64,000 nt of DNA from Candidatus Oxydemutator sp. (lineage in GTDB: Bacteria > Pseudomonadota > Gammaproteobacteria > Poriferisulfidales > Oxydemutatoraceae), in NCBI GenBank assembly GCA_965203445.1, contig OZ241883.1, forward strand, positions 800,001-864,000. Reading direction: 5' to 3'. The position numbers and the translations under genes were made by a program. Position 1 is the stretch's first letter. Each line of letters starts with the position of its first letter. The notes beneath the pieces are model-generated. The model did no database searches, was not told the origin of the DNA, and was given only the letters and a program-made list of their open reading frames with translations. Below, one piece after another: positions 1-64,000 of this stretch.

Positions 1-3000
1 TGTCGTCGGCGTCGTAATCTACTTCGTCCCTTGCGATGACGCTGACGACCGCGGAACTGGCTGCATCCAGACGCAACCGCTCCAAACCCCTCGGCTCGCT
101 CAAGCGCACGCGGAACGTCTCTTCGCTTTCTTCCAACACGTTGTCATCCTTGATAGTGATCGTGAAAACCGCGCTGTCGGTGCCCACCAGAACCACCTGC
201 CCGCGCGTCGCCGCGGAAAAGTCGTCCGCATCGGCGTGGCCCATGCCGACGCCGGTGAACTCCACCGACCAGGTCATCGTCACCGCGGGACCGTAAGCGC
301 TCAATGTCACCGCGTACTCCGCCTCCGCGCCCTCCAATTTGTTTCCGGCGCCCTGCGACAACGTCACCAATACGTCGGCCACCGGGCGCTGCACTCGGAT
401 GCCGGTGGTGTTGCCGTTCGGGTAACGCGCGCTTACGCCGCGCAACGCCGGATAATCCAGATTCGTGCCGAAATCCCACGGGTTGTCGTCGTCCAGCGTC
501 GAAACGCCCATCACCGTGCTCGACGTATCGTCCACGTTCAGACCGCTCCAGGCGGCATAAATGCCCTCGGCCGCGATCGGCGAACGCAACGCCTGGCTCG
601 TCTGTGCCGCCGACGACGACACTCTCAGACCGCCCGACGATAAGCTGCTGCGTTGTCTGTCAAAGTAACTGCTCTCTATCGCGGTTGACGCAGCATTGTT
701 GACGCCCACCAGACCGCCGATGTTCCTATCTGGCATTGATATGCCGCCAATTCGAACCGACTGCAGTTCCACCTCTCTCAATGAATAACTCGCTATGATC
801 TTCGCGCCGGGGGCGTTATAACCCACCAGACCGCCGGCATTCATCGCACCCAGCCCCACGTACACGTCGGTGTAGCTGGCAATGATCGTCCCCTCATTGA
901 CGGCCACCAGACCACCCACGCCCCAACCGCCGATCACCCCGACGTCCCTACCACCAATCTCCCCCATAGGCCCCCTCACGTAACTCGCCACCACCTTGCC
1001 GCCGTAATTGACCCCCGCCAATCCGCCCGTCTGTATACTGTTCGGATGCACGAACACGTCCACGTCCGCCAGGCCCACGTTGCGGATGACACCGCCTGCG
1101 CCCAAGCCCTGGAACAAGGCCGCAAAGTGCCAGATAATATCCCGGCTGCCGCCCACTATCATATTGCTGATAACGTGGCCGTTGCCTTCGAACACCCCTT
1201 TGTAAAGGTGCTCCTCGGGCAGCCGTTGACCGTCGCCGCGGTTATCGCGTCCCCCGCCCCCTATCGGGTTCCAGTCCTCGCCCGCCAGGTCCAGGTCGTT
1301 CACCAACTCGTAGCCGGTGCAGCCGCGCGTACACGTCTCCCCCACGTCAAAAAACGGAAACGCGGCTTCGTACGCGACCACGTCTTCATAATCCACGCCA
1401 GCCAGACCTCCGCCTCTCAAGTCATGGGTTATCGCCGCCAACTGCGACGTCGTCGCGACCTCTATCAGACCATCGTCATTTTCGTCGTAGTCCCGCCCCT
1501 GCGGTGCGATGATGCTGACGACCGCGGAAGCGGCGACGCTCAAACGAAAGTTGTCCGGCCCCCGCAAATCAGAAAGCCGCACCCGAAAACGCTCCAGCCG
1601 TTCCAGCACCTCGTCCCTCGCTATCTCCACCGTGAAAACCGCGCTGTCGGTATTGATCAGAACCACCTCCCCGCTCGTCACACCGTCAAAATCGGCCGCG
1701 GCGGCGTGGCCGGTGCTGGCGCCGGTCAACTCCACCGACCAATTCATCGTAACCGCGCCGACGCTCGGAACGTCAAGCTCCACCGCATACGTCGCCGTCG
1801 AGCCTTCCATTGCCAGAAAACCGCCTCGCTGCGACAGCGTCGCCAATATCGGCGGCTGCAAGCGCCGCTGCACCGCGGCACTCGCGGTGTTGCCGGTGGG
1901 ATAACGCGCGCTCATACCGCGCAGCAACGGATAATCCAGACTACTCCCGAAATCCCACGGCGCGTCGTTGAAGTCGCCGTCGCCGGCCACGTCCAACCTG
2001 TCCCAACCGGCGTAGATGCCGGTAGCCTCGGTCGGGATGCGCAACTCGGCGGACGTCTTCGGCGTATTGTCCGGCGACGGCGGGTTCGTGCCGCAGCACC
2101 GCGTCTGTCCGGTGCGCTCGCGATCAAAGTAGCTTGACTGGATCTCCACCGTAGAGAGACGAAACCCCATCAAACCGCCTCTATGGCCTCCCCCGCCGGT
2201 CGGAACCCCTATCGTGTAGCTGGCGCTTACGATGGACACGCCCTGGGCGCTGCCTATCAAACCGCCCGCTCTTTCCCCCCTGCCATGCACCGCGGCGTCG
2301 CTATAACCGGCAATCACGCTTCCCCCGCGCATCTCGCCTACCAGACCGCCTACGGCCCAGCTACCGGTCACCACCCCGCCAACCGCGTAACTCGCCGCTA
2401 TCCTGCCGTAAGCGATCCCCACCAACGCGCCTACCCCCACGCTTTCAGGCGCATGCACGCTCACGTTCTCGATGCCTGCCGAACGGATCTTGCCGCCGGC
2501 GCCCAAGGCGCCGAACAAGCCCACGCCGTCATAACGAGGACTGCCGACGGTTCGTGTGAACTTCATGTTCCTGACGATGTGGCCGTTGCCTTCGAATACC
2601 GCGTTGTAGCGGTCCGATGTCCCTCCCCCGCCTATCGGCGTCCAGTCCTCACCCGACAAGTCTATATCGTTCGACAACTCGTAGCCTTTGCAACCACCCG
2701 GACAAGTCTCGAACTCGTCAAAAAACGGAAATGCCGCGCTATAGGTGGTCGCATATGCTGCCCTGTCGGGCACGCCGTCGCCGTCCAGGTCATAGCGGAT
2801 CGCCGCCAACTGCGACGTCGTCATAACGTCTATCAGATCGTTGTCGTCGGGGTCATAATCGTTCCCATTCCTGGCGATAACACTGACGACCGCGGAACTG
2901 GCGACACGCAAACTCACGTTGTCCGGGCCTTGCAAATTGCTTAGCCGCACCCGAAACGTCTCCCGCAACTCCGGCACCTCGTCCTCTACTATCTCGACCT

Positions 3001-6000
3001 GGAAAACCGCGCTGTCGGTGTTGACGATGGTTATCGTCCCCGTCGTCACCACGGGAGGATTGGCACGACTGGTACTGGTATCGGGAAAATCGGCCACGGC
3101 CGCGTGGCCGGCGCCGGCACCGGCATCGGTCAATTCCACGGACCAAGTCATCGTAATCGCGGCGCTGATGGGAAAATCCAATTCCACCGCGTACGTTACC
3201 GTCGAGCCTTCCGCCACCAGATCGCCGCCTCGCTGCGACAACGCCACCAATATCGGCGGCTGCAAACGCCGCTGCACGTCGGCATTCGTAGTGTTGCCGG
3301 CGACGGGATAACGCGCGCCCACGCCGCGCAGCACCGGATAATCCAAATCACTCCCGAAATCCCACGGCGCGTCGTTGCGCTCGCCGTCGCCGTCCAGATC
3401 CAACTGGTCCCAACCGGCGTAGATGGTGTCCGCCGTCGTCGTCGGGTTGCGCAAATCGAACGATGTCTTCGGCGTATTGTCCGGCGACAGCGGACCCTCC
3501 CGGCCGCAGCACGAACTCTGCCCGCTGCGCCAGCGATCAAAGTAGCTCGACTGAATCCCGGCCGATGGACTGCGCCCCCCCGTCACACCGCCGATCCGGA
3601 AACCGCTCCTTCGCATCGTCGACAACGTGTAACTGGCGCTCACTATGCTCCTGCCGACGACGGTGCCTGCCAGAGCGCCCAACAGCCGAGACATGCTATC
3701 CACCAACACGTTGGCATAACTGGCAATGATGATTCCACTCCCGCCCACGGAGCCCACCAGACTGCCCGTTTGAAAACCGCCGACCACCGTGCCACCCACC
3801 ACGTAACTCGACGCTATCCTGCCGTGGGCATCCCCCGCCAACGCGCCCGTCCGGAAGCTTTCTACATCCACGCGCACGTACACGTCCACCAGACCCACGT
3901 TGCGGACGATACTGTCGGCGCCCAGGAAGCGGAACAAACCCACGTACTCCCAAGCGCGATTCCCGCCGTCAATGCGCATGTTCCTGATGACGTGGCCGTT
4001 GCCTTCGAACACCCCGTTGTAACGGTTCTCATCGGGAAAAGGGGCATTATTAAAAGTGCGCGGCCCACCCCCTATCGGGTCCCAGTTCTCGCCCGACAGG
4101 TCCACGTCGTTCAGCAATTCATAACCGGTGCAGGTGGTAGGACAACCCATGCCCTGCATGGCGCCGGGAAACGCGGTGTCATAATCGGCCGCGGCGGCGT
4201 TGCCGGCACCCGTCAGATCGTGGGTGATGGCCTCCAACTGCGCCCGATTCCGGACGTCTATCAGATTGTTGTCGTCGGTGTCATAATCAAATCCATTCGC
4301 TTCAATAACGCTGATGACCGCGGAGCTGGCGGCACGCAAACGCACGTTGTCCGGGCCTTGCAAATTGCTTAGCCGCACCCGAAACGTCTCCCGCAACTCC
4401 GGCATCCCGTCCTCTACTATCCCGACCTGGAAAACCGCGCTGGCGGTGTTGACGATGGTGATCGTCCCCGTCGTCACCACGGGAGGATTGGCACGACTGG
4501 TACTGGTATCGGGAAAATCGGCCACGGCCGCGTGGCCGGCACCGGCACCGGTCAATTCCACGGACCAAGTCATCGAAATCGGGTCGGCGCTGCGAGCATC
4601 AAGTTCCACCGCGTACGTTACCGTCGAACCTTCCGCCACTACGTCGCCGCCTCGCTGCGACAACGCCACCAATATCGGCGGCTGCAAACGCCGCTGCACG
4701 CCGACATTCGTGGTGTTGCCGGCGACGGGATAACGCGCGCTCACGCCGCGCAGCACCGGATATTCCGACTCACTCCCGAAATCCCACGGCGCGTCGTTGC
4801 GCTCGCCGTCGCCGTCCAGATCCAACTGGTCCCAACCGGCGTAGATGGTGTCCGCCGTCGTCGTCGGGGTGCGCAAATCGAGGGATGTCTGCGGCGTATT
4901 GTCCGGCGACAGCGGGCCCACCCCGCCGCAGCATGAACTCTGCCCGCTGCGCCAGCGATCAAAGTAGCTCGACTGAATCTCGGCCGTTCCAAAAAAACGC
5001 GATGCACTACGCCCTCCCGCCAGACCGCCGATCTGGGAACCGCTCCTTTGCATCGTCGACAACGTGTAACTGGCGCTCACTATACTCATGTCGGCGGCGG
5101 AGCCTACCAGACCGCCCAAAAACGCCCCCGAGCTATCCACCGACACGTTGGCATAACTGGCAATGATGATTCCACTCCCGGCCACGGAGCCCACCAGACT
5201 GCCCGTGAGAAGATCGCCGACCACCGTGCCACTCACCACGTAACTCGACGCTATCCTGCCGTAGGCATCCCCCGCCAACGCGCCCGCGAAGCGGCCTTCA
5301 TCCACGCGCACGTACACGTCCACCAGACCCACGTTGCGCACGACACTGTCGGCGCCCAGGCCGCGGAACAAACCCACGTACTCCCAAATGCCACTCCCGC
5401 CGTCAATGCGCATGTTCCTGATGACGTGGCCGTTGCCTTCGAACACCCCGTTGTAACGGTTCTCATCAGGCATATTATCATCAGGCGAATTATCCAGCCA
5501 ATCGCGCGGCCCACCCCCTATCGGGTCCCAGTTCTCGCCCGACAGGTCGACGTCGTTCAGCAATTCATAACCGGTGCAGGTGCCGGGACAACCCATGCCC
5601 TGCATGGCGCCGGGAAACGCGGTGCCATAGGCGGCGGGGGCGGCGTTGCCGGCGCCCGTCAGATCGTGGGTGATGGCCTCCAACTGCGCCCGATTCCGGA
5701 CGTCTATCAGATTGTTGTCGTCGGTGTCATAATCAAATCCATGCGCTTCAATAACGCTGATGACCGAGGAGCTGGCGGCACTCAAACGCACGTTGTCCGG
5801 GCCTTGCAAATTGCGTAGCCGCACCCGAAACGTCTCCCGCAACTCCGGCATCTCGTCCTCTACTATCCCGACCTGGAAAACCGCGCTGTCGGTGCCCGCC
5901 AGAACCACCTGCCCTCGCGTCGAACCGTCAAAATCGGCCGCCTCGGCGTGACCGGTGCTGGCGCCGGTCAACTCCACGGACCAATTCATCGTAACCGCGC

Positions 6001-7203
6001 CGACACTGGGAACGTCCAATTCCACCGCGTACGTCGCCGTCGAACCTTCCGTTGCCAAAACGCCGCCTCGCTGCGACAGCGTCGCCAATACCGGAGGCTG
6101 CAAGCGCCGCTGCACAACGATATTCGTGGTGTTGCCGGTGGGATAACGCGCGCTCATGCCGCGCAGCAACGGATATTCCGAACTATTCCCGAAGTCCCAC
6201 GGCGCGTCGTTGAAGTCGCCGTCGCCGTCCAGATCCAATCTGTCCCAACCGGCGTAGATGGTGTCCGCCGTCGTCGTCGGGTTGCGCAAATCGAACGATG
6301 TCTTCGGCGTATTGTCCGGCGACAGCGGGCCCACCTGGCCGCAGCACGAACTCTGCCCACTGCGCTCGCGATCAAAGTAGCTCGACCGAATCTGGGCCGA
6401 TAGACTGCGGCCCCCCGCCACACCGCCGATCTGGAAACCGCTCCTTCGCATCGTCGCCAACGTGTAACTGGCGCTCACTATGCTCATGTCGGCGACGCCG
6501 CCTGCCAGACCGCCCAAAAACGCCCCCGGGCTATCCACCGACACGTTGGCATAACTGGCAATGATGATTCCACTCCCGGCCACGGAGCCCACCAGACTGC
6601 CCGTGAGAAGATCGCCGACCACCGTGCCACTCACCACGTAACTCGACGCTATCCTGCCGTAGGCATCCCCCGCCAACGCACCCGTCAGGCGGCTGCCTCC
6701 ACCCACGCTCACGTACACGTCCACCAGACCCACGTTGCGCACGACACTGTCAACGCCCAGGCCGCGGAACAAACCCACGTACTCCAAGCGCCATTCCCGC
6801 CGTCAATGCGCATGTTCCTGATGACGTGGCCGTTGCCTTCGAACACCGTGTTGTAACGGTTCTCATCGGGCAAATTATCATCCCAAACGGGCGGCCCACC
6901 CCCTATCGGGTTCCAGGCCCTGCCCGACAGGTCCACGTCGTTCAGCAATTCATAACCGGTGCAGGTGCCGGGACAACCCATGCCCGGCACGGCGTCGGGA
7001 AACGCAGTGCTATAAGCGGCGGGGGCGGCGTTGCCGGCACCCGTCAGATCGTGGGTGATGGCCTGCAACTGCGTCGAAGTCCTGACGTCTATCAGATTGT
7101 TGTCATTGACGTCATAGTCGACGCTGCCCGTCGGGGTTTGGGCCGCGACGCCGGCGGCAAAAGCCATCAACAGCAAGCACGCGGCAATTCTCATCGTCCA
7201 CAC
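1..7203 (-). CDS. Giant secreted repeat protein (adhesin-like): signal peptide, then >=5 tandem ~470-aa modules (acidic DYDxDDNNLID loop + GLUG-like beta-helix + Calx-beta-like domain); 1-nt frameshift at 6784-6785; runs off the left window edge
   Basis: The N-terminus MRIAACLLLMAFAAGVAA-Q is signal-peptide-like. After the frameshift, spot-checked codons in every module (6781, 5380, 3946, 2524, 1114, 19) share one frame and the ORF track lists no stop-terminated ORF in it. Recurrent motifs: GYELxNDVDL, WxPIG, VFEGNGHxIxN, VGLF, IYAGWD..WDFG..YP. Confidence 0.8.
11..7119 (-). repeat. Five tandem ~1.37-1.47 kb coding repeats plus the start of a sixth
   Basis: The DYD motif starts at 7119, 5734, 4288, 2860, 1492 and 19 (spacings 1385, 1446, 1428, 1368, 1473). 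Units 1-3 are near-identical over long stretches. Confidence 0.9.
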
Positions 7204-7468
7204 CCTGCTATGCGGGATCAGGGGGGGGATAGGCGGATGTCGCGCATCATGCGCTGATTATAATCCTGTATGTTCACTAAAACCGTCCCCCTGAGAAGTC
7301 TCCGAAAAACACGGGCGGTTCAAGGTAAGTTGGCGTCGGGCATCGGCGAATAGATGAGGCGGTCACTTCTCTTATTATAATATACACGGGGCTTTACCAT
7401 CTCGCGTCAGCGCGCGGCGTTCTCGCCGCCGCACGCATGGCCGCCGGTTCGTCGGCTACAATCCGCTC

Positions 7469-8116
7469 ATGGACGACAATGCCGAGCAATTCCTGCGCTT
7501 TGCGCTGAAATACAAGGCCCTGCAATTCGGTTCCTTTGAACTGAAGTCCGGCAGAATCAGCCCCTACTTCTTCAACACGGGCGTCTTCGACGACGCCGGC
7601 GCGCTCGCGCAATTAGGGCACTTCTACGCGAACGCCATCGTGCGCGATGCAGCCCCATTCGAGGTCCTCTTCGGAACCGCCTACAAAGGCATCCCGCTGG
7701 TGTGCGCAACCGCGCTGGCCCTGCACCGGGAATTCGGCGTCACCAAGCCTTTCGCCTACAACCGCAAAGAGGCCAAGACGCACGGCGAGGGCGGGCGCCT
7801 CGTCGGCGCGCCGCTGCGCGGGCGGGTGCTGATCATAGACGACGTCATCAGCGCGGGCACCGCCGCGCGCGAGGCCATCGCCATCATCCGCGACGCCGGC
7901 GCGCGGCCCTCGGCACTGCTCATCTCCTTCGACCGCCGCGAAAAAGGCACCGGGGCAACCTCGGCGGCGCAAGAACTACAGCGACGGTTCGGCGTCCGCG
8001 TGACCAGCATCGCCGACGCGACCCAGCTGGCGGCGATGCTCGAGGCAGACCCCGCGCATGCCTCCTCGCTCGAGGGCTTCCGCGCCTACCGCAAACGCTA
8101 CGCGGCCGCCTCCTGA
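7469..8116 (+). CDS. pyrE: Orotate phosphoribosyltransferase
   Basis: FGSFELKSGRISPYFFN, FGTAYKGIP, NRKEAKTHGEGG and the PRPP motif IIDDVISAGTA. Confidence 0.97.
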   Translation: MDDNAEQFLRFALKYKALQFGSFELKSGRISPYFFNTGVFDDAGALAQLGHFYANAIVRDAAPFEVLFGTAYKGIPLVCATALALHREFGVTKPFAYNRKEAKTHGEGGRLVGAPLRGRVLIIDDVISAGTAAREAIAIIRDAGARPSALLISFDRREKGTGATSAAQELQRRFGVRVTSIADATQLAAMLEADPAHASSLEGFRAYRKRYAAAS

Positions 8117-8146
8117 AGCCACTCCCGAAGCCATGCCGACCCGTTC

Positions 8147-11100
8147 CTACGGCGCCGAAAACGTCCTGCACCGACCCTGGTTCCCCGGCGCGAGCACGAA
8201 ACACCGATCAGCGGACAACACCTCGCCGTCGAAGTCCAAATCCGCGTCCACCGCGTAATTGCCGGCCGCGTCCGGGTCGCGGTACGCGCCCGCGCCCAAC
8301 GACCTCAGGTTGTGCACGCGGATCAATGTCTCGTCCCGCTCGTCTATCACGCCGTTGCGATCCACGTCGCCCGCGAACATCGCATACGTGCCTTGCCCGA
8401 CTTCGGCCTGCCGACCCCCGTGCGACTGCGCGAACCGGAAGTCCACGCAGTAGCCCGCGGTGCAGCCCTCGCTGCCGGGCGCCAATGCATTCGCGGATAT
8501 TACCGACAGGTGGTTGCGGTGGTGCACCAACACGTACACTTGCCCGCCTTCGGGCAGCTCCGTCTCAAAACGCACGCCGTCCAGGAACAGCGCATCCGCC
8601 GCCGTCGCCGCATCCTCGTTGATCCCTGCGATACGACCGTCGCGCAACAGCAGGCCCGTCGCGCGACCGCCCGGCGTCGGCGCCGATTCCAGTATCGCGC
8701 CCACGTTCGCGCCGGTGCGCAGCTCCACCAGCACCCAATCCACTATCGTCGAGGTTACGCCGCTCAATCCAGACCCCTCCCCGACGTGCGGCACCGTCGT
8801 TGTCGCCGGGTAGTTCCACGGAGCCACGTTATAGGGTTGTCGCCTCGGCAAAACGTCTATCAATCCGGTGCTCATGCCACCGGAGCCCGCATACGCACCC
8901 TGCAAATACACGCGCGCGCCCACTATCGGATCCACTATCGGAAGCGCCGGAAGTATGGTCACAGCGGCCGAAGACGCGGCCGCGGATACCTGGTTGGCGT
9001 GCGCGCCACCGCCGCCGGTCGCGCGTTCCAGCAGGACGCGAAACTCCTCCGGCTCCTCGACCTCGCCGTCCACGCGCAGGCGCAGCGTCAACGCGCCGGC
9101 GGTGTGGCTCGCTGCGATCAGCGCCGTGGTCGGCAACGCCGACAGCGGGTTGCCCGCCTCGTCCGCAAAGTCCGCCGGCGTTACGCCGGTGCCGCTTATC
9201 ACAAAGTGCACCGTCATCTCCTCTGACACCGGCACCGATTCGCTGCTCACCGCGAAGACGAAGGACAGACTCTGGCCCTCGTGCGCGTCCGCCGCGCGCG
9301 CTCCTTCCACGCCGACCTCACGGTCGCTCGGGAGAATGTGACCGAGCGCGGAATTGCGCGCACCGATGCGGTGGTAGCCGCGACCGCCCTGAACACCCGT
9401 CAGGACAACGCGGAAACTCTCGCGCGGTTCGACGTCGTCGTCCTGGAAAGTGGCCACCGTCACGACGCCGGCGCTGGTGCCGGCGTTGATCACCGCGCTG
9501 CCGGTAACCGGAAAACCGCGGTGGCGCGACGCGCTATCGGTCGCGTCTGCGAAATCGCGGGCCGCGGCGGCGGCCGCGCCGTCCACGGCGACCGCGGCCG
9601 TGATCGCCCACGTCACCGTCAAGGTCGAGGCGGCCACCGCGGACGCGGTGATCGGAAAAAAGAAAACGTCGCCCTCGCGGCCGGCGATCTCGGCGTCCAA
9701 CGCGATCTCGACCGGATCGCTGGCGCCGATTGTGACGCTGGCCGAGGACTCGCTCAGGAACACGATGAAAGATTCCTCGCGTTCGGAAACGGCGTCGTCA
9801 ACGGCGCGGAAGCGAATGGCGCCGCGGCCTTCGTTCGTCGCGGTCCGGTACGTCAAAGGCAGGCGGTCGAAAAATCCGGGAGGAAGAGGAAACTCCTTTC
9901 CGACGATCTGAAAGTCTTGCCGCCGGACGCCGCCCACGGCCGCAGCGGCGACTTTGTACCGGATTTCGGTACGCGCGGTGGTGGCCGCGGCCACGCTCAA
10001 CGCCGCGCTCTCTCCTTCGGCGACCGCGATCACCGGCGGCGTTATCGTCGCCGGCTGCGGCTGGATGACGGCGACGCGCGAGGAATCACCGGGCAGCGTC
10101 TCGCCGGGCAGCGGAAGGCTGCCGTCGGTAATCGCGGTGGCGATGAACCGAAAGGTCTCGGCGCCTTCGCGCTCGCCGTCAATATTCGTCCATAGATCGA
10201 AACGACCCGTTACCCTGCTTACCCGCAAGCTGCCGCGCAACGACGTCAGCGGCTCGCCCGCTTCGTTGCGCGCGAAATCCGCGGCCGTGATGCCCGTGCC
10301 GGTTATCTGATAGTGCAAAAACTCGTCGACGTATCGCGGAATGAACGTGGGGTATTGCGGAGTGTACCCGAGTATGTCCGGGACGCGCACAAGTGTAAAG
10401 GGCACCGAAATCTGATTCTGGAATCCGAAGGAGAAGCGTATGCTTTCGCCCTCGAGGACCCTCGCGCGATCCACGGACACGCTGCGGATGCGGCTGCCGT
10501 CGTCGTTGATGATAACGCCCACCCCCGAAGACGGAACGCCGATCGCGTGGGACCTGCCGTCGCCGTCCACGACTGCGGTCAGGGCGACCTGAAAAACCTC
10601 CCGCGAGCGCGGCTCGAACTCGTCGTCGTCGGTGATGGGAACGTGGATGGCGCCGCTGGCGGCCGCGTCCGCGTCCACCGTGATCATGCCGCTGAAAGGC
10701 AGGTTTCCGGTGCGCGCCACGGCCGCGCTCGTCGTGCTCGCAAAGTCTTCTATCGAGATACCCGTCGCCGCGGAGGGGCCGCGCCTGCGGCGGTTGATAC
10801 GACAGCCTTCGGGGCACGCTGGGGAGACTCTGAATTCATCGTAGAACTGCGAAAGCGAAACACCCGCGGCGCCCGGAGCCGCGGAGACGGCATAAGAAAT
10901 ATCGAAGGTCCCGGTGGCGGCGTCCGGCAGCAGCACGGTGAACACCGCGCTGCTGCCCTCGGCCACCGCCACCGGTTGCGGCGCCATCCGCATTCGCCGG
11001 TCGCCGGCGCCTATGACCGCACTCGCGGGCACGGCCGAGGGGTTGTTCGCATAGGGGCCGCCGCCGCCCGCGACGTTGCGCAAAACGACCTGAAACCTCT

Positions 11101-14100
11101 CCGCCTCCTCGGCGTCGTCGTCGTCGCGCACGCGCAGCGTGAACGCGCCGGTGGTGCGCCCGGCACTGATCGTCGCGGTCGCGTGCAACGCCGCGAGCGG
11201 GTTGCCGAAGGCGTCCTCGAAATCACCCGCGGTGATACCCGCGCCGGTGATCGCAACGCGCGCCGTCAGCGCCTGCGTCAATGCCGCCGAACCGTCGCTC
11301 AGCGCGAGCACGAACGCCAGGCTCCCGCCTTCGGCGACGGCCGCGGGGCGCACCGCGCGCAGCGTGATCTCGCGGTCGCCGGAAACGATATAGCCGAACG
11401 CGGCGCTTTGGGTGCCGACGCCGTAGTGGGCGGGGTCGTCGCCGCCTCCGGTAACCCCGGTCAAGACGATCCGCAACGCCTCCCTGGGTTCAAACTCGGT
11501 GTCGTCGAAGACGCGCACCGCCACCGCGCCAGTGGCGGTGCGCGGCGCGACGACGGCCTGGCCGATGATCGGGAAATCACCGCCGCGCGCCACGGCGGCA
11601 TCGTCCGGGTCGGCGAGGTCGCCGATTGCGGCGGCGTTCGCACCCGCCGCTCCGGCCGCGGCGGTAATTTTCCAATGCACCGTCAACGTCGAAGCGACCG
11701 CGGTGGCGCCGTCGCCTACCCGGATACGCCAGGACAAGGCCTCGCCGCTCTCTTCGGCGACCGTGCCCGCCTCGACCGAAACTCCTATCGGATCATTGGC
11801 GGCTATCGTCGCGCTCGCCGAAACGCCGTTGCCCAAGGTCACGACGAACGCCTCGGTGTTCTCGGAGACGTCGTCGTCGTATATCGGCAGCGCGATCACG
11901 GCGTTGCGGGTCGCCGCGGTGTCCACCGTCACCATGCCGGTGAAGGGCAGGGCGCCCGGGCGCGGTGCACCGGGATTGGCGGGGTCTGCAAAATCTATAG
12001 CCTGCACGCCGCGCGCGCCGGTCGCGGCCACGGTGTAGATTACCGCGACCACGCCGGTGGCGGCGTCCGCTGCGGTGACGGTGAACGTTGCGGTCGCGCC
12101 TTCGTCCACCCGCTGCGACGCGGGCGCCAGCGCCAGCGGCACAGAGGCGTTGATCGTCGCACTCGCCGAAGACGCGGCGGCGGCGATGCGATTCACGTGG
12201 GTGCCGCCGCCGCCGGTCGCGGCACGCAACGTGACCCGAAAGCGCGCCGCCTCGCGCCGTACGGCGCGCACGCGCAGCACGAGCGCGCCGTCGGTGCGTC
12301 CGGCGGCGATGATCGCGGTCGTCGGCAACGCCGCAAGCGGTGCGCCGGCCTCATCCGTGAAGTCTTGGGCGGCGACGGTGCCGCTGAGCGTGAAGTGGAT
12401 CGTCATATCCTCGGACAGCGCAGCCGAACCGCTGCTCAACGCAAACGGAAAGACAAGACGCCCGCCGGCGGCCGCGGCCGCGGGTCGCGGCGTTCGTATC
12501 CGAACCTCGCGCTCGCTTCGTTCGATGCGGCCAAACGCCGATTGCGTGCCGACCACGTAGTAGGCGTCGTCGGCAGGCGCCGCCTCGACGCCGGTCAGGA
12601 CGATCCGAAAGGTTTCGCGCGGCTCGAACTCGTCGTCGTCAAACGTCGGAATCGAGATGCCGCCGGTGGTCGCCCGCGCCGCGACGACGGCGACGCCGCG
12701 CAGCGGAAAGCCGCTGAGGCGAAGCCCGGCGGGACACGAGTCGCGGTCAAGCAGGCAACCGCCGCGCCGGGCGACCGCGGCGCTCGTCGCATCCGGGAAG
12801 TCGCCGATCTCGACCGCGTTCGTATCTTGTGTCGCCGGCACGTCGGCGGTGACCTCCCAACGCACCGACAGGTCGGAAGCGGCGGGCCTCGAGGACGATA
12901 AGACAAAAGACAGTGTGGTGCCTTCCTCCTGCGATACATCCCGCGTTATCGAGAGCGTCACCGGATCATTGGCGTTGATCACAGCCGTAGCGCGCGCGCC
13001 GTTCTGCAACGTCACGGTGAACGATTCCGGACGCTCGGAAACGTCGTCGTCGTATATCGGCAGCGTGATCACGGCGCTGCGGGTCACTGCGGTGTCCACC
13101 GTCACCATGCCGCTGAAGGGCAGGACGCCCGGGCGCGGCGCGCCGGGATCAGCGGGGTCTGCAAAATCCTCAGCCTGCGCGCCGCGCGCGCCGGCCGCGG
13201 CCACGGTCCAGGTGACCGCGACCACGCCGACGGCGGCGTCCGGCGCGGTGACGATGAACGTCGCGGCGGCGCCCTCGTCCACCCGCTGCGACGCGGGCGT
13301 CAGCGCCCACGGCGCTTCGGCGTTGATCATGGCGCTCGCCGAAGACGCGGCGGCGGCGACGTGATTGGTCTCGCTGCCGCCGCCGCCGGTAGCGCGCCGC
13401 AGGCGCACGCGGAACTCTTCCGCGCCCTCGATCTCGCCGTCCGCGCGCGGGCGCAACCGCAACGTCGCGGCGCGCGCCCCGGCGCGGATAACCGCCGTCG
13501 TCGGCAGCACCGCAAGCGGGTCGCCGAAATCATCCGCAAAGTCGCCCGCGGTGATACCGGTGCCGCTTATCTCTATATGCAACGTCAGATCCGCGAACAG
13601 ACCGGCCGACGCCTCACTCAACGCGAACGTGAAGTCGAGATAGCCCCCCTCGTCCGCGCCCGCGATGCGCGGCGCGCGTACCGAAATCTCGCGGTCGCTT
13701 TCAAAAATGTAGGCGGCGGCGCTCGTCAGGCTGGTTTCGTAGTACGCGATGTCGTCGTCTCCGGCCACGGCGACGCGCAGAGATTCCAAAGGCTCGACCT
13801 GCTCGTCGTCGAACGTTGCGACGACGAAATCCACCAGGGAACGCCCCGCCGGGATGACCAGCGTGCCGGTCACCGGAAAACCGCCGGCACGCGCCGTGGC
13901 ACCGTCCCCCGGAGCGGCGAGATCGCCGACCTCGATGCCGCGCGCGCCCTGCGCGTCGTCCTCGCCGCCGGTGATTTCCCAGACCAGCGTCAGCGTCGAG
14001 GCGGCGACGACGCCGCCGAGATAGACGACAAAAGTGAATTCGCCCCCTTCCGCGACGTGTTCATCCTCGCCGATCACGAGCGCGATCGGATCGCTGGCGC

Positions 14101-16531
14101 GGATCGTGGCGGTGGCCGAGGCGCCGTTGTGCAGAGTCACGGTGAACGCCTCGGCAAGTTCGGAGACGGCGTCGTCGTATAGCGGAATAGTGACGACCCC
14201 GGTGCGCGTAGCCGCGGCGTCCACCATCAGCACGCCTTCGAAGGGCAGCGCGCCCGCGCGCGCGACGCCGGGGTCGGCGGCGTCGGCAAAGTCCTCTATC
14301 TGAACGCCGCCGGCGGCGGCCGCGGCCACGGTATAGGTGACCGCCACCACGCCGACGGCGCCGTCGGGCAACGCGACAACGAACACCGCGTCCTGCCCCT
14401 CGTTTGCGTCCACCGGAGTCGGCGGCGTTATCCTCAGCGGGCGGTTGCGGTCGTTGATCGTGGCGCTGGTCGCCGCGGCCGCGGCCAAAACGTTGTTGGT
14501 GTGCGCGCCGCCGCCGGTCACCCGCTCTATGCGAACGGCAAATTGCTCGTCGCCTTCGGGCGCGCCGTCGCGTCGCGCGCGCAAGCGCAAGCCGGCGACG
14601 CGGCTGCCTGCAATGATGACCGCGCTCGTCGGCAGCGACGCCAGCGGGTTGCCGGCTTGGTCCTCGAAATCGTCGGCGGCAACGCCGCTGCCGGTGATCA
14701 CAAAGTGCACCGTCACGTCATGGCCGAGGTCCGCGGTCGCCTCGCTTACGAAGAACGCAAAGTCGAAACTTCCGCCCTCGTCCGCGGCCGCGGGCGTCCG
14801 TCTTTCTACGCCGATCTCGCGGTCGCTTGGAAGAATATAGCCGGGCGCCGAAGCGAGCGCGTCGGAGATCCGATAGCGGGCGGTGTCGCCCCTGCCCTGC
14901 GCGACGCCGGTCAGCCTGAGCGCCAGCACTTCCCACGGTTCGACGAGCGCGTCGTCGAAAACGGGCACGACGATGACGCCGACGGCGCTTCCCGAAGCGA
15001 TGACCGAGGTGCCGCGCACCGGAAAGGCGCCGCCGCGGGGAGCGCCCGCGTCGCCGGCAAGCGCAAGGTCGTCGCCGTGCGCCCCGGCCACGTTGATTCT
15101 GAGCGCGTCCGAGGCCGTGGCGATCTCCCACGTCAGCGTCAGCGTCGAAGCGGCGGCGGTGGCGCCCGAATCGAGTCGAACCGGGAACACGAGGGCGCCG
15201 CCCTCGCTTGCGACTAGTGCGCCGGCCACGCCGAGCGCGACCACGTCGGCGATGGCGACGACCCTGCTGGCCGAAGACGCGGCGGATACGTGGTTGGTGT
15301 GCAGGCCGCCGCCGCTCACGCGCCTCACGCGGACGCGGAAGCGTTCCGTCCCCTCCGCTCTGCCGTCAGCGCGCAAACGCAGCGTCAGCGTGGTCGAAGT
15401 CTCGTTCACCGCGATGGCCGCCGTCGTCGGCAACGTCGCGAGCGGGTTGCCGCGGGCATCCTCGAAGTCGTCCGCGCTAACGCCGGTGCCGGTAATCACA
15501 AAGTGCACCGTAAGAGCATCAAAGACGGCGGCCGACGCCTCGCTCAGCGCGAACGTGAAGTCAAGATGCTCGCCCTCGACGGCGACGCCCGTGCCCGGGC
15601 CCTCGACGCCGACTTCGCGGTCGCTCGCGGCGACGTAGGCGAGCGCGGTGCCGGGCGCGCCGATTTTGTAGTAAGCGCCGTCGTCGTCTCCCGCGATGAC
15701 GCCGACTAAGGCGACCCGGAAAAACTCCAGAGGTTCGACCTCGTCGTCGTCGAAGATGGGCACGTAAAATGCGCCGTTCGCGCCGCCCGCCGGAATGACT
15801 ATCGTGCCGGTTATCGGAAAGGCGCCGACGCGCGCGGCGCCAATGTTCTCCGAAGCGGCGAAATCAGCGACTTCGACGCCGCGCGCGCCTTGCGGCCCGG
15901 GCGACCCGGGCGGCCCGGGCGGGTCGGCGGTGATCTCCCAGGCCAGCGTCAACGTCGAAGCGGCCGTGGTCTGCCCCGAGTCCAGCTCCACAAAAAAACT
16001 GAATTCGCTTATTTCTTCCAAGGCATTCGCAAGATCTCCGTCCAGTATGAAGCCGCTGATTTCTATCGGATCGCTGGCGGCTATCGTCGCGGTCGCGGAA
16101 ACGCCGCCGCCCAGGTCCACTATGAAAGACTCGGCCCTTTCGCTGTCATCGTCGTCGTAAATAGAAACGACGATGAATCCGGTGCGAGTGACCGCGGTGT
16201 CCACCTCCAGCCTGCCACTGAAGGGCAGCGCCCCCGCGCGCGCCACGGCCGTGCTCGTCGGACTGGCAAAGTCCGCTATCGAAACGCCGCCCGACGGCGT
16301 CGCGCGCACCGTGTAGGTGACGCTGACCACGCCCGCGGCGTCGCCGGGCAGTGTGACCACGAACACCGCGGCGGCGCCTTCGGACGTCGCCGCCGGCGGC
16401 GGGCGGATGCCGATGCCTTCGGACTGTGCAAGCGCCGCCCCCGACGCGCCGCCTGCGACGACAAACAGCGTCGCCCAGAGCAGCGAGAGCAGCGACCGCC
16501 AAGCGCTTTCCTTATCCTGCAAAAGCGACAT
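8147..16531 (-). CDS. Giant surface protein (2794 aa): N-terminal signal peptide, ~20 Calx-beta-like repeats, C-terminal dockerin-like domain
   Basis: Hydrophobic N-terminus ending in ALA-Q. Repeated EG..F.V.L...V.Y...DF...G.......I.I.DD...E..E.F.V.L motifs. C-terminal GDVDRNGVIDERD / DADLDFDGEVLSAD loops. Confidence 0.88.
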   Translation of the reverse strand: MSLLQDKESAWRSLLSLLWATLFVVAGGASGAALAQSEGIGIRPPPAATSEGAAAVFVVTLPGDAAGVVSVTYTVRATPSGGVSIADFASPTSTAVARAGALPFSGRLEVDTAVTRTGFIVVSIYDDDDSERAESFIVDLGGGVSATATIAASDPIEISGFILDGDLANALEEISEFSFFVELDSGQTTAASTLTLAWEITADPPGPPGSPGPQGARGVEVADFAASENIGAARVGAFPITGTIVIPAGGANGAFYVPIFDDDEVEPLEFFRVALVGVIAGDDDGAYYKIGAPGTALAYVAASDREVGVEGPGTGVAVEGEHLDFTFALSEASAAVFDALTVHFVITGTGVSADDFEDARGNPLATLPTTAAIAVNETSTTLTLRLRADGRAEGTERFRVRVRRVSGGGLHTNHVSAASSASRVVAIADVVALGVAGALVASEGGALVFPVRLDSGATAAASTLTLTWEIATASDALRINVAGAHGDDLALAGDAGAPRGGAFPVRGTSVIASGSAVGVIVVPVFDDALVEPWEVLALRLTGVAQGRGDTARYRISDALASAPGYILPSDREIGVERRTPAAADEGGSFDFAFFVSEATADLGHDVTVHFVITGSGVAADDFEDQAGNPLASLPTSAVIIAGSRVAGLRLRARRDGAPEGDEQFAVRIERVTGGGAHTNNVLAAAAATSATINDRNRPLRITPPTPVDANEGQDAVFVVALPDGAVGVVAVTYTVAAAAAGGVQIEDFADAADPGVARAGALPFEGVLMVDAAATRTGVVTIPLYDDAVSELAEAFTVTLHNGASATATIRASDPIALVIGEDEHVAEGGEFTFVVYLGGVVAASTLTLVWEITGGEDDAQGARGIEVGDLAAPGDGATARAGGFPVTGTLVIPAGRSLVDFVVATFDDEQVEPLESLRVAVAGDDDIAYYETSLTSAAAYIFESDREISVRAPRIAGADEGGYLDFTFALSEASAGLFADLTLHIEISGTGITAGDFADDFGDPLAVLPTTAVIRAGARAATLRLRPRADGEIEGAEEFRVRLRRATGGGGSETNHVAAAASSASAMINAEAPWALTPASQRVDEGAAATFIVTAPDAAVGVVAVTWTVAAAGARGAQAEDFADPADPGAPRPGVLPFSGMVTVDTAVTRSAVITLPIYDDDVSERPESFTVTLQNGARATAVINANDPVTLSITRDVSQEEGTTLSFVLSSSRPAASDLSVRWEVTADVPATQDTNAVEIGDFPDATSAAVARRGGCLLDRDSCPAGLRLSGFPLRGVAVVAARATTGGISIPTFDDDEFEPRETFRIVLTGVEAAPADDAYYVVGTQSAFGRIERSEREVRIRTPRPAAAAAGGRLVFPFALSSGSAALSEDMTIHFTLSGTVAAQDFTDEAGAPLAALPTTAIIAAGRTDGALVLRVRAVRREAARFRVTLRAATGGGGTHVNRIAAAASSASATINASVPLALAPASQRVDEGATATFTVTAADAATGVVAVIYTVAATGARGVQAIDFADPANPGAPRPGALPFTGMVTVDTAATRNAVIALPIYDDDVSENTEAFVVTLGNGVSASATIAANDPIGVSVEAGTVAEESGEALSWRIRVGDGATAVASTLTVHWKITAAAGAAGANAAAIGDLADPDDAAVARGGDFPIIGQAVVAPRTATGAVAVRVFDDTEFEPREALRIVLTGVTGGGDDPAHYGVGTQSAAFGYIVSGDREITLRAVRPAAVAEGGSLAFVLALSDGSAALTQALTARVAITGAGITAGDFEDAFGNPLAALHATATISAGRTTGAFTLRVRDDDDAEEAERFQVVLRNVAGGGGPYANNPSAVPASAVIGAGDRRMRMAPQPVAVAEGSSAVFTVLLPDAATGTFDISYAVSAAPGAAGVSLSQFYDEFRVSPACPEGCRINRRRRGPSAATGISIEDFASTTSAAVARTGNLPFSGMITVDADAAASGAIHVPITDDDEFEPRSREVFQVALTAVVDGDGRSHAIGVPSSGVGVIINDDGSRIRSVSVDRARVLEGESIRFSFGFQNQISVPFTLVRVPDILGYTPQYPTFIPRYVDEFLHYQITGTGITAADFARNEAGEPLTSLRGSLRVSRVTGRFDLWTNIDGEREGAETFRFIATAITDGSLPLPGETLPGDSSRVAVIQPQPATITPPVIAVAEGESAALSVAAATTARTEIRYKVAAAAVGGVRRQDFQIVGKEFPLPPGFFDRLPLTYRTATNEGRGAIRFRAVDDAVSEREESFIVFLSESSASVTIGASDPVEIALDAEIAGREGDVFFFPITASAVAASTLTVTWAITAAVAVDGAAAAAARDFADATDSASRHRGFPVTGSAVINAGTSAGVVTVATFQDDDVEPRESFRVVLTGVQGGRGYHRIGARNSALGHILPSDREVGVEGARAADAHEGQSLSFVFAVSSESVPVSEEMTVHFVISGTGVTPADFADEAGNPLSALPTTALIAASHTAGALTLRLRVDGEVEEPEEFRVLLERATGGGGAHANQVSAAASSAAVTILPALPIVDPIVGARVYLQGAYAGSGGMSTGLIDVLPRRQPYNVAPWNYPATTTVPHVGEGSGLSGVTSTIVDWVLVELRTGANVGAILESAPTPGGRATGLLLRDGRIAGINEDAATAADALFLDGVRFETELPEGGQVYVLVHHRNHLSVISANALAPGSEGCTAGYCVDFRFAQSHGGRQAEVGQGTYAMFAGDVDRNGVIDERDETLIRVHNLRSLGAGAYRDPDAAGNYAVDADLDFDGEVLSADRCFVLAPGNQGRCRTFSAP

Positions 16532-16647
16532 GGCGGCATTGTAACGAACCGCGCAGGCTGTTATCCGCCTGTGGCCAACCTTATCCGCCGGCGCGGTGGC
16601 GGGCTTCTACGGGAATGACGGACTCGGGGGCGGGGCGGCGCCACGGC

Positions 16648-17499
16648 CTACCGTATCATCGTGCCGACGCCTTCGTCGGTCAGCAGTTCGAGCAGCAGCG
16701 CGTGCTCGACGCGCCCGTCTATGATGTGCGCCGAGTGCACGCCGTCGCGCACGCCGTTGAACGCGCATGCGACCTTCGGCAACATGCCGCCGTGAATGAC
16801 GCCGCGCGCAACCAGCGCCTCGACCTCGCCCCACGCGATTTCGGTAATCAACCCGCCGTTCTCGTCGAGCAGGCCGGGCGTGTTGGTCAGCAGGATGAGT
16901 TTCTCGGCCTGCAAGTGCGTCGAGATGGCGCCGGCCGCGGCGTCGGCGTTGACGTTGTATGACAGGCCGTCCTCGCCAACGCCGATGGGCGCTATGACCG
17001 GCACCGCCGAACGGCGGTGGGCGAAATCGGCAAGCGCCGGCGACACGCGCGCGACTTCGCCGACCCGCCCCAGGTCCCGTCCGTGTTCGTCCGGCGGCAA
17101 TTTGCGCGCGCTCAGTATGCCGCCGGCGGCGCCGACGAAGCCCTGGGCTGTGCCGCCGTGCGCCGTGATCGAGGCGACGATGCCGCGGTTGACCTCGGCC
17201 AGCGTCTCCTCGACGACGCGCATGGCGTCGGCGCAAGTTGCGCGCAGACCGTTGACGAAGCGCGTTGCTATGCCGGCTTTTTTCAGGTTGCGCGAAATGT
17301 CGGGGCCGCCGCCGTGCACGATAATCGGCTCCATGCCGACCGCCTTCAGCAGCACGACGTCGCGCGCGAAACCGTGCCGCAGGCGCGCGTCGGTCATCGC
17401 GCTGCCGCCGTACTTGACGACGATCACGTGGTCGCGGAAGCGCTGTATGTACGGCAGCGCCTCGCTGAGAATCTTTACCCTGCGCTTCGCGTCCTGCAT
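16648..17499 (-). CDS. argB: Acetylglutamate kinase
   Basis: LSEALPYIQRF, VVKYGGSAM, VHGGGP, YNVNAD, GGMLPKV, HIIDGRVEHALLLELLTDEGVGT. Confidence 0.97.
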   Translation of the reverse strand: MQDAKRRVKILSEALPYIQRFRDHVIVVKYGGSAMTDARLRHGFARDVVLLKAVGMEPIIVHGGGPDISRNLKKAGIATRFVNGLRATCADAMRVVEETLAEVNRGIVASITAHGGTAQGFVGAAGGILSARKLPPDEHGRDLGRVGEVARVSPALADFAHRRSAVPVIAPIGVGEDGLSYNVNADAAAGAISTHLQAEKLILLTNTPGLLDENGGLITEIAWGEVEALVARGVIHGGMLPKVACAFNGVRDGVHSAHIIDGRVEHALLLELLTDEGVGTMIR

Positions 17500-17502
17500 C
17501 GC

Positions 17503-18885
17503 TCAAAAGGGCACGTCGAGCGTCGGTTCCGTCTGCAACAGCGCGTCGCGGAACAGGCCTTGGATGCGGCGCAGGCCGGGTTCGGTGTCGGCCTCGAAGC
17601 GCGCCACCAGGCACGGCGTCGTGTTCGACGCGCGCACCAGGCCCCAGCCGTCGTCGAACTCGGCGCGCACGCCGTCGAGCTCGTTGACGCGCCCGCCGGC
17701 GTCGCTAAAGCGCGTGCGCGCGTGCGCGGCGAAACGCCGCATGAACCGATGTTGGCGGCCTTCGCGCCCGAAGTGGACGTTGATCTCCGGCGTCGCGTAC
17801 GCCTGCGGCAGTTCGCCGAAGACGTCGCTGCAACGGCGTCCGTCGGCGGCCACGATCTCGAGCAGGCGCGCGCCCGCGTAGAGGGCGTCGTCGAAGCCGT
17901 ACCAGCGGTCGCGGAAGAAAATATGCCCGCTCATCTCGCCCGCCAGCAGCGCGTTTTTGTCCTGCAACGCGGCCTTGATAAACGAGTGGCCGGTGCGGCT
18001 CATGTGCGCGACGCCGCCACATTGCTCGACCAGCGCGGCCAGATGGCGCGACGACTTGACGTCGTAGATGACCGCGGCGCCGGGGCGGCGGCGCAGCAGG
18101 TCCTTGGCATAGACCATCAACTGGCGGTCGGCCCAGATCACCTGGCCGCGATCATCCACGACGCCCAGACGGTCGCCGTCGCCGTCGAAGGCGAGGCCGA
18201 CGTCGAGGCCGTCGCCGCGCACGGTCTCGATCAACGCGGCCAGGTTGCCCACGTCGCTCGGGTTCGGGTGGTGGTTCGGGAAACGCCCGTCGACGTCGCA
18301 GTAGAGGCAGGTCAGCTCGCAGTCCAGGCGCGCGAACAGCGCCTGGGCCGCGGGCCCGGCGGCGCCGTTGCCGCAATCCACCGCGACGCGCAGGCGCCGC
18401 GCCAGACGCACGTCGGCGGCGACGCGCGCGACGTAATCGTTAAGCGGTTCGCATTGGCGACGGGCGCCGCGCCCTTCGTCGAAGTCGCCGGCGACGACCG
18501 CGGCGTGCAGCCTTTGGACATCGTCGCCGGCGAGGGTGTGGCCGCGTATCATCATCTTGACGCCGTTGTATTCGGGCGGGTTGTGGCTGCCGGTAACCAT
18601 CAGGCCGGAACCGGCGCACAGTTCGTGCGCGGCGAAATACAACAGCGGCGTAGGCGCAAGACCGACGTCCACGACGTCGGCGCCCGACGCGCGCAGGCCG
18701 TCGCCCAACGCGCGCGCAAGGCGCGCGCTCGACAGCCGCCCGTCGCGTCCGAGTGCTACGGCGCCGAGGCCCGGATGACACGTCGCGACGGCGCGCCCGA
18801 TGGCATACATCGTCGCCTCGTCCAGCTGCTCGTCGACGACGCCGCGAACGTCGTAGGCGCGAAAAATATCACCCGCGACGGGCAT
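17503..18885 (-). CDS. algC: Phosphomannomutase/phosphoglucomutase
   Basis: IFRAYDVRG, active-site VTGSHNP, metal loop FDGDGDR, GEMSGH, VRASNTTP. Start placed at ATG 18885. Confidence 0.95.
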   Translation of the reverse strand: MPVAGDIFRAYDVRGVVDEQLDEATMYAIGRAVATCHPGLGAVALGRDGRLSSARLARALGDGLRASGADVVDVGLAPTPLLYFAAHELCAGSGLMVTGSHNPPEYNGVKMMIRGHTLAGDDVQRLHAAVVAGDFDEGRGARRQCEPLNDYVARVAADVRLARRLRVAVDCGNGAAGPAAQALFARLDCELTCLYCDVDGRFPNHHPNPSDVGNLAALIETVRGDGLDVGLAFDGDGDRLGVVDDRGQVIWADRQLMVYAKDLLRRRPGAAVIYDVKSSRHLAALVEQCGGVAHMSRTGHSFIKAALQDKNALLAGEMSGHIFFRDRWYGFDDALYAGARLLEIVAADGRRCSDVFGELPQAYATPEINVHFGREGRQHRFMRRFAAHARTRFSDAGGRVNELDGVRAEFDDGWGLVRASNTTPCLVARFEADTEPGLRRIQGLFRDALLQTEPTLDVPF

Positions 18886-18963
18886 CGCCGCCTCCGCGCG
18901 CGTCCGTGGCGCCGCGCCGCGCCCGCTGCGTCCCAAAACCGCTCTCCACGATGCGCGTCTTCG

Positions 18964-19422
18964 CTAATACCGACCCGAATGTCCGAAGCCGCCAGCACCG
19001 CGCGCGCTTTGCTCGAAGTCCGCGACCACCTCGAAACGTACGCGCGCGACCGGCACGAACACCATCTGCGCGATACGCTCTCCCGGTTCGACGCGGTAGC
19101 TGCGCGTGCCGCGGTTCCAGCACGACACGAACACCTGCCCCTGGTAGTCCGAATCGATCAGGCCGAGGCCGTTGCCGAGCACGATGCCGTGTTTGTGCCC
19201 CAGCCCCGAACGCGGCAGGATGACCGCGGCGTAGCCGGGATCGCCGACGTGCACCGCAAAACCGGTCGGAATCAGCGCCGCGTCGCCGGCGTCCAAGGTT
19301 ACGGCCTGCTCCACGCAGGCGCGCACGTCCACGCCGGCGGAACCCGCGGTCGCGTAGTCCGGTAGCGGAAAATCGTCGCCTAAGCGCGAATCCAGTATCT
19401 TAAGCCGTATCGCTTTGCTCAC
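18964..19422 (-). CDS. dut: dUTP diphosphatase
   Basis: [40 protein letters not shown]. Confidence 0.97.
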
Positions 19423-20689
19423 GCGCGTGCGAAGTTTCGCGGTAGCGCGCGACGATGCACCGCATCAGCCGCGCCGCCAGTTCGGTCTTCGGCGCCGGGC
19501 CGAGGCGCGTGCTTGGGCGCGCGCCGCCGCCGCGCCAGTACACGTCCACCAAGTTGTCGTCGCCGCCGTAGCCGTAGCCGTCGCCGGCGCCGACGCGGTT
19601 GGCCACGACCACGTCGAGATTTTTTTTCAGCAGTTTCGCCTTGGCGTTGGCCTCGACGGCCTCGGTCTCGGCGGCGAAGCCGACGCGGAACAAATGCGGA
19701 TACCGCCGGCCCGCGCTCTCGAGGACGTCCTCGGTCTCCACCAGCTCGAGCGCGAAGCCGCCGGACGAGTGCGCGGACTTCTTGATCTTGCGCCGCGCCG
19801 CCGTCGCCGGACGGTAATCGCTGACCGCGGCGCAGGCGATGAAGACGTCGGCGTCGGCGAGTTGCGCACGGGCCGCGGCCGCCACGTCCGCGGCCGAGGT
19901 CACGTCTATGCGCCGCAGCGTGCCGGCGACCGCGGCCGGCGTCGCCAGCGCCACCGGCCCGGCTATCAACGTGACGTCGGCGCCGAGGTCGCACGCCGCC
20001 TGCGCCATCGCAAAACCCATGCGCCCCGAACTGTGGTTCGTAAGGCAACGTACCGGGTCCAGCGCCTCGCGCGTCGGCCCGGCCGTGACCACGACCTTGC
20101 GCCCCCGCAACGGGCGGTCGCCGAACAGCCGCCGCAGGCGCGCGACAATTTCATCCGCCTCGATCATGCGCCCGGCGCCGGAATCGCCGCACGCCTGGGC
20201 ACCCGCCGCCGGCCCCCAGATCAGCACGTCGCGCTCGCGCAGGCACGCGACGTTGGCGCGCGTCGCCGGGTTTTCCCACATGCGGCGGTTCATCGCCGGC
20301 GCGACCGCCACCGGGCCTTCCGCCGCCAGGCAGGTCATCGAGAGCAGATCGTCCGCCAGACCGTGCGCCAGTTTCGCAAGCAGGTTCGCGCTGGCCGGCG
20401 CGACCAGCACCAGGTCGGCCCACTGTGCGAGATCAATATGCTTCATGCCGCTGCCGCCGTCGCCGCCAGCGTCGTCATTGTCGCCGCCGGCGTCGAAAGC
20501 GTCGCTCTCGACCGGCCTTCCGGCGAGGCCGTGCAGCGTCAGTTCGGTGATAAAAGCGCGCGCGGCGGCGCTCATCACGACGCGCACTTCGCACTCGGCG
20601 CGGCGCAATTCGCGCACCAGCACGGCACTTTTATACGCGGCGATGCTGCCGCAGACGCCGAGCAGCACGTTGGGGCGGGCGGCGGACAT
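19400..20689 (-). CDS. coaBC: Bifunctional PPC decarboxylase / PPC synthetase
   Basis: [59 protein letters not shown]. Confidence 0.96.
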
Positions 20690-20828
20690 GGCCGACAGTG
20701 TATCGAGAGGCCGGCGAACAGTAAAGAAGGCGCGACGACGGATTCAATGACAATGACGGATTACACCCGGTTCATCCGGCTTGCGAAATCGAATCTCGTT
20801 TCCCCGAAATTGCCGGCCCTCGCCATTC

Positions 20829-20936
20829 TTACTCAACGGCGAAAATCCGGCAAACGGCGGCGCGCGCGGCCGCGCACCATGCCGGATTGTCGGTTATCCG
20901 AAAATCCCGCCTGAACCAGATAAGAGATTGTCGCAT
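20829..20936 (-). pseudogene. phr: N-terminal remnant of a DNA photolyase/cryptochrome
   Basis: MRQSLIWFRRDFRITDNPAW matches the photolyase N-terminal WFRRDLRxxDNPAL motif; the frame stops after 35 aa. Confidence 0.7.
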
Positions 20937-20989
20937 CGGCATCCCCCATCCGCGGACCACCGAGGCGAAGGGCGCGTGCCCGATACGCT

Positions 20990-21472
20990 TTATTCCTCTT
21001 CCCGGCGCCAGTGACCGGAACGACCGCCCGCTTTTTCCATCAGGCGAACGTCGCTGATGATCATGGCGCGGTCGGCCGACTTGCACATGTCGTAAATCGT
21101 CAACAACGCGATCTGCACCGCGGTCAGCGCCTCCATCTCGACGCCGGTGCTGGCGCGCGTCTCGACGCGCGCGCGACATACGACCGACGGCGGCTCGGCG
21201 ACGGTCTCGAAGTCCACGGCGATCGCGGTCAGCGGCAGCGGGTGGCACAACGGCACCAGGTCGGCGGTCTTCTTGGCGGCCATGATCGCGGCCAGGCGGG
21301 CCGCGCCCAGGACGTCGCCCTTGCGGTGGGCGGCGGAGGCGACGCCCTCCAGCGTCTCGCGCGACATCAGAATGCGGCCTTCGGCGACGGCGCGACGCCG
21401 CGTCGCGTCCTTGTCGCCGACGTCCACCATGCGCGCCTCGCCGCGTTTGTCGAAATGTGTGAACCCGGCCAC
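20990..21472 (-). CDS. moaC: Cyclic pyranopterin monophosphate synthase
   Basis: [45 protein letters not shown] start at 21472. Confidence 0.95.
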
Positions 21473-21772
21473 CAGAATACCCGCGCCCGCAAACTCGCGG
21501 ACGACACGTCTGATAATAGCAGACTCCGCCGTCCCCGTAAGGACGGCCCTGAACCCCTCTCTGAGGAGAAGGGTAGGAGGCAGGGTGCGGAAGTTCAATG
21601 TTTCAAAGGAGGACGTGCTCTATTTACTTTTGACGGTTAACAAGGCTATTATGCATAGGTACTTGGTGGGCGATCTGAAAAATCTTGAAGACCAACTGAA
21701 ACAAAATGAAACATGACAAGCGCATGCAGACGGACGCAGTACCCGCCACGCGTGCACTGCGCCGCTGATGCA

Positions 21773-21970
21773 ATGCCTCGGAAAATCAGAGAACTTATTG
21801 CTGAATTAGAAAGAGCCGGGTTTGCTAATCGTGGTGGTAAAGGAGGACACAAAAATTTCACACATCCAAATGTTTCTAAACCAATAACTATTTCTGGCAA
21901 TAGTGGACAAGATGCCAAACGGTATTAAGAAATAGCGGTTAACAAGGCTATTAAGGAGGCAAAAAAATGA
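21773..21970 (+). pseudogene. hicA: HicA-family toxin with an internal TAA at 21926-21928
   Basis: MPRKIRELIAELERAGF...GGKGGHKNFTHP...ITISG...DAKRY*EIAVNKAIKEAKK. The read-through frame ends in an ATGA overlap with hicB. Confidence 0.85.
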
Positions 21971-22206
21971 AAGAAAGTGCAAAATATGCAAAAATTGTAG
22001 AATGGTCGGATGAAGACCAATGCTATGTTGGCAGTTGCCCAGGATTATTCTATGGAGGCTGTCATGGCGATAACGAAGAAAGTGTATTTTCTGAACTTTG
22101 TGTTATCGTTGAAGAAAATATTTCCTTACTGAAAAAGCAGGGAAAGACTTTGCCATTATCAACTTCGGGCAAAGACTATGCAAACAAAATGCTTGATCTT
22201 GCCTGA
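21967..22206 (+). CDS. hicB: HicB-family antitoxin (short, no DNA-binding C-terminus)
   Basis: YAKIVEWSDEDQCYVGSCPGL..GGCHGD....F.EL...VEE.I......GK.LP; coupled to hicA; AT-rich. Confidence 0.85.
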   Translation: MKESAKYAKIVEWSDEDQCYVGSCPGLFYGGCHGDNEESVFSELCVIVEENISLLKKQGKTLPLSTSGKDYANKMLDLA

Positions 22207-22354
22207 CAAATCGCCCCAGCGGACGACTACGCCGCCGCCGAGTTTCATCGTTAAGCACCGGCGCTTGTGCGCCAGTTTCACTCAGGTCGCGGATTGCCAT
22301 GCGCTTGTTACCGCGCAAGCGTGGATGGGCAAAGATGGCAGCGGCGTCATCAGG

Positions 22355-22386
22355 CCCCCACCCCAGCCCTCTCCCAGAGGGAGAGG
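22355..22386. repeat. REP-like hairpin element; degenerate inverted copy near 21554-21587
   Basis: ccccagcc-cctctccc-aga-gggagagg stem-loop. The related cccctctctgaggagaagggtaggaggcagggtg lies on the other side of the hicAB insert. Confidence 0.45.
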
Positions 22387-22436
22387 TGAACTGGCGCGCC
22401 AGTGTATATAGTCCTCTTAGTTCCCGATACCAAACG

Positions 22437-22676
22437 ATGATAACCGTCAAATATTTTGCGTATCTGCGCGAGCGCGTCGGGCGCGGCGAGGACGCGGTCG
22501 CAGCCGAAGGCATCGCCACCGTCGGCGAGTTGCGGCGTCTTCTCGCGGGCGGTGGCGGCGCGGCGGAGGAAATCGGCGGCGCGCTGTGCGCGGTCAACTA
22601 CGAATACGCCGACGACGACGCGCCGGTCGCGGACGGCGACGAGGTCGCGTTCTTCCCGCCGGTCACCGGCGGCTGA
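22437..22676 (+). CDS. moaD: Molybdopterin synthase sulfur carrier subunit
   Basis: MITVKYFAYLRE...AVN.EY......V.DGDEVAFFPPVTGG with the C-terminal GG. Confidence 0.95.
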   Translation: MITVKYFAYLRERVGRGEDAVAAEGIATVGELRRLLAGGGGAAEEIGGALCAVNYEYADDDAPVADGDEVAFFPPVTGG

Positions 22677-22704
22677 GCACGGGCGCCGTCGGCGCGACGC
22701 GGCG

Positions 22705-24090
22705 TTACTGCGGGCGCAACGCGAGAAACATCGCGCGCTTGCCGCGCAGCAGATTCAACAGGATCGGCTGGCTTTTTTTGACGAGACGGCGAAAACTCTC
22801 TAGGTCGGACACCGGGCGGCGACTGACCGACAGGATCAGGTCGCCGCTGCGCAGGCCGTTGCGGCGCGCCGGGCTGCCGGGCGCGACTTCCTTGATCAGG
22901 ATGCCGGCGCGCTTCGGCCCTTCTTGCTCCTGCACGACCAGCTGGGCGCCGGCCAGCCTGCGGTCTATGCGCCCGCCTTCGGTCGCCTCGACCTTGCGCG
23001 CGACGATGACCGCGCTGATGTCCAACCTTTCGCCGTCGCGCAGCACCCCAAGCTCGACCTCGGAACCGACGCGCAACAGACCGATGTAGTTGCGCATGTC
23101 GGCGCTGTTCTCAATCGGATCGCCGTCCACCGAGAGCACGACGTCGCCCGATTTCAAGCCGGCTTTGTCGGCCGCGGAGTCCGGTTCCACCTCGACGATG
23201 ACCGCGCCTTTCTGGCGCTCAAGACCGAAGGCCTCGGCCAGATCCGGCGTCAGCGGCTGGACGACCACGCCCAGGCGCCCGCGCCGGACTTCGCCGTGAT
23301 CGATCAGCTGCCTCGTGATGTTCATCGCCATGTTGACTGGAATCGCAAAACCGATGCCGATGTTGGCGTTGGGTCCCAGGATCGCGGTGTTGACGCCGAT
23401 CAACTCGCCCTTCAGGTTGATCAGCGCGCCGCCCGAATTGCCCGGGTTGATCGAGGCGTCGGTCTGGATGAAATCCTCGTAGGATTCGATGCCCAGCCCG
23501 CTGCGACCGAGCGCGCTGATGATGCCGAGGGTCACCGTCTGCCCAAGACGAAACGGGTTGCCGATCGCGACCGCGAAATCGCCGACTTGCAGTTGTTCCG
23601 AATCGCCGACCGGGATCTCGACGAGATCGTCGGCTTCGATCCGGATGACCGCGACGTCGGCCTCGGGGTCGGCGCCGACTACCTCGGCGCTGAAACGCCT
23701 GCCGTCGCCCAGCGTGACGTAGACGTCGTCGGCACCGTCTATCACGTGGTGGTTGGTGATCACGTAGCCTTCGTCGGCGTCTATGATGACGCCCGAACCG
23801 ATGCCGCTGCGGCGGCGCTCGCGCGTATCGTCGCGCGAGCGCGGCGGCTGCTCGAAGAAGCGCCGGAAAAACGGATCGTTGGAAAAGGGAAAGTTGCGCG
23901 AACGCCTGACCATCACGGTCTTCTCGGTCGAGATGTTGACGACCGCCGGCAGCGCCTTTTCCAGGATCGGCGCGAGCGTCGGGACGCCGCCGACTTCCGG
24001 CAACGCCGCGCGCCCGGGCGGCGCGCTCAGCGACAACGCAAAAACCACAGCCGGCAGCCAGCCGGCGACAACGGATTGCAGTCTGTTCAT
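22705..24090 (-). CDS. degQ: HtrA/DegQ-family periplasmic serine protease with 2 PDZ domains
   Basis: Signal peptide; GSGVII, TNHHVI, FIQTDASINPGNSGGAL; two PDZ-like segments. DegQ and DegP cannot be fully resolved. Confidence 0.9.
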   Translation of the reverse strand: MNRLQSVVAGWLPAVVFALSLSAPPGRAALPEVGGVPTLAPILEKALPAVVNISTEKTVMVRRSRNFPFSNDPFFRRFFEQPPRSRDDTRERRRSGIGSGVIIDADEGYVITNHHVIDGADDVYVTLGDGRRFSAEVVGADPEADVAVIRIEADDLVEIPVGDSEQLQVGDFAVAIGNPFRLGQTVTLGIISALGRSGLGIESYEDFIQTDASINPGNSGGALINLKGELIGVNTAILGPNANIGIGFAIPVNMAMNITRQLIDHGEVRRGRLGVVVQPLTPDLAEAFGLERQKGAVIVEVEPDSAADKAGLKSGDVVLSVDGDPIENSADMRNYIGLLRVGSEVELGVLRDGERLDISAVIVARKVEATEGGRIDRRLAGAQLVVQEQEGPKRAGILIKEVAPGSPARRNGLRSGDLILSVSRRPVSDLESFRRLVKKSQPILLNLLRGKRAMFLALRPQ

Positions 24091-24196
24091 CAGTGCATTT
24101 TACTATGAACGTCGCGCGGTGCTTGTGGCTTAGCCGCTCGGGCGCGGCGCCGAGGACGGCCGGCGCGCGCGATTCACCGCGTCGCCGGTTGCCGAC

Positions 24197-24239
24197 AAAA
24201 ACGGGCGCCGCGCCCGCCGCGTGAGGCGGGCGCGGCGCC
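24197..24239 (-). terminator. Rho-independent terminator after the Hsp20 gene
   Basis: Perfect 15-bp stem ggcgccgcgcccgcc (24204-24218 / 24225-24239), 6-nt loop, then a TTTTT tract on the minus strand. Confidence 0.85.
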
Positions 24240-24266
24240 GCAACACGTCACCGCTACGGCGAAGAC

Positions 24267-24695
24267 TCAGGACACTTCGACCGTGATTTTTTTCGGCAAC
24301 ACTTCCTCTTTCTTGCCGATGGTGATGGTCAACACGCCGTCTTTGCTGTTGGCGGAGATGCTCTCGGTGTCGGCCACCGCGGGCAGCGTGAAACGCCGCT
24401 GGTAGCTGCCGCTTATGCGCTCGACGTGGATGTACTCGCCGTCTTCTCCGCCGTTGTCACGACGGCGTTCCTCGGCGTGCTTCGCGTTGACGACGAGTTC
24501 GTCGTCTTCTACGTGCACGTCTATGCCGTCAGGCGTAACCCCCGGCAGGTCGAGCAGGAAAGTCCAGCCCTTGTCGTTTTCCCTGACGTCTACCGCCGGC
24601 GTCGCCGGACGGGACACGTCGGCGGCGGCGTGCGAAGTCGCGCCCAGCCACCTTCTCATGCCGTCAAAAAACGGATCGTAGTTTGTCAGATACAT
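24267..24695 (-). CDS. Hsp20/alpha-crystallin small heat-shock protein
   Basis: PAVDVRE...DLPGV...IDV...L.V...ERISGSYQRRFTLP...I.A.SKDGVLTITI.K; SD GAGGAGG upstream. Confidence 0.93.
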   Translation of the reverse strand: MYLTNYDPFFDGMRRWLGATSHAAADVSRPATPAVDVRENDKGWTFLLDLPGVTPDGIDVHVEDDELVVNAKHAEERRRDNGGEDGEYIHVERISGSYQRRFTLPAVADTESISANSKDGVLTITIGKKEEVLPKKITVEVS

Positions 24696-24734
24696 GTTTC
24701 ACCTCCTCGCGTTTCGGTTCGCGGTTACTCCCAA

Positions 24735-24762
24735 ATCTGGGGGCGGAGAAAAAAAATTCAAG
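24735..24762 (-). promoter_or_regulatory. Sigma-32 heat-shock promoter of Hsp20
   Basis: CTTGAA-N14-CCCCAGAT compared with the consensus CTTGAA-N13/14-CCCCATNT. Confidence 0.75.
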
Positions 24763-24796
24763 GGCGCATCCGTGCCGCCGCGGTTATTTGCGCGGG

Positions 24797-25300
24797 TTAC
24801 TTGCGCGCGCCGCGACGCTCCTCGAAACGCCCGGCGTCGCGGTTCTTGACGACGCGGTCGCCGTCGAACACGGTGCCGTTCATTGCGACGTATACGCCCG
24901 GCGCCAGCAGTTGCACCGCGGCCAGCGCAAAACCGGCGTTGAACGCGGCGTCACTGTCTCGAAAGCGCGCCGGGGTCGCGGCCCCGGTCAGCACCACGGT
25001 CTTGCCGGCGACGGCGTCGCCGGCGAGCAGCGCGCGCGCGGTGTCGGCCATCGTGTCGGTGCCGTGGGTTACGACGAAGCGCCGGTTCGGGTCGCCGGCT
25101 ATGCGCTCGCGCAACAGGCGGCGGTCGTCGTCGGTCACGTCGAGACTGTCCTTGCCGATGAGCGCCTCGACGCGGTAATCGAAGACGACGTGCGCACCCT
25201 CTAGCAGCGCGCCGATCTGCGGCTCGCCGATACGGTAATCGCTGAGCGCGTCGTAGTAATTTTTGTCGAAAGTGCCGCCGGTGGCGAGTATGATGATCAT
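24797..25300 (-). CDS. Short asparaginase-domain protein
   Basis: ATGGTFDK.Y, KDSLD, VTHGTDTM, VVLTGA, DAAFN.G, VYVAMNG. ATG at 25300. Confidence 0.9.
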   Translation of the reverse strand: MIIILATGGTFDKNYYDALSDYRIGEPQIGALLEGAHVVFDYRVEALIGKDSLDVTDDDRRLLRERIAGDPNRRFVVTHGTDTMADTARALLAGDAVAGKTVVLTGAATPARFRDSDAAFNAGFALAAVQLLAPGVYVAMNGTVFDGDRVVKNRDAGRFEERRGARK

Positions 25301-25302
25301 AT

Positions 25303-26554
25303 GGGAATTATATGCAACGTTTGACAAAGCCAAACCTTGTATCCATTTGACGCTTCACGGGCCGAGTAACCTCGCCGCCTCCACGTCCAGCAGCCCTATT
25401 CCCGAGGGCCAGTACGTTCAACGCGGCATTCACATCCGCATTATCCCTATGCCCACAAACAGTACAGATAAATACTGCCTGGGTCTTTCTGTTTTCTTTA
25501 TCAACGCTCCCGCACTTGTTGCACGTCTGGCTTGTATATGCGGGATTGATGTAATTCGTATTCGTCTTGTAGTCCAGACACTGGTGGAACTTGCCCCAAC
25601 AAGACGCCAGGATTGCGCGGTTCAATCCGGCCTTTGCGCGGACATTCGTTGCGGGGTTATCCTTCGTTCCCTTGGCCCTTCTTGTCATCCCCCGATTGTT
25701 CAACTTCTCCAGATGGACAAGAGTGTATCCGTCGGCCACCCGCCTGGATACATCGTGGCACCAGTTTTGTCTGACGTGTCGCAACGTGGCTTGTGCTCTT
25801 CGGTGCAGCAACTGTGCGCGCATCCATCTGTTCGACGCCTTGATCCCCTTCTTGTGGTTCGGCCCCTGGCGCCTGGCCATCATTCTCTGATAATGCCTGA
25901 CGCGCCGCTCATGCCTTGTCGTATCCGGCATACAATACATCGTCCCGTCGGACAATGTTACTTGGCCGACGTTGCGGTCTATGCCGACTTCCCATACAGG
26001 CTTCCATGCTTCGACCTGCTCGACCTCGTATGTGATATACGCATACCACTTGCCGTATTCCCTCTTGACCGTACCGGACTTGGGCACACCGCCCGGGTAT
26101 GGGTTATGGCCAAGCAACAACACCTCGCCTATCCTCTGGATGTGCAAATAACAACCCGTCAGACGGAACGTTCCCGCCACCAACGGGAAACTATCGGGAC
26201 GGATATGCTTGGCATGGAAACGCGGCAGGCCGCCTTCCTCTTTGCAGAATTGTTTGTATGCGATTTCTATCGGTCTCAAAGAGTTCTTTACTATGTTCGC
26301 CGAATATTCCCGTAGCCATGTATCGTCATCCCTGCGCAACTCCGTGAAACGTTTACCAAGCGAATAAAATCGGTAATCGCACTCGCCATCTGTGGCATAC
26401 TCGTTACGCAACTTGCCCACAAAGTGATTCCACACGTACCGGCACGCGCCGGCCGTACCCGACAACTTGCGGGCCTTGGCTTGCGTCTGCGGATGCAAAC
26501 GGTATCTGATTGTCCGGTGTGCTTTCATCTTGTCAAACAAAGTATATAGTTCCC
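25303..26554 (-). mobile_element. Non-autonomous tnpB-only element with 25-bp terminal inverted repeats and a target-site duplication
   Basis: IRs GGGAATTATATGCAACGTTTGACAA (25303-25327) and GGGAACTATATACTTTGTTTGACAA (reverse complement of 26530-26554) are 20/25 identical. Flanking direct repeat: gatcatat / aatcatat (7/8), or a perfect 6-bp atcata if the ends are TG...CA. GC is lower than in the flanks. Confidence 0.85.
25308..26528 (-). CDS. tnpB: RNA-guided endonuclease TnpB (~406 aa), catalytic residues intact
   Basis: N-terminal YRLHP...G.CRYVWN; RuvC-I VGIDRN; RuvC-II HLEKLN; AKAGLNRAIL..CWG; Zn ribbon YTSQTCNKCG...FICTVCG; RuvC-III NADVNAALN. Confidence 0.95.
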   Translation of the reverse strand: MKAHRTIRYRLHPQTQAKARKLSGTAGACRYVWNHFVGKLRNEYATDGECDYRFYSLGKRFTELRRDDDTWLREYSANIVKNSLRPIEIAYKQFCKEEGGLPRFHAKHIRPDSFPLVAGTFRLTGCYLHIQRIGEVLLLGHNPYPGGVPKSGTVKREYGKWYAYITYEVEQVEAWKPVWEVGIDRNVGQVTLSDGTMYCMPDTTRHERRVRHYQRMMARRQGPNHKKGIKASNRWMRAQLLHRRAQATLRHVRQNWCHDVSRRVADGYTLVHLEKLNNRGMTRRAKGTKDNPATNVRAKAGLNRAILASCWGKFHQCLDYKTNTNYINPAYTSQTCNKCGSVDKENRKTQAVFICTVCGHRDNADVNAALNVLALGNRAAGRGGGEVTRPVKRQMDTRFGFVKRCI

Positions 26555-26556
26555 AA

Positions 26557-26862
26557 TCATATTTTCAGGCGCTCGACGATGTGGCCGCCGACGAGATGCC
26601 GCTCGACGATCTCGTCCACGTCTTCCTTCGATTCGTAGCGGTACCAGGTGGCGTCGGGGTAGAGTACCGCGACCGGCCCCTCGGCACAACGGTCGAGGCA
26701 GCCGGCGCGGTTGACGCGGAAAGCGCCCTGCCCCGAAAGGCCGAGCGCCTTGAGCTTGCGCTTGGCGTGGTCGCGCATCGCCTCGGCGTCGTGGTCGGCG
26801 CAACAGGCGCCGTCGTCGCGCTGATTCACGCAAAAGAACAAATGACGTTGGTAGAAAGACAT
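26557..26862 (-). CDS. Thioredoxin-like [2Fe-2S] ferredoxin
   Basis: HLFFCVNQR...CC...RVNRAGCLDRCAEGPVAVLYPDATWY...DVDEIV..HL..G..VERL. Confidence 0.93.
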   Translation of the reverse strand: MSFYQRHLFFCVNQRDDGACCADHDAEAMRDHAKRKLKALGLSGQGAFRVNRAGCLDRCAEGPVAVLYPDATWYRYESKEDVDEIVERHLVGGHIVERLKI

Positions 26863-28141
26863 GTGGAAAAGCCGTAGCCGGACGGACAATGATACAACAC
26901 GTCCGTATGGGAGGGCGCAGCAGGAGCTGCGCGAACGGCTGCGCGCGGGCGCCGACCGCTGCGTGATGTGCGGCCTGTGCCTGCCGCATTGTCCGACCTA
27001 CGGCGCGACGCGCAACGAGGCCGATTCGCCGCGCGGGCGGGTCGCGCTGATCGCGGCCCTCGCACGCGACCAACTGCGCACCGACGCGGCGCTTGCGACG
27101 CACCTCGACCAGTGCCTGCATTGCCTGCGCTGCCAGCGGGCGTGCCCGGCGAACGTCGCCTACGCCGGGCTGATAGACGGCGCCAAGGAACTGCTGCACG
27201 GCAAGGAAGCGCTGGCGGGGCCGCCGTTGTGGTTGCGTTGGGTGGTGGATTACGCGGCGGTGCGGCGGACGTTGGCCTTGGCGACAAGGGTCTGGCAGCG
27301 AAGCGGATTACAGGCGATGACGCGGCGGAGCAAATGGTGGCGGAAGACGAAAATCGGGCGGCTGGAGGCGATGCTGCCGCGCGCGCCCGCGCGAACACGC
27401 ACACCGTGGTCAACGCAAGAGCAAGCGCCTCGCGACCGCGAGGCGCGAAGTGCCGATGCCGACCTGTTCACCGGGTGCGTCGCCGAGATCGGCGATCAGG
27501 AAACGTTGAAAGCGGCGCGGCTGCTGCTGCACGCGGCCGGGTTCACGGTGCGGGTGCCGAAGGGGCAGGGGTGTTGCGGCGCGCTCGATCAGCATTCGGG
27601 AAATCCGCATAACGCGCGGCGCTGCATCGAGCGCAACCGCGCGGCGTTCGCCGGAACGGCGCCGATTATTTCGTGCGCGACCGGCTGCGGCGCACAATGG
27701 CGGCAACACGGCGGCGAGACGGCGGCGCGGCATTGCGACGTTCTCGACTTTCTGGCGGAGCACGGGTCGGCGCTCGCGTTCAGGCCACTGCCGGGAAAAG
27801 CGGCGTTACACGTCCCGTGTACGCAGCGCGATGCCGGCGGGTCGGCGGCGGCGCAACGCTTGCTGGCGCGTGTTCCGGCCCTGGCGCTGACCGATCTTCC
27901 CGACCGCAGCGGCTGTTGCGGCGCGGCCGGCCTGCACCTGTTGCGCCAGCCTGAGATGGGCGCGCGCCTGATTGCGGATAAAATAGACGCACTCGAGGCG
28001 ATGAACGTGAAGACACTGCTTACCACCAACGTCGGGTGCGCGATGCACTTTCGGCGCGCGCTGTCCGAGCGCGGGCTCGACGTCGCCGTGCTGCATCCGG
28101 TTTCGCTGCTGTGCCGGCAGCTTGCGGGAAGGACGCCGTGA
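26861..28141 (+). CDS. GlcF-like Fe-S oxidoreductase (two 4Fe-4S motifs + two CCG domains); start uncertain
   Basis: CVMCGLCLPHCPTY, SPRGR, CLHCLRCQRACP, CCGAL, CCGAAG, NVGC. Confidence 0.85.
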   Translation: MWKSRSRTDNDTTRPYGRAQQELRERLRAGADRCVMCGLCLPHCPTYGATRNEADSPRGRVALIAALARDQLRTDAALATHLDQCLHCLRCQRACPANVAYAGLIDGAKELLHGKEALAGPPLWLRWVVDYAAVRRTLALATRVWQRSGLQAMTRRSKWWRKTKIGRLEAMLPRAPARTRTPWSTQEQAPRDREARSADADLFTGCVAEIGDQETLKAARLLLHAAGFTVRVPKGQGCCGALDQHSGNPHNARRCIERNRAAFAGTAPIISCATGCGAQWRQHGGETAARHCDVLDFLAEHGSALAFRPLPGKAALHVPCTQRDAGGSAAAQRLLARVPALALTDLPDRSGCCGAAGLHLLRQPEMGARLIADKIDALEAMNVKTLLTTNVGCAMHFRRALSERGLDVAVLHPVSLLCRQLAGRTP

Positions 28142-28812
28142 GCGGCGACGGGAAGGGCGGCGTGAACAACGATGCCGACGGGCGCGGGCTGCTCGACCGC
28201 CTGATAGAGCGCGCGGACGACGCGCTGCGCACGTTGTGCGCGCCGACGGCGCGGGGCGCGCGTCCGCACCCGGCGGAAGGAATCGGCGAGGCCGACCTGA
28301 GCGACGAGGAAAGAGCGTTGTCGGCGCGCCTGATGCGCGTCAACCACGCCGGCGAAATCGCAGCCCAAGGGCTGTACCACGGCCAGGCCCTGGTCGCGCG
28401 CGGTGCGCACACGCGCGCGCGCATGTTGCAGAACGCGCACGAGGAGGCCGACCATCTCCACTGGTGCAAAAAGCGCATCGAGGAGTTGGGCGGGCGCACC
28501 AGTTTTCTCGCGCCAATGTGGTACGCCGGCTCGTTCGCAATCGGCGCCGCCGCCGGCCTGTTCGGCGACCGCTGGAACCTCGGCTTCGTCAAGGAGACCG
28601 AGGAGCAGGTCGTTGCGCACTTGCAGTCGCACCTTGCGCGCGCGCCGAGCCGCGACCGGGCGACGCTTGCGATTATCGAGCAGATCAAACGCGACGAGGC
28701 CGAACACGCGCGCGCCGCCGAACGCGAGGGCGCGGGCGAACTGCCGAAGTGCGCAAAGCAGGGTATGCGCATAGGCGCCAAGGTGATGACGACCGGCGCC
28801 TGGTGGGTGTAG
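28138..28812 (+). CDS. coq7: Demethoxyubiquinone hydroxylase (di-iron, Coq7)
   Basis: LMRVNHAGEIAAQGLY.GQ, EEADHL.WC..RI.ELG, LGFV.ETE.QV..HL, DE.EH. GTGA overlap with the upstream gene. Confidence 0.93.
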   Translation: MSGDGKGGVNNDADGRGLLDRLIERADDALRTLCAPTARGARPHPAEGIGEADLSDEERALSARLMRVNHAGEIAAQGLYHGQALVARGAHTRARMLQNAHEEADHLHWCKKRIEELGGRTSFLAPMWYAGSFAIGAAAGLFGDRWNLGFVKETEEQVVAHLQSHLARAPSRDRATLAIIEQIKRDEAEHARAAEREGAGELPKCAKQGMRIGAKVMTTGAWWV

Positions 28813-28876
28813 GAGCTGCAAAGGTTCCCTATTCGCGCGCGCTCTTTTGCTTTATCGCGTTTATAATGGGCAAACG

Positions 28877-28952
28877 GCCGGTGTAGCTCAGCTGGTAGAG
28901 CAGCTGTTTCGTAAACAGCAGGTCGGAGGTTCGAGTCCTCTCGCCGGCACCA
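28877..28952 (+). tRNA. tRNA-Thr(CGT)
   Basis: Cloverleaf: GCCGGTG/CGCCGGC acceptor, anticodon arm gctgt-ttCGTaa-acagc, GGTTCGAGT T-loop, encoded CCA. TATAAT at 28862. Confidence 0.96.
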
Positions 28953-28983
28953 CGGCGCGCGCCGCACCCGACGCGCCCCCGAT

Positions 28984-29056
28984 GCGCCCGTAGCTCAGTG
29001 GATAGAGCGCTGCCCTCCGGAGGCAGAAGTCGCAGGTTCGAATCCTGCCGGGCGCG
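28984..29056 (+). tRNA. tRNA-Arg(CCG), CCA not encoded
   Basis: GCGCCCG/CGGGCGC acceptor, ctgcc-ctCCGga-ggcag anticodon arm, GGTTCGAATCC. Confidence 0.95.
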
Positions 29057-29076
29057 CTTCCCGCGCTTCCCTTGCG

Positions 29077-30639
29077 TCAGCGCGCGCGCGCAAACTCGGC
29101 CAGCCTGACCCGCAGCGCCAACAGCACCAACCAGTAGACCGCGGCGCCGAGCGCGACCAGCCCGGTCAGCGTAAGCACGCGCCTGGCAACCGCCCAGTCG
29201 CTCCAGCCGGCGAACGGCGGGATCAGTGCGACCAGCAGCGCGGTCATCGCCAGCGTCGCGACGAGTATCCTGGCGAGCAGGCGCCACGTTTGCGGCGGCA
29301 CGCGGTACACGCCGTCGCGCGCAAGTGCGCGGTAGAGCAGCGCGACGTTGACGTAGGCGGCGACGCTGGTCGCGATTGCAAGCGCGGTGTGCGCGGCCGG
29401 CGTGCCGGAATACTCCCACGCGACGACGAAGATCACGTTCAGCGCCATGTTGGTGATCATCGCGACGACCGCGATGCGCATCGCCCGCCCCGGCTGCTGG
29501 CGCGCGTAAAAACCGCCGGCGAGTATCTTGACCAACATGAACGCCGGCAGGCCCGAGGCGTAGGCGATCATGCTGAAGCGCGCCATCTGCGTGTCGTGCA
29601 ACGTGAACTCGCGGTACTGGATCAGCGAGATCAAGATCGGCCCGGCCAGCAGCATCAGTCCGGCGAGGCACGGCAGCGCCAGCAACAGCACGCCGCGCAC
29701 GCCCCAGTCGAGCGCGGCGCGGAAACTCTCCGAATCGGCCGCGGCGTGGTGCTTGGACAGGCCGGGCAGCAGCACCGTGCCGATGGCGATGCCGAACAAC
29801 GCCAGCGGCAGCTCGACGAAGCGGTCGGACAAATACAGCCAGCTGATGCTGCCGGTGACCAGAAACGACGCGATCAGCGTATCGAACAAAAGATTGATCT
29901 GCATGACGCCGGAACTCAAGACCGCGGGCGTCATCAGCCGCGCGATGCGCCGCACGCCGGCATGGTCGAAACCCAGGCGCGGACGCACGACGAAACCGAT
30001 GCGCTTGAGCCACGCTATCTGAAACAAAAGTTGCGCGACGCCGCCGACTAGCACGCCCCACGCGAGCGCCGTGATCGGCTGCTCCATCAGCGGCGCCAGC
30101 CACAACGCCGCCGCGATCAGCGACACGTTCAGCAACACCGGCGTGAACGCGGGCGCGCCGAAGCGCCCGTAACTGTTGAGGATGCCCGCGGCCAGCGCCG
30201 TCAGCGAGATGAACAGCAAATACGGAAACGTGATGCGCAACAGTTGCGCCGCCAGATCAAAGCGCTCGTGCTCGCCCACGAAACCGGGGGCGAACAGGAA
30301 TATCAACACCGGTGCCAGCAACACGCCGGCGGCGGTTACGCCGAGCAGCACGGCAGCGAGCGTGCCGGCGGCGCGGTCGGCGAGTTCGCGCGCCTCGGCC
30401 ACGGTGCGCCTGGTCTTGTATTCCTGAAACACCGGAACGAACGCCTGCGACAACGCGCCCTCGCCGAACAGCCGGCGTAAAAAGTTCGGCAGACGAAACG
30501 CGACGAGAAAGGCATCGGTCGCACCCGACGCGCCAAAGGCGATGAAGATCGCGGCGTCGCGCACGTAGCCGAGCACACGCGAGAGCATGGTTATAGCGCT
30601 GAAGGTCGCGCTGGAGCGAAACAGAGTGGGAGTGGACAT
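29077..30639 (-). CDS. murJ: Lipid II flippase
   Basis: TMLSRVLGYVRD, DAFLVAFRLPNFLRRLFGEGA, RITFPYL, DRFVELPL; multi-pass hydrophobic. Confidence 0.96.
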   Translation of the reverse strand: MSTPTLFRSSATFSAITMLSRVLGYVRDAAIFIAFGASGATDAFLVAFRLPNFLRRLFGEGALSQAFVPVFQEYKTRRTVAEARELADRAAGTLAAVLLGVTAAGVLLAPVLIFLFAPGFVGEHERFDLAAQLLRITFPYLLFISLTALAAGILNSYGRFGAPAFTPVLLNVSLIAAALWLAPLMEQPITALAWGVLVGGVAQLLFQIAWLKRIGFVVRPRLGFDHAGVRRIARLMTPAVLSSGVMQINLLFDTLIASFLVTGSISWLYLSDRFVELPLALFGIAIGTVLLPGLSKHHAAADSESFRAALDWGVRGVLLLALPCLAGLMLLAGPILISLIQYREFTLHDTQMARFSMIAYASGLPAFMLVKILAGGFYARQQPGRAMRIAVVAMITNMALNVIFVVAWEYSGTPAAHTALAIATSVAAYVNVALLYRALARDGVYRVPPQTWRLLARILVATLAMTALLVALIPPFAGWSDWAVARRVLTLTGLVALGAAVYWLVLLALRVRLAEFARAR

Positions 30640-30902
30640 AGAGATCAGGCCGGCGTTCTATCGGACGGGACAGGCGGCACGCACGCCATGATAATGGAAT
30701 CCACACCCAGAAACAAAAGACGGGCGGTAGGGGGCGATGGTGGTGGCCCCATACAAATCGTACGTCAGTGCAATTCAGTGCCTCAGTGCGGGACGCTCAC
30801 GCCATCTTGAATTGTCAGCAAGTTGCTGCGCATGCCGTATTTGTTCGTCTCTGATCTTCGCGCGCAAGGTCCGGCAAAACAATGTTTGCATGGGACGCGA
30901 CG

Positions 30903-31319
30903 TTATCGGGGAGTTTCATGCGCCCATTTGTCCCGCCTATCCAACTCCATCAGGGCTTCACGCACAAACCCGTCCGGCAGCATGCGTGTATCTTCATAAC
31001 GCGCGCGACGGTGTGCGCCATCCACGTTGACCGAGCACAAGGCGCCACCGCCAGAATCGCACAAAAGTATGACCGAACGTCCGAATCCACCCGGAACGTC
31101 AATGGCGATTTCACCGTCCAGCGTAGCATAGACCTCAAAGCGCCAAGGCAAAACCTTGTACATGGCCCGCAATAGCCTGCGTGCATTCTTCAGCGCTTTA
31201 TCTGATGGTACCGGGAAACCTTCTTCACGCACTTCCTCCTTCGCCTGATCCAGATCACACAGGGCATCACGCAAGCCGGGATTCGGATATATCATCTCTC
31301 CACTCGGAAAAGATAGAAG
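30903..31319 (-). CDS. Hypothetical protein, probably 5'-truncated by an IS end at 31320
   Basis: A ~140-aa frame with protein-like composition (EEGFPVPSDKALKNARRLL...EVYATLDGEIAID) abuts a TGT-type IS end. Confidence 0.55.
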   Translation of the reverse strand, partial: LLSFPSGEMIYPNPGLRDALCDLDQAKEEVREEGFPVPSDKALKNARRLLRAMYKVLPWRFEVYATLDGEIAIDVPGGFGRSVILLCDSGGGALCSVNVDGAHRRARYEDTRMLPDGFVREALMELDRRDKWAHETPR

Positions 31320-31460
31320 TGTCAAACCAGAGCAGAAATGTCCTATTGTCGGCGCAATATCAAACCGGTCGACTGAAATTTCAATTCCGTCGCAATTTCC
31401 CGATAACGCGCAGGAATTGTTGAACCAGTCGGGTTGGTGACTCTGTAAGCATGGGCGGGC

Positions 31461-31691
31461 TCAGGTCGAGGGGATGAACGTCAACATCAGGCCGACCCCG
31501 GCAAGAATAACGACAGTGGCGCTCAAAACGACGCGATATATCAATCCGGTCAACTTGGTCTCAAGGCGGTGCAAATCCGCTTTGGTGGCCACTTCCTCGA
31601 CATGGGCAATCGAGTCCGCCGCCACCCTCGCCTCCTCTTCGGTGACGTCGGGAATGCGCCTGAGCAGTTGATAAAGGGCTATGGTGCTCAT
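31461..31691 (-). CDS. Small coiled-coil + C-terminal TM protein (DUF1640/CCDC90-like)
   Basis: MSTIALYQLL...EEEA...A......VATKADL..LETKL followed by a hydrophobic helix; extended -10 TGTTATAAT upstream. Confidence 0.65.
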   Translation of the reverse strand: MSTIALYQLLRRIPDVTEEEARVAADSIAHVEEVATKADLHRLETKLTGLIYRVVLSATVVILAGVGLMLTFIPST

Positions 31692-31768
31692 GATCAGAGC
31701 CAGATTATAACATGCCCCGGCATATCCGGCACCGGTGTGTATGGGGCTGTCAAGCCAAAGCACGGACT

Positions 31769-31918
31769 ATACCCCCGTAGCAAACGCCGCAAGTGGCGCT
31801 CGCATACTCCCATCTCTACAGCCGCTTGAGACTGCGTAATGCGCCTCGATGCGACCTTCTCAAGCACCGACAAACGCTCTATTTCTTTGTGCGACATAGT
31901 CCACTTCTCCTCGTTCAT
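31769..31918 (-). pseudogene. Truncated ISNCY/IS1202-like transposase (N-terminal HTH only)
   Basis: MSHKEIERLSVLEKV..RRITQSQAAVEMGVCERHLRRLLRGY, then runs into the right end at 31748. Confidence 0.75.
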
Positions 31919-32092
31919 GGCGTCTCCCGCCCGCAGGCTCTGTGAAAATGCCGTATTGTGTCCGATTAGGACATCTGTGCTTTGAAGAATAGGACATTAC
32001 TGCTTTGGACTAACAGGCTGGTGACGGCGCATTGACGATAGAGACTTTTTACTCAACAATACCCGCAACCCATTCCCCGACTGGTTCGCGCC

Positions 32093-32701
32093 ATGCCCAC
32101 AACAAGGCCTGCAAAGAATATGCCTCTCCCAGATCCTGACAGAGCAGGGCGATACCGCTGCATCGTGGTCGATCCGCCTTGGGACCAAGGCAAAACCGGT
32201 CTGCGCGCCGTGCGCCCCAATCAGGGGATCGCGCTGGATTATCCGACCCTCACGCAACGAGAGATCTTTGAGATCGCGCCGTTGCAGAAGTGGGCCTCGA
32301 CAAACGCCTTTCTATGGCTCTGGGCGACCAACAGCCGCTCGCGCTCCAGCGGCAAACCTGTTCTCCAGCAGGCATTTGCACTGATGGAGGCATGGGGGTT
32401 TCGCTACTACACCATGCTGACGTGGGACAAAAAAACCGGCCCGTGCCCGTTCGGCCCCTACCAGATCACCACCGAACACTGCCTGTTCGGCTATCGCGGA
32501 AAATGCGCGTTTGCCAAAGAATCCCTCGGCAAGATGAAGACGTGCTTTGAGGCCCGCGCAACCCGACACAGCGAAAAACCATCGGACTTTTACCGCGGGC
32601 TCAGACAAAACTTTCCCGCCCCCCGGCTCGACGTTTTTGCGCGCGGGCCTCACTCCGGTTTTGACGGTTGGGGACTGGAAGCAAAAAGACGGGCGGCGTA
32701 G
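32093..32701 (+). CDS. MT-A70-family adenine methyltransferase
   Basis: YRCIVVDPPW, FLWLWATN, WGFRY..MLTWDK, TEHCLFG, HSEKP, RLDVFARG...GWG. Confidence 0.92.
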   Translation: MPTTRPAKNMPLPDPDRAGRYRCIVVDPPWDQGKTGLRAVRPNQGIALDYPTLTQREIFEIAPLQKWASTNAFLWLWATNSRSRSSGKPVLQQAFALMEAWGFRYYTMLTWDKKTGPCPFGPYQITTEHCLFGYRGKCAFAKESLGKMKTCFEARATRHSEKPSDFYRGLRQNFPAPRLDVFARGPHSGFDGWGLEAKRRAA

Positions 32702-33504
32702 CTTCTCGCGCCAATCGCTTGAACGGCGCCGAGTGGCTGAAGAATTCCTTCAGCATCTGGCGCGACCTGCCAAGAGACGGCGATAGAAAATCGCACCCCG
32801 CGGCTTTTCCCGTTTCCTTGGTTAAAAAAACCCTGGATTGTTATGCAAACGGGTCCAGTAGTCTGGTTCTCGACCCCTTTGCAGGTTCTGGTTCCACCCT
32901 GCTTGCCGCAAGCGCACAGGGCATACGCTCCGTCGGGCTGGACGTGAACAAGAAGTTCAAGGAGGTTTTTCTTAACCGTCTTGATCTATTCGACACCCAG
33001 GAACAAGGTGAGAACGGCAGCCTCTGGCGCTATGAGATTTGCGACGCGAGAAACCGTTCTGCTTTTTTTGAGATCGTACAGGAGAATTCCGTTGATTTGT
33101 GCATCACCTCACCACCTTACTGGAATATTCTGAATCGGCGGCGCTCCAGCGACGGCAAGACCGCCATTGCTTACTCCGATTCCGATTCCGACATCGCCAA
33201 TATCCCGTCCTACAAGGGGTTTTTACGCGCCTTCGGCGACGTGGCGCAAAATATCGGGAAAGCGCTGAAACATCGGGGGTATCTCATCCTGAACGTGATG
33301 GATCTCCGCAAGGGGAGCAAATTTTACCCGCTGCATCAGGATGCGTCCCTGGTAGTACAGGAACGTGGCGGGCTCGTGTTGAACGATATTATCGTGTGGG
33401 ATCGCCAAAAGGATTACAATTCTATGCGTCCCCTGGGTTATCCGCACAAGTTTATCGTCAATAAAGTCCACGAATACCTCCTCGTGTTTAGAAAAGAAAA
33501 ATAA
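32668..33504 (+). CDS. N4/N6 DNA methyltransferase (SPPY, probably m4C; motif I before motif IV)
   Basis: HPAAFP, VLDPFAGSGST, CITSPPYW, IIVWD, HEYLLVF. Overlaps the MT-A70 gene; start codon uncertain. Confidence 0.9.
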   Translation: MGTGSKKTGGVASRANRLNGAEWLKNSFSIWRDLPRDGDRKSHPAAFPVSLVKKTLDCYANGSSSLVLDPFAGSGSTLLAASAQGIRSVGLDVNKKFKEVFLNRLDLFDTQEQGENGSLWRYEICDARNRSAFFEIVQENSVDLCITSPPYWNILNRRRSSDGKTAIAYSDSDSDIANIPSYKGFLRAFGDVAQNIGKALKHRGYLILNVMDLRKGSKFYPLHQDASLVVQERGGLVLNDIIVWDRQKDYNSMRPLGYPHKFIVNKVHEYLLVFRKEK

Positions 33505-33507
33505 CCG

Positions 33508-34452
33508 ATGCCGCAGAGTTTGTTTTCAGGCGACGAGATCTACAAGATCTTAGGGTACTTGGCGCATCCGCACGTGGCGATGCGCTACGACGTGCAGGTG
33601 CCGCCTCAAAAGCAGGAGGAATTTGAGTCGGAGTACCAGGAGTTGACCGGCGAACGGTGCCGTGCCCCAGGGCCGGGTTCCCGGGGATACTCCGTTTTAG
33701 GAGAGCACGTTGACAAGTACGCGGTTCAATATCGCTTTTCCTATGTCCCTGTGGGGATGGTTCCATTGTCACTGCAGAAAATTTCCAGGGATGCGGCTTC
33801 TGGCAGAAAACGCATAAGCAACAAAGAATTGGTCCTCGCAATGTTTAAGAATGGTCTCGTTTTGGGGGCGAATCCCTCACGCAAAATGATCATCTCCAAG
33901 ATGGATCCCGCCCGCCACGTTCGTTTTGAGCTCGGTTATGCCACCGCATCTATTGAGGGAGAAACTCTGAACTTCGCGGACTTTGAAGACAACTTTTCCG
34001 CTATAAAAACCAAACTGGAGGAGGCGTTTTCCTTGTTCGACGAAAAGCCTCATAAGATGGTTGCCTCCGTCAGAATAGGCCGTGCAGTGGCCTTTCGTCA
34101 CCACGTTTTGAAGGCTTACGGCAATCAATGTTGCCTGTGTTCCGATTCTTTGATGGATTTATTTGGAACACACGAGACTGAAGCGGCGCATATCGTCCCC
34201 AAAAGATTGCACGGTTCAGATGACGTCAGGAACGGACTTGCATTGTGCCGCAAACACCACTGGGCTTATGATCGCGGCTTGTTTGGCATAGAGAAAAATT
34301 ACTCGGTGGTGATTCCCGACAAGGTTGCCGCTATTCCCGAAAATGCATCTCTTGCGCGCTACCAGGGTGCGCCTGTCAGGGTTCCGCAGGCGAACATGGC
34401 CGCGGATCACGCTGCCCTTCAATGGCACCGGGAAAATATTTTGTCGGACTGA
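33508..34452 (+). CDS. HNH endonuclease (C-terminal HNH_2-like domain, unknown N-terminal domain)
   Basis: FR..VL.AY...CCLC...EAAHIVP...DDVRNGLALCRKHHWAYDRG...ALQWHR; starts 3 nt after the MTase stop. Confidence 0.9.
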   Translation: MPQSLFSGDEIYKILGYLAHPHVAMRYDVQVPPQKQEEFESEYQELTGERCRAPGPGSRGYSVLGEHVDKYAVQYRFSYVPVGMVPLSLQKISRDAASGRKRISNKELVLAMFKNGLVLGANPSRKMIISKMDPARHVRFELGYATASIEGETLNFADFEDNFSAIKTKLEEAFSLFDEKPHKMVASVRIGRAVAFRHHVLKAYGNQCCLCSDSLMDLFGTHETEAAHIVPKRLHGSDDVRNGLALCRKHHWAYDRGLFGIEKNYSVVIPDKVAAIPENASLARYQGAPVRVPQANMAADHAALQWHRENILSD

Positions 34453-34473
34453 ATCAACTGTGACGTCGGGTCT

Positions 34474-35823
34474 TTATGTACCGTTCCCGTCCTCTATTTT
34501 GTCGCCAAGAAGGCAATATCTGCCATACATAACGGGGTATATCAGTGGACTGTTATAAATAACTGCGCTTGCCAGATTACTGCTCATTCCCCCCCTGACC
34601 AGGTTGTTGCGAAGATCAATAAATCGCATGGGGGTACCGATCCCTCTCGTCGCCTCAAGCAGTTTTTTATCAAGATCACTGAGATCAGCAAAAGTGACAT
34701 TGTCTTTTCGTATAATCTCTTCGCCATGGATATCGAACCACCCAGTCTGCCGCAGCATTTCCAACAAGGTAGTTTTTGAAGGTGCTTCCTGGATGGTTTT
34801 GGCCCTCTCAAGCGCTCTTATCACCTCGTCGGCATAGAGACGCCCGACAAGAGAAAATATCTTTTTGCAGACAAAGACCACTTTGTTATGTCGCCAGTTG
34901 ACGCGCCAGAATACTCCGGCGGGTCTATCCAACCACGCATAATCGGGACTCGCCTCGACGAACCGGGCAGCCGAGTCGGAAAGACCCGTTTCGTCCACGT
35001 TTGCGAACGGTTTATTTCTGAGCGAGACAAGCGCCTTTTTTGCTTTTTCAACGCGTTGTCGGTCACGAACCGAAATTAAAATCCCGTCGAATTCCATTAT
35101 CTCCCATGGAGTTTCAGACAATTCCGCCGCCTTGCGCAATGCCTCGTATGACAATCCTGTTTCAGAAACACCCTCCTTTTGCAGTAGTTCGGGAACGCCT
35201 CGTTTGTCCATAGGGAGAGTACTCTCCACCAACCGCAAGGCCTTCAAAAGCATGGGAGGACAACGACCGGCAAGAAAATCATTAATGTCTTTTTCAACTT
35301 CTTTTACGATTTGTCTAATACGCTCTCGCGTCACACCGATGTCTGTCCCCAGAACCTCCAATGTAGGAATACGGTTTCCGTGCCATCCGAATCTGGTCAT
35401 GGCTACTTGCCGCCGACGCGGTCTGGCAATTCTATGAACGATAAAGTGAAGTTCTTGATCAACGGTGTTGAGTGGATGCTCCCAAAGTGGCATGCAAGGA
35501 TCGGCGTTTCGGCTGATCCCTCGTTCCTGCAAAGACTGCGCGTCAAAAATCAGGTGGCGTCCCAATCCCTTTGCTTTCAGTAGCGCTTTGAGAAAATCAT
35601 CGAAATTGACATTGAGCCGCAGTCCGTGCGCTTCAAGAGCATTGATGATTTCTCTAAGTGTTTTTTGCCCCAAATTCGGGATATCGGATAGCGAAGCCTC
35701 ATCCTGCCGTGCAAGCCTCCTCACGGTATCAATGCCCTGGCCACGCAAACAATTCAGCGCACGGACACTTAGCACGAGTGCCTCAACTTTTACTTCAATA
35801 TCTATGTTCTGTGGAACACACAT
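34474..35823 (-). CDS. Protein with an RNA polymerase alpha-CTD-like domain and a sigma70 region-4 HTH
   Basis: LSVRALNCLR..GIDTV..L......L..IPNLGQKTLREI (alphaCTD); RFG....TLEVLG..IGVTRERIRQI (sigma4). Confidence 0.85.
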   Translation of the reverse strand: MCVPQNIDIEVKVEALVLSVRALNCLRGQGIDTVRRLARQDEASLSDIPNLGQKTLREIINALEAHGLRLNVNFDDFLKALLKAKGLGRHLIFDAQSLQERGISRNADPCMPLWEHPLNTVDQELHFIVHRIARPRRRQVAMTRFGWHGNRIPTLEVLGTDIGVTRERIRQIVKEVEKDINDFLAGRCPPMLLKALRLVESTLPMDKRGVPELLQKEGVSETGLSYEALRKAAELSETPWEIMEFDGILISVRDRQRVEKAKKALVSLRNKPFANVDETGLSDSAARFVEASPDYAWLDRPAGVFWRVNWRHNKVVFVCKKIFSLVGRLYADEVIRALERAKTIQEAPSKTTLLEMLRQTGWFDIHGEEIIRKDNVTFADLSDLDKKLLEATRGIGTPMRFIDLRNNLVRGGMSSNLASAVIYNSPLIYPVMYGRYCLLGDKIEDGNGT

Positions 35824-35856
35824 GATGGTGGTTTTTTGCCTTTGCCCCGTACCGCC

Positions 35857-36065
35857 TTATTCCCAAACAAGCGTGGCTGCTTCGAGGTTGTTCCTCGGAA
35901 CGATCAACGACGTGTCGCCGCCGCGATATTCGACGAACTCATAAAGAGACGTGATCTTCTGCATTTTGCCGGATTTCATTCGGGCGGCAATTTTGCCGTA
36001 ATTCATCCAGTAGTCATCAAACCACCCTTCCCCGAGTTTCGCAAACGTCCCGTTCCCCGAAGTAC
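35857..36065 (-). pseudogene. C-terminal remnant of an EcoRV-like type II restriction endonuclease
   Basis: GNGTFAKLGEGWFDDYWMNY...KITSLYEFVEYR resembles the EcoRV C-terminus (GKGIF....FLDYWRNY...KYNNISEYRNW), recalled from memory. Confidence 0.55.
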
Positions 36066-36094
36066 CGTCCTGCATGCGAGCGCAAAATTTCCCG

Positions 36095-37315
36095 TCACCG
36101 GAAGGCGGCTTCCAGTTCTGCGGCCAGTTCCGCCAATCCAATCGCCTCTATCCCTTGCCCTTTCGGGTAGCGGTCGTCGCCGGCGTGGACGAGGAAGGCC
36201 TTGTCGGGCTTCACGTCGGCGAGGGCGGTGCGCAATCCCTTGTCGGCAACGGGCGCCAGTGCGCGCTTTATTTCGACGGCCCAAACCCGGGCGCCCGGCA
36301 GTTCCAGGACAAGGTCAATCTCGACGCCGGTCGCAGTGCGGTAGAAGCTGGCCTGCGTGCGTTGCGGCGCCGCCCGCAGCAGCGTCTCGATGACGAAACC
36401 CTCCCAGCTGGCGCCCGCTATCGGATGGCCGAGCACGGCGGCGGCATCGTCGAGCCGCAGCAGCGCGTGGACGATGCCGCTGTCGCGCACGTACACCTTG
36501 GGCGCCTTCACCAATCGTTTGCGCACGTTGGCGTGCAACGGCTGCAAACGGCGGACGAGCAGAAGGTCGTCCAGCAGGTCCACGTAGCGGGCTACGGTCT
36601 TGCCGTCCACGGCCAGGCTTCTCGCCAGCGTAGCGGCGTTCCAGAGGCCGCCCTGGGCGTGCGCGAGCATGGTCCAGAAGCGGCGCAACGTCTGCGCCGG
36701 AACGCGCGGGCCGAACGCGGGCACGTCCCGTTCCAGGTACGTGCGGATGAAGTTCTCTCGCCACAGCGCGCCGGCGGCGTCGCTTGCAGCGAGAAAACTG
36801 CGCGGAAATCCGCCTCGAATCCACAGACGCCGGCGTTGCCGCTCGCCCACCTCGCGGATATCGAAGGGGGCAAGTTCCAGATACGCGATACGGCCCGCCA
36901 GACTCTCGCCGGACTGCCGCAACAAATCCATCGAGGCGGAACCGAGCAGTAGAAACTGCCCCGCCGACTCGCCCTGGCGGATTCGCTCGTCAATGATCCC
37001 GCGCAATACCTGCATCAGCTGCGGCGCGCGATGAATCTCATCGAGCACCACGAGACGGCCGCGTTGCGCGTCGAGATAACCGCGCGCGTCGGCGAGTTTT
37101 TCCTGGTCGACGGGGTTCTCCAGGTCGAGATACAGGCCCGGCTTTCGCGCCCGTCGCCGGTGTCGCGCGGCGCCCGCCCGCCCAACGTCCCGCGCAACGG
37201 CTTGCGCGAGCGTCGTTTTGCCAACCTGGCGCGGCCCTATAAGAGCGACGGCGGGGAACAGCCGCAGGTGTTCTTCCAGGCGTGCGGCGAGAAGCCGCGG
37301 TATCATCCTTCCCAT
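36095..37315 (-). CDS. AAA_14 ATPase with a DUF4143 / PD-(D/E)xK C-terminus
   Basis: GPRQVGKTT, VVLDEIH, LLGSAS, ESLAGRI, RGGFP, KAPKVYVRDSG, GASWEG, EIDLVL...AVEIK. Confidence 0.92.
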   Translation of the reverse strand: MGRMIPRLLAARLEEHLRLFPAVALIGPRQVGKTTLAQAVARDVGRAGAARHRRRARKPGLYLDLENPVDQEKLADARGYLDAQRGRLVVLDEIHRAPQLMQVLRGIIDERIRQGESAGQFLLLGSASMDLLRQSGESLAGRIAYLELAPFDIREVGERQRRRLWIRGGFPRSFLAASDAAGALWRENFIRTYLERDVPAFGPRVPAQTLRRFWTMLAHAQGGLWNAATLARSLAVDGKTVARYVDLLDDLLLVRRLQPLHANVRKRLVKAPKVYVRDSGIVHALLRLDDAAAVLGHPIAGASWEGFVIETLLRAAPQRTQASFYRTATGVEIDLVLELPGARVWAVEIKRALAPVADKGLRTALADVKPDKAFLVHAGDDRYPKGQGIEAIGLAELAAELEAAFR

Positions 37316-37439
37316 CCTTGCAATTATGGAATACAAGTCCCGAATTGCAAGTTTTCATTTTCTGCGGGGGCTTATATACAATGCCGCCCGCAATGGCGGA
37401 ACTTGCGACGCTGACTGGTGTCGTCACTGCGACCACGTA

Positions 37440-37578
37440 CGGCGACCGAGCACGCTCTTGGCGCTGCGGCTGACCACGAAGGCGGCCAGGTTGCTTCCAG
37501 GCCAAATCTCTCCCAAAATATCAGGGCGTTCCATTTGCGTTCGGCGCTGGTCGTCATGCGCCTCCATACGGTTTGCAC
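37440..37578 (-). pseudogene. Possible degraded transposase N-terminus (IS481-like HTH)
   Basis: TSAERKWNALIFWERFGLEAT / LAAFVVSRS across a frameshift resembles transposase N-terminal HTH segments; short and unverified. Confidence 0.35.
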
Positions 37579-37589
37579 AACACACCGGC

Positions 37590-38711
37590 ATGAATGAAAA
37601 ACACAACGTCGAACAATGGCTGACGCTGAATCGCGCGCCGGGCGTAGGCCCCAGACGGTTTCTCGAGCTGCTGGAGCATTGCGGCGGCATCGGCGGCGTG
37701 TTCGAGGACGGCGCGCGCGCCGGGCTTTCGGACGAGACGATCCGCTTTCTGCGCGCGCCCGAGCGGGCGCCGATAGAAGCCGACCTCGAGTGGTTGCGCG
37801 AACCTGGGCACAGCCTCGTGACGTTCGCCGACCAAGACTATCCGAAACAGCTGCGGCAGCTGAAGGACGCGCCGCCGCTGTTGTTCGTAAAAGGCGACGC
37901 GGCGCTGCTGGGCGACCCGCAGATCGCCGTCGTCGGCGCGCGCGGGCCGACGCCCGCCGGGCGCGACTTGGCGCGCTGCCTGGCCCGCGACCTCGCGCAG
38001 AGCGGCATGCTCGTGACCAGTGGTCTCGCGCGTGGCATAGACACCGCCTCCCACCAGGGCGCGCTCGACGCCGGGCATCCCACCGTCGCGGTGATTGCGA
38101 CCGGGCCGGACTTGATCTATCCGGCGGAGAACAAATCGCTGGCGCAGGCGATCGCCGAACGCGGCGCGCTGGTATCCGAGTTCGCGTGCGGCACGCCGCC
38201 GCTCGCGGCGCATTTCCCGCGCCGCAACCGGATCATCAGCGGTCTGGCGCTCGGCGTGCTCGTGATCGAGGCCGGCGAGCGTAGCGGTTCGCTGATCACC
38301 GCACGCCTTGCCGGCGAGCAGGGACGCGAGGTGTTCGCGGTGCCCGGTTCGCCGCGCAACCCCATGGCCAGGGGCTGCCACCGCCTGATCCGGCAGGGCG
38401 CGACCCTGGTCGAGAACGCGCGCGACGTGCTGGCCGAGTTGCAGCCGCAAATCCGCGGCTTGTTGAAGCGCGATCAACCGGCGGACGCGGCAGCGACGGG
38501 GGGACGCGCGCCGGCGACGGACACCGGGGACAACGTGCTCGACGCCGAACACCTGGCGCTGCTCGAGCAGGTCGGCTTCGAACAAGTGACGGTGGACGCG
38601 CTGGTCGAGCGCAGCGGCCTGCCGGTACAGCAGGTGTCGGCGATGCTGTTGATGCTGGAGCTGGAAGGCTACGTCGCCTCCGGCGGCGGCTTTTATCAGC
38701 GCCTCAGATAG
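37590..38711 (+). CDS. dprA: DNA processing protein DprA/Smf
   Basis: YPKQL...DAPPLLFVKG, IAVVGAR, VTSGLARGID..SH.GAL, FPRRNRIISGL, SGSLITA, GREVFAVPG; C-terminal wHTH. Confidence 0.96.
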   Translation: MNEKHNVEQWLTLNRAPGVGPRRFLELLEHCGGIGGVFEDGARAGLSDETIRFLRAPERAPIEADLEWLREPGHSLVTFADQDYPKQLRQLKDAPPLLFVKGDAALLGDPQIAVVGARGPTPAGRDLARCLARDLAQSGMLVTSGLARGIDTASHQGALDAGHPTVAVIATGPDLIYPAENKSLAQAIAERGALVSEFACGTPPLAAHFPRRNRIISGLALGVLVIEAGERSGSLITARLAGEQGREVFAVPGSPRNPMARGCHRLIRQGATLVENARDVLAELQPQIRGLLKRDQPADAAATGGRAPATDTGDNVLDAEHLALLEQVGFEQVTVDALVERSGLPVQQVSAMLLMLELEGYVASGGGFYQRLR

Positions 38712-38790
38712 CGCCCCACCTTAGGCGACGCCTCGGGAGGCCACCGAGGACGACGCGGGCGCCGGCTTCCAGGCAGCCCGCGCACAACGC

Positions 38791-41700
38791 TCAGGGGGCC
38801 GGGAAGCAGAGCGCGCAGTCGGGAATGGAGAGGGCGCCGTTCTGTATGATACGGAATTGATCCGCCGAGAGAACGTCGCCGTCAAAGTCCACGTCGGCAT
38901 CAATGACGTAGGAACCCGCGGCATCGGGAACGGCGTAATGGACGCCGCCGATAGCCGTCAGGTTGTGGACGCGAATAAACGCCTCGTCGGCAGCGTTGAT
39001 CCTGCCGTCTCGGTTGACGTCGCCGGCATACATCACGAACTCACCATTCGGCAAGGCCCGCTGACGATCCAGGTACGCCTGCTCGGTCCTGAAGTCCGCG
39101 CAATAGGCCGCCGCGTCGTCGGCACAACGCGCCAGCGCGGCCGCGGACATCACCGACAGATGGTTGCGGTGGTGTATCAGCACGTATAAATCCGGCGCCC
39201 GGTCGTCTATCACCACGCCAAAACGCACGTCCCCGCCGCGTATGACCCGATCCACGCCGACGACGTCGCCGTTGCTCAAAAGCAACGCCGCCTGCTTGCC
39301 CAGCGAGGTCGAAGTGGTGGCCGCAGAAGCACCGGCACCGCCGGCCGTCGCCCGCAGCTCGACCAACACCCAATCCACTATCGGCGCGGACACCGTCGAC
39401 GGCACGCTCGCCGCAGCCGCGCTCCACGGCGACGACCGATACGGCTGGCTCGCCGGCAGGTAGCTCCTATACGTGGTCTTCATCGGACGCCCGATGCCGT
39501 ACGCACCCTGCAAATATGCGCCGACGCGTATCGTCGCCCCCACCACGTCTTCGTCACGCACGATCAACGTTACCGAGTCCGCGCTTACAATCGAATAGTA
39601 GCCGCTTACCTCGTGGCTCAACGTGACCACCTCGTCGTCCACCGTTGCGTCGCCCGCCACGGACACCGTGACCGATTGCGACGTACGCCAGTTCGACGTC
39701 GTGAAGGTCAGCGTAGAGGCCGACACGCTCACGTCCTCGTTGTCGCTCCTTACGGTAATCGTCACGTCGCCTTGCGGCGCCTCGGTCAGCACCATCCTGT
39801 AGGTCGCCGTGGCGCCCTCCGACAATTCCAGCCTGGTCGGGTTCACGAACACGTGGGCATAGCGCACCGCAACAACCACCGTGTCGGTGTCCGAATACTC
39901 CCCGCGCGCGTCCTGCACGCGCAACGAGAACACCAGGTCCGCATCGACGTTCCCCGGCAGTTGCAGCGGCGTCGTGAAGGTCGGCGCCACCGCGGACGCG
40001 TCGCTCAACGTGACTCCCGGGCCGCTGGTCTGGCTCCAGCTATACGTCAGATCCTCGTCCTCGGGGTCGGAACTGCGGCTGCCGTCCAGGAACACCAACA
40101 CACCTTTGTCCACCACCTGATCGTCCCCGGCATCCGCCGTCGGCGCGTCGTTCGCACCCGGACGCACCGTGACCACCACCGTGTTCGTCGTCTGACCGCT
40201 CAACTGCCGTTCCACGGGCGACGACAGTCCGCGCGTGTCCGACACCACCAGCACGAACGTCAGGGTCTCGCTACTCGCCAACTGCACTGGTGCCGTGAAC
40301 GTCGCGCTGCGCATCCCGGCGCCGTGCAGTGTCACCATACTGCCGCTGACCTGACGCCAGCCGTACGTCAGAACCTCTCTCTCCGGATCGCTGCTGCCGA
40401 CGCCGTCCAACGTTACCACGTCGCCCTCGTCCACTACCTGATCGGCGCCCGCGTCCGCCGTCGGCGCGTCGTTTTCGCCCGGACGCACCGTGATCACCAC
40501 CAGGTTCCTCGTCATGCCGTCAAACTGCGCTTCCACGGGCGACGACAGACCGCGCACGTCCGACACCACCAGCACGAACGCAAGGGTCTCGCTACTCGCC
40601 AACTGTAGCGGCGCCGTGAACGTCGCGCTGCGCATCCCGGCACCGCGCAACGTCACCTGGCTGCCGCTGATCTGACGCCAGCCATACGTCAGATCCTCTC
40701 TCTCCGGATCGCTGCTGCCGACACCGTCCAGCGTTACCACGTCGCCCTCGTCCACCACCTGATCGGCGCCCGCGTCCGCCGTCGGCGCGTCGTTCTCGCC
40801 CGGACGCACCGTGACCACCACCGTGTTCGTCGTCCTGTCGGCAAACCGCGCTTCCCGTGGCGATGACAAACCGCGCGTGTCCGACACCACCAGCACGAAC
40901 GAAAGGGTCTCACTGCTCGCCAACTGTAGCGGCGCCGTGAACGTCGCACTGCGCATCCCGGCACCGCGCAACGTCACCTGGCTGCCGCTGACCTGACGCC
41001 AACCATACGTCAGATCCTCTCTCTCCGGATCGCTGCTGCCTACGCCGTCCAGCGTTACCACGTCGCCCTCGTCCACCACCTGATCGGCGCCCGCGTCCGC
41101 CGTCGGCGCGTCGTTCTCGCCCGGCAACACCTCGACCGACACCTCGGCAGACGAACTCGCATTGCGCCGATCCGTCGCCGTCAGCCGGAATACCAGCGTC
41201 GCCGTCTCCGCCAACTGCACCGGCGCCGTGAACGTCGCCACCGACGACGTCGGCTCGCCCAGCCCCACGTCAATACCGCCAATCTGTTCCCATCTATACG
41301 ACAGACGGCCACCATCGGTGTCCGTCGCACTGCCGCGCAACGTGACCTCGGCACCTTCGGCAACCACTTGATCGGAACCGGCATCCACCATCGGCGGCGT
41401 GTTGACGCCCAACTCCACATAGACCACCAAGTCATCGGTCGTCGCGGCACCGCGCTCGTCCGTAACACGCAACGCAAACGCTATCTCCGTCGCCGCACTC
41501 AAACCCGTCGGCACCACAAAGCTCACAGTCCTCGACGACGCATCGCTCAACGTAACGCCCAGCACCTCCGCACCGCTGGTCTGACTCCACCGATACCTCA
41601 ACTCCTCGCCCTCAGGATCATAGGCGCTGCCGCGCAATACCACCACGTCGCCCTCGCCCGCAAGCAGATCATCGCCCGCGTCCACCACCGGCGCGTCGTT

Positions 41701-44700
41701 CGCTCCCGGTCGCACCGTGATCACCACCGTGTTCGTTGTCCGATCGCTCAACTGCCGTTCCACGGGCGACGACAAACCGCGCGTGTCCGTCGCCACCAGC
41801 ACGAACGTCAGGGTCTCGCTGCTCGCCAACTGCACCGGCGCCAGGAACGTCGTGCTGCGCGCCCCGGCGTCGCGCAACGACACCTGACTGCCGCTGATCT
41901 GACGCCAGCCATACACCAGCATCTCGTTCTCCGGATCGCTGCCATCGCCGGCCAGCGTCACCACGTCGCCCTCGTCCACCACCTGATCGGCACCCGCGTC
42001 CGCCGTCGGCGCGTCGTTCTCGCCCGGTCGCACCGTGACCACCACCGTGTTTGTCGTCATACCGGCATACTGCGCTTCCCTAGGCGACGCCAAGCCGCGC
42101 GTGTCCGACACCACCAGCACGAACGTCAGGGTCTCGCTACTCACCAACTGCACCGGCGCCGCGAACGTCGTGCGACGCGCTCCGGCCCCGTGCAACGTCA
42201 CCGTACTGCCGCTGACCTGACGCCAGCCATACACCAGCGACTCTCCCTCCGGATCCCTGCTGCCAACGCCGTCCAGCGCTACCACGTCGCCCTCGGACAC
42301 TATCTGGTCAGCGCCCGCGTTCGCCGTCGGCGCGTCGTTCACGCCGGCCTGCACCGTGATCACCACGACCACGGGGGCTGCATTACCGCCCCGATCATCG
42401 TTCACATACAACGTGAACTCCAAATCCTCGTCGTTGACCAACTGCGTCGGCGCCGTGAACGTCGTACGCCTGCTTTCGCCAAACCCCTCCAGATTCACAA
42501 AGTAAGACCTGAGCGGATTGCTGCCGGCTCCGGTTTGACTCCAGAAATACCTCAGCGCATCGCCTTCCGGATCGCGCGCGCTGCCGATCAGAACCACCAC
42601 GGCGCCCTCGGACACCACCTGATCAAGCCCGGCGTCCACCTCCGGCGCGTCGTTCGGGCCGGCGCGCACCGTGATCTCCACCGTGTTCGTCGTGTCATCA
42701 CCCGACTGCGCTTCCCTAGGCGACGACAAGCCGCGCACGTCCGACACCACCAGCACGAACGCAAGGGTCTCGTCACTCCTCAACTGCACCGGCGCCGCGA
42801 ACGTCGTCGTTACCGACAGCGCGTTCGTCAGCGTGACGCTCCTGCCGCCGATCTGACGCCAGCCATACCTCAGCATCTCTCTCTCCGGATCGCTGCTGCC
42901 GGTGCCGTCCAGCGTTACCACGTCGCCCTCGTCCACCACCTGATCGGCGCCCGCGTCCGCCATCGGCGCGTCGTTCTCGCCCGGTCGCACCGTGACCACC
43001 ACCGTGTTCGTCGTCCTGTCAGCATACTGCGCTTCCACGGGCGACGACAAACCGCGCGTGTCCGACACCACCAGCACGAACGTCAGGGTCTCGCTACTCG
43101 CCAACTGTACCGGCGCCGTGAACGTCGCGCTGCGCATCCCGGCGCCGCGCAACACCACCTGGCTGCCGCTGACCTGACGCCAGCCATACGTCAGATCCTC
43201 TCTCTCCGGATCGCTGCTGCCGACACCGTCCAGCGTTACCACGTCGCCCTCGTCCACCACCTGATCGGCGCCCGCGTCCGCCGTCGGCGCGTCGTTCTCG
43301 CCCGGTCGCACCGTGACCGCCACCAGGTTCCCCGTCATGCCGTCATACTGCGCTTCCACGGGCGACGACAGGCCGCGCGTATCCGACACCACCAGCACGA
43401 ACGCAAGGGTCTCGCTACTCGCCAACTGCACCGGCGCCGTGAACGTCGCGCTGCGCATCCCGGCGCCGCGCAACGTCACCTGGCTGCCGCTGACCTGACG
43501 CCAGCCATACGTCAGATCCTCTCTCTCCGGATCGCTGCTGCCGACACCATCCAGCGTTACCACGTCGCCCTCGTCCACCACCTGATCGGCGCCCGCGTCC
43601 GCCGTCGGCGCGTCGTTCTCGCCCGGGCGCACCGTGACCACCACCAAGTTCGACGTCCTGTCGGCATACTGCGCTTCCACGGGCGACGACAGACCGCGCG
43701 TGTCCGACACCACCAGCACGAACGCAAGAGTCTCGCTACTCACCAACTGTACCGGCGCCGTGAACGTCGCGCTGCGCATCCCGGCGCCGCGCAACGTCAC
43801 CTGGCTGCCGCTGACCTGACGCCAGCCATACGTCAGATCCTCTCTCTCCGGATCGCTGCTGCCTACGCCGTCCAGCGTTACCACCTCGCCCTCGTCCACC
43901 ACCTGATCGGCGCCCGCGTCCGCCACCGGCGCGTCGTTCTCGCCCGGTCGCACCGTGACCACCACCGTGTTCGTCGTCTGACCGCTCAACTGCCGTTCCA
44001 CGGGCGACGACAGACCGCGCGTGTCCGACACCACCAGCACGAACGCAAGAGTCTCGCTACTCGCCAACTGTAGCGGCGCCGTGAACGTCGCGCTGCGCAT
44101 CCCGGCGCCGTGCAACACCACCTGGCTGCCGCTGATCTGACGCCAGCCATACGTCAGATCCTCTCTCTCCGGATCGCTGCTGCCTACGCCGTCCAGCGTG
44201 ACCACGTCGCCCTCGTCCACCACCTGATCGGCGCCCGCGTCCGCCACCGGCGCGTCGTTCTCGCCCGCTCGCACCGTGACTACCGCCAGGTTCGTCGTCC
44301 TGCCGTCAAACTGCGCTTCCGCGGGCGACGACAGACCGCGCACGTCCGACACCACCAGCACGAACGCAAGGGTCTCGCTACTTACCAACTGCACCGGCGC
44401 CGTGAACGTCGCGCTGCGCATCCCGGCACCGCGCAACGTCACCCGGCTGCCGCTGATCTGACGCCAGCCATACGTCAGATCCTCTCTCTCCGGATCACTG
44501 CTACCAACGCCGTCCAGCGTCACCACGTCGCCCTCGTCCACCACCTGATCGGCGCCCGCGTCCGCCGTCGGCGCGTCGTTCTCGCCCGGCAACACCTCGA
44601 CCGACACCTCGGCAGACGAACTCGCATTGCGCCGGTCCGTCGCCGTCAGACGGAATACCAGCGTCGCCGTCTCCGCCAACTGCACCGGCGCCCTGAAACT

Positions 44701-47700
44701 CGCCCTATCCGTCGTCGGCTCGCCCAACCCTACGTCAATACCGCCCGTCTGTTCCCATCTATACGACAGACGGCCGCCATCGGTGTCCGTCGCACTGCCG
44801 CGCAACGTGACCTCCGCACCTTCATCCACCACTTGATCCGAACCGGCATCCACCATCGGCGGCGTGTTGACCCCCAACTCCACATAGACCACCAAATCAT
44901 CGGTCGTCGCCGCATCGCGCTCGTCCGTAACACGCAACGCAAACGCTATCTCCGTCGCCGAACTCAAACCCGTCGGTATCACAAAGCTCGTAATCCTCGA
45001 CGACGCATCGCTCAACGCAACTCCCAGCACCTCCGCACCGCTGGTCTGACTCCACCGATACCTCAACTCCTCGCCCTCAGGATCATAGGCGCTGCCGCGC
45101 AATACCACCACGTCGCCCTCGCCCGCAAGCAGATCATCGCCCGCGTCCACCACCGGCGCGTCGTTCGCGCCCGCGCGCACCGTGACCACCACCGTGTTCG
45201 TCGTCTGACCAGCATACTGCGCCTCCACGGGCGACGACAAACCGCGCACGTCCGACACCACCAGCACGAACGTCAGGGTCTCGTCGCTCACCAACTGCTC
45301 CGGCGCCACAAACGTCGTGCTGCGCGCTCCGGCGTCGTGCAACGACACCTGACTGCCGCTGACCTGACGCCAGCCATACACCAGCATCTCGTTCTCCGGA
45401 TCGCTGCTGCCTGCGCCGTCCAGCGTCACCACCGCGCCCTCGTCCACCATCTGATCGGCGCCCGCGTTCGCCGTCGGCGCGTCGTTCTCGCCCGGGCGCA
45501 CCGCGACCGACACCGTGGCCGTGCCCACCGCGTCGCGCTCGTCCGTTACCGTCAACTCGAACACCAGCGTCGCCGTCTCCGCCAACTGCACCGGCGCCGT
45601 GAACGTCGCGGTGGCCGTGGCGGTGGTCATGGCGCCTATCGTCGCTCCCGTCAGCGCAACTCGACCGCCGCCGACCTGACGCCAGCCATAGCTCAACTCC
45701 TCTCTCTCCGGATCGTCGCTGCCGTCGCCGTCCAGCGTTACCATCTCGCCCTCGCCCACCACCTGATCATCGCCCGCGTCCGCCAACGGCGCGTCGTTCT
45801 CGCCCGCGCGCACCGTGATCACCACCGTGTTCGTCGTCTGACCGCTCAACTGCCGCTCCCTCGGCGACGACAGTCCCCGCGTGTCCGTCACCACCAGCAC
45901 GAACGTCAGGGTCTCGCTATTCACCAGCTGCTCCGGCGCCACAAACGTCGTGCTGCGCGCCCCGGCGTCGTGCAACGACACCTGGCTGCCGTCGACCTGA
46001 CGCCAGCCATACGTCAGATCCTCTCTCTCTGGATCACTGCTGCCTGCGCCGTCCAGCGTTACCACCTCGCCCTCGTCCACCATCTGATCATCGCCCGCAT
46101 CCGCCGTCGGCGCATCGTTCTCGCCCGGTCGCACCGCGACCGACACCTCGGCAGACGAACTCGCATTGCGCCGGTCCGTCGCCGTCAGACGGAACACCAG
46201 CGTCGCCGTCTCCGCCAACTGCACCGGCGCCCTGAAACTCGCCCTATTCGTCGTCGGTTCGCCCAGCCCCACGTCAATACCGCCAATCTGTTCCCATCTA
46301 TACGACAGACGGCCACCCTCGGTGTCCGTCGCACTGCCGCGCAACGTGACCTCCGCACCTTCGTCCACCACTTGATCCGAACCGGCATCCACCACCGGCG
46401 GCGTGTTGACCCCCAACTCCACATAGACCACCAAATCATCGGTCGTCGCGGCACCGCGCTCGTCCGTAACACGCAACGCAAACGCTATCTCCGTCGCCGA
46501 ACTCAAACCCGTCGGTATCACAAAGCTCGTAATCCTCGACGACGCATCGCTCAACGCAACTCCCAGCACCTCCGCACCGCTGGTCTGACTCCACCGATAC
46601 CTCAACTCCTCGTCCTCAGGATCATAGGCGCTGCCGCGCAGCACCACCACGTCGCCCTCGCCAGCAAGCAGATTATCGCCCGCGTCCACCACCGGCGCGT
46701 CGTTCGCTCCCGCTCGCACTTCGACCACTACCGTGTCCGTGTCCGTCGCCCCGCGCGCGTCCGCCACCGTCAACTCGAACACCAGCGTCGCCGTCTCCAC
46801 CAACTGCTCCGGCGCCGTGAACGTCGTGGTGGTCACGGCGCCTATCGTCGCTCCCGTCAGCGTCACTCGACCGCCGCCGATCTGACGCCAGCCATACGTC
46901 AGATCCTCTCTCTCTGGATCACTGCTGCCATCGCCGTCCAGCGTTACCAGTCCGCCCTCGTCCACCACCTGATCATCACCCGCGTCCGCCACCGGCGCGT
47001 CGTTCTCGCCCGCGCGCACCGTCACCACCACCGTCGCCGTCGTCGAAACCGCACCACGCGTGTCCGTTACACGCAGCGCAAACTCCAATTCCTCATCCGA
47101 CACCAACTGCACCGGCGCCGTGAAACTCGCGGTTACCGACATCGCGTTCGTCAGCGTAACGCGCACGCCCCGGGTCTGACTCCAGACATACACCAGCGCT
47201 TCTTTCTCCGGATCGTTACTGGCGTCGCCGTCCAGTATCACCACCGCGCCCTCGTCCACCACCTGATCATCGCCCGCGTCCGCCACCGGCGCGTCGTTCG
47301 CGCCCGGGCGCACCGTGATCACCACCGTGTTCGTCGTCCGATCGCTCAACTGCCGCTCCGCAGGCGACGACAGTCCGCGCGTGTCCGTCGCCACCAGCAC
47401 GAACGTCAGGGTCTCGCTGCTCACCAACTGCACCGGCGCCACAAACGTCGTGCTGCGCGCCCCGGCGTCGTACAACGACACCTGACTGCCGCTGATCTGA
47501 CGCCAGCCATACACCAGCATCTCGTCCTCCGGATCGCTGCCCGCGCCGGCCAGCGTCACCACGTCGCCCTCGTCCACCACCTGATCGGCGCCCGCGTCCG
47601 CCACCGGCGCGTCATTCTCGCCCGGAACCACCTCGACCACCACCGTGGCCGTGCCCGTCGCGTCGCGCGCGTCCGTTACCGTCAACTCGAACACCAGCGT

Positions 47701-50700
47701 CGCCGTCTCCGCCAACTGCGTCGGCGCCATGAACGTCGCAGTGGTCCTGGAGCCTATCGTCGCTCCCGTCAGCGTCACTCGATCGCCGCCGATTTGACGC
47801 CAGCCATACCTCAACTCCTCTCTCTCCGGATCCCTGCTGGCTACGCCGTCCAGCGCCACCATCTCGCCCTCGTCCACCACCTGATTGGCACCCGCATCCG
47901 CCGTCGGCGCATCGTTCGCGCCCGGGCGCACCGTGATCACCACCGTGTTCGTCGTCTGATCACTCAACTGACGATCCCTCGGCGACGACAGTCCGCGCGT
48001 GTCCGTCGCCACCAGCACGAACGTCAGGGTCTCGCTGCTCACCAACTGCACCGGCGCTTTGAACGTCGTGCTGCGCGCCCCGGCGTCGTGCAACGACACC
48101 TGACTGCCGCTGATCTGACGCCAGCCATACACCAGCATCTCGTCCTCCGGATCGCTGCCCGCGCCGGCCAGCGTCACCACGTCGCCCTCGTCCACCACCT
48201 GATCATCGCCCGCGTCCGCCGTCGGCGCGTCGTTCTCGCCCGGAACCACCTCGACCGACACCGTGTCCGTGCCCGTCGCGTCGCGCGCGTCCGTTACCGT
48301 CAACTCGAACACCAGCGTCGCCGTCTCCGCCAACTGCGTCGGCGCCGTGAACGTCGCGGTTACCGACATCGCGTTCGTCAGCGTGACTCCCCTGCCGCCG
48401 ACCTGACGCCAGTCATACCTCAACTCCTCTCTCTCCGGATCCCTGCTGGCTACGCCGTCCAGCGTCACCATCCCGCCCTCGTCCACCACCTGATCATCAC
48501 CCGCGTCCGCTATCGGCGCATCGTTCGCGCCCGGACGCACCGTGATCACCACCGTGTTCGTCGTATCATCGCTCAACTGCCGCTCCGCAGGCGACGACAG
48601 ACCGCGCGTGTCCGTCGCCACCAGCACGAACGTCAGGGTCTCGCTGCTCACCAACTGCACCGGCGCTTGGAACGTCGTGCTGCGCGCCCCGGCGTCGTGC
48701 AACGACACCTGACTGCCGCTGATCTGACGCCAGCCATACACCAGCACCTCGTCCTCCGGATCGCTGCCAACCCCGTCCAGCGTCACCACCTCGCCCTCGT
48801 CCACCACCTGGTCGGCGCCCGCGTCCGCCGTCGGCGCGTCGTTCTCGCCCGCGCGCACCGTCACCACCACCGTCGCCGTCGTCGAACCCGCACCACGCGT
48901 GTCCGTTACACGCAGCGCAAACTCCAACTCCTCATCCGACACCAACTGCGACGGCGCCGTGAAACTCGCGGTTACCGACTGCGCGTTCGTCAGCGCAACG
49001 CGCACACCCCGGGTCTGACTCCAGACATACGCAAGCGCTTCTTTCTCCGGATCGCTGCTGGCGCCGCCGTCCAGTATCACCACCGCGCCCTCGGACACCA
49101 CCTGCGCAACACCGGCGTCCGCCGTCGGCGCGTCGTTCGCCCCCGCTCGCACCGTGATCATCACCGTGTTCGTCGCGTTCACCCCGCTCACGCTCCGACC
49201 CCGTATCCGAGAACGCGTCGAAGACTCGCCGCGCTCGTCCGTCGCCACCAGCAGAAACTCCAATACCTCGTCTTCCACCAGCTGCGACGGCGCCGTGAAC
49301 GTCGCCACCGCCGACTGCGCGCTCGTCAGTGTGACCCTCCTGCCCACGGTCTGGCTCCAGCGATACCTCAACGTCTCCCTCTCCAGATCGCTGCCGACGC
49401 CGCTCAAAACCACCACCGCGCTCTCCGATACGACCTGATCCTCCCCGACCCGCACCGTCGGCGCATCGTTCTCGCCCGGCACCACCTCGACCACCACCGT
49501 GGCCGTGCCCACCGCGTCGCGCGCGTCCGTTACCGTCAACTCGAACACCAGCGTCGCCGTCTCCGCCAACTGCTCCGGCGCCGTGAACGTCGTGGTTACC
49601 GACATCGCGTTCGTCAGCGTGACCCCCCTGCCGCCGACCTGACGCCAGCCATACCTCAACTCCTCTCTCTCCGGATCCCTGCTGGCTACGCCGTCCAGCG
49701 TCACCATCTCGCCCTCGTCCACCACCTGATTGGCGCCCGCGTCCGCCAACGGTGCGTCGTTCTCGCCCGGGCGCACCGTGATCACCACCGTATTCGTCGT
49801 ATCATCGCTCAACTGCCGCTCCGCAGGCGACGACAACCCCCGCGTGTCCGTCGCCACCAGCACGAACGTCAGGGTCTCGCTGCTCGCCAACTGCACCGGC
49901 GCCAGGAACGTCGTGCTGCGCGCCCCGGCGTCGTGCAACGACACCTGACTGCCGCTGATCTGGCGCCAGCCATACACCAGCATCTCGTTCTCCGGATCGC
50001 TGCCCGCGCCGGCCAGCGTCACCACCTCGCCCTCGTCCACCACTTGGTCGGCGCCCGCGTCCGCCACCGGCGCGTCGTTCTCGCCCGGGCGCACCGTGAT
50101 CACCACCGTGTTCGTCGTCCGATCGCTCAACTGCCGTCCCACGGGCGACGACAAACCCCGCGTGTCCGTCGCCACCAGCACGAACGTCAGGGTCTCGCTG
50201 CTCACCAACTGCACCGGCGCCACAAACGTCGTGCTGCGCGCCCCGGCGTCGTGCAACGACACCTGACTGCCGCTGATCTGACGCCAGCCATACACCAGCA
50301 TCTCGTCCTCCGGATCGCTGCCCGCGCCGGCCAGCGTCACCACGTCGCCCTCGTCCACCACCTGATCGGCGCCCGCGTCCGCCGTCGGCGCGTCGTTCGG
50401 CCCCGGCAACACCTCGACCGTCACCTCGTCCGACGAACTCGCATTGCGTACGTCCGTCACCGTAAGCCTGAACACCAGCGTCGCCGTCTCCGCCAACTGC
50501 ACCGGCGCCGTGAAACTCGTGTTATCCGTCGTCGGCTCGCCCAACCCCACGTCGCGACCGCCGGTCTGTTCCCACCTATACGCCAAAACACCGCCCTCGG
50601 TGTCTCTCGCTCCGCCGCTCAATCGTACCGTTTCCCCTTCGCCAACCACTTGGTCAAGGCCCGCCTCCGCCACCGGCGGCGTGTTGGCTCCCAACTCCAC

Positions 50701-53700
50701 CGTAATGAGCACGGTGGCGGTCGCCGCCAGATCGCGCGCGTCCGTCGCCCTCAATGCAAATCCCAGCACCGCCGCCTCCGCCAGACCCGACGGCGCCACG
50801 AAGCTCGCGTTGATAGACGTTGCGTCTCTCAACGTAACCAACGGTTGACCGCTGGTCTGGCTCCATTGATACCTCAGACTCTCCAACTCCGGATCAAACG
50901 CGCTGCCACGCAGGGTTACCGTCTGGCCTTCGCTGACGAGCCGGTCGTCACCCGCACCCACCACCGGCGCGTCGTTCGGCCCGGCCTGCACCGTGATTAC
51001 CACGACCACGGGGGCCGCATGACCGCTCCGATCATCGGACACATACAACGTGAACTCCAAATCCTCGTCATTGGCCAACTGCGTCGGCGCCGTGAACGTC
51101 GTACGCCTGCTTTCGCCAAACCCCTCCAGATTCACAAAGTAAGACCTGAGCGGATTGCTGCCGGCTCCGGTTTGACCCCAGCGATACGTCAGCGCATCGC
51201 CTTCCGGATCGCGCGCGCTGCCGATCAGAACCACCACGGCGCCCTCGGACACGATCTGAGCAGGCCCGGCGTCCGCCACCGGCGCATCATTCGGGCCGGC
51301 GCGCACCGTGACCTCCACCGTGTTCGGCGTGTCATCACCCGACTGCGCTTCCCTAGGCGACGACAAACCGCGCGTATCCGTCACCACCAGCACGAACGCA
51401 AGGGTCTCGCTACTTATCAACTGCACCGGCGCCGCGAACGTCGTGGTTACCGACAGCGCGTTCGTCAGCGTGACGCTCCTGCCGCCGATCTGACGCCAGC
51501 CATACACCAGCATCTCGTCCTCCGGATCGCTGCTGCCGACACCGTCCAGCGTTACCACGTCGCCCTCGGACACGACCTGATCAAGCCCGGCGGCCGCCAT
51601 CGGCGCGTCGTTCTCGCCCGGGCGCACCGTGATCACCACCAAGTTCCCCGTCATGCCGTCAAACTGCGCTTCCACGGGAGACGACAAACCGCGCGTGTCC
51701 GACACCACCAGCACGAACGTCAGGGTCTCGCTACTTACCAACTGTAGCGGCGCCGTGAACGTCGCGCTGCGCATCCCGGCACCGCGCAACACCACCTGGC
51801 TGCCGCTGACCTGACGCCAGCCATACGTCAGATCCTCTCTCTCCGGATCGCTGCTGCCGACACCGTCCAGCGTGACCACGTCGCCCTCGTCCACCACCTG
51901 ATCGGCGCCCGCGTCCGCCACCGGCGCGTCGTTCTCGCCCGCTCGCACCGTGACCGCCACCAAGTTCCCCGTCATGCCGTCATACTGCGCTTCCACGGGC
52001 GACGACAAACCGCGCGTGTCCGACACCACCAGCACGAACGCAAGGGTCTCGCTACTCGCCAACTGTACCGGCGCCGTGAACGTCGCGCTGCGCATCCCGG
52101 CCCCGTGCAACGTCACCTGGCTGCCGCTGACCTGACGCCAGCCATACGTCAGATCCTCTCTCTCCGGATCGCTGCTGCCGATGCCGTCCAGCGTTACCAC
52201 GTCACCCTCGTCCACCACCTGATCGGCGCCCGCGTCCGCCGTCGGCGCGTCGTTCTCGCCCGGTCGCACCGTGACCACCACCGTGTTTGTCGTCCTGTCA
52301 GCAAACCGCGCTTCCCGTGGCGACGACAAACCGCGCGTGTCCGACACCACCAGCACGAATGAAAAGGTCTCGCTACTCACCAACTGTACCGGCGCCGTGA
52401 ACGTCACGATGCGCATCCCGGCGCCGTGCAACACCACCTGGCTGCCGCTGACCTGACGCCAGCCATACACCAGCATCTCGTCCTCCGGATCGCTGCTGCC
52501 TACGCCGTCCAGCGTTACCACCTCGCCCTCGTCCACTATCTGATCGGCGCCCGCGTCCACCATCGGCGCGTCGTTCTCGCCCGGTCGCACCGTGACCACC
52601 ACCGTGTTCGTCGTCTGACCGCTCAACTGCCGTTCCACGGGCGACGACAGTCCGCGCGTGTCCGACACCACCAGCACGAACGCAAGAGTCTCGCTACTCG
52701 CCAACTGTAGCGGCGCCGTGAACGTCGCGCTGCGCATCCCGGCGCCGCGCAACACCACCTGGCTGCCGCTGATCTGACGCCAGCCATACGTCAGATCCTC
52801 TCTCTCCGGATCGCTGCTGCCTACGCCGTCCAGCGTGACCACGTCGCCCTCGTCCACCACCTGATCGGCGCCCGCGTCCGCCACCGGCGCGTCGTTCTCG
52901 CCCGCTCGCACCGTGACTACCGCCAGGTTCGTCGTCCTGCCGTCAAACTGCGCTTCCGCGGGCGACGACAGACCGCGCACGTCCGACACCACCAGCATGA
53001 ACGCAAGGGTCTCGCTATTCACCAACTGCACCGGCGCCGTGAACGTCGCACTGCGCATCCCGGCACCGCGCAACGACACCCGGCTGCCGCTGATCTGACG
53101 CCAGGCATACGTCAGATCCTCTCTCTCCGGATCACTGCTACCGACGCCGTCCAGCGTCACCACGTCGCCCTCGTCCACCATCTGATCGGCGCCCGCGTCC
53201 GCCGTCGGCGCGTCGTTCTCGCCCGGCAACACCTCGACCGACACCTCGGCAGACGAACTCGCATTGCGCCGATCCGTCGCCGTCAGCCGGAACACCAGCG
53301 TCGCCGTCTCCGCCAACTGCACCGGCGCCCTGAAACTCGCCCTGTCCGTCGTCGGCTCGCCCAGCCCCACGTCAATACCATCCGTCTGTTCCCACCTATA
53401 CAACAGACGGCCGCCCTCGGTGTCCGTCGCACTGCCGCGCAACGTGACCTCCGCACCTTCGTCCACCACTTGATCCGAACCGGCATCCACCATCGGCGGC
53501 GTGTTGACCCCCAACTCCACATAGACCACCAAGTCATCGGTCGTCGCCGCATCGCGCTCGTCCGTAACACGCAACGCAAACGCTATCTCCGTCGCCGAAC
53601 TCAAACCCGTCGGTATCACAAAGCTCGTAATCCTCGACGACGCATCGCTCAACGCAACGCCCAGCACCTCCGCACCGCTGGTCTGACTCCACCGATACCT

Positions 53701-56700
53701 CAACTCCTCGCCCTCAGGATCATAGGCGCTGCCGCGCAATACCACCACGTCGCCCTCGCCCGCAAGCAGATCATCGCCCGCGTCCACCACCGGCGCGTCG
53801 TTCGCGCCCGCACGCACCGTGACCACCACCGTGTTCGTCGTCTGACCAGCATACTGCGCCTCCACGGGCGACGACAAACCGCGCACGTCCGACACCACCA
53901 GCACGAACGTCAGGGTCTCGTTGCTCACCAACTGCTGCGGCGCCACGAACGTCGTGCTGCGCGCTCCGGCATCGTGCAACGACACCTGACTGCCGCTGAT
54001 CTGACGCCAGCCATACACCAGCATCTCGTTCTCTGGATCGCTGCTGCCTGCGCCGTCCAGCGTCACCACCGCGCCCTCGTCCACCATCTGATCGGCGCCC
54101 GCGTTCGCCGTCGGCGCGTCGTTCTCGCCCGGGCGCACCGCGACCGACACCGTGTCCGTGCCCACCGCGTCGCGCGCGTCCGTTACCGTCAACTCGAACA
54201 CCAGCGTCGCCGTCTCCGCCAACTGCGTCGGCGCCGTGAACGTCGCGGTGGCCGTGGCGGTGGTCGTGGCGCCTACCGTCTCTCCCGTCAGCGCAACTCG
54301 ACCGCCGCCGACCTGACGCCAGCCATAGCTCAACTCCTCTCTCTCCGGATCGTCGCTGCCGTCGCCGTCCAGCGTTACCATCTCGCCCTCGTCCACCACC
54401 TGATCATCGCCCGCGTCCGCCACCGGCGCGTCGTTCTCGCCCGCGCGCACCGTGACCACCACCGTGTTCGTCGTCTGACCGCTCAACTGCCGTTCCACCG
54501 GCGACGACAGACCCCGCGTGTCCGTCACCACCAGCACGAACGTCAGGGTCTCGCTATTCACCAGCTGCTCCGGCGCCACAAACGTCGTGCTGCGCGCCCC
54601 GGCGTCGTGCAACGGCACCTGGCTGCCGTCGACCTGACGCCAGCCATACGTCAGATCCTCTCTCTCTGGATCACTGCTGCCTGCACCGTCCAGCGTTACC
54701 ACCTCGCCCTCGTCCACCATCTGATCATCGCCCGCATCCGCCGTCGGCGCATCGTTCTCGCCCGGTCGCACCGCGACCGACACCTCGGCAGACGAACTCG
54801 CATTGCGCCGGTCCGTCGCCGTCAGACGGAACACCAGCGTCGCCGTCTCCGCCAACTGCACCGGCGCCCTGAAACTCGCCCTATTCGTCGTCGGTTCGCC
54901 CAGCCCCACGTCAATACCGCCAATCTGTTCCCATCTATACGACAGACGGCCACCCTCGGTGTCCGTCGCACTGCCGCGCAACGTGACCTCGGCGCCTTCG
55001 CCTACCACTTGATCCGAACCGGCATCCACCATCGGCGGCGTGTTGACCCCCAACTCCACATAGACCACCAAATCATCGGTCGTCGCGGCACCGCGCTCGT
55101 CCGTAACACGCAACGCAAACGCTATCTCCGTCGCCGAACTCAAACCCGTCGGTATCACAAAGCTCGTAATCCTAGACGACGCATCGCTCAACGTAACTCC
55201 CAGCACCTCCGCACCGCTGGTCTGACTCCACCGATACCTCAACTCCTCGTCCTCAGGATCATAGGCGCTGCCGCGCAGCACCACCACGTCGCCCTCGCCC
55301 GCAAGCAGATTATCGCCCGCGTCCACCACCGGCGCGTCGTTCGCTCCCGCTCGCACTTCGACCACTACCGTGTCCGTGTCCGTCGCCCCGCGCGCGTCCG
55401 CCACCGTCAACTCGAACACCAGCGTCGCCGTCTCCACCAACTGCATCGGCGCCGTGAACGTCACGGTGGTCGTCGTGGTGGTCGTGGCGCCTATCGTCGC
55501 TCCCGTCAGCGTCACTCGACCGCCGCCGATCTGACGCCAGCCATACGTCAGATCCTCTCTCTCTGGATCACTGCTGCCATCGCCGTCCAGCGTTACCAGT
55601 CCGCCCTCGTCCACCACCTGATCATCGCCCGCGTCCGCCACCGGCGCGTCGTTCTCGCCCGCGCGCACCGTCACCACCACCGTCGCCGTCGTCGAAACCG
55701 CACCACGCGTGTCCGTTACACGCAGCGCAAACTCCAACTCCTCATCCGACACCAACTGCATCGGCGCCGTGAAACTCGCGGTTACCGACATCGCGTTCGT
55801 CAGCGTAACGCGCACGCCCCGGGTCTGACTCCAGACATACACCAGCGCTTCTTTCTCCGGATCGTTACTGGCGTCGCCGTCCAGTATCACCACCGCGCCC
55901 TCGTCCACCACCTGATCATCGCCCGCGTCCGCCACCGGCGCATCGTTCGCGCCCGGACGCACCGTGATCACCACCGTGTTCGTCGTCTGATCACTCAACT
56001 GACGATCCCTCGGCGACGACAACCCGCGCGTGTCCGTCGCCACCAGCACGAACGTCAGGGTCTCGCTGCTCACCAGCTGCACCGGCGCCACAAACGTCGT
56101 GCTGCGCGCCCCGGCGTCGTGCAACGACACCTGACTGCCGCTGATCTGACGCCAGCCATACACCAACATCTCGTCCTCCGGATCGCTGCCCGCGCCGGCC
56201 AGCGTCACCACGTCGCCCTCGTCCACCACCTGATCGGCGCCCGCGTCCGCCGTCGGTGCGTCGTTCTCGCCCGGAACCACCTCGACCACCACCGTGGCCG
56301 TGCCCGTCGCGTCGCGCGCGTCCGTTACCGTCAACTCGAACACCAGCGTCGCCGTCTCCGCCAACTGCACCAGCGCCGTGAACGTCGCGGTTACCGACAT
56401 CGCGTTCGTCAGCGTGACTCCCCTGCCGCCGACCTGACGCCAGCCATACCTCAACTCCTCTCTCTCCGGATCCCCGCTGGCTACGCCGTCCAGCGTCACC
56501 ATCTCGCCCTCGTCCACCACCTGATTGGCGCCCGCGTCCGCTATCGGCGCATCGTTCGCGCCCGGACGCACCGTGATCACCACCGTGTTCGTCGTCTGAT
56601 CACTCAACTGACGATCCGCAGGCGACGACAGACCGCGCGTGTCCGTCGCCACCAGCACGAACGTCAGGGTCTCGCTGCTCACCAACTGCACCGGCGCTTT

Positions 56701-59700
56701 GAACGTCGTGCTGCGCGCCCCGCCGTCGTGCAACGACACCTGACTGCCGCTGATCTGACGCCAGCCATACACCAGCACCTCGTCCTCCGGATCGCTGCCA
56801 ACCCCGTCCAGCGTCACCACGTCGCCCTCGTCCACCACCTGATCGGCGCCCGCGTCCGCCGTCGGCGCGTCGTTCTCGCCCGCGCGCACCGTCACCACCA
56901 CCGTCGCCGTCGTCGAACCCGCACCACGCGTGTCCGTTACACGCAGCGCAAACTCCAACTCCTCATCCGACACCAACTGCACCGGCGCCGTGAAACTCGC
57001 GGTTACCGACTGCGCGTTCGTCAGCGTGACGCGCACACCCCGGGTCTGACTCCAGACATACGCAAGCGCTTCTTTCTCCGGATCGCTGCTGGCGCCGCCG
57101 TCCAGTACCACCACCGCGCCCTCGGACACCACCTGCGCAATACCGGCGTCCGCCGTCGGCACGTCGTTCGCCCCCGCTCGCACCGTGATCATCACCGTGT
57201 TCGTCGCGTTCACCCCGCTCACGCTCCGACCCCGTATCCGAGAACGCGTCGAAGACTCGCCGCGCTCGTCCGTCGCCACCAGCAGAAACTCCAATACCTC
57301 GTCTTCCACCAGCTGCGACGGCGCCGTGAACGTCGCCACCGCCGACGACAGCGCGCTCGTCAGTGTGACCTTCCTGCCCACGGTCTGGCTCCAGCGATAC
57401 CTCAACGTCTCCCTCTCCAGATCGCTGCCGACGCCGCTCAAAACCACCACCGCGCTCTCCGATACGACCTGATCCTCCCCGACCCGCACCGTCGGCGCAT
57501 CGTTCTCGCCCGGCACCACCTCGACCGACACCGTGGCCGTGCCCACCGCGTCGCGCGCGTCCGTTACCGTCAACTCGAACACCAGCGTCGCCGTCTCCGC
57601 CAACTGCACCGGCGCCGTGAACGTCGCGGTTACCGACATCGCGTTCGTCAGCGTGACTCCCCTGCCGCCAACCTGACGCCAGCCATACCTCAACTCCTCT
57701 CTCTCCGGATCCCTGCTGGCTACGCCGTCCAGCGTCACCATCTCGCCCTCGTCCACCACCTGATTGGCGCCCGCGTCCGCTACCGGCGCATCGTTCTCGC
57801 CCGGGCGCACCGTGATCACCACCGTGTTCGTCGTCTGATCACTCAACTGCCGCTCCACGGGCGACGACAACCCGCGCGTGTCCGTCGCCACCAGCACGAA
57901 CGTCAGGGTCTCGCTGCTCACCAACTGCACCGGCGCCTTGAACGTCGTGCTGCGCGCCCCGGCGTCGTGCAACGACACCTGACTGCCGCTGATCTGACGC
58001 CAGCCATACACCAGCATCTCGTCCTCCGGATCACTGCCCGCGCCGGCCAGCGTCACCACGTCGCCCTCGTCCACCACCTGATCGGCGCCCGCGTCTGCCA
58101 CCGGCGCATCGTTCGCGCCCGGGCGCACCGTGATCACTACCAAGTTCGTCGTCATGCCGGCAAACTGCGCCTCCACGGGCGACGACAAACCGCGCGTGTC
58201 CGACACTACCAGCACGAACGAAAGGGTCTCGCTGCTCACCAACTGCACCGGTGCCAGGAACGTCGTGCTGCGCGCCACGGCGTCGTGCAACGACACCTGA
58301 CTGCCGCTGATCTGACGCCAGCCATACACCAGCATCTCGTTCTCCGGATCCCTACCTACGCCGGCCAGCGTTACCACGTCGCCCTCGTCCACCACCTGAT
58401 CGGCGCCCGCGTCCGCCGTCGGCGCGTCGTTCGGCCCCGGCAACACCTCGACCGTCACCTCGTCCGACGAACTCGCATTGCGTACGTCCGTCACCGTAAG
58501 CCTGAACACCAGCGTCGCCGTCTCCGCCAACTGCACCGGCGCCGTGAAACTCGTGTTATCCGTCGTCGGCTCGCCCAACCCCACGTCGCGACCGCCGGTC
58601 TGTTCCCACCTATACGCCAAAACACCGCCCTCGGTGTCTCTCGCTCCGCCGCTCAATCGTACCGTTTCCCCTTCGCCAACCACTTGGTCAAGGCCCGCCT
58701 CCGCCACCGGCGGCGTGTTGGCTCCCAACTCCACCGTAATGAGCACGGTGGCGGTCGCCGCCAGATCGCGCGCGTCCGTCGCCCTCAACGCAAATCCCAG
58801 CACCGCCGCCTCCGCCAGACCCGACGGCGCCACGAAGCTCGCGTTGATAGACGTTGCGTCTCTCAACGTAACCAACGGTTGACCGCTGGTCTGGCTCCAT
58901 TGATACCTCAGACTCTCCAACTCCGGATCAAACGCGCTGCCACGCAGGGTTACCGTCTGGCCTTCGCTGACGAGCCGGTCGTCACCCGCACCCACCACCG
59001 GCGCGTCGTTCGGGCCGGCCTGCACCGTGATTACCACGACCACGGGGGCCGCATGACCGCTCCGATCATCGGACACATACAACGTGAACTCCAAATCCTC
59101 GTCATTGGCCAACTGCGTCGGCGCCGTGAACGTCGTACGCCTGCCTTCGCCAAAATTCTCCAGACTCACGTAGTAAGGCCTGATGAACGGACTGCTGCCG
59201 ATTCCGGTTTGACGCCAGCGATACCTCAGCGCATCGCCTTCCGGATCGCGCGCGCTGCCGATCAGAACCACCACGGCGCCCTCGGACACGATCTGAGCAG
59301 GCCCGGCGTCCGCCACCGGCGCGTCGTTCGGGCCGGCGCGCACCGTGATCTCCACCGTGTTCGGCGTGTCATCACCCGACTGCGCTTCCCTAGGCGACGA
59401 CAAACCGCGCGTATCCGTCACCACCAGCACGAACGCAAGGGTCTCGTCACTTCTCAACTGCACCGGCGCCGCGAACGTCGTCGTTACCGACAGCGCGTTC
59501 GTCAGCGTGACGCTCCTGCCGCCGATCTGACGCCAGCCATACACCAGCATCTCGTCCTCCGGATCGCTGCTGCCGACACCGTCCAGCGTTACCACGTCGC
59601 CCTCGGTCACGACCTGATCAAGCCCGGCGTCCGCCATCGGCGCGTCGTTCTCGCCCGCTCGCACCGTGATCACCACCGTGTTCGTCGTCTGATCGCTCAA

Positions 59701-62700
59701 CTGCCGCTCCGCAGGCGACGACAGACCCCGCGTGTCCGTCGCCACCAGCACGAACGTCAGGGTCTCGCTGCTCACCAACTGCACCGGTGCCAGGAACGTC
59801 GTGCTGCGCGCCCCGGCGTCGTGCAACGACACCTGACTGCCGCTGATCTGACGCCAGCCATACACCAGCATCTCGTTCTCCGGATCGCTGCCCGCGCCGG
59901 CCAGCGTTACCACGTCGCCTTCGTCCACCACCTGATCGGCGCCCGCGTCCGCCACCGGCGCGTCGTTCTCGCCCGGGCGCACCGTGATCACCACCGTGTT
60001 CGTCGTCTGATCGCTCAACTGCCTCTCCCTCGGCGACGACAGACCCCGCGTGTCCGTCGCCACCAGCACGAACGTCAGGGTCTCGCTGCTCACCAGCTGC
60101 ACCGGCGCCAGGAACGTCGTGCTGCGCGCTGCGGCGTCGTGCAACGACACCTGACTGCCGCTGATCTGACGCCAGCCATACACCAGCATCTCGTTCTCCG
60201 GATCCCTACCTACGCCGGCCAGCGTTACCATCTCGCCCTCGTCCACCACCTGATCATCGCCCGCGTCCGCCGTCGGCGCGTCGTTCTCGCCCGGCACCAC
60301 CTCGACCACCACCACGTCCGTGCCCGTCGCGTCGCGCGCGTCCGTTACCGTCAACTCGAACACCAGCGTCGCCGTCTCCGCCAACTGCATCGGCGCCGTG
60401 AACGTCGCGGTGGTCGCGGTGGTCATGGTGCCTATCGTCGCTCCCGTCAGCGCCACTTGACCGCCGCCGATCTGACGCCAGCCATACCGCAACTCCTCTC
60501 TCTCCGGATCGTTGCTGCCGTCGCCGTCCAGCGTTACCATCTCGCCCTCGTCCACCACCTGATCATCACCCGCGTCCGCCACCGGCGCGTCGTTCTCGCC
60601 GGCGCGCACCGTGATCACCACCGTCGCGATCGTCGAACCCGCACCCCGCGTGTCCGTTACCCGCAGCGCAAACTCCAATTCCTCATCCGACACCAACTGC
60701 ATCGGCGCCGTGAAACTCGCGGTTACCGACTGCGCGTTCGTCAGCGTAACGCGCACACCCCGGGCCTGACTCCAGCCATACTCCAGCACCTCCTCCTCCG
60801 GATCGCTGCTGCCTACGCCGTCCAGTATCACCACCGCGCCCTCGGACACCACCTGCGCAAGACCCGCGTCCGCCGTCGGCGCGTCGTTCTCGCCCGCGCG
60901 CACCGTCACCACCACCGTGTTCGTCGTGATCTCTCCGCCCACGCTCTGGTTCCGTATCCGCGACCGCGTCGAAGACTCGCCGCGCTCGTCCGTCGCCACC
61001 AACAGAAACTCCAATACCTCGTCGTCCACCAACTGCGACGGCGCCACAAACGTCGTGGTCAACGACTGCGCGTCCGTCAGCGTGACCTTCCTGCCCACGG
61101 TCTGGCTCCAGCTATACCGCAACGTCTCTTTCTCCGGATCGCTGCCGCTGCCGCTCAACACCACCACCGCGCTCTCCGACACGATCTGATCCTCCCCGAC
61201 CTGCACCGTCGGCGCGTCGTTCTCGCCGGCGCGCACCGCGACCGACACCGTGGCCGTGCCCGCTGCACCGCGTTCGTCCGTTACCGTCAACTCGAACACC
61301 AGCACCGCCGTCGTCGCCAGCTGCTCCGGCGCCGTGAACGTCGCGGTTACCGACTGCGCGTTCGTCAGCGTGACCTTCCTGCCCACGGTCTGGCTCCAGC
61401 GATACCTCAACATCTCTCTCTCCGGATCGCTGCCGGCGCCGCTCAAAACCACCACGGCATTCTCGTCCACCACCTGATCATCGCCCGCGTCCGCTTCCGG
61501 CGCGTCGTTCTCGCCCGGTCGCACCGTGATCACCACCGTGTTCGTCGTCTGATCGCTCAACTGCCGCTCCGCAGGCGACGACAACCCTCGCGTGTCCGTC
61601 GCCACCAGCACGAACGTCAGGGTCTCGCTGCTCGCCAACTGCACCGGCGCCAGGAACGTCGTGCTGCGCGCTGCGGCGTCGTGCAACGACACCTGACTGC
61701 CGCTGATCTGACGCCAGCCATACACCAGCATCTCGTCCTCCGGATCGCTGCCAACTCCGACCAACGTAACCACCTCGCCCTCGTCCACCACCTGGTCGGC
61801 GCCTGCGTCCGCTACCGGCGCGTCGTTCGGCCCCGGGCGCACCGCGACCGACACCGTGGCCGTGCCCGCCGCGTCGCGTTCGTCCGTTACCGTCAACTCG
61901 AACACCAGCACCGCCGTCGTCGCCAACTGCTCCGGCGCCGTGAACGTCGCGGTTACCGACTGCGCGTTCGTCAGCGTGACCTTCCTGCCCACGGTCTGGC
62001 TCCAGATATACCTCAACATCTCCTTCTCCGGATCGCTGCTGCCAGTGCCGTCCAGCGTTACCACGTCGCCCTCGTCCACCATCTGATCGGCGCCCGCGTC
62101 CGCCAACGGCGCGTCGTTCTCGCCCGCTCGCACCGTGATCACCACCGTGTCCGTGCCCGTCGCGTCGCGCGCGTCCGTCACCGTCAACTCGAACACCAGT
62201 GTCGCCGTCTCCGCCAACTGCATCGGCGCCGTGAACGTCGCGGTGGTCCTGGCGCCTATCATCGCTCCCGTCAGCGTAACTTGCCCGCTGCCGATCTGAC
62301 GCCAGCTATACCGCAATTCCTCTCTCTCCAGATCGCTGCTGCCGTCACCGTCCAGCGTTACCATCTCGCCCTCGTCCACCACCTGATCATCACCCGCGTC
62401 CGCCACCGGCGCGTCGTTCGCGCCCGGGGGCACCGTGACCACCACCAAGTTCGTCGTCATGCCAACAAACTGCGCTTCCACCGGCGACGACAAACCGCGC
62501 GTGTCCGACACCACCAGCACGAACGAAAGGGTCTCGCTACTCACCAACTGCGACGGCGCCACAAACGTCGTGCTGCGTGCTGCGGCGTCGTGCAACGACA
62601 CCTGACTGCCGCTGACCTGACGCCAGCCATACGTCAGATCCTCATTCTCCGGATCCCTGCTGCCAACCCCGTCCAGCGTTACCACCTCGCCCTCGTCCAC

Positions 62701-64000
62701 CACCTGATCGGCGCCCGCGTCCGCCACCGGCGCGTCGTTCTCGCCCGGTCGCACCGTGATCACCACCGTGTTCGTCGTCCGATCGCTCAACTGCCGTTCC
62801 ACGGGCGACGACAGACCCCGCGTGTCCGTCGCCACCAGCACGAACGTCAGGGTCTCGCTGCTCACCAACTGCGACGGCGCCACAAACGTCGTGCTGCGCG
62901 CTGCGGCGTCGTGCAACGACACCTGACTTCCGCTGACCTGACGCCAGCCATACACCAGCATCTCGTTCTCCGGATCCCTGCCTACGCCGGCAAGCATTAC
63001 CACCTCGCCCTCGTCCACCACCTGATCGGCGCCCGCGTCCGCCACCGGCGCGTCGTTCTCGCCCGAACGCACCGTGATCTCCACCGTGTTCGGCGTCCGC
63101 TCACCAAACCGCGCTTCCGCAGGCGACGACAACCCCCGCGTGTCCGTCGCCACCAGCACGAACGAAAGGGTCTCGCTACTCACCAACTGCGACGGCGCCA
63201 CAAACGTCGTGCTGCGCGCTCCGGCGTCGTGCAACGACACCTGACTTCCGCTGACCTGACGCCAGCCATACACCAACATCTCGTCCTCCGGATCCCTGCC
63301 TACGCCGGCCAGCGTCACCACCTCGCCCTCGTCCACCACCTGATCGGCGCCCGCGTCCACCGTCGGCGCGTCGTTCTCGCCGGCGCGCACCGTGATCACC
63401 ACCGTCGCGATCGTCGAACCCGCACCCCGCGTGTCCGTTACCCGCAGCGCAAACTCCAATTCCTCGTCCGACACCAACTGCATCGGCGCCGTGAAACTCG
63501 CGGTTACCGACTGCGCGTTCGTCAGCGTAACGCGCACACCCCGGGCCTGACTCCAGCCATACTCCAGCACCTCCTCCTCCGGATCGCTGCTGCCTACGCC
63601 GTCCAGTATCACCACCGCGCCCTCGGACACCACCTGCGCAAGACCCGCGTCCGCCGTCGGCGCGTCGTTCTCGCCCGCGCGCACCGTCACCACCACCGTG
63701 TTCGTCGTGATCTCTCCGCCCACGCTCTGGTTCCGTATCCGCGACCGCGTCGAAGACTCGCCGCGCTCGTCCGTCGCCACCAACAGAAACTCCAATACCT
63801 CGTCGTCCACCAACTGCGACGGCGCCACAAACGTCGTGGTCAACGACTGCGCGTCCGTCAGCGTGACCTTCCTGCCCACGGTCTGGCTCCAGCTATACCG
63901 CAACGTCTCTTTCTCCGGATCGCTGCCGCTGCCGCTCAACACCACCACCGCGCTCTCCGACACGATCTGATCCTCCCCGACCTGCACCGTCGGCGCGTCG
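38791..64000 (-). CDS. Giant adhesin-like protein (>8398 aa, 5' end outside the window): roughly 75-80 PKD/Ig-like repeats, one Calx-beta-like domain and a C-terminal dockerin-like domain
   Basis: A single uninterrupted frame. Repeat consensus NDAP.ADAG.DQ.V.EG..V.LDG..S.DPE...L.Y.W.Q..G..V.L........F.AP.......L.F.L.V.D. The C-terminus is homologous to that of 8147-16531. Confidence 0.92.
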   Translation of the reverse strand, partial: DAPTVQVGEDQIVSESAVVVLSGSGSDPEKETLRYSWSQTVGRKVTLTDAQSLTTTFVAPSQLVDDEVLEFLLVATDERGESSTRSRIRNQSVGGEITTNTVVVTVRAGENDAPTADAGLAQVVSEGAVVILDGVGSSDPEEEVLEYGWSQARGVRVTLTNAQSVTASFTAPMQLVSDEELEFALRVTDTRGAGSTIATVVITVRAGENDAPTVDAGADQVVDEGEVVTLAGVGRDPEDEMLVYGWRQVSGSQVSLHDAGARSTTFVAPSQLVSSETLSFVLVATDTRGLSSPAEARFGERTPNTVEITVRSGENDAPVADAGADQVVDEGEVVMLAGVGRDPENEMLVYGWRQVSGSQVSLHDAAARSTTFVAPSQLVSSETLTFVLVATDTRGLSSPVERQLSDRTTNTVVITVRPGENDAPVADAGADQVVDEGEVVTLDGVGSRDPENEDLTYGWRQVSGSQVSLHDAAARSTTFVAPSQLVSSETLSFVLVVSDTRGLSSPVEAQFVGMTTNLVVVTVPPGANDAPVADAGDDQVVDEGEMVTLDGDGSSDLEREELRYSWRQIGSGQVTLTGAMIGARTTATFTAPMQLAETATLVFELTVTDARDATGTDTVVITVRAGENDAPLADAGADQMVDEGDVVTLDGTGSSDPEKEMLRYIWSQTVGRKVTLTNAQSVTATFTAPEQLATTAVLVFELTVTDERDAAGTATVSVAVRPGPNDAPVADAGADQVVDEGEVVTLVGVGSDPEDEMLVYGWRQISGSQVSLHDAAARSTTFLAPVQLASSETLTFVLVATDTRGLSSPAERQLSDQTTNTVVITVRPGENDAPEADAGDDQVVDENAVVVLSGAGSDPEREMLRYRWSQTVGRKVTLTNAQSVTATFTAPEQLATTAVLVFELTVTDERGAAGTATVSVAVRAGENDAPTVQVGEDQIVSESAVVVLSGSGSDPEKETLRYSWSQTVGRKVTLTDAQSLTTTFVAPSQLVDDEVLEFLLVATDERGESSTRSRIRNQSVGGEITTNTVVVTVRAGENDAPTADAGLAQVVSEGAVVILDGVGSSDPEEEVLEYGWSQARGVRVTLTNAQSVTASFTAPMQLVSDEELEFALRVTDTRGAGSTIATVVITVRAGENDAPVADAGDDQVVDEGEMVTLDGDGSNDPEREELRYGWRQIGGGQVALTGATIGTMTTATTATFTAPMQLAETATLVFELTVTDARDATGTDVVVVEVVPGENDAPTADAGDDQVVDEGEMVTLAGVGRDPENEMLVYGWRQISGSQVSLHDAAARSTTFLAPVQLVSSETLTFVLVATDTRGLSSPRERQLSDQTTNTVVITVRPGENDAPVADAGADQVVDEGDVVTLAGAGSDPENEMLVYGWRQISGSQVSLHDAGARSTTFLAPVQLVSSETLTFVLVATDTRGLSSPAERQLSDQTTNTVVITVRAGENDAPMADAGLDQVVTEGDVVTLDGVGSSDPEDEMLVYGWRQIGGRSVTLTNALSVTTTFAAPVQLRSDETLAFVLVVTDTRGLSSPREAQSGDDTPNTVEITVRAGPNDAPVADAGPAQIVSEGAVVVLIGSARDPEGDALRYRWRQTGIGSSPFIRPYYVSLENFGEGRRTTFTAPTQLANDEDLEFTLYVSDDRSGHAAPVVVVITVQAGPNDAPVVGAGDDRLVSEGQTVTLRGSAFDPELESLRYQWSQTSGQPLVTLRDATSINASFVAPSGLAEAAVLGFALRATDARDLAATATVLITVELGANTPPVAEAGLDQVVGEGETVRLSGGARDTEGGVLAYRWEQTGGRDVGLGEPTTDNTSFTAPVQLAETATLVFRLTVTDVRNASSSDEVTVEVLPGPNDAPTADAGADQVVDEGDVVTLAGVGRDPENEMLVYGWRQISGSQVSLHDAVARSTTFLAPVQLVSSETLSFVLVVSDTRGLSSPVEAQFAGMTTNLVVITVRPGANDAPVADAGADQVVDEGDVVTLAGAGSDPEDEMLVYGWRQISGSQVSLHDAGARSTTFKAPVQLVSSETLTFVLVATDTRGLSSPVERQLSDQTTNTVVITVRPGENDAPVADAGANQVVDEGEMVTLDGVASRDPEREELRYGWRQVGGRGVTLTNAMSVTATFTAPVQLAETATLVFELTVTDARDAVGTATVSVEVVPGENDAPTVRVGEDQVVSESAVVVLSGVGSDLERETLRYRWSQTVGRKVTLTSALSSAVATFTAPSQLVEDEVLEFLLVATDERGESSTRSRIRGRSVSGVNATNTVMITVRAGANDVPTADAGIAQVVSEGAVVVLDGGASSDPEKEALAYVWSQTRGVRVTLTNAQSVTASFTAPVQLVSDEELEFALRVTDTRGAGSTTATVVVTVRAGENDAPTADAGADQVVDEGDVVTLDGVGSDPEDEVLVYGWRQISGSQVSLHDGGARSTTFKAPVQLVSSETLTFVLVATDTRGLSSPADRQLSDQTTNTVVITVRPGANDAPIADAGANQVVDEGEMVTLDGVASGDPEREELRYGWRQVGGRGVTLTNAMSVTATFTALVQLAETATLVFELTVTDARDATGTATVVVEVVPGENDAPTADAGADQVVDEGDVVTLAGAGSDPEDEMLVYGWRQISGSQVSLHDAGARSTTFVAPVQLVSSETLTFVLVATDTRGLSSPRDRQLSDQTTNTVVITVRPGANDAPVADAGDDQVVDEGAVVILDGDASNDPEKEALVYVWSQTRGVRVTLTNAMSVTASFTAPMQLVSDEELEFALRVTDTRGAVSTTATVVVTVRAGENDAPVADAGDDQVVDEGGLVTLDGDGSSDPEREDLTYGWRQIGGGRVTLTGATIGATTTTTTTVTFTAPMQLVETATLVFELTVADARGATDTDTVVVEVRAGANDAPVVDAGDNLLAGEGDVVVLRGSAYDPEDEELRYRWSQTSGAEVLGVTLSDASSRITSFVIPTGLSSATEIAFALRVTDERGAATTDDLVVYVELGVNTPPMVDAGSDQVVGEGAEVTLRGSATDTEGGRLSYRWEQIGGIDVGLGEPTTNRASFRAPVQLAETATLVFRLTATDRRNASSSAEVSVAVRPGENDAPTADAGDDQMVDEGEVVTLDGAGSSDPEREDLTYGWRQVDGSQVPLHDAGARSTTFVAPEQLVNSETLTFVLVVTDTRGLSSPVERQLSGQTTNTVVVTVRAGENDAPVADAGDDQVVDEGEMVTLDGDGSDDPEREELSYGWRQVGGGRVALTGETVGATTTATATATFTAPTQLAETATLVFELTVTDARDAVGTDTVSVAVRPGENDAPTANAGADQMVDEGAVVTLDGAGSSDPENEMLVYGWRQISGSQVSLHDAGARSTTFVAPQQLVSNETLTFVLVVSDVRGLSSPVEAQYAGQTTNTVVVTVRAGANDAPVVDAGDDLLAGEGDVVVLRGSAYDPEGEELRYRWSQTSGAEVLGVALSDASSRITSFVIPTGLSSATEIAFALRVTDERDAATTDDLVVYVELGVNTPPMVDAGSDQVVDEGAEVTLRGSATDTEGGRLLYRWEQTDGIDVGLGEPTTDRASFRAPVQLAETATLVFRLTATDRRNASSSAEVSVEVLPGENDAPTADAGADQMVDEGDVVTLDGVGSSDPEREDLTYAWRQISGSRVSLRGAGMRSATFTAPVQLVNSETLAFMLVVSDVRGLSSPAEAQFDGRTTNLAVVTVRAGENDAPVADAGADQVVDEGDVVTLDGVGSSDPEREDLTYGWRQISGSQVVLRGAGMRSATFTAPLQLASSETLAFVLVVSDTRGLSSPVERQLSGQTTNTVVVTVRPGENDAPMVDAGADQIVDEGEVVTLDGVGSSDPEDEMLVYGWRQVSGSQVVLHGAGMRIVTFTAPVQLVSSETFSFVLVVSDTRGLSSPREARFADRTTNTVVVTVRPGENDAPTADAGADQVVDEGDVVTLDGIGSSDPEREDLTYGWRQVSGSQVTLHGAGMRSATFTAPVQLASSETLAFVLVVSDTRGLSSPVEAQYDGMTGNLVAVTVRAGENDAPVADAGADQVVDEGDVVTLDGVGSSDPEREDLTYGWRQVSGSQVVLRGAGMRSATFTAPLQLVSSETLTFVLVVSDTRGLSSPVEAQFDGMTGNLVVITVRPGENDAPMAAAGLDQVVSEGDVVTLDGVGSSDPEDEMLVYGWRQIGGRSVTLTNALSVTTTFAAPVQLISSETLAFVLVVTDTRGLSSPREAQSGDDTPNTVEVTVRAGPNDAPVADAGPAQIVSEGAVVVLIGSARDPEGDALTYRWGQTGAGSNPLRSYFVNLEGFGESRRTTFTAPTQLANDEDLEFTLYVSDDRSGHAAPVVVVITVQAGPNDAPVVGAGDDRLVSEGQTVTLRGSAFDPELESLRYQWSQTSGQPLVTLRDATSINASFVAPSGLAEAAVLGFALRATDARDLAATATVLITVELGANTPPVAEAGLDQVVGEGETVRLSGGARDTEGGVLAYRWEQTGGRDVGLGEPTTDNTSFTAPVQLAETATLVFRLTVTDVRNASSSDEVTVEVLPGPNDAPTADAGADQVVDEGDVVTLAGAGSDPEDEMLVYGWRQISGSQVSLHDAGARSTTFVAPVQLVSSETLTFVLVATDTRGLSSPVGRQLSDRTTNTVVITVRPGENDAPVADAGADQVVDEGEVVTLAGAGSDPENEMLVYGWRQISGSQVSLHDAGARSTTFLAPVQLASSETLTFVLVATDTRGLSSPAERQLSDDTTNTVVITVRPGENDAPLADAGANQVVDEGEMVTLDGVASRDPEREELRYGWRQVGGRGVTLTNAMSVTTTFTAPEQLAETATLVFELTVTDARDAVGTATVVVEVVPGENDAPTVRVGEDQVVSESAVVVLSGVGSDLERETLRYRWSQTVGRRVTLTSAQSAVATFTAPSQLVEDEVLEFLLVATDERGESSTRSRIRGRSVSGVNATNTVMITVRAGANDAPTADAGVAQVVSEGAVVILDGGASSDPEKEALAYVWSQTRGVRVALTNAQSVTASFTAPSQLVSDEELEFALRVTDTRGAGSTTATVVVTVRAGENDAPTADAGADQVVDEGEVVTLDGVGSDPEDEVLVYGWRQISGSQVSLHDAGARSTTFQAPVQLVSSETLTFVLVATDTRGLSSPAERQLSDDTTNTVVITVRPGANDAPIADAGDDQVVDEGGMVTLDGVASRDPEREELRYDWRQVGGRGVTLTNAMSVTATFTAPTQLAETATLVFELTVTDARDATGTDTVSVEVVPGENDAPTADAGDDQVVDEGDVVTLAGAGSDPEDEMLVYGWRQISGSQVSLHDAGARSTTFKAPVQLVSSETLTFVLVATDTRGLSSPRDRQLSDQTTNTVVITVRPGANDAPTADAGANQVVDEGEMVALDGVASRDPEREELRYGWRQIGGDRVTLTGATIGSRTTATFMAPTQLAETATLVFELTVTDARDATGTATVVVEVVPGENDAPVADAGADQVVDEGDVVTLAGAGSDPEDEMLVYGWRQISGSQVSLYDAGARSTTFVAPVQLVSSETLTFVLVATDTRGLSSPAERQLSDRTTNTVVITVRPGANDAPVADAGDDQVVDEGAVVILDGDASNDPEKEALVYVWSQTRGVRVTLTNAMSVTASFTAPVQLVSDEELEFALRVTDTRGAVSTTATVVVTVRAGENDAPVADAGDDQVVDEGGLVTLDGDGSSDPEREDLTYGWRQIGGGRVTLTGATIGAVTTTTFTAPEQLVETATLVFELTVADARGATDTDTVVVEVRAGANDAPVVDAGDNLLAGEGDVVVLRGSAYDPEDEELRYRWSQTSGAEVLGVALSDASSRITSFVIPTGLSSATEIAFALRVTDERGAATTDDLVVYVELGVNTPPVVDAGSDQVVDEGAEVTLRGSATDTEGGRLSYRWEQIGGIDVGLGEPTTNRASFRAPVQLAETATLVFRLTATDRRNASSSAEVSVAVRPGENDAPTADAGDDQMVDEGEVVTLDGAGSSDPEREDLTYGWRQVDGSQVSLHDAGARSTTFVAPEQLVNSETLTFVLVVTDTRGLSSPRERQLSGQTTNTVVITVRAGENDAPLADAGDDQVVGEGEMVTLDGDGSDDPEREELSYGWRQVGGGRVALTGATIGAMTTATATATFTAPVQLAETATLVFELTVTDERDAVGTATVSVAVRPGENDAPTANAGADQMVDEGAVVTLDGAGSSDPENEMLVYGWRQVSGSQVSLHDAGARSTTFVAPEQLVSDETLTFVLVVSDVRGLSSPVEAQYAGQTTNTVVVTVRAGANDAPVVDAGDDLLAGEGDVVVLRGSAYDPEGEELRYRWSQTSGAEVLGVALSDASSRITSFVIPTGLSSATEIAFALRVTDERDAATTDDLVVYVELGVNTPPMVDAGSDQVVDEGAEVTLRGSATDTDGGRLSYRWEQTGGIDVGLGEPTTDRASFRAPVQLAETATLVFRLTATDRRNASSSAEVSVEVLPGENDAPTADAGADQVVDEGDVVTLDGVGSSDPEREDLTYGWRQISGSRVTLRGAGMRSATFTAPVQLVSSETLAFVLVVSDVRGLSSPAEAQFDGRTTNLAVVTVRAGENDAPVADAGADQVVDEGDVVTLDGVGSSDPEREDLTYGWRQISGSQVVLHGAGMRSATFTAPLQLASSETLAFVLVVSDTRGLSSPVERQLSGQTTNTVVVTVRPGENDAPVADAGADQVVDEGEVVTLDGVGSSDPEREDLTYGWRQVSGSQVTLRGAGMRSATFTAPVQLVSSETLAFVLVVSDTRGLSSPVEAQYADRTSNLVVVTVRPGENDAPTADAGADQVVDEGDVVTLDGVGSSDPEREDLTYGWRQVSGSQVTLRGAGMRSATFTAPVQLASSETLAFVLVVSDTRGLSSPVEAQYDGMTGNLVAVTVRPGENDAPTADAGADQVVDEGDVVTLDGVGSSDPEREDLTYGWRQVSGSQVVLRGAGMRSATFTAPVQLASSETLTFVLVVSDTRGLSSPVEAQYADRTTNTVVVTVRPGENDAPMADAGADQVVDEGDVVTLDGTGSSDPEREMLRYGWRQIGGRSVTLTNALSVTTTFAAPVQLRSDETLAFVLVVSDVRGLSSPREAQSGDDTTNTVEITVRAGPNDAPEVDAGLDQVVSEGAVVVLIGSARDPEGDALRYFWSQTGAGSNPLRSYFVNLEGFGESRRTTFTAPTQLVNDEDLEFTLYVNDDRGGNAAPVVVVITVQAGVNDAPTANAGADQIVSEGDVVALDGVGSRDPEGESLVYGWRQVSGSTVTLHGAGARRTTFAAPVQLVSSETLTFVLVVSDTRGLASPREAQYAGMTTNTVVVTVRPGENDAPTADAGADQVVDEGDVVTLAGDGSDPENEMLVYGWRQISGSQVSLRDAGARSTTFLAPVQLASSETLTFVLVATDTRGLSSPVERQLSDRTTNTVVITVRPGANDAPVVDAGDDLLAGEGDVVVLRGSAYDPEGEELRYRWSQTSGAEVLGVTLSDASSRTVSFVVPTGLSAATEIAFALRVTDERGAATTDDLVVYVELGVNTPPMVDAGSDQVVAEGAEVTLRGSATDTDGGRLSYRWEQIGGIDVGLGEPTSSVATFTAPVQLAETATLVFRLTATDRRNASSSAEVSVEVLPGENDAPTADAGADQVVDEGDVVTLDGVGSSDPEREDLTYGWRQVSGSQVTLRGAGMRSATFTAPLQLASSETLSFVLVVSDTRGLSSPREARFADRTTNTVVVTVRPGENDAPTADAGADQVVDEGDVVTLDGVGSSDPEREDLTYGWRQISGSQVTLRGAGMRSATFTAPLQLASSETLAFVLVVSDVRGLSSPVEAQFDGMTRNLVVITVRPGENDAPTADAGADQVVDEGDVVTLDGVGSSDPEREVLTYGWRQVSGSMVTLHGAGMRSATFTAPVQLASSETLTFVLVVSDTRGLSSPVERQLSGQTTNTVVVTVRPGANDAPTADAGDDQVVDKGVLVFLDGSRSSDPEDEDLTYSWSQTSGPGVTLSDASAVAPTFTTPLQLPGNVDADLVFSLRVQDARGEYSDTDTVVVAVRYAHVFVNPTRLELSEGATATYRMVLTEAPQGDVTITVRSDNEDVSVSASTLTFTTSNWRTSQSVTVSVAGDATVDDEVVTLSHEVSGYYSIVSADSVTLIVRDEDVVGATIRVGAYLQGAYGIGRPMKTTYRSYLPASQPYRSSPWSAAAASVPSTVSAPIVDWVLVELRATAGGAGASAATTSTSLGKQAALLLSNGDVVGVDRVIRGGDVRFGVVIDDRAPDLYVLIHHRNHLSVMSAAALARCADDAAAYCADFRTEQAYLDRQRALPNGEFVMYAGDVNRDGRINAADEAFIRVHNLTAIGGVHYAVPDAAGSYVIDADVDFDGDVLSADQFRIIQNGALSIPDCALCFPAP
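39870..64000 (-). repeat. Nested tandem repeats: ~290-330 bp units and multi-kb segmental duplications
   Basis: 321-bp periodicity (shadow ORFs at 42671/42992/43313/43634). Near-identical blocks at offsets 8034 (50444 vs 58478), 8637 (44627 vs 53264; 46166 vs 54803) and 2781 (60917 vs 63698). Confidence 0.92.

Follow-up and report, generated by a model that had tools for sequence, protein, structure and literature searches.

TnpB genes between IS1595-type terminal inverted repeats: a transposase-less unit and its relatives in a Candidatus Oxydemutator genome

TnpB, the ancestor of Cas12 and a compact genome-editing nuclease, has an accepted role in restoring an IS605 or IS607 element that has been excised scarlessly. 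Its IS1341-type carriers have neither terminal inverted repeats (IRs) nor target-site duplications (TSDs), insert beside a fixed motif of 4-5 nt, depend on a Y1 TnpA and possess subterminal hairpins. The unit described here resembles the solo TnpBs of the IS1341 type in being a multi-copy, single-gene tnpB unit of about 1.3 kb, with a conserved block that overlaps the 3′ end of the ORF, but it differs from them in having IRs and 8-bp duplications of varied sequence, and the Y1 gene is absent from the genome. Nor does it resemble the IS607 family, since no serine-recombinase TnpA is present in the genome. There is also a likeness to the IS1595 family, whose ISNwi1 group and passenger-carrying derivatives were reportedly described by Siguier et al. 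in 2009. As that family is generally known, it has in common with the present lineage a transposase with zinc ribbon and DDE domain, terminal IRs, AT-rich 8-bp TSDs and derivatives that carry passenger genes. TnpB as a passenger and transposase-less units containing only TnpB set the lineage apart from the IS1595 literature that we found. Searches for IS1595 together with TnpB returned nothing on this pairing by title or abstract, those for ISNwi1 returned unrelated papers only, and among the matches listed for IS1595 passenger genes none dealt with TnpB.

Partnerships between TnpB and DDE transposons have been described before. The main text of Altae-Tran et al. 2023 (PNAS; PMC10691335) presents six DDE-associated TnpB branches, DDE-1 to DDE-6, that have inverted terminal repeats; TnpBs found alone within the same ends are read there as mobilised in trans. 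As at our locus, TnpB lies between inverted terminal repeats in these branches, and its 3′ end is close to the transposon end. IS630 is the only DDE family named in that main text, which leaves target-site duplications unmentioned; a 2026 review (PMC13565253) names ISL2, IS630 and IS1031 as DDE partners, and treats prokaryotic DDE–TnpB associations as rare and unexplained. The term IS1595 occurs in the main text of neither. In eukaryotes, the TnpB-family nuclease Fanzor is carried by DDE transposons with terminal IRs and TSDs (Bao and Jurka 2013; PMC3627910); our case differs from these in its prokaryotic host, its IS1595 partner and its compact TnpB of 406 amino acids. A preliminary description of the locus had drawn the parallel to Fanzor capture, an idea that is right but had already been published for other DDE families (PMC10691335, main text). 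The lineage is accordingly presented as a well-documented new example of TnpB in a DDE shell, and not as a new principle, the general arrangement having been published in 2023.

Ends, duplication and insertion site of the window unit

The window, a stretch of 64,000 nucleotides, contains at 25303-26554 a 1252-bp unit whose only gene, as read directly from the sequence, is tnpB (25308-26528, minus strand). Counted from the ATG, the gene encodes 406 amino acids; an alternative TTG start at 26540 would give 410. The protein matches the domains Cas12f1-like_TNB, HTH_OrfB_IS605 and OrfB_IS605, with 58.6 bits for PF07282, as well as the NCBIfam model guided_TnpB (NF040570) at 177 bits against a cut-off of 100. 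When aligned to an ISDra2-type chain, it keeps the RuvC residues D (GIDRN), E (HLEKL) and D (DNADVNAALN) and a CxxC...CxxC zinc finger (CNKCG...CTVCG), and because its catalytic residues are intact we take it to be active. Neither the ORF list nor the domain search revealed a transposase ORF within 25303-26554, which is why we class the unit as a non-autonomous IS1595 derivative rather than as an IS.

The left terminus, GGGAATTATATGCAACGTTTGACAA, and the reverse complement of the right one, GGGAACTATATACTTTGTTTGACAA, match at 20/25 positions, and a repeat search returned arms of 26 nt with 81% identity at 25302-25327 and 26530-26555. The IR at the tnpB 3′ end (25303-25328), of which the outer 12 bp are conserved family-wide, includes the tnpB stop codon TAA (25308-25310), and the IR at the tnpB 5′ end (26529-26554) adjoins the start codon with a leader of 26 nt. 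Within the 64 kb of the window, the motif GGGAAYTATAT is present at two places only, which are precisely the two unit ends, and 100 dinucleotide shuffles gave 0 matches. The sequence GGGAATTAT fits ggnnatTAT, which we take to be the end consensus of the ISNwi1 group; this string appeared in no paper found by literature search. Beside the unit lie the 8-mers GATCATAT (25295-25302) and AATCATAT (26555-26562), which are 7/8 alike. The former, on the tnpB 3′ side, reads ATATGATC on the tnpB strand and contains the ATG of an asparaginase-like gene, and the latter, on the 5′ side, reads ATATGATT and contains the TGA stop of a ferredoxin-like gene. The sequence confirms the preliminary description in its main points, namely an intact tnpB in a 1252-bp unit with imperfect IRs of about 25 bp (20/25), a 7/8 flanking repeat and no tnpA. 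Its alternative of a perfect 6-bp repeat with TG...CA ends is disfavoured, as the sister copies show GGG...CCC ends and an 8-bp duplication.

Both flanking genes are on the minus strand. One encodes a short asparaginase-family protein of 167 amino acids (24797-25300; PF00710, 83 bits) and is parted from its upstream gene by the insertion; the other encodes a thioredoxin-like [2Fe-2S] ferredoxin-like protein of 110 amino acids (26557-26889), whose PF01257 score of 22.6 bits is below the cut-off of 24.8. DDE transposases cleave their target in a staggered fashion, and the unit would have entered by such cleavage, over 8 bp, at an ATGA overlap of stop and start codons between the two genes, the 8-bp duplication keeping both reading frames whole. 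Because no empty site was found in a search of 40 relatives, we infer the insertion from the duplication and the sister copies. The ferredoxin-like protein was not found in 18 genomes of the same family; it occurs in 14 of the same order (48-63% identity), with an adjoining asparaginase gene in 0/14. When the asparaginase-like protein was searched in genome contigs (80 loci kept) and five relatives, the nearest genes among the loci listed (62-79% amino acid identity) had another upstream gene, a start reading MKII.. and no pre-insertion junction. Among the contigs of three sequencing runs, none showed a joint across the element; those of two runs bridge both ends of the occupied site, and those of the third cover interior pieces only.

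Related units and the supply of transposase

The window unit has 21 DNA matches in its own genome, where, with the window unit itself included, 13 full-length TnpB units of 1252-1377 bp are present. All 13 end in GGGAAYTATATA...TATATAATTCCC and have intact ORFs (406-434 amino acids), and every one of the 14 TNB-domain matches of the genome falls in these units. Their GC content is 44-55%, compared with 64% for the genome. The TSDs are perfect (8/8), AT-rich and different from each other in eight units, 7/8 in two and 6/8 in two; the remaining unit, at genome positions 970249-971503, is without a duplication (4/8). Two checks had been proposed for the initial reading, namely tnpB copies that share the ends but not the TSDs, and an autonomous IS1595 transposase with matching IRs; both are present. 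The transposase, the only one of the IS1595 DDE family in the genome (one PF12762 match), lies in a 2616-bp unit at genome positions 1978350-1980965, with an IR of 26/26 starting GGGAATTATATA and the 8/8 TSD ATCAGAAA. It consists of an N-terminal zinc ribbon and a DDE_Tnp_IS1595 domain, scores 149 bits with PF12762 and 206 bits with NF033547, and shares its unit with a DNA methylase-HNH protein. The outer 12 bp of the window unit are the same in kind as the ends of this transposase unit. The inner halves of the IRs fall into about seven classes in the genome, a single one of which matches the resident transposase unit. In this 100%-complete, one-contig genome, Y1_Tnp (PF01797) returned 0 matches, the control search being positive in 6 of 14 reference genomes, and Resolvase/serine recombinase (PF00239) likewise returned 0, with a positive control in 12 of 14.

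In other genomes, 76 related loci were found, 58 of them full-length, and 27 of these 58 have an IR of at least 18/26 beginning GGGA..TAT. The TSDs at these 27 loci are perfect in 11, 7/8 in 5 and at most 5/8 in 11. A tblastn search with two IS1595 transposases placed a transposase at most 4 kb from tnpB in 4/76 loci, and within the same ends in only one of these, L145, where positions 2724-5238 hold an IS1595 transposase (296 amino acids) and a TnpB (414 amino acids) inside one pair of ends, with no clean TSD (4/8). Units from Arenicellales have in common with L145 only the spacer between transposase gene and tnpB, and tnpB itself; in two relatives, the transposase near tnpB is either part of another unit or a mere fragment. 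The combination used to recognise DDE-associated TnpBs, a joint unit plus solo forms with the same ends, was found here, with one joint unit in 76 loci and with solo forms in this and other genomes. IS1595 units of 1246-1410 bp that lack TnpB, share these outer ends and have perfect 8-bp TSDs were identified at 15 of 40 loci examined, and one of them (L270) bears the inner motif of the window copy, TTGTTTGACAAG. A single end type is shared by TnpB-only, transposase-only, transposase-plus-methylase and transposase-plus-TnpB forms. An IS1595 match was obtained in 15/15 relatives that have the TnpB clade versus 10/25 without it, in a set whose members are kin and not independent.

The 3′ block, the hairpin and the flanking purine

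A conserved block overlaps the end of the tnpB ORF and is followed by a hairpin and the element end (together 25303-25410, minus strand; GGCC..CGGGAAT..GGACGTGGAGG...CGGCCYGTGAAGCGTCAAATGG). The block is conserved at the nucleotide level over 42 units with a protein identity of 50-80%, and it is a candidate omega-RNA scaffold; an Rfam search of window positions 25100-26800 at E≤1 gave no match. The hairpin (25315-25339, minus strand), in which the inner half of the IR forms the 3′ arm, has a folding energy of -10.2 kcal/mol (z -1.76) in the window copy and leaves 12 nt single-stranded there, or 14 nt counted to the element end, compared with 9 nt in a typical sister copy. The same layout recurs in 41/41 distinct 3′ ends with differing stem sequences, and the stems contain 71 G.U pairs versus 11 A.C 1x1 mismatches. 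The hairpin and the AU-rich stretch after it could also end transcription ahead of the flank.

On the tnpB-upstream side, the base before the TSD is a purine in 43/46 sites; at the ends of TnpB-less units it is a purine in 11/30, a control drawn from a small set of 15 units, 8 of them from one IS. The flanking purine, with “not C” before it, is no more than suggestive of a TAM. Known TAMs comprise 4-5 nt, and the purine signal is weaker than these. A promoter was considered as the cause and rejected, as the bias holds for units of the own genome with long (76-99 nt) and with short leaders, and a 9-bp duplication or shifted ends were ruled out on the unit sequences. Some of the long leaders show, by eye, an internal promoter-like pair TTGATT..TATGAT.

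We tentatively propose, as a possible reading of these features, that TnpB has become an integral part of the IS1595 end: one arm of a guide-proximal omega-RNA hairpin would at the same time be the inner IR half on the 3′ side, the guide would be read across the IR into the TSD, and the flanking purine would be the footprint of TAM-dependent homing. In our main explanation of the locus, the omega-RNA would combine the conserved block at the ORF 3′ end with the hairpin to which the inner half of the 3′ IR contributes, and the guide would be read through the hairpin and ..AUAAUUCCC, past the terminal bases of the IR and on into the duplicated 8-mer and the flank. The TnpB complex might cut copies of the site that are free of the element, and recombination would restore the element, as has been shown for TnpB of the IS605 type; the TAM would have as its last base the purine that precedes the TSD on the tnpB 5′ side. 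If TnpB is indeed integrated into the IS1595 end, with one and the same stretch serving as repeat and as hairpin arm, transposase recognition and RNA structure would co-evolve, and natural data would show an RNA-guided nuclease filtering where a DDE transposon persists. That the 3′ IR forms half of a conserved hairpin after the tnpB 3′ block, and that a purine precedes the TSD, seem not to have been reported before.

In a different and unlikely reading of the same chassis, the guide is the 5′ arm of the hairpin, right after the scaffold, and TnpB is aimed at the ends of its own or related transposons, or at excised forms, and not at the flank. This arm is a near-copy of IR positions 10-25, which are preceded in both ends by ..ATTAT, and the variable stretch takes over exactly at the point from which the scaffold is no longer conserved in nucleotide sequence, which is where a guide would start; it also co-varies with both repeats. 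It is, moreover, preceded by ..AAATGG in the RNA gene and by ..AATTAT in the repeats, a difference that would separate self from target. The excess of G.U pairs over A.C mismatches (71 to 11) is what either kind of RNA pairing would give. However, the element would not survive cleavage just inside its two ends, and, in agreement with a structural hairpin, the arm of the window copy pairs far better with the 3′ repeat (10/11) than with the 5′ repeat. Repeats of 24-26 bp are also found in IS1595 units without TnpB, so that their length need not reflect a guide, and the purine bias of the flank would be left unexplained.

Movement and history of the units

We consider it very probable that the window unit belongs to a non-autonomous lineage of the IS1595 (DDE) family, with an intact TnpB as its sole gene, and is moved in trans. 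This explanation starts from direct observations: the ends and the TSDs, the multi-copy family, a transposase relative with the same ends, the joint unit of L145, and no Y1 or serine TnpA. As the window unit is without a transposase of its own, its movement must depend on an IS1595 transposase supplied in trans and able to recognise GGGAATTATATA ends. Candidate mobilisers would be the transposase in its own genome and the cognate ones of relatives that have the inner repeat motif of the window copy. The proposal that TnpB is an IS1595 passenger finds support in the shared ends, the transposase unit and the missing Y1 and serine TnpAs, and the movement in trans is a probable consequence of this arrangement. 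The outcomes named beforehand as speaking against it, that is, other boundaries without TSDs, homologues in IS605 or IS607 elements, or an empty site with both repeats, were not seen. The restoring role accepted for TnpB is not obviously applicable to DDE transposons, and the lineage provides a clean natural system for this question, with dozens of intact copies that have exact ends and TSDs, and a TnpB-specific flank bias that is testable as a TAM. A mobile TnpB family can be held by a genome without any TnpA, which bears on the annotation of “IS200/IS605-family” TnpBs.

The window copy itself is probably old, to judge from its 7/8 TSD, its 20/25 IR and its lack of a close twin (best match 81% nucleotide identity), and it may now be stranded, because its inner IR half is not the one found in the resident transposase unit. 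A quite improbable alternative is that all units are relics that are no longer moved, with TnpB either decaying or retained in some host or regulatory function (TldR-type exaptation). The imperfect repeat and duplication of the twinless window copy, and the single transposase gene of the genome, agree with such a view. Against it, catalytic residues are retained in all 13 intact ORFs, and two pairs of units, 99.9% and 97.3% identical, are located at different sites with their own differing duplications; the 99.9% twins therefore indicate recent movement. The copies also have unrelated insertion sites, with no constant neighbouring gene.

Least probable is a nested arrangement, in which an IS1341-type (IS200/IS605) solo TnpB landed in a short IS1595-derived MITE and the link to TnpB is accidental. 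The genome does contain units resembling MITEs, of 163 and 180 bp, that have these ends, and IS1341-type elements with TnpB alone are common (PMC10691335, main text), but the anatomy of the units has already largely refuted this reading, as there is no space for IS605-type ends where the 5′ repeat adjoins the start codon and the ORF enters the 3′ repeat. The stop codon is 5 nt from the unit end in 8/13 units, and the leaders measure 14-99 nt. The same fused architecture is seen in the 42 aligned 3′ ends and in TnpBs that are merely 32-35% identical (L253, L255 and L257), the genome of the window unit is free of Y1 transposase, and in L145 TnpB is joined to an IS1595 transposase.

The window unit and its insertion site

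The tnpB-bearing unit of the window, read directly from the sequence, spans 1252 bp (25303-26554), starting with GGGAATTATAT and ending with ATATAGTTCCC. Its two ends match at 20 of 25 positions (26 nt at 81% in a repeat search), and its flanks, GATCATAT and AATCATAT, are identical at seven of eight positions. Within the 64-kb window, the motif GGGAAYTATAT occurs only at both ends of this unit, and none of 100 shuffled sequences contained a match. A tnpB open reading frame (ORF) on the minus strand (25308-26528, 406 aa from ATG) fills the unit, and no second gene was found inside it, so that the preliminary description of its size, ends, 8-bp repeat and sole gene is borne out. The ORF is identified as TnpB by PF07282, PF12323, PF01385 and NF040570 (177 bits, cut-off 100). 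Alignment to an ISDra2-type chain shows that the RuvC residues Asp (GIDRN), Glu (HLEKL) and Asp (DNADVNAALN) are kept, as is the four-Cys finger. The window copy looks old, and its movability by the resident IS1595 enzyme may be lost. Contig pieces identical to its interior (25444-25663, 26091-26241 and 26295-26429), without its flanks, are present in run X3, from a different sample and organism; this copy of the element may also be present in a different host or at a different site. A two-mismatch match to the family end motif at window 37367-37390 (GGGGCTTATATACAATGCC..), for which no partner was found nearby, is possibly a solo end or a chance occurrence.

On the gene strand, the unit is preceded by ..CTGAAAATATGATT and followed by ATATGATCATCATA..., and deleting it together with one 8-mer yields ..AAAATATGATCATC... 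At this inferred junction, the TGA of a ferredoxin-like gene (26557-26889, next to the insertion) overlaps the ATG of an asparaginase-like gene (24797-25300). Both stop and start are preserved by the duplication, the sole mismatch falling after the stop codon. An unoccupied allele was not found among the relatives' homologues and sequencing-run contigs examined. The ferredoxin-like gene was not found in 18 same-family relatives and is present in 14 same-order genomes, and the asparaginase-like gene of the nearest relatives starts MKII.. and has other upstream DNA. It thus seems peculiar to this genome that the two genes are paired, with an inferred ATGA overlap. In the same region, spurious long ORFs overlie the genes for tRNA-Thr(CGT) (28877-28952, plus strand) and tRNA-Arg(CCG) (28984-29057, plus strand).

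Sister units and a candidate mobiliser in the same genome

The genome containing the window is a single contig of 2.38 Mb, scored 100% complete, and the DNA of the window unit matches 21 places in it. Pairing of end motifs genome-wide gave 17 candidate units, which were measured. Full-length TnpB units (1252-1377 bp) make up thirteen of these, each with an intact ORF (406-434 aa). Of the remaining four, one is a deletion form of 786 bp, two are MITE-like (163 and 180 bp) and one, of 2616 bp, contains a transposase. Every unit measured begins with GGGAAYTAYRT, with almost no variation in the outer 12 bp. Positions 13-25 of the terminal inverted repeat (IR) form about seven sequence classes, which differ among units and agree between both ends of each. 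The 8-bp flanking repeats of the TnpB units are perfect in eight cases, all AT-rich and each a different sequence, 7/8 in two (including the window unit), 6/8 in two and 4/8 in one. The GC content of the units is 44-55%, compared with 64% for the genome, and all 14 TNB-domain matches in the genome lie within these units. Most pairs of units are 60-84% identical; two pairs, however, reach 99.9% and 97.3% at different sites with their own duplications, which indicates that the family moved recently. Two TnpB units, at genome positions 970249-971503 and 975120-976431, are separated by 3.6 kb and oppositely oriented; among full-length units, only the former lacks a duplication (4/8), possibly as a result of rearrangement between copies. 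In another (genome 1431141-1432433, duplication 6/8), a second, internal copy of the end motif lies ~25 nt inside the 5′ end, resembling the result of duplication of one end or insertion of another.

Exactly one full IS1595 DDE domain (PF12762, 151 bits) is present in this genome, besides an IS1595 fragment (genome 512999-513430). The transposase (314 aa, Zn_ribbon_IS1595 and DDE_Tnp_IS1595; NF033547 206 bits, cut-off 75) is encoded outside the window, in the 2616-bp unit (genome 1978350-1980965; 501-3116 of locus L023), which has a 26/26 IR starting GGGAATTATATA and a perfect duplication, ATCAGAAA. In the same unit, a 436-aa protein joins an N6/N4 DNA methylase to an HNH nuclease domain (PF01555 171 bits, PF01844 46 bits); the presence of this transposon-borne putative methylase-nuclease indicates that the IS1595 lineage takes passengers. 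TnpA is absent: searches of this genome for a Y1 transposase and for a serine recombinase, with working controls, each returned no match, and the IS1595 enzyme is therefore its only candidate with matching ends. The reading of TnpB as passenger of an IS1595-type chassis, proposed from the sequence alone, thus gains both an autonomous transposase with matching ends and sister tnpB copies with the same ends and different duplications. From what is established for DDE transposition, the TnpB units would be mobilised in trans, with staggered 8-bp target cleavage at insertion.

Related units in other genomes

A search of public genome records with an alignment of 11 of the 13 TnpBs matched 76 loci, mostly in gammaproteobacterial MAGs and one in an Opitutales MAG; full-length matches were 46-60% identical. 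Ends of the same kind (IR at least 18/26) were found at 27 of 58 full-length loci, with duplications that are perfect in 11, 7/8 in five and at most 5/8 in 11. The motif pair was not detected at 13 loci by our simple finder, which misses ends with indels; a further three loci (L144, L168 and L175), with indels in the repeat, have perfect duplications. Four of the 76 loci have an IS1595 transposase no more than 4 kb from tnpB, and only in L145 do the two lie inside the same end pair; there, one unit (2724-5238) carries both a 296-aa IS1595 transposase and a divergent 414-aa TnpB. The ends of this two-gene unit match at 17 of the first 19 positions, and its duplication is not clean (4/8). Neighbouring Arenicellales units have the spacer and tnpB in common with it, but not the transposase.

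Of 40 relatives, 15 have the TnpB clade (E≤1e-60) and 25 have an IS1595 domain. An IS1595 match is present in every one of the 15 genomes with the clade, versus 10 of the 25 without it, counts in which kin are not independent and some matches are fragments. Of 40 transposase loci from relatives, 15 proved to be clean IS1595 units that lack TnpB, 1246-1410 bp long; their IRs match at 24/26 positions or better, their outer ends are the same and their 8-bp duplications are perfect. Among these, L270 has the inner motif TTGTTTGACAAG, as in the 5′ end of the window copy. TnpBs only 32-35% identical to that of the window keep GGGACTTATATAC-type ends and the same 3′ layout, in one case (L257) with a perfect duplication, and the TnpB-IS1595 association is therefore old and clade-wide.

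The 3′ end and the flanking base

In an alignment of 42 units, the final ~110 nt of the ORF are far more conserved at the nucleotide level than the sequence upstream. The conserved block stops at ..GTGAAGCGTCAAATGG and is followed by 20-40 variable nt and then by conserved TATATAATTCCC. The variable stretch folds into a hairpin in 41 of 41 distinct sequences (mean 12.2 bp), with IR positions ~10-25 forming the 3′ arm and typically 9 nt remaining to the element end. The stems are wholly different between classes and pairing is kept; in the window copy, 10 of 11 pairs form between the arm and the diverged 3′ repeat, even where the terminal repeats disagree. G.U pairs outnumber A.C 1×1 mismatches by 71 to 11 in minimum-energy folds, which favour G.U. 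Compared with shuffles, z-scores at 14 ends range from -0.2 to -3.9 (window copy -1.76), so that any one copy is little evidence by itself, and the hairpin is supported by its conserved register. The compact hairpin is absent at five of six folded ends of TnpB-less units. The ORF extends into the repeat, and in 8 of 13 units 5 nt separate its stop codon from the end. The block and hairpin, which have no Rfam match, are read as a putative omega-RNA scaffold. In L212:3795-5076 (relative G015), a minimal IS1595 unit lacking TnpB, a second inverted copy of the repeat forms a hairpin (-14.1 kcal/mol) just inside the left end, upstream of the transposase gene; repeat-derived hairpins may therefore predate the association with TnpB.

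We compared 46 non-redundant insertion sites with 7/8 or 8/8 duplications (78% A+T), counts from related genomes not being independent. Immediately outside the duplication, on the side upstream of tnpB, 29 sites have G, 14 have A, three have T and none has C; one position further out, C occurs in one of 46. No such bias is seen at the mirror position downstream, where 19 of 46 sites have a pyrimidine when read on the tnpB strand (Fisher p 9e-8). In the 15 clean TnpB-less units, eight of which are one IS in one genome, the mirror positions are purines in 6/15 and 5/15, or 11/30 pooled versus 43/46 at TnpB sites (p 1e-7). The purine lies exactly where a TAM would be for a guide beginning with the base immediately past ..AATTCCC, which we offer as a hypothesis. 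A promoter made by the flank is an unlikely cause, since units with long leaders also show the purine, and a symmetric transposase preference would not give a one-sided bias. By analogy with IS605-type TnpB, an omega-RNA would be made from the ORF 3′ block, its guide would be taken from the flank, and element-free sites would be cut, promoting retention or spread.

Branches of TnpB associated with DDE transposases have been published, with IS630 named in the main text (Altae-Tran et al. 2023, PMC10691335), and the principle is therefore known; the main text of a 2026 review (PMC13565253) describes the association as rare and lists ISL2, IS630 and IS1031. IS1595 is absent from both main texts, the supplements of PMC10691335 may contain the clade, and a literature search found no report of an IS1595-TnpB association. 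At most, novelty extends to IS1595 as the partner, the documentation of 8-bp duplications, the hairpin embedded in the repeat and the biased flank. A second group of ~470-aa TnpBs, 32% identical to that of the window (L254, L256 and L258, from relatives G034, G030 and G036), carries other short inverted repeats at its ends, GTGTGGAAT...ATTCCACAC, with flanks that look like RAAGT, and possibly represents another non-IS605 chassis.
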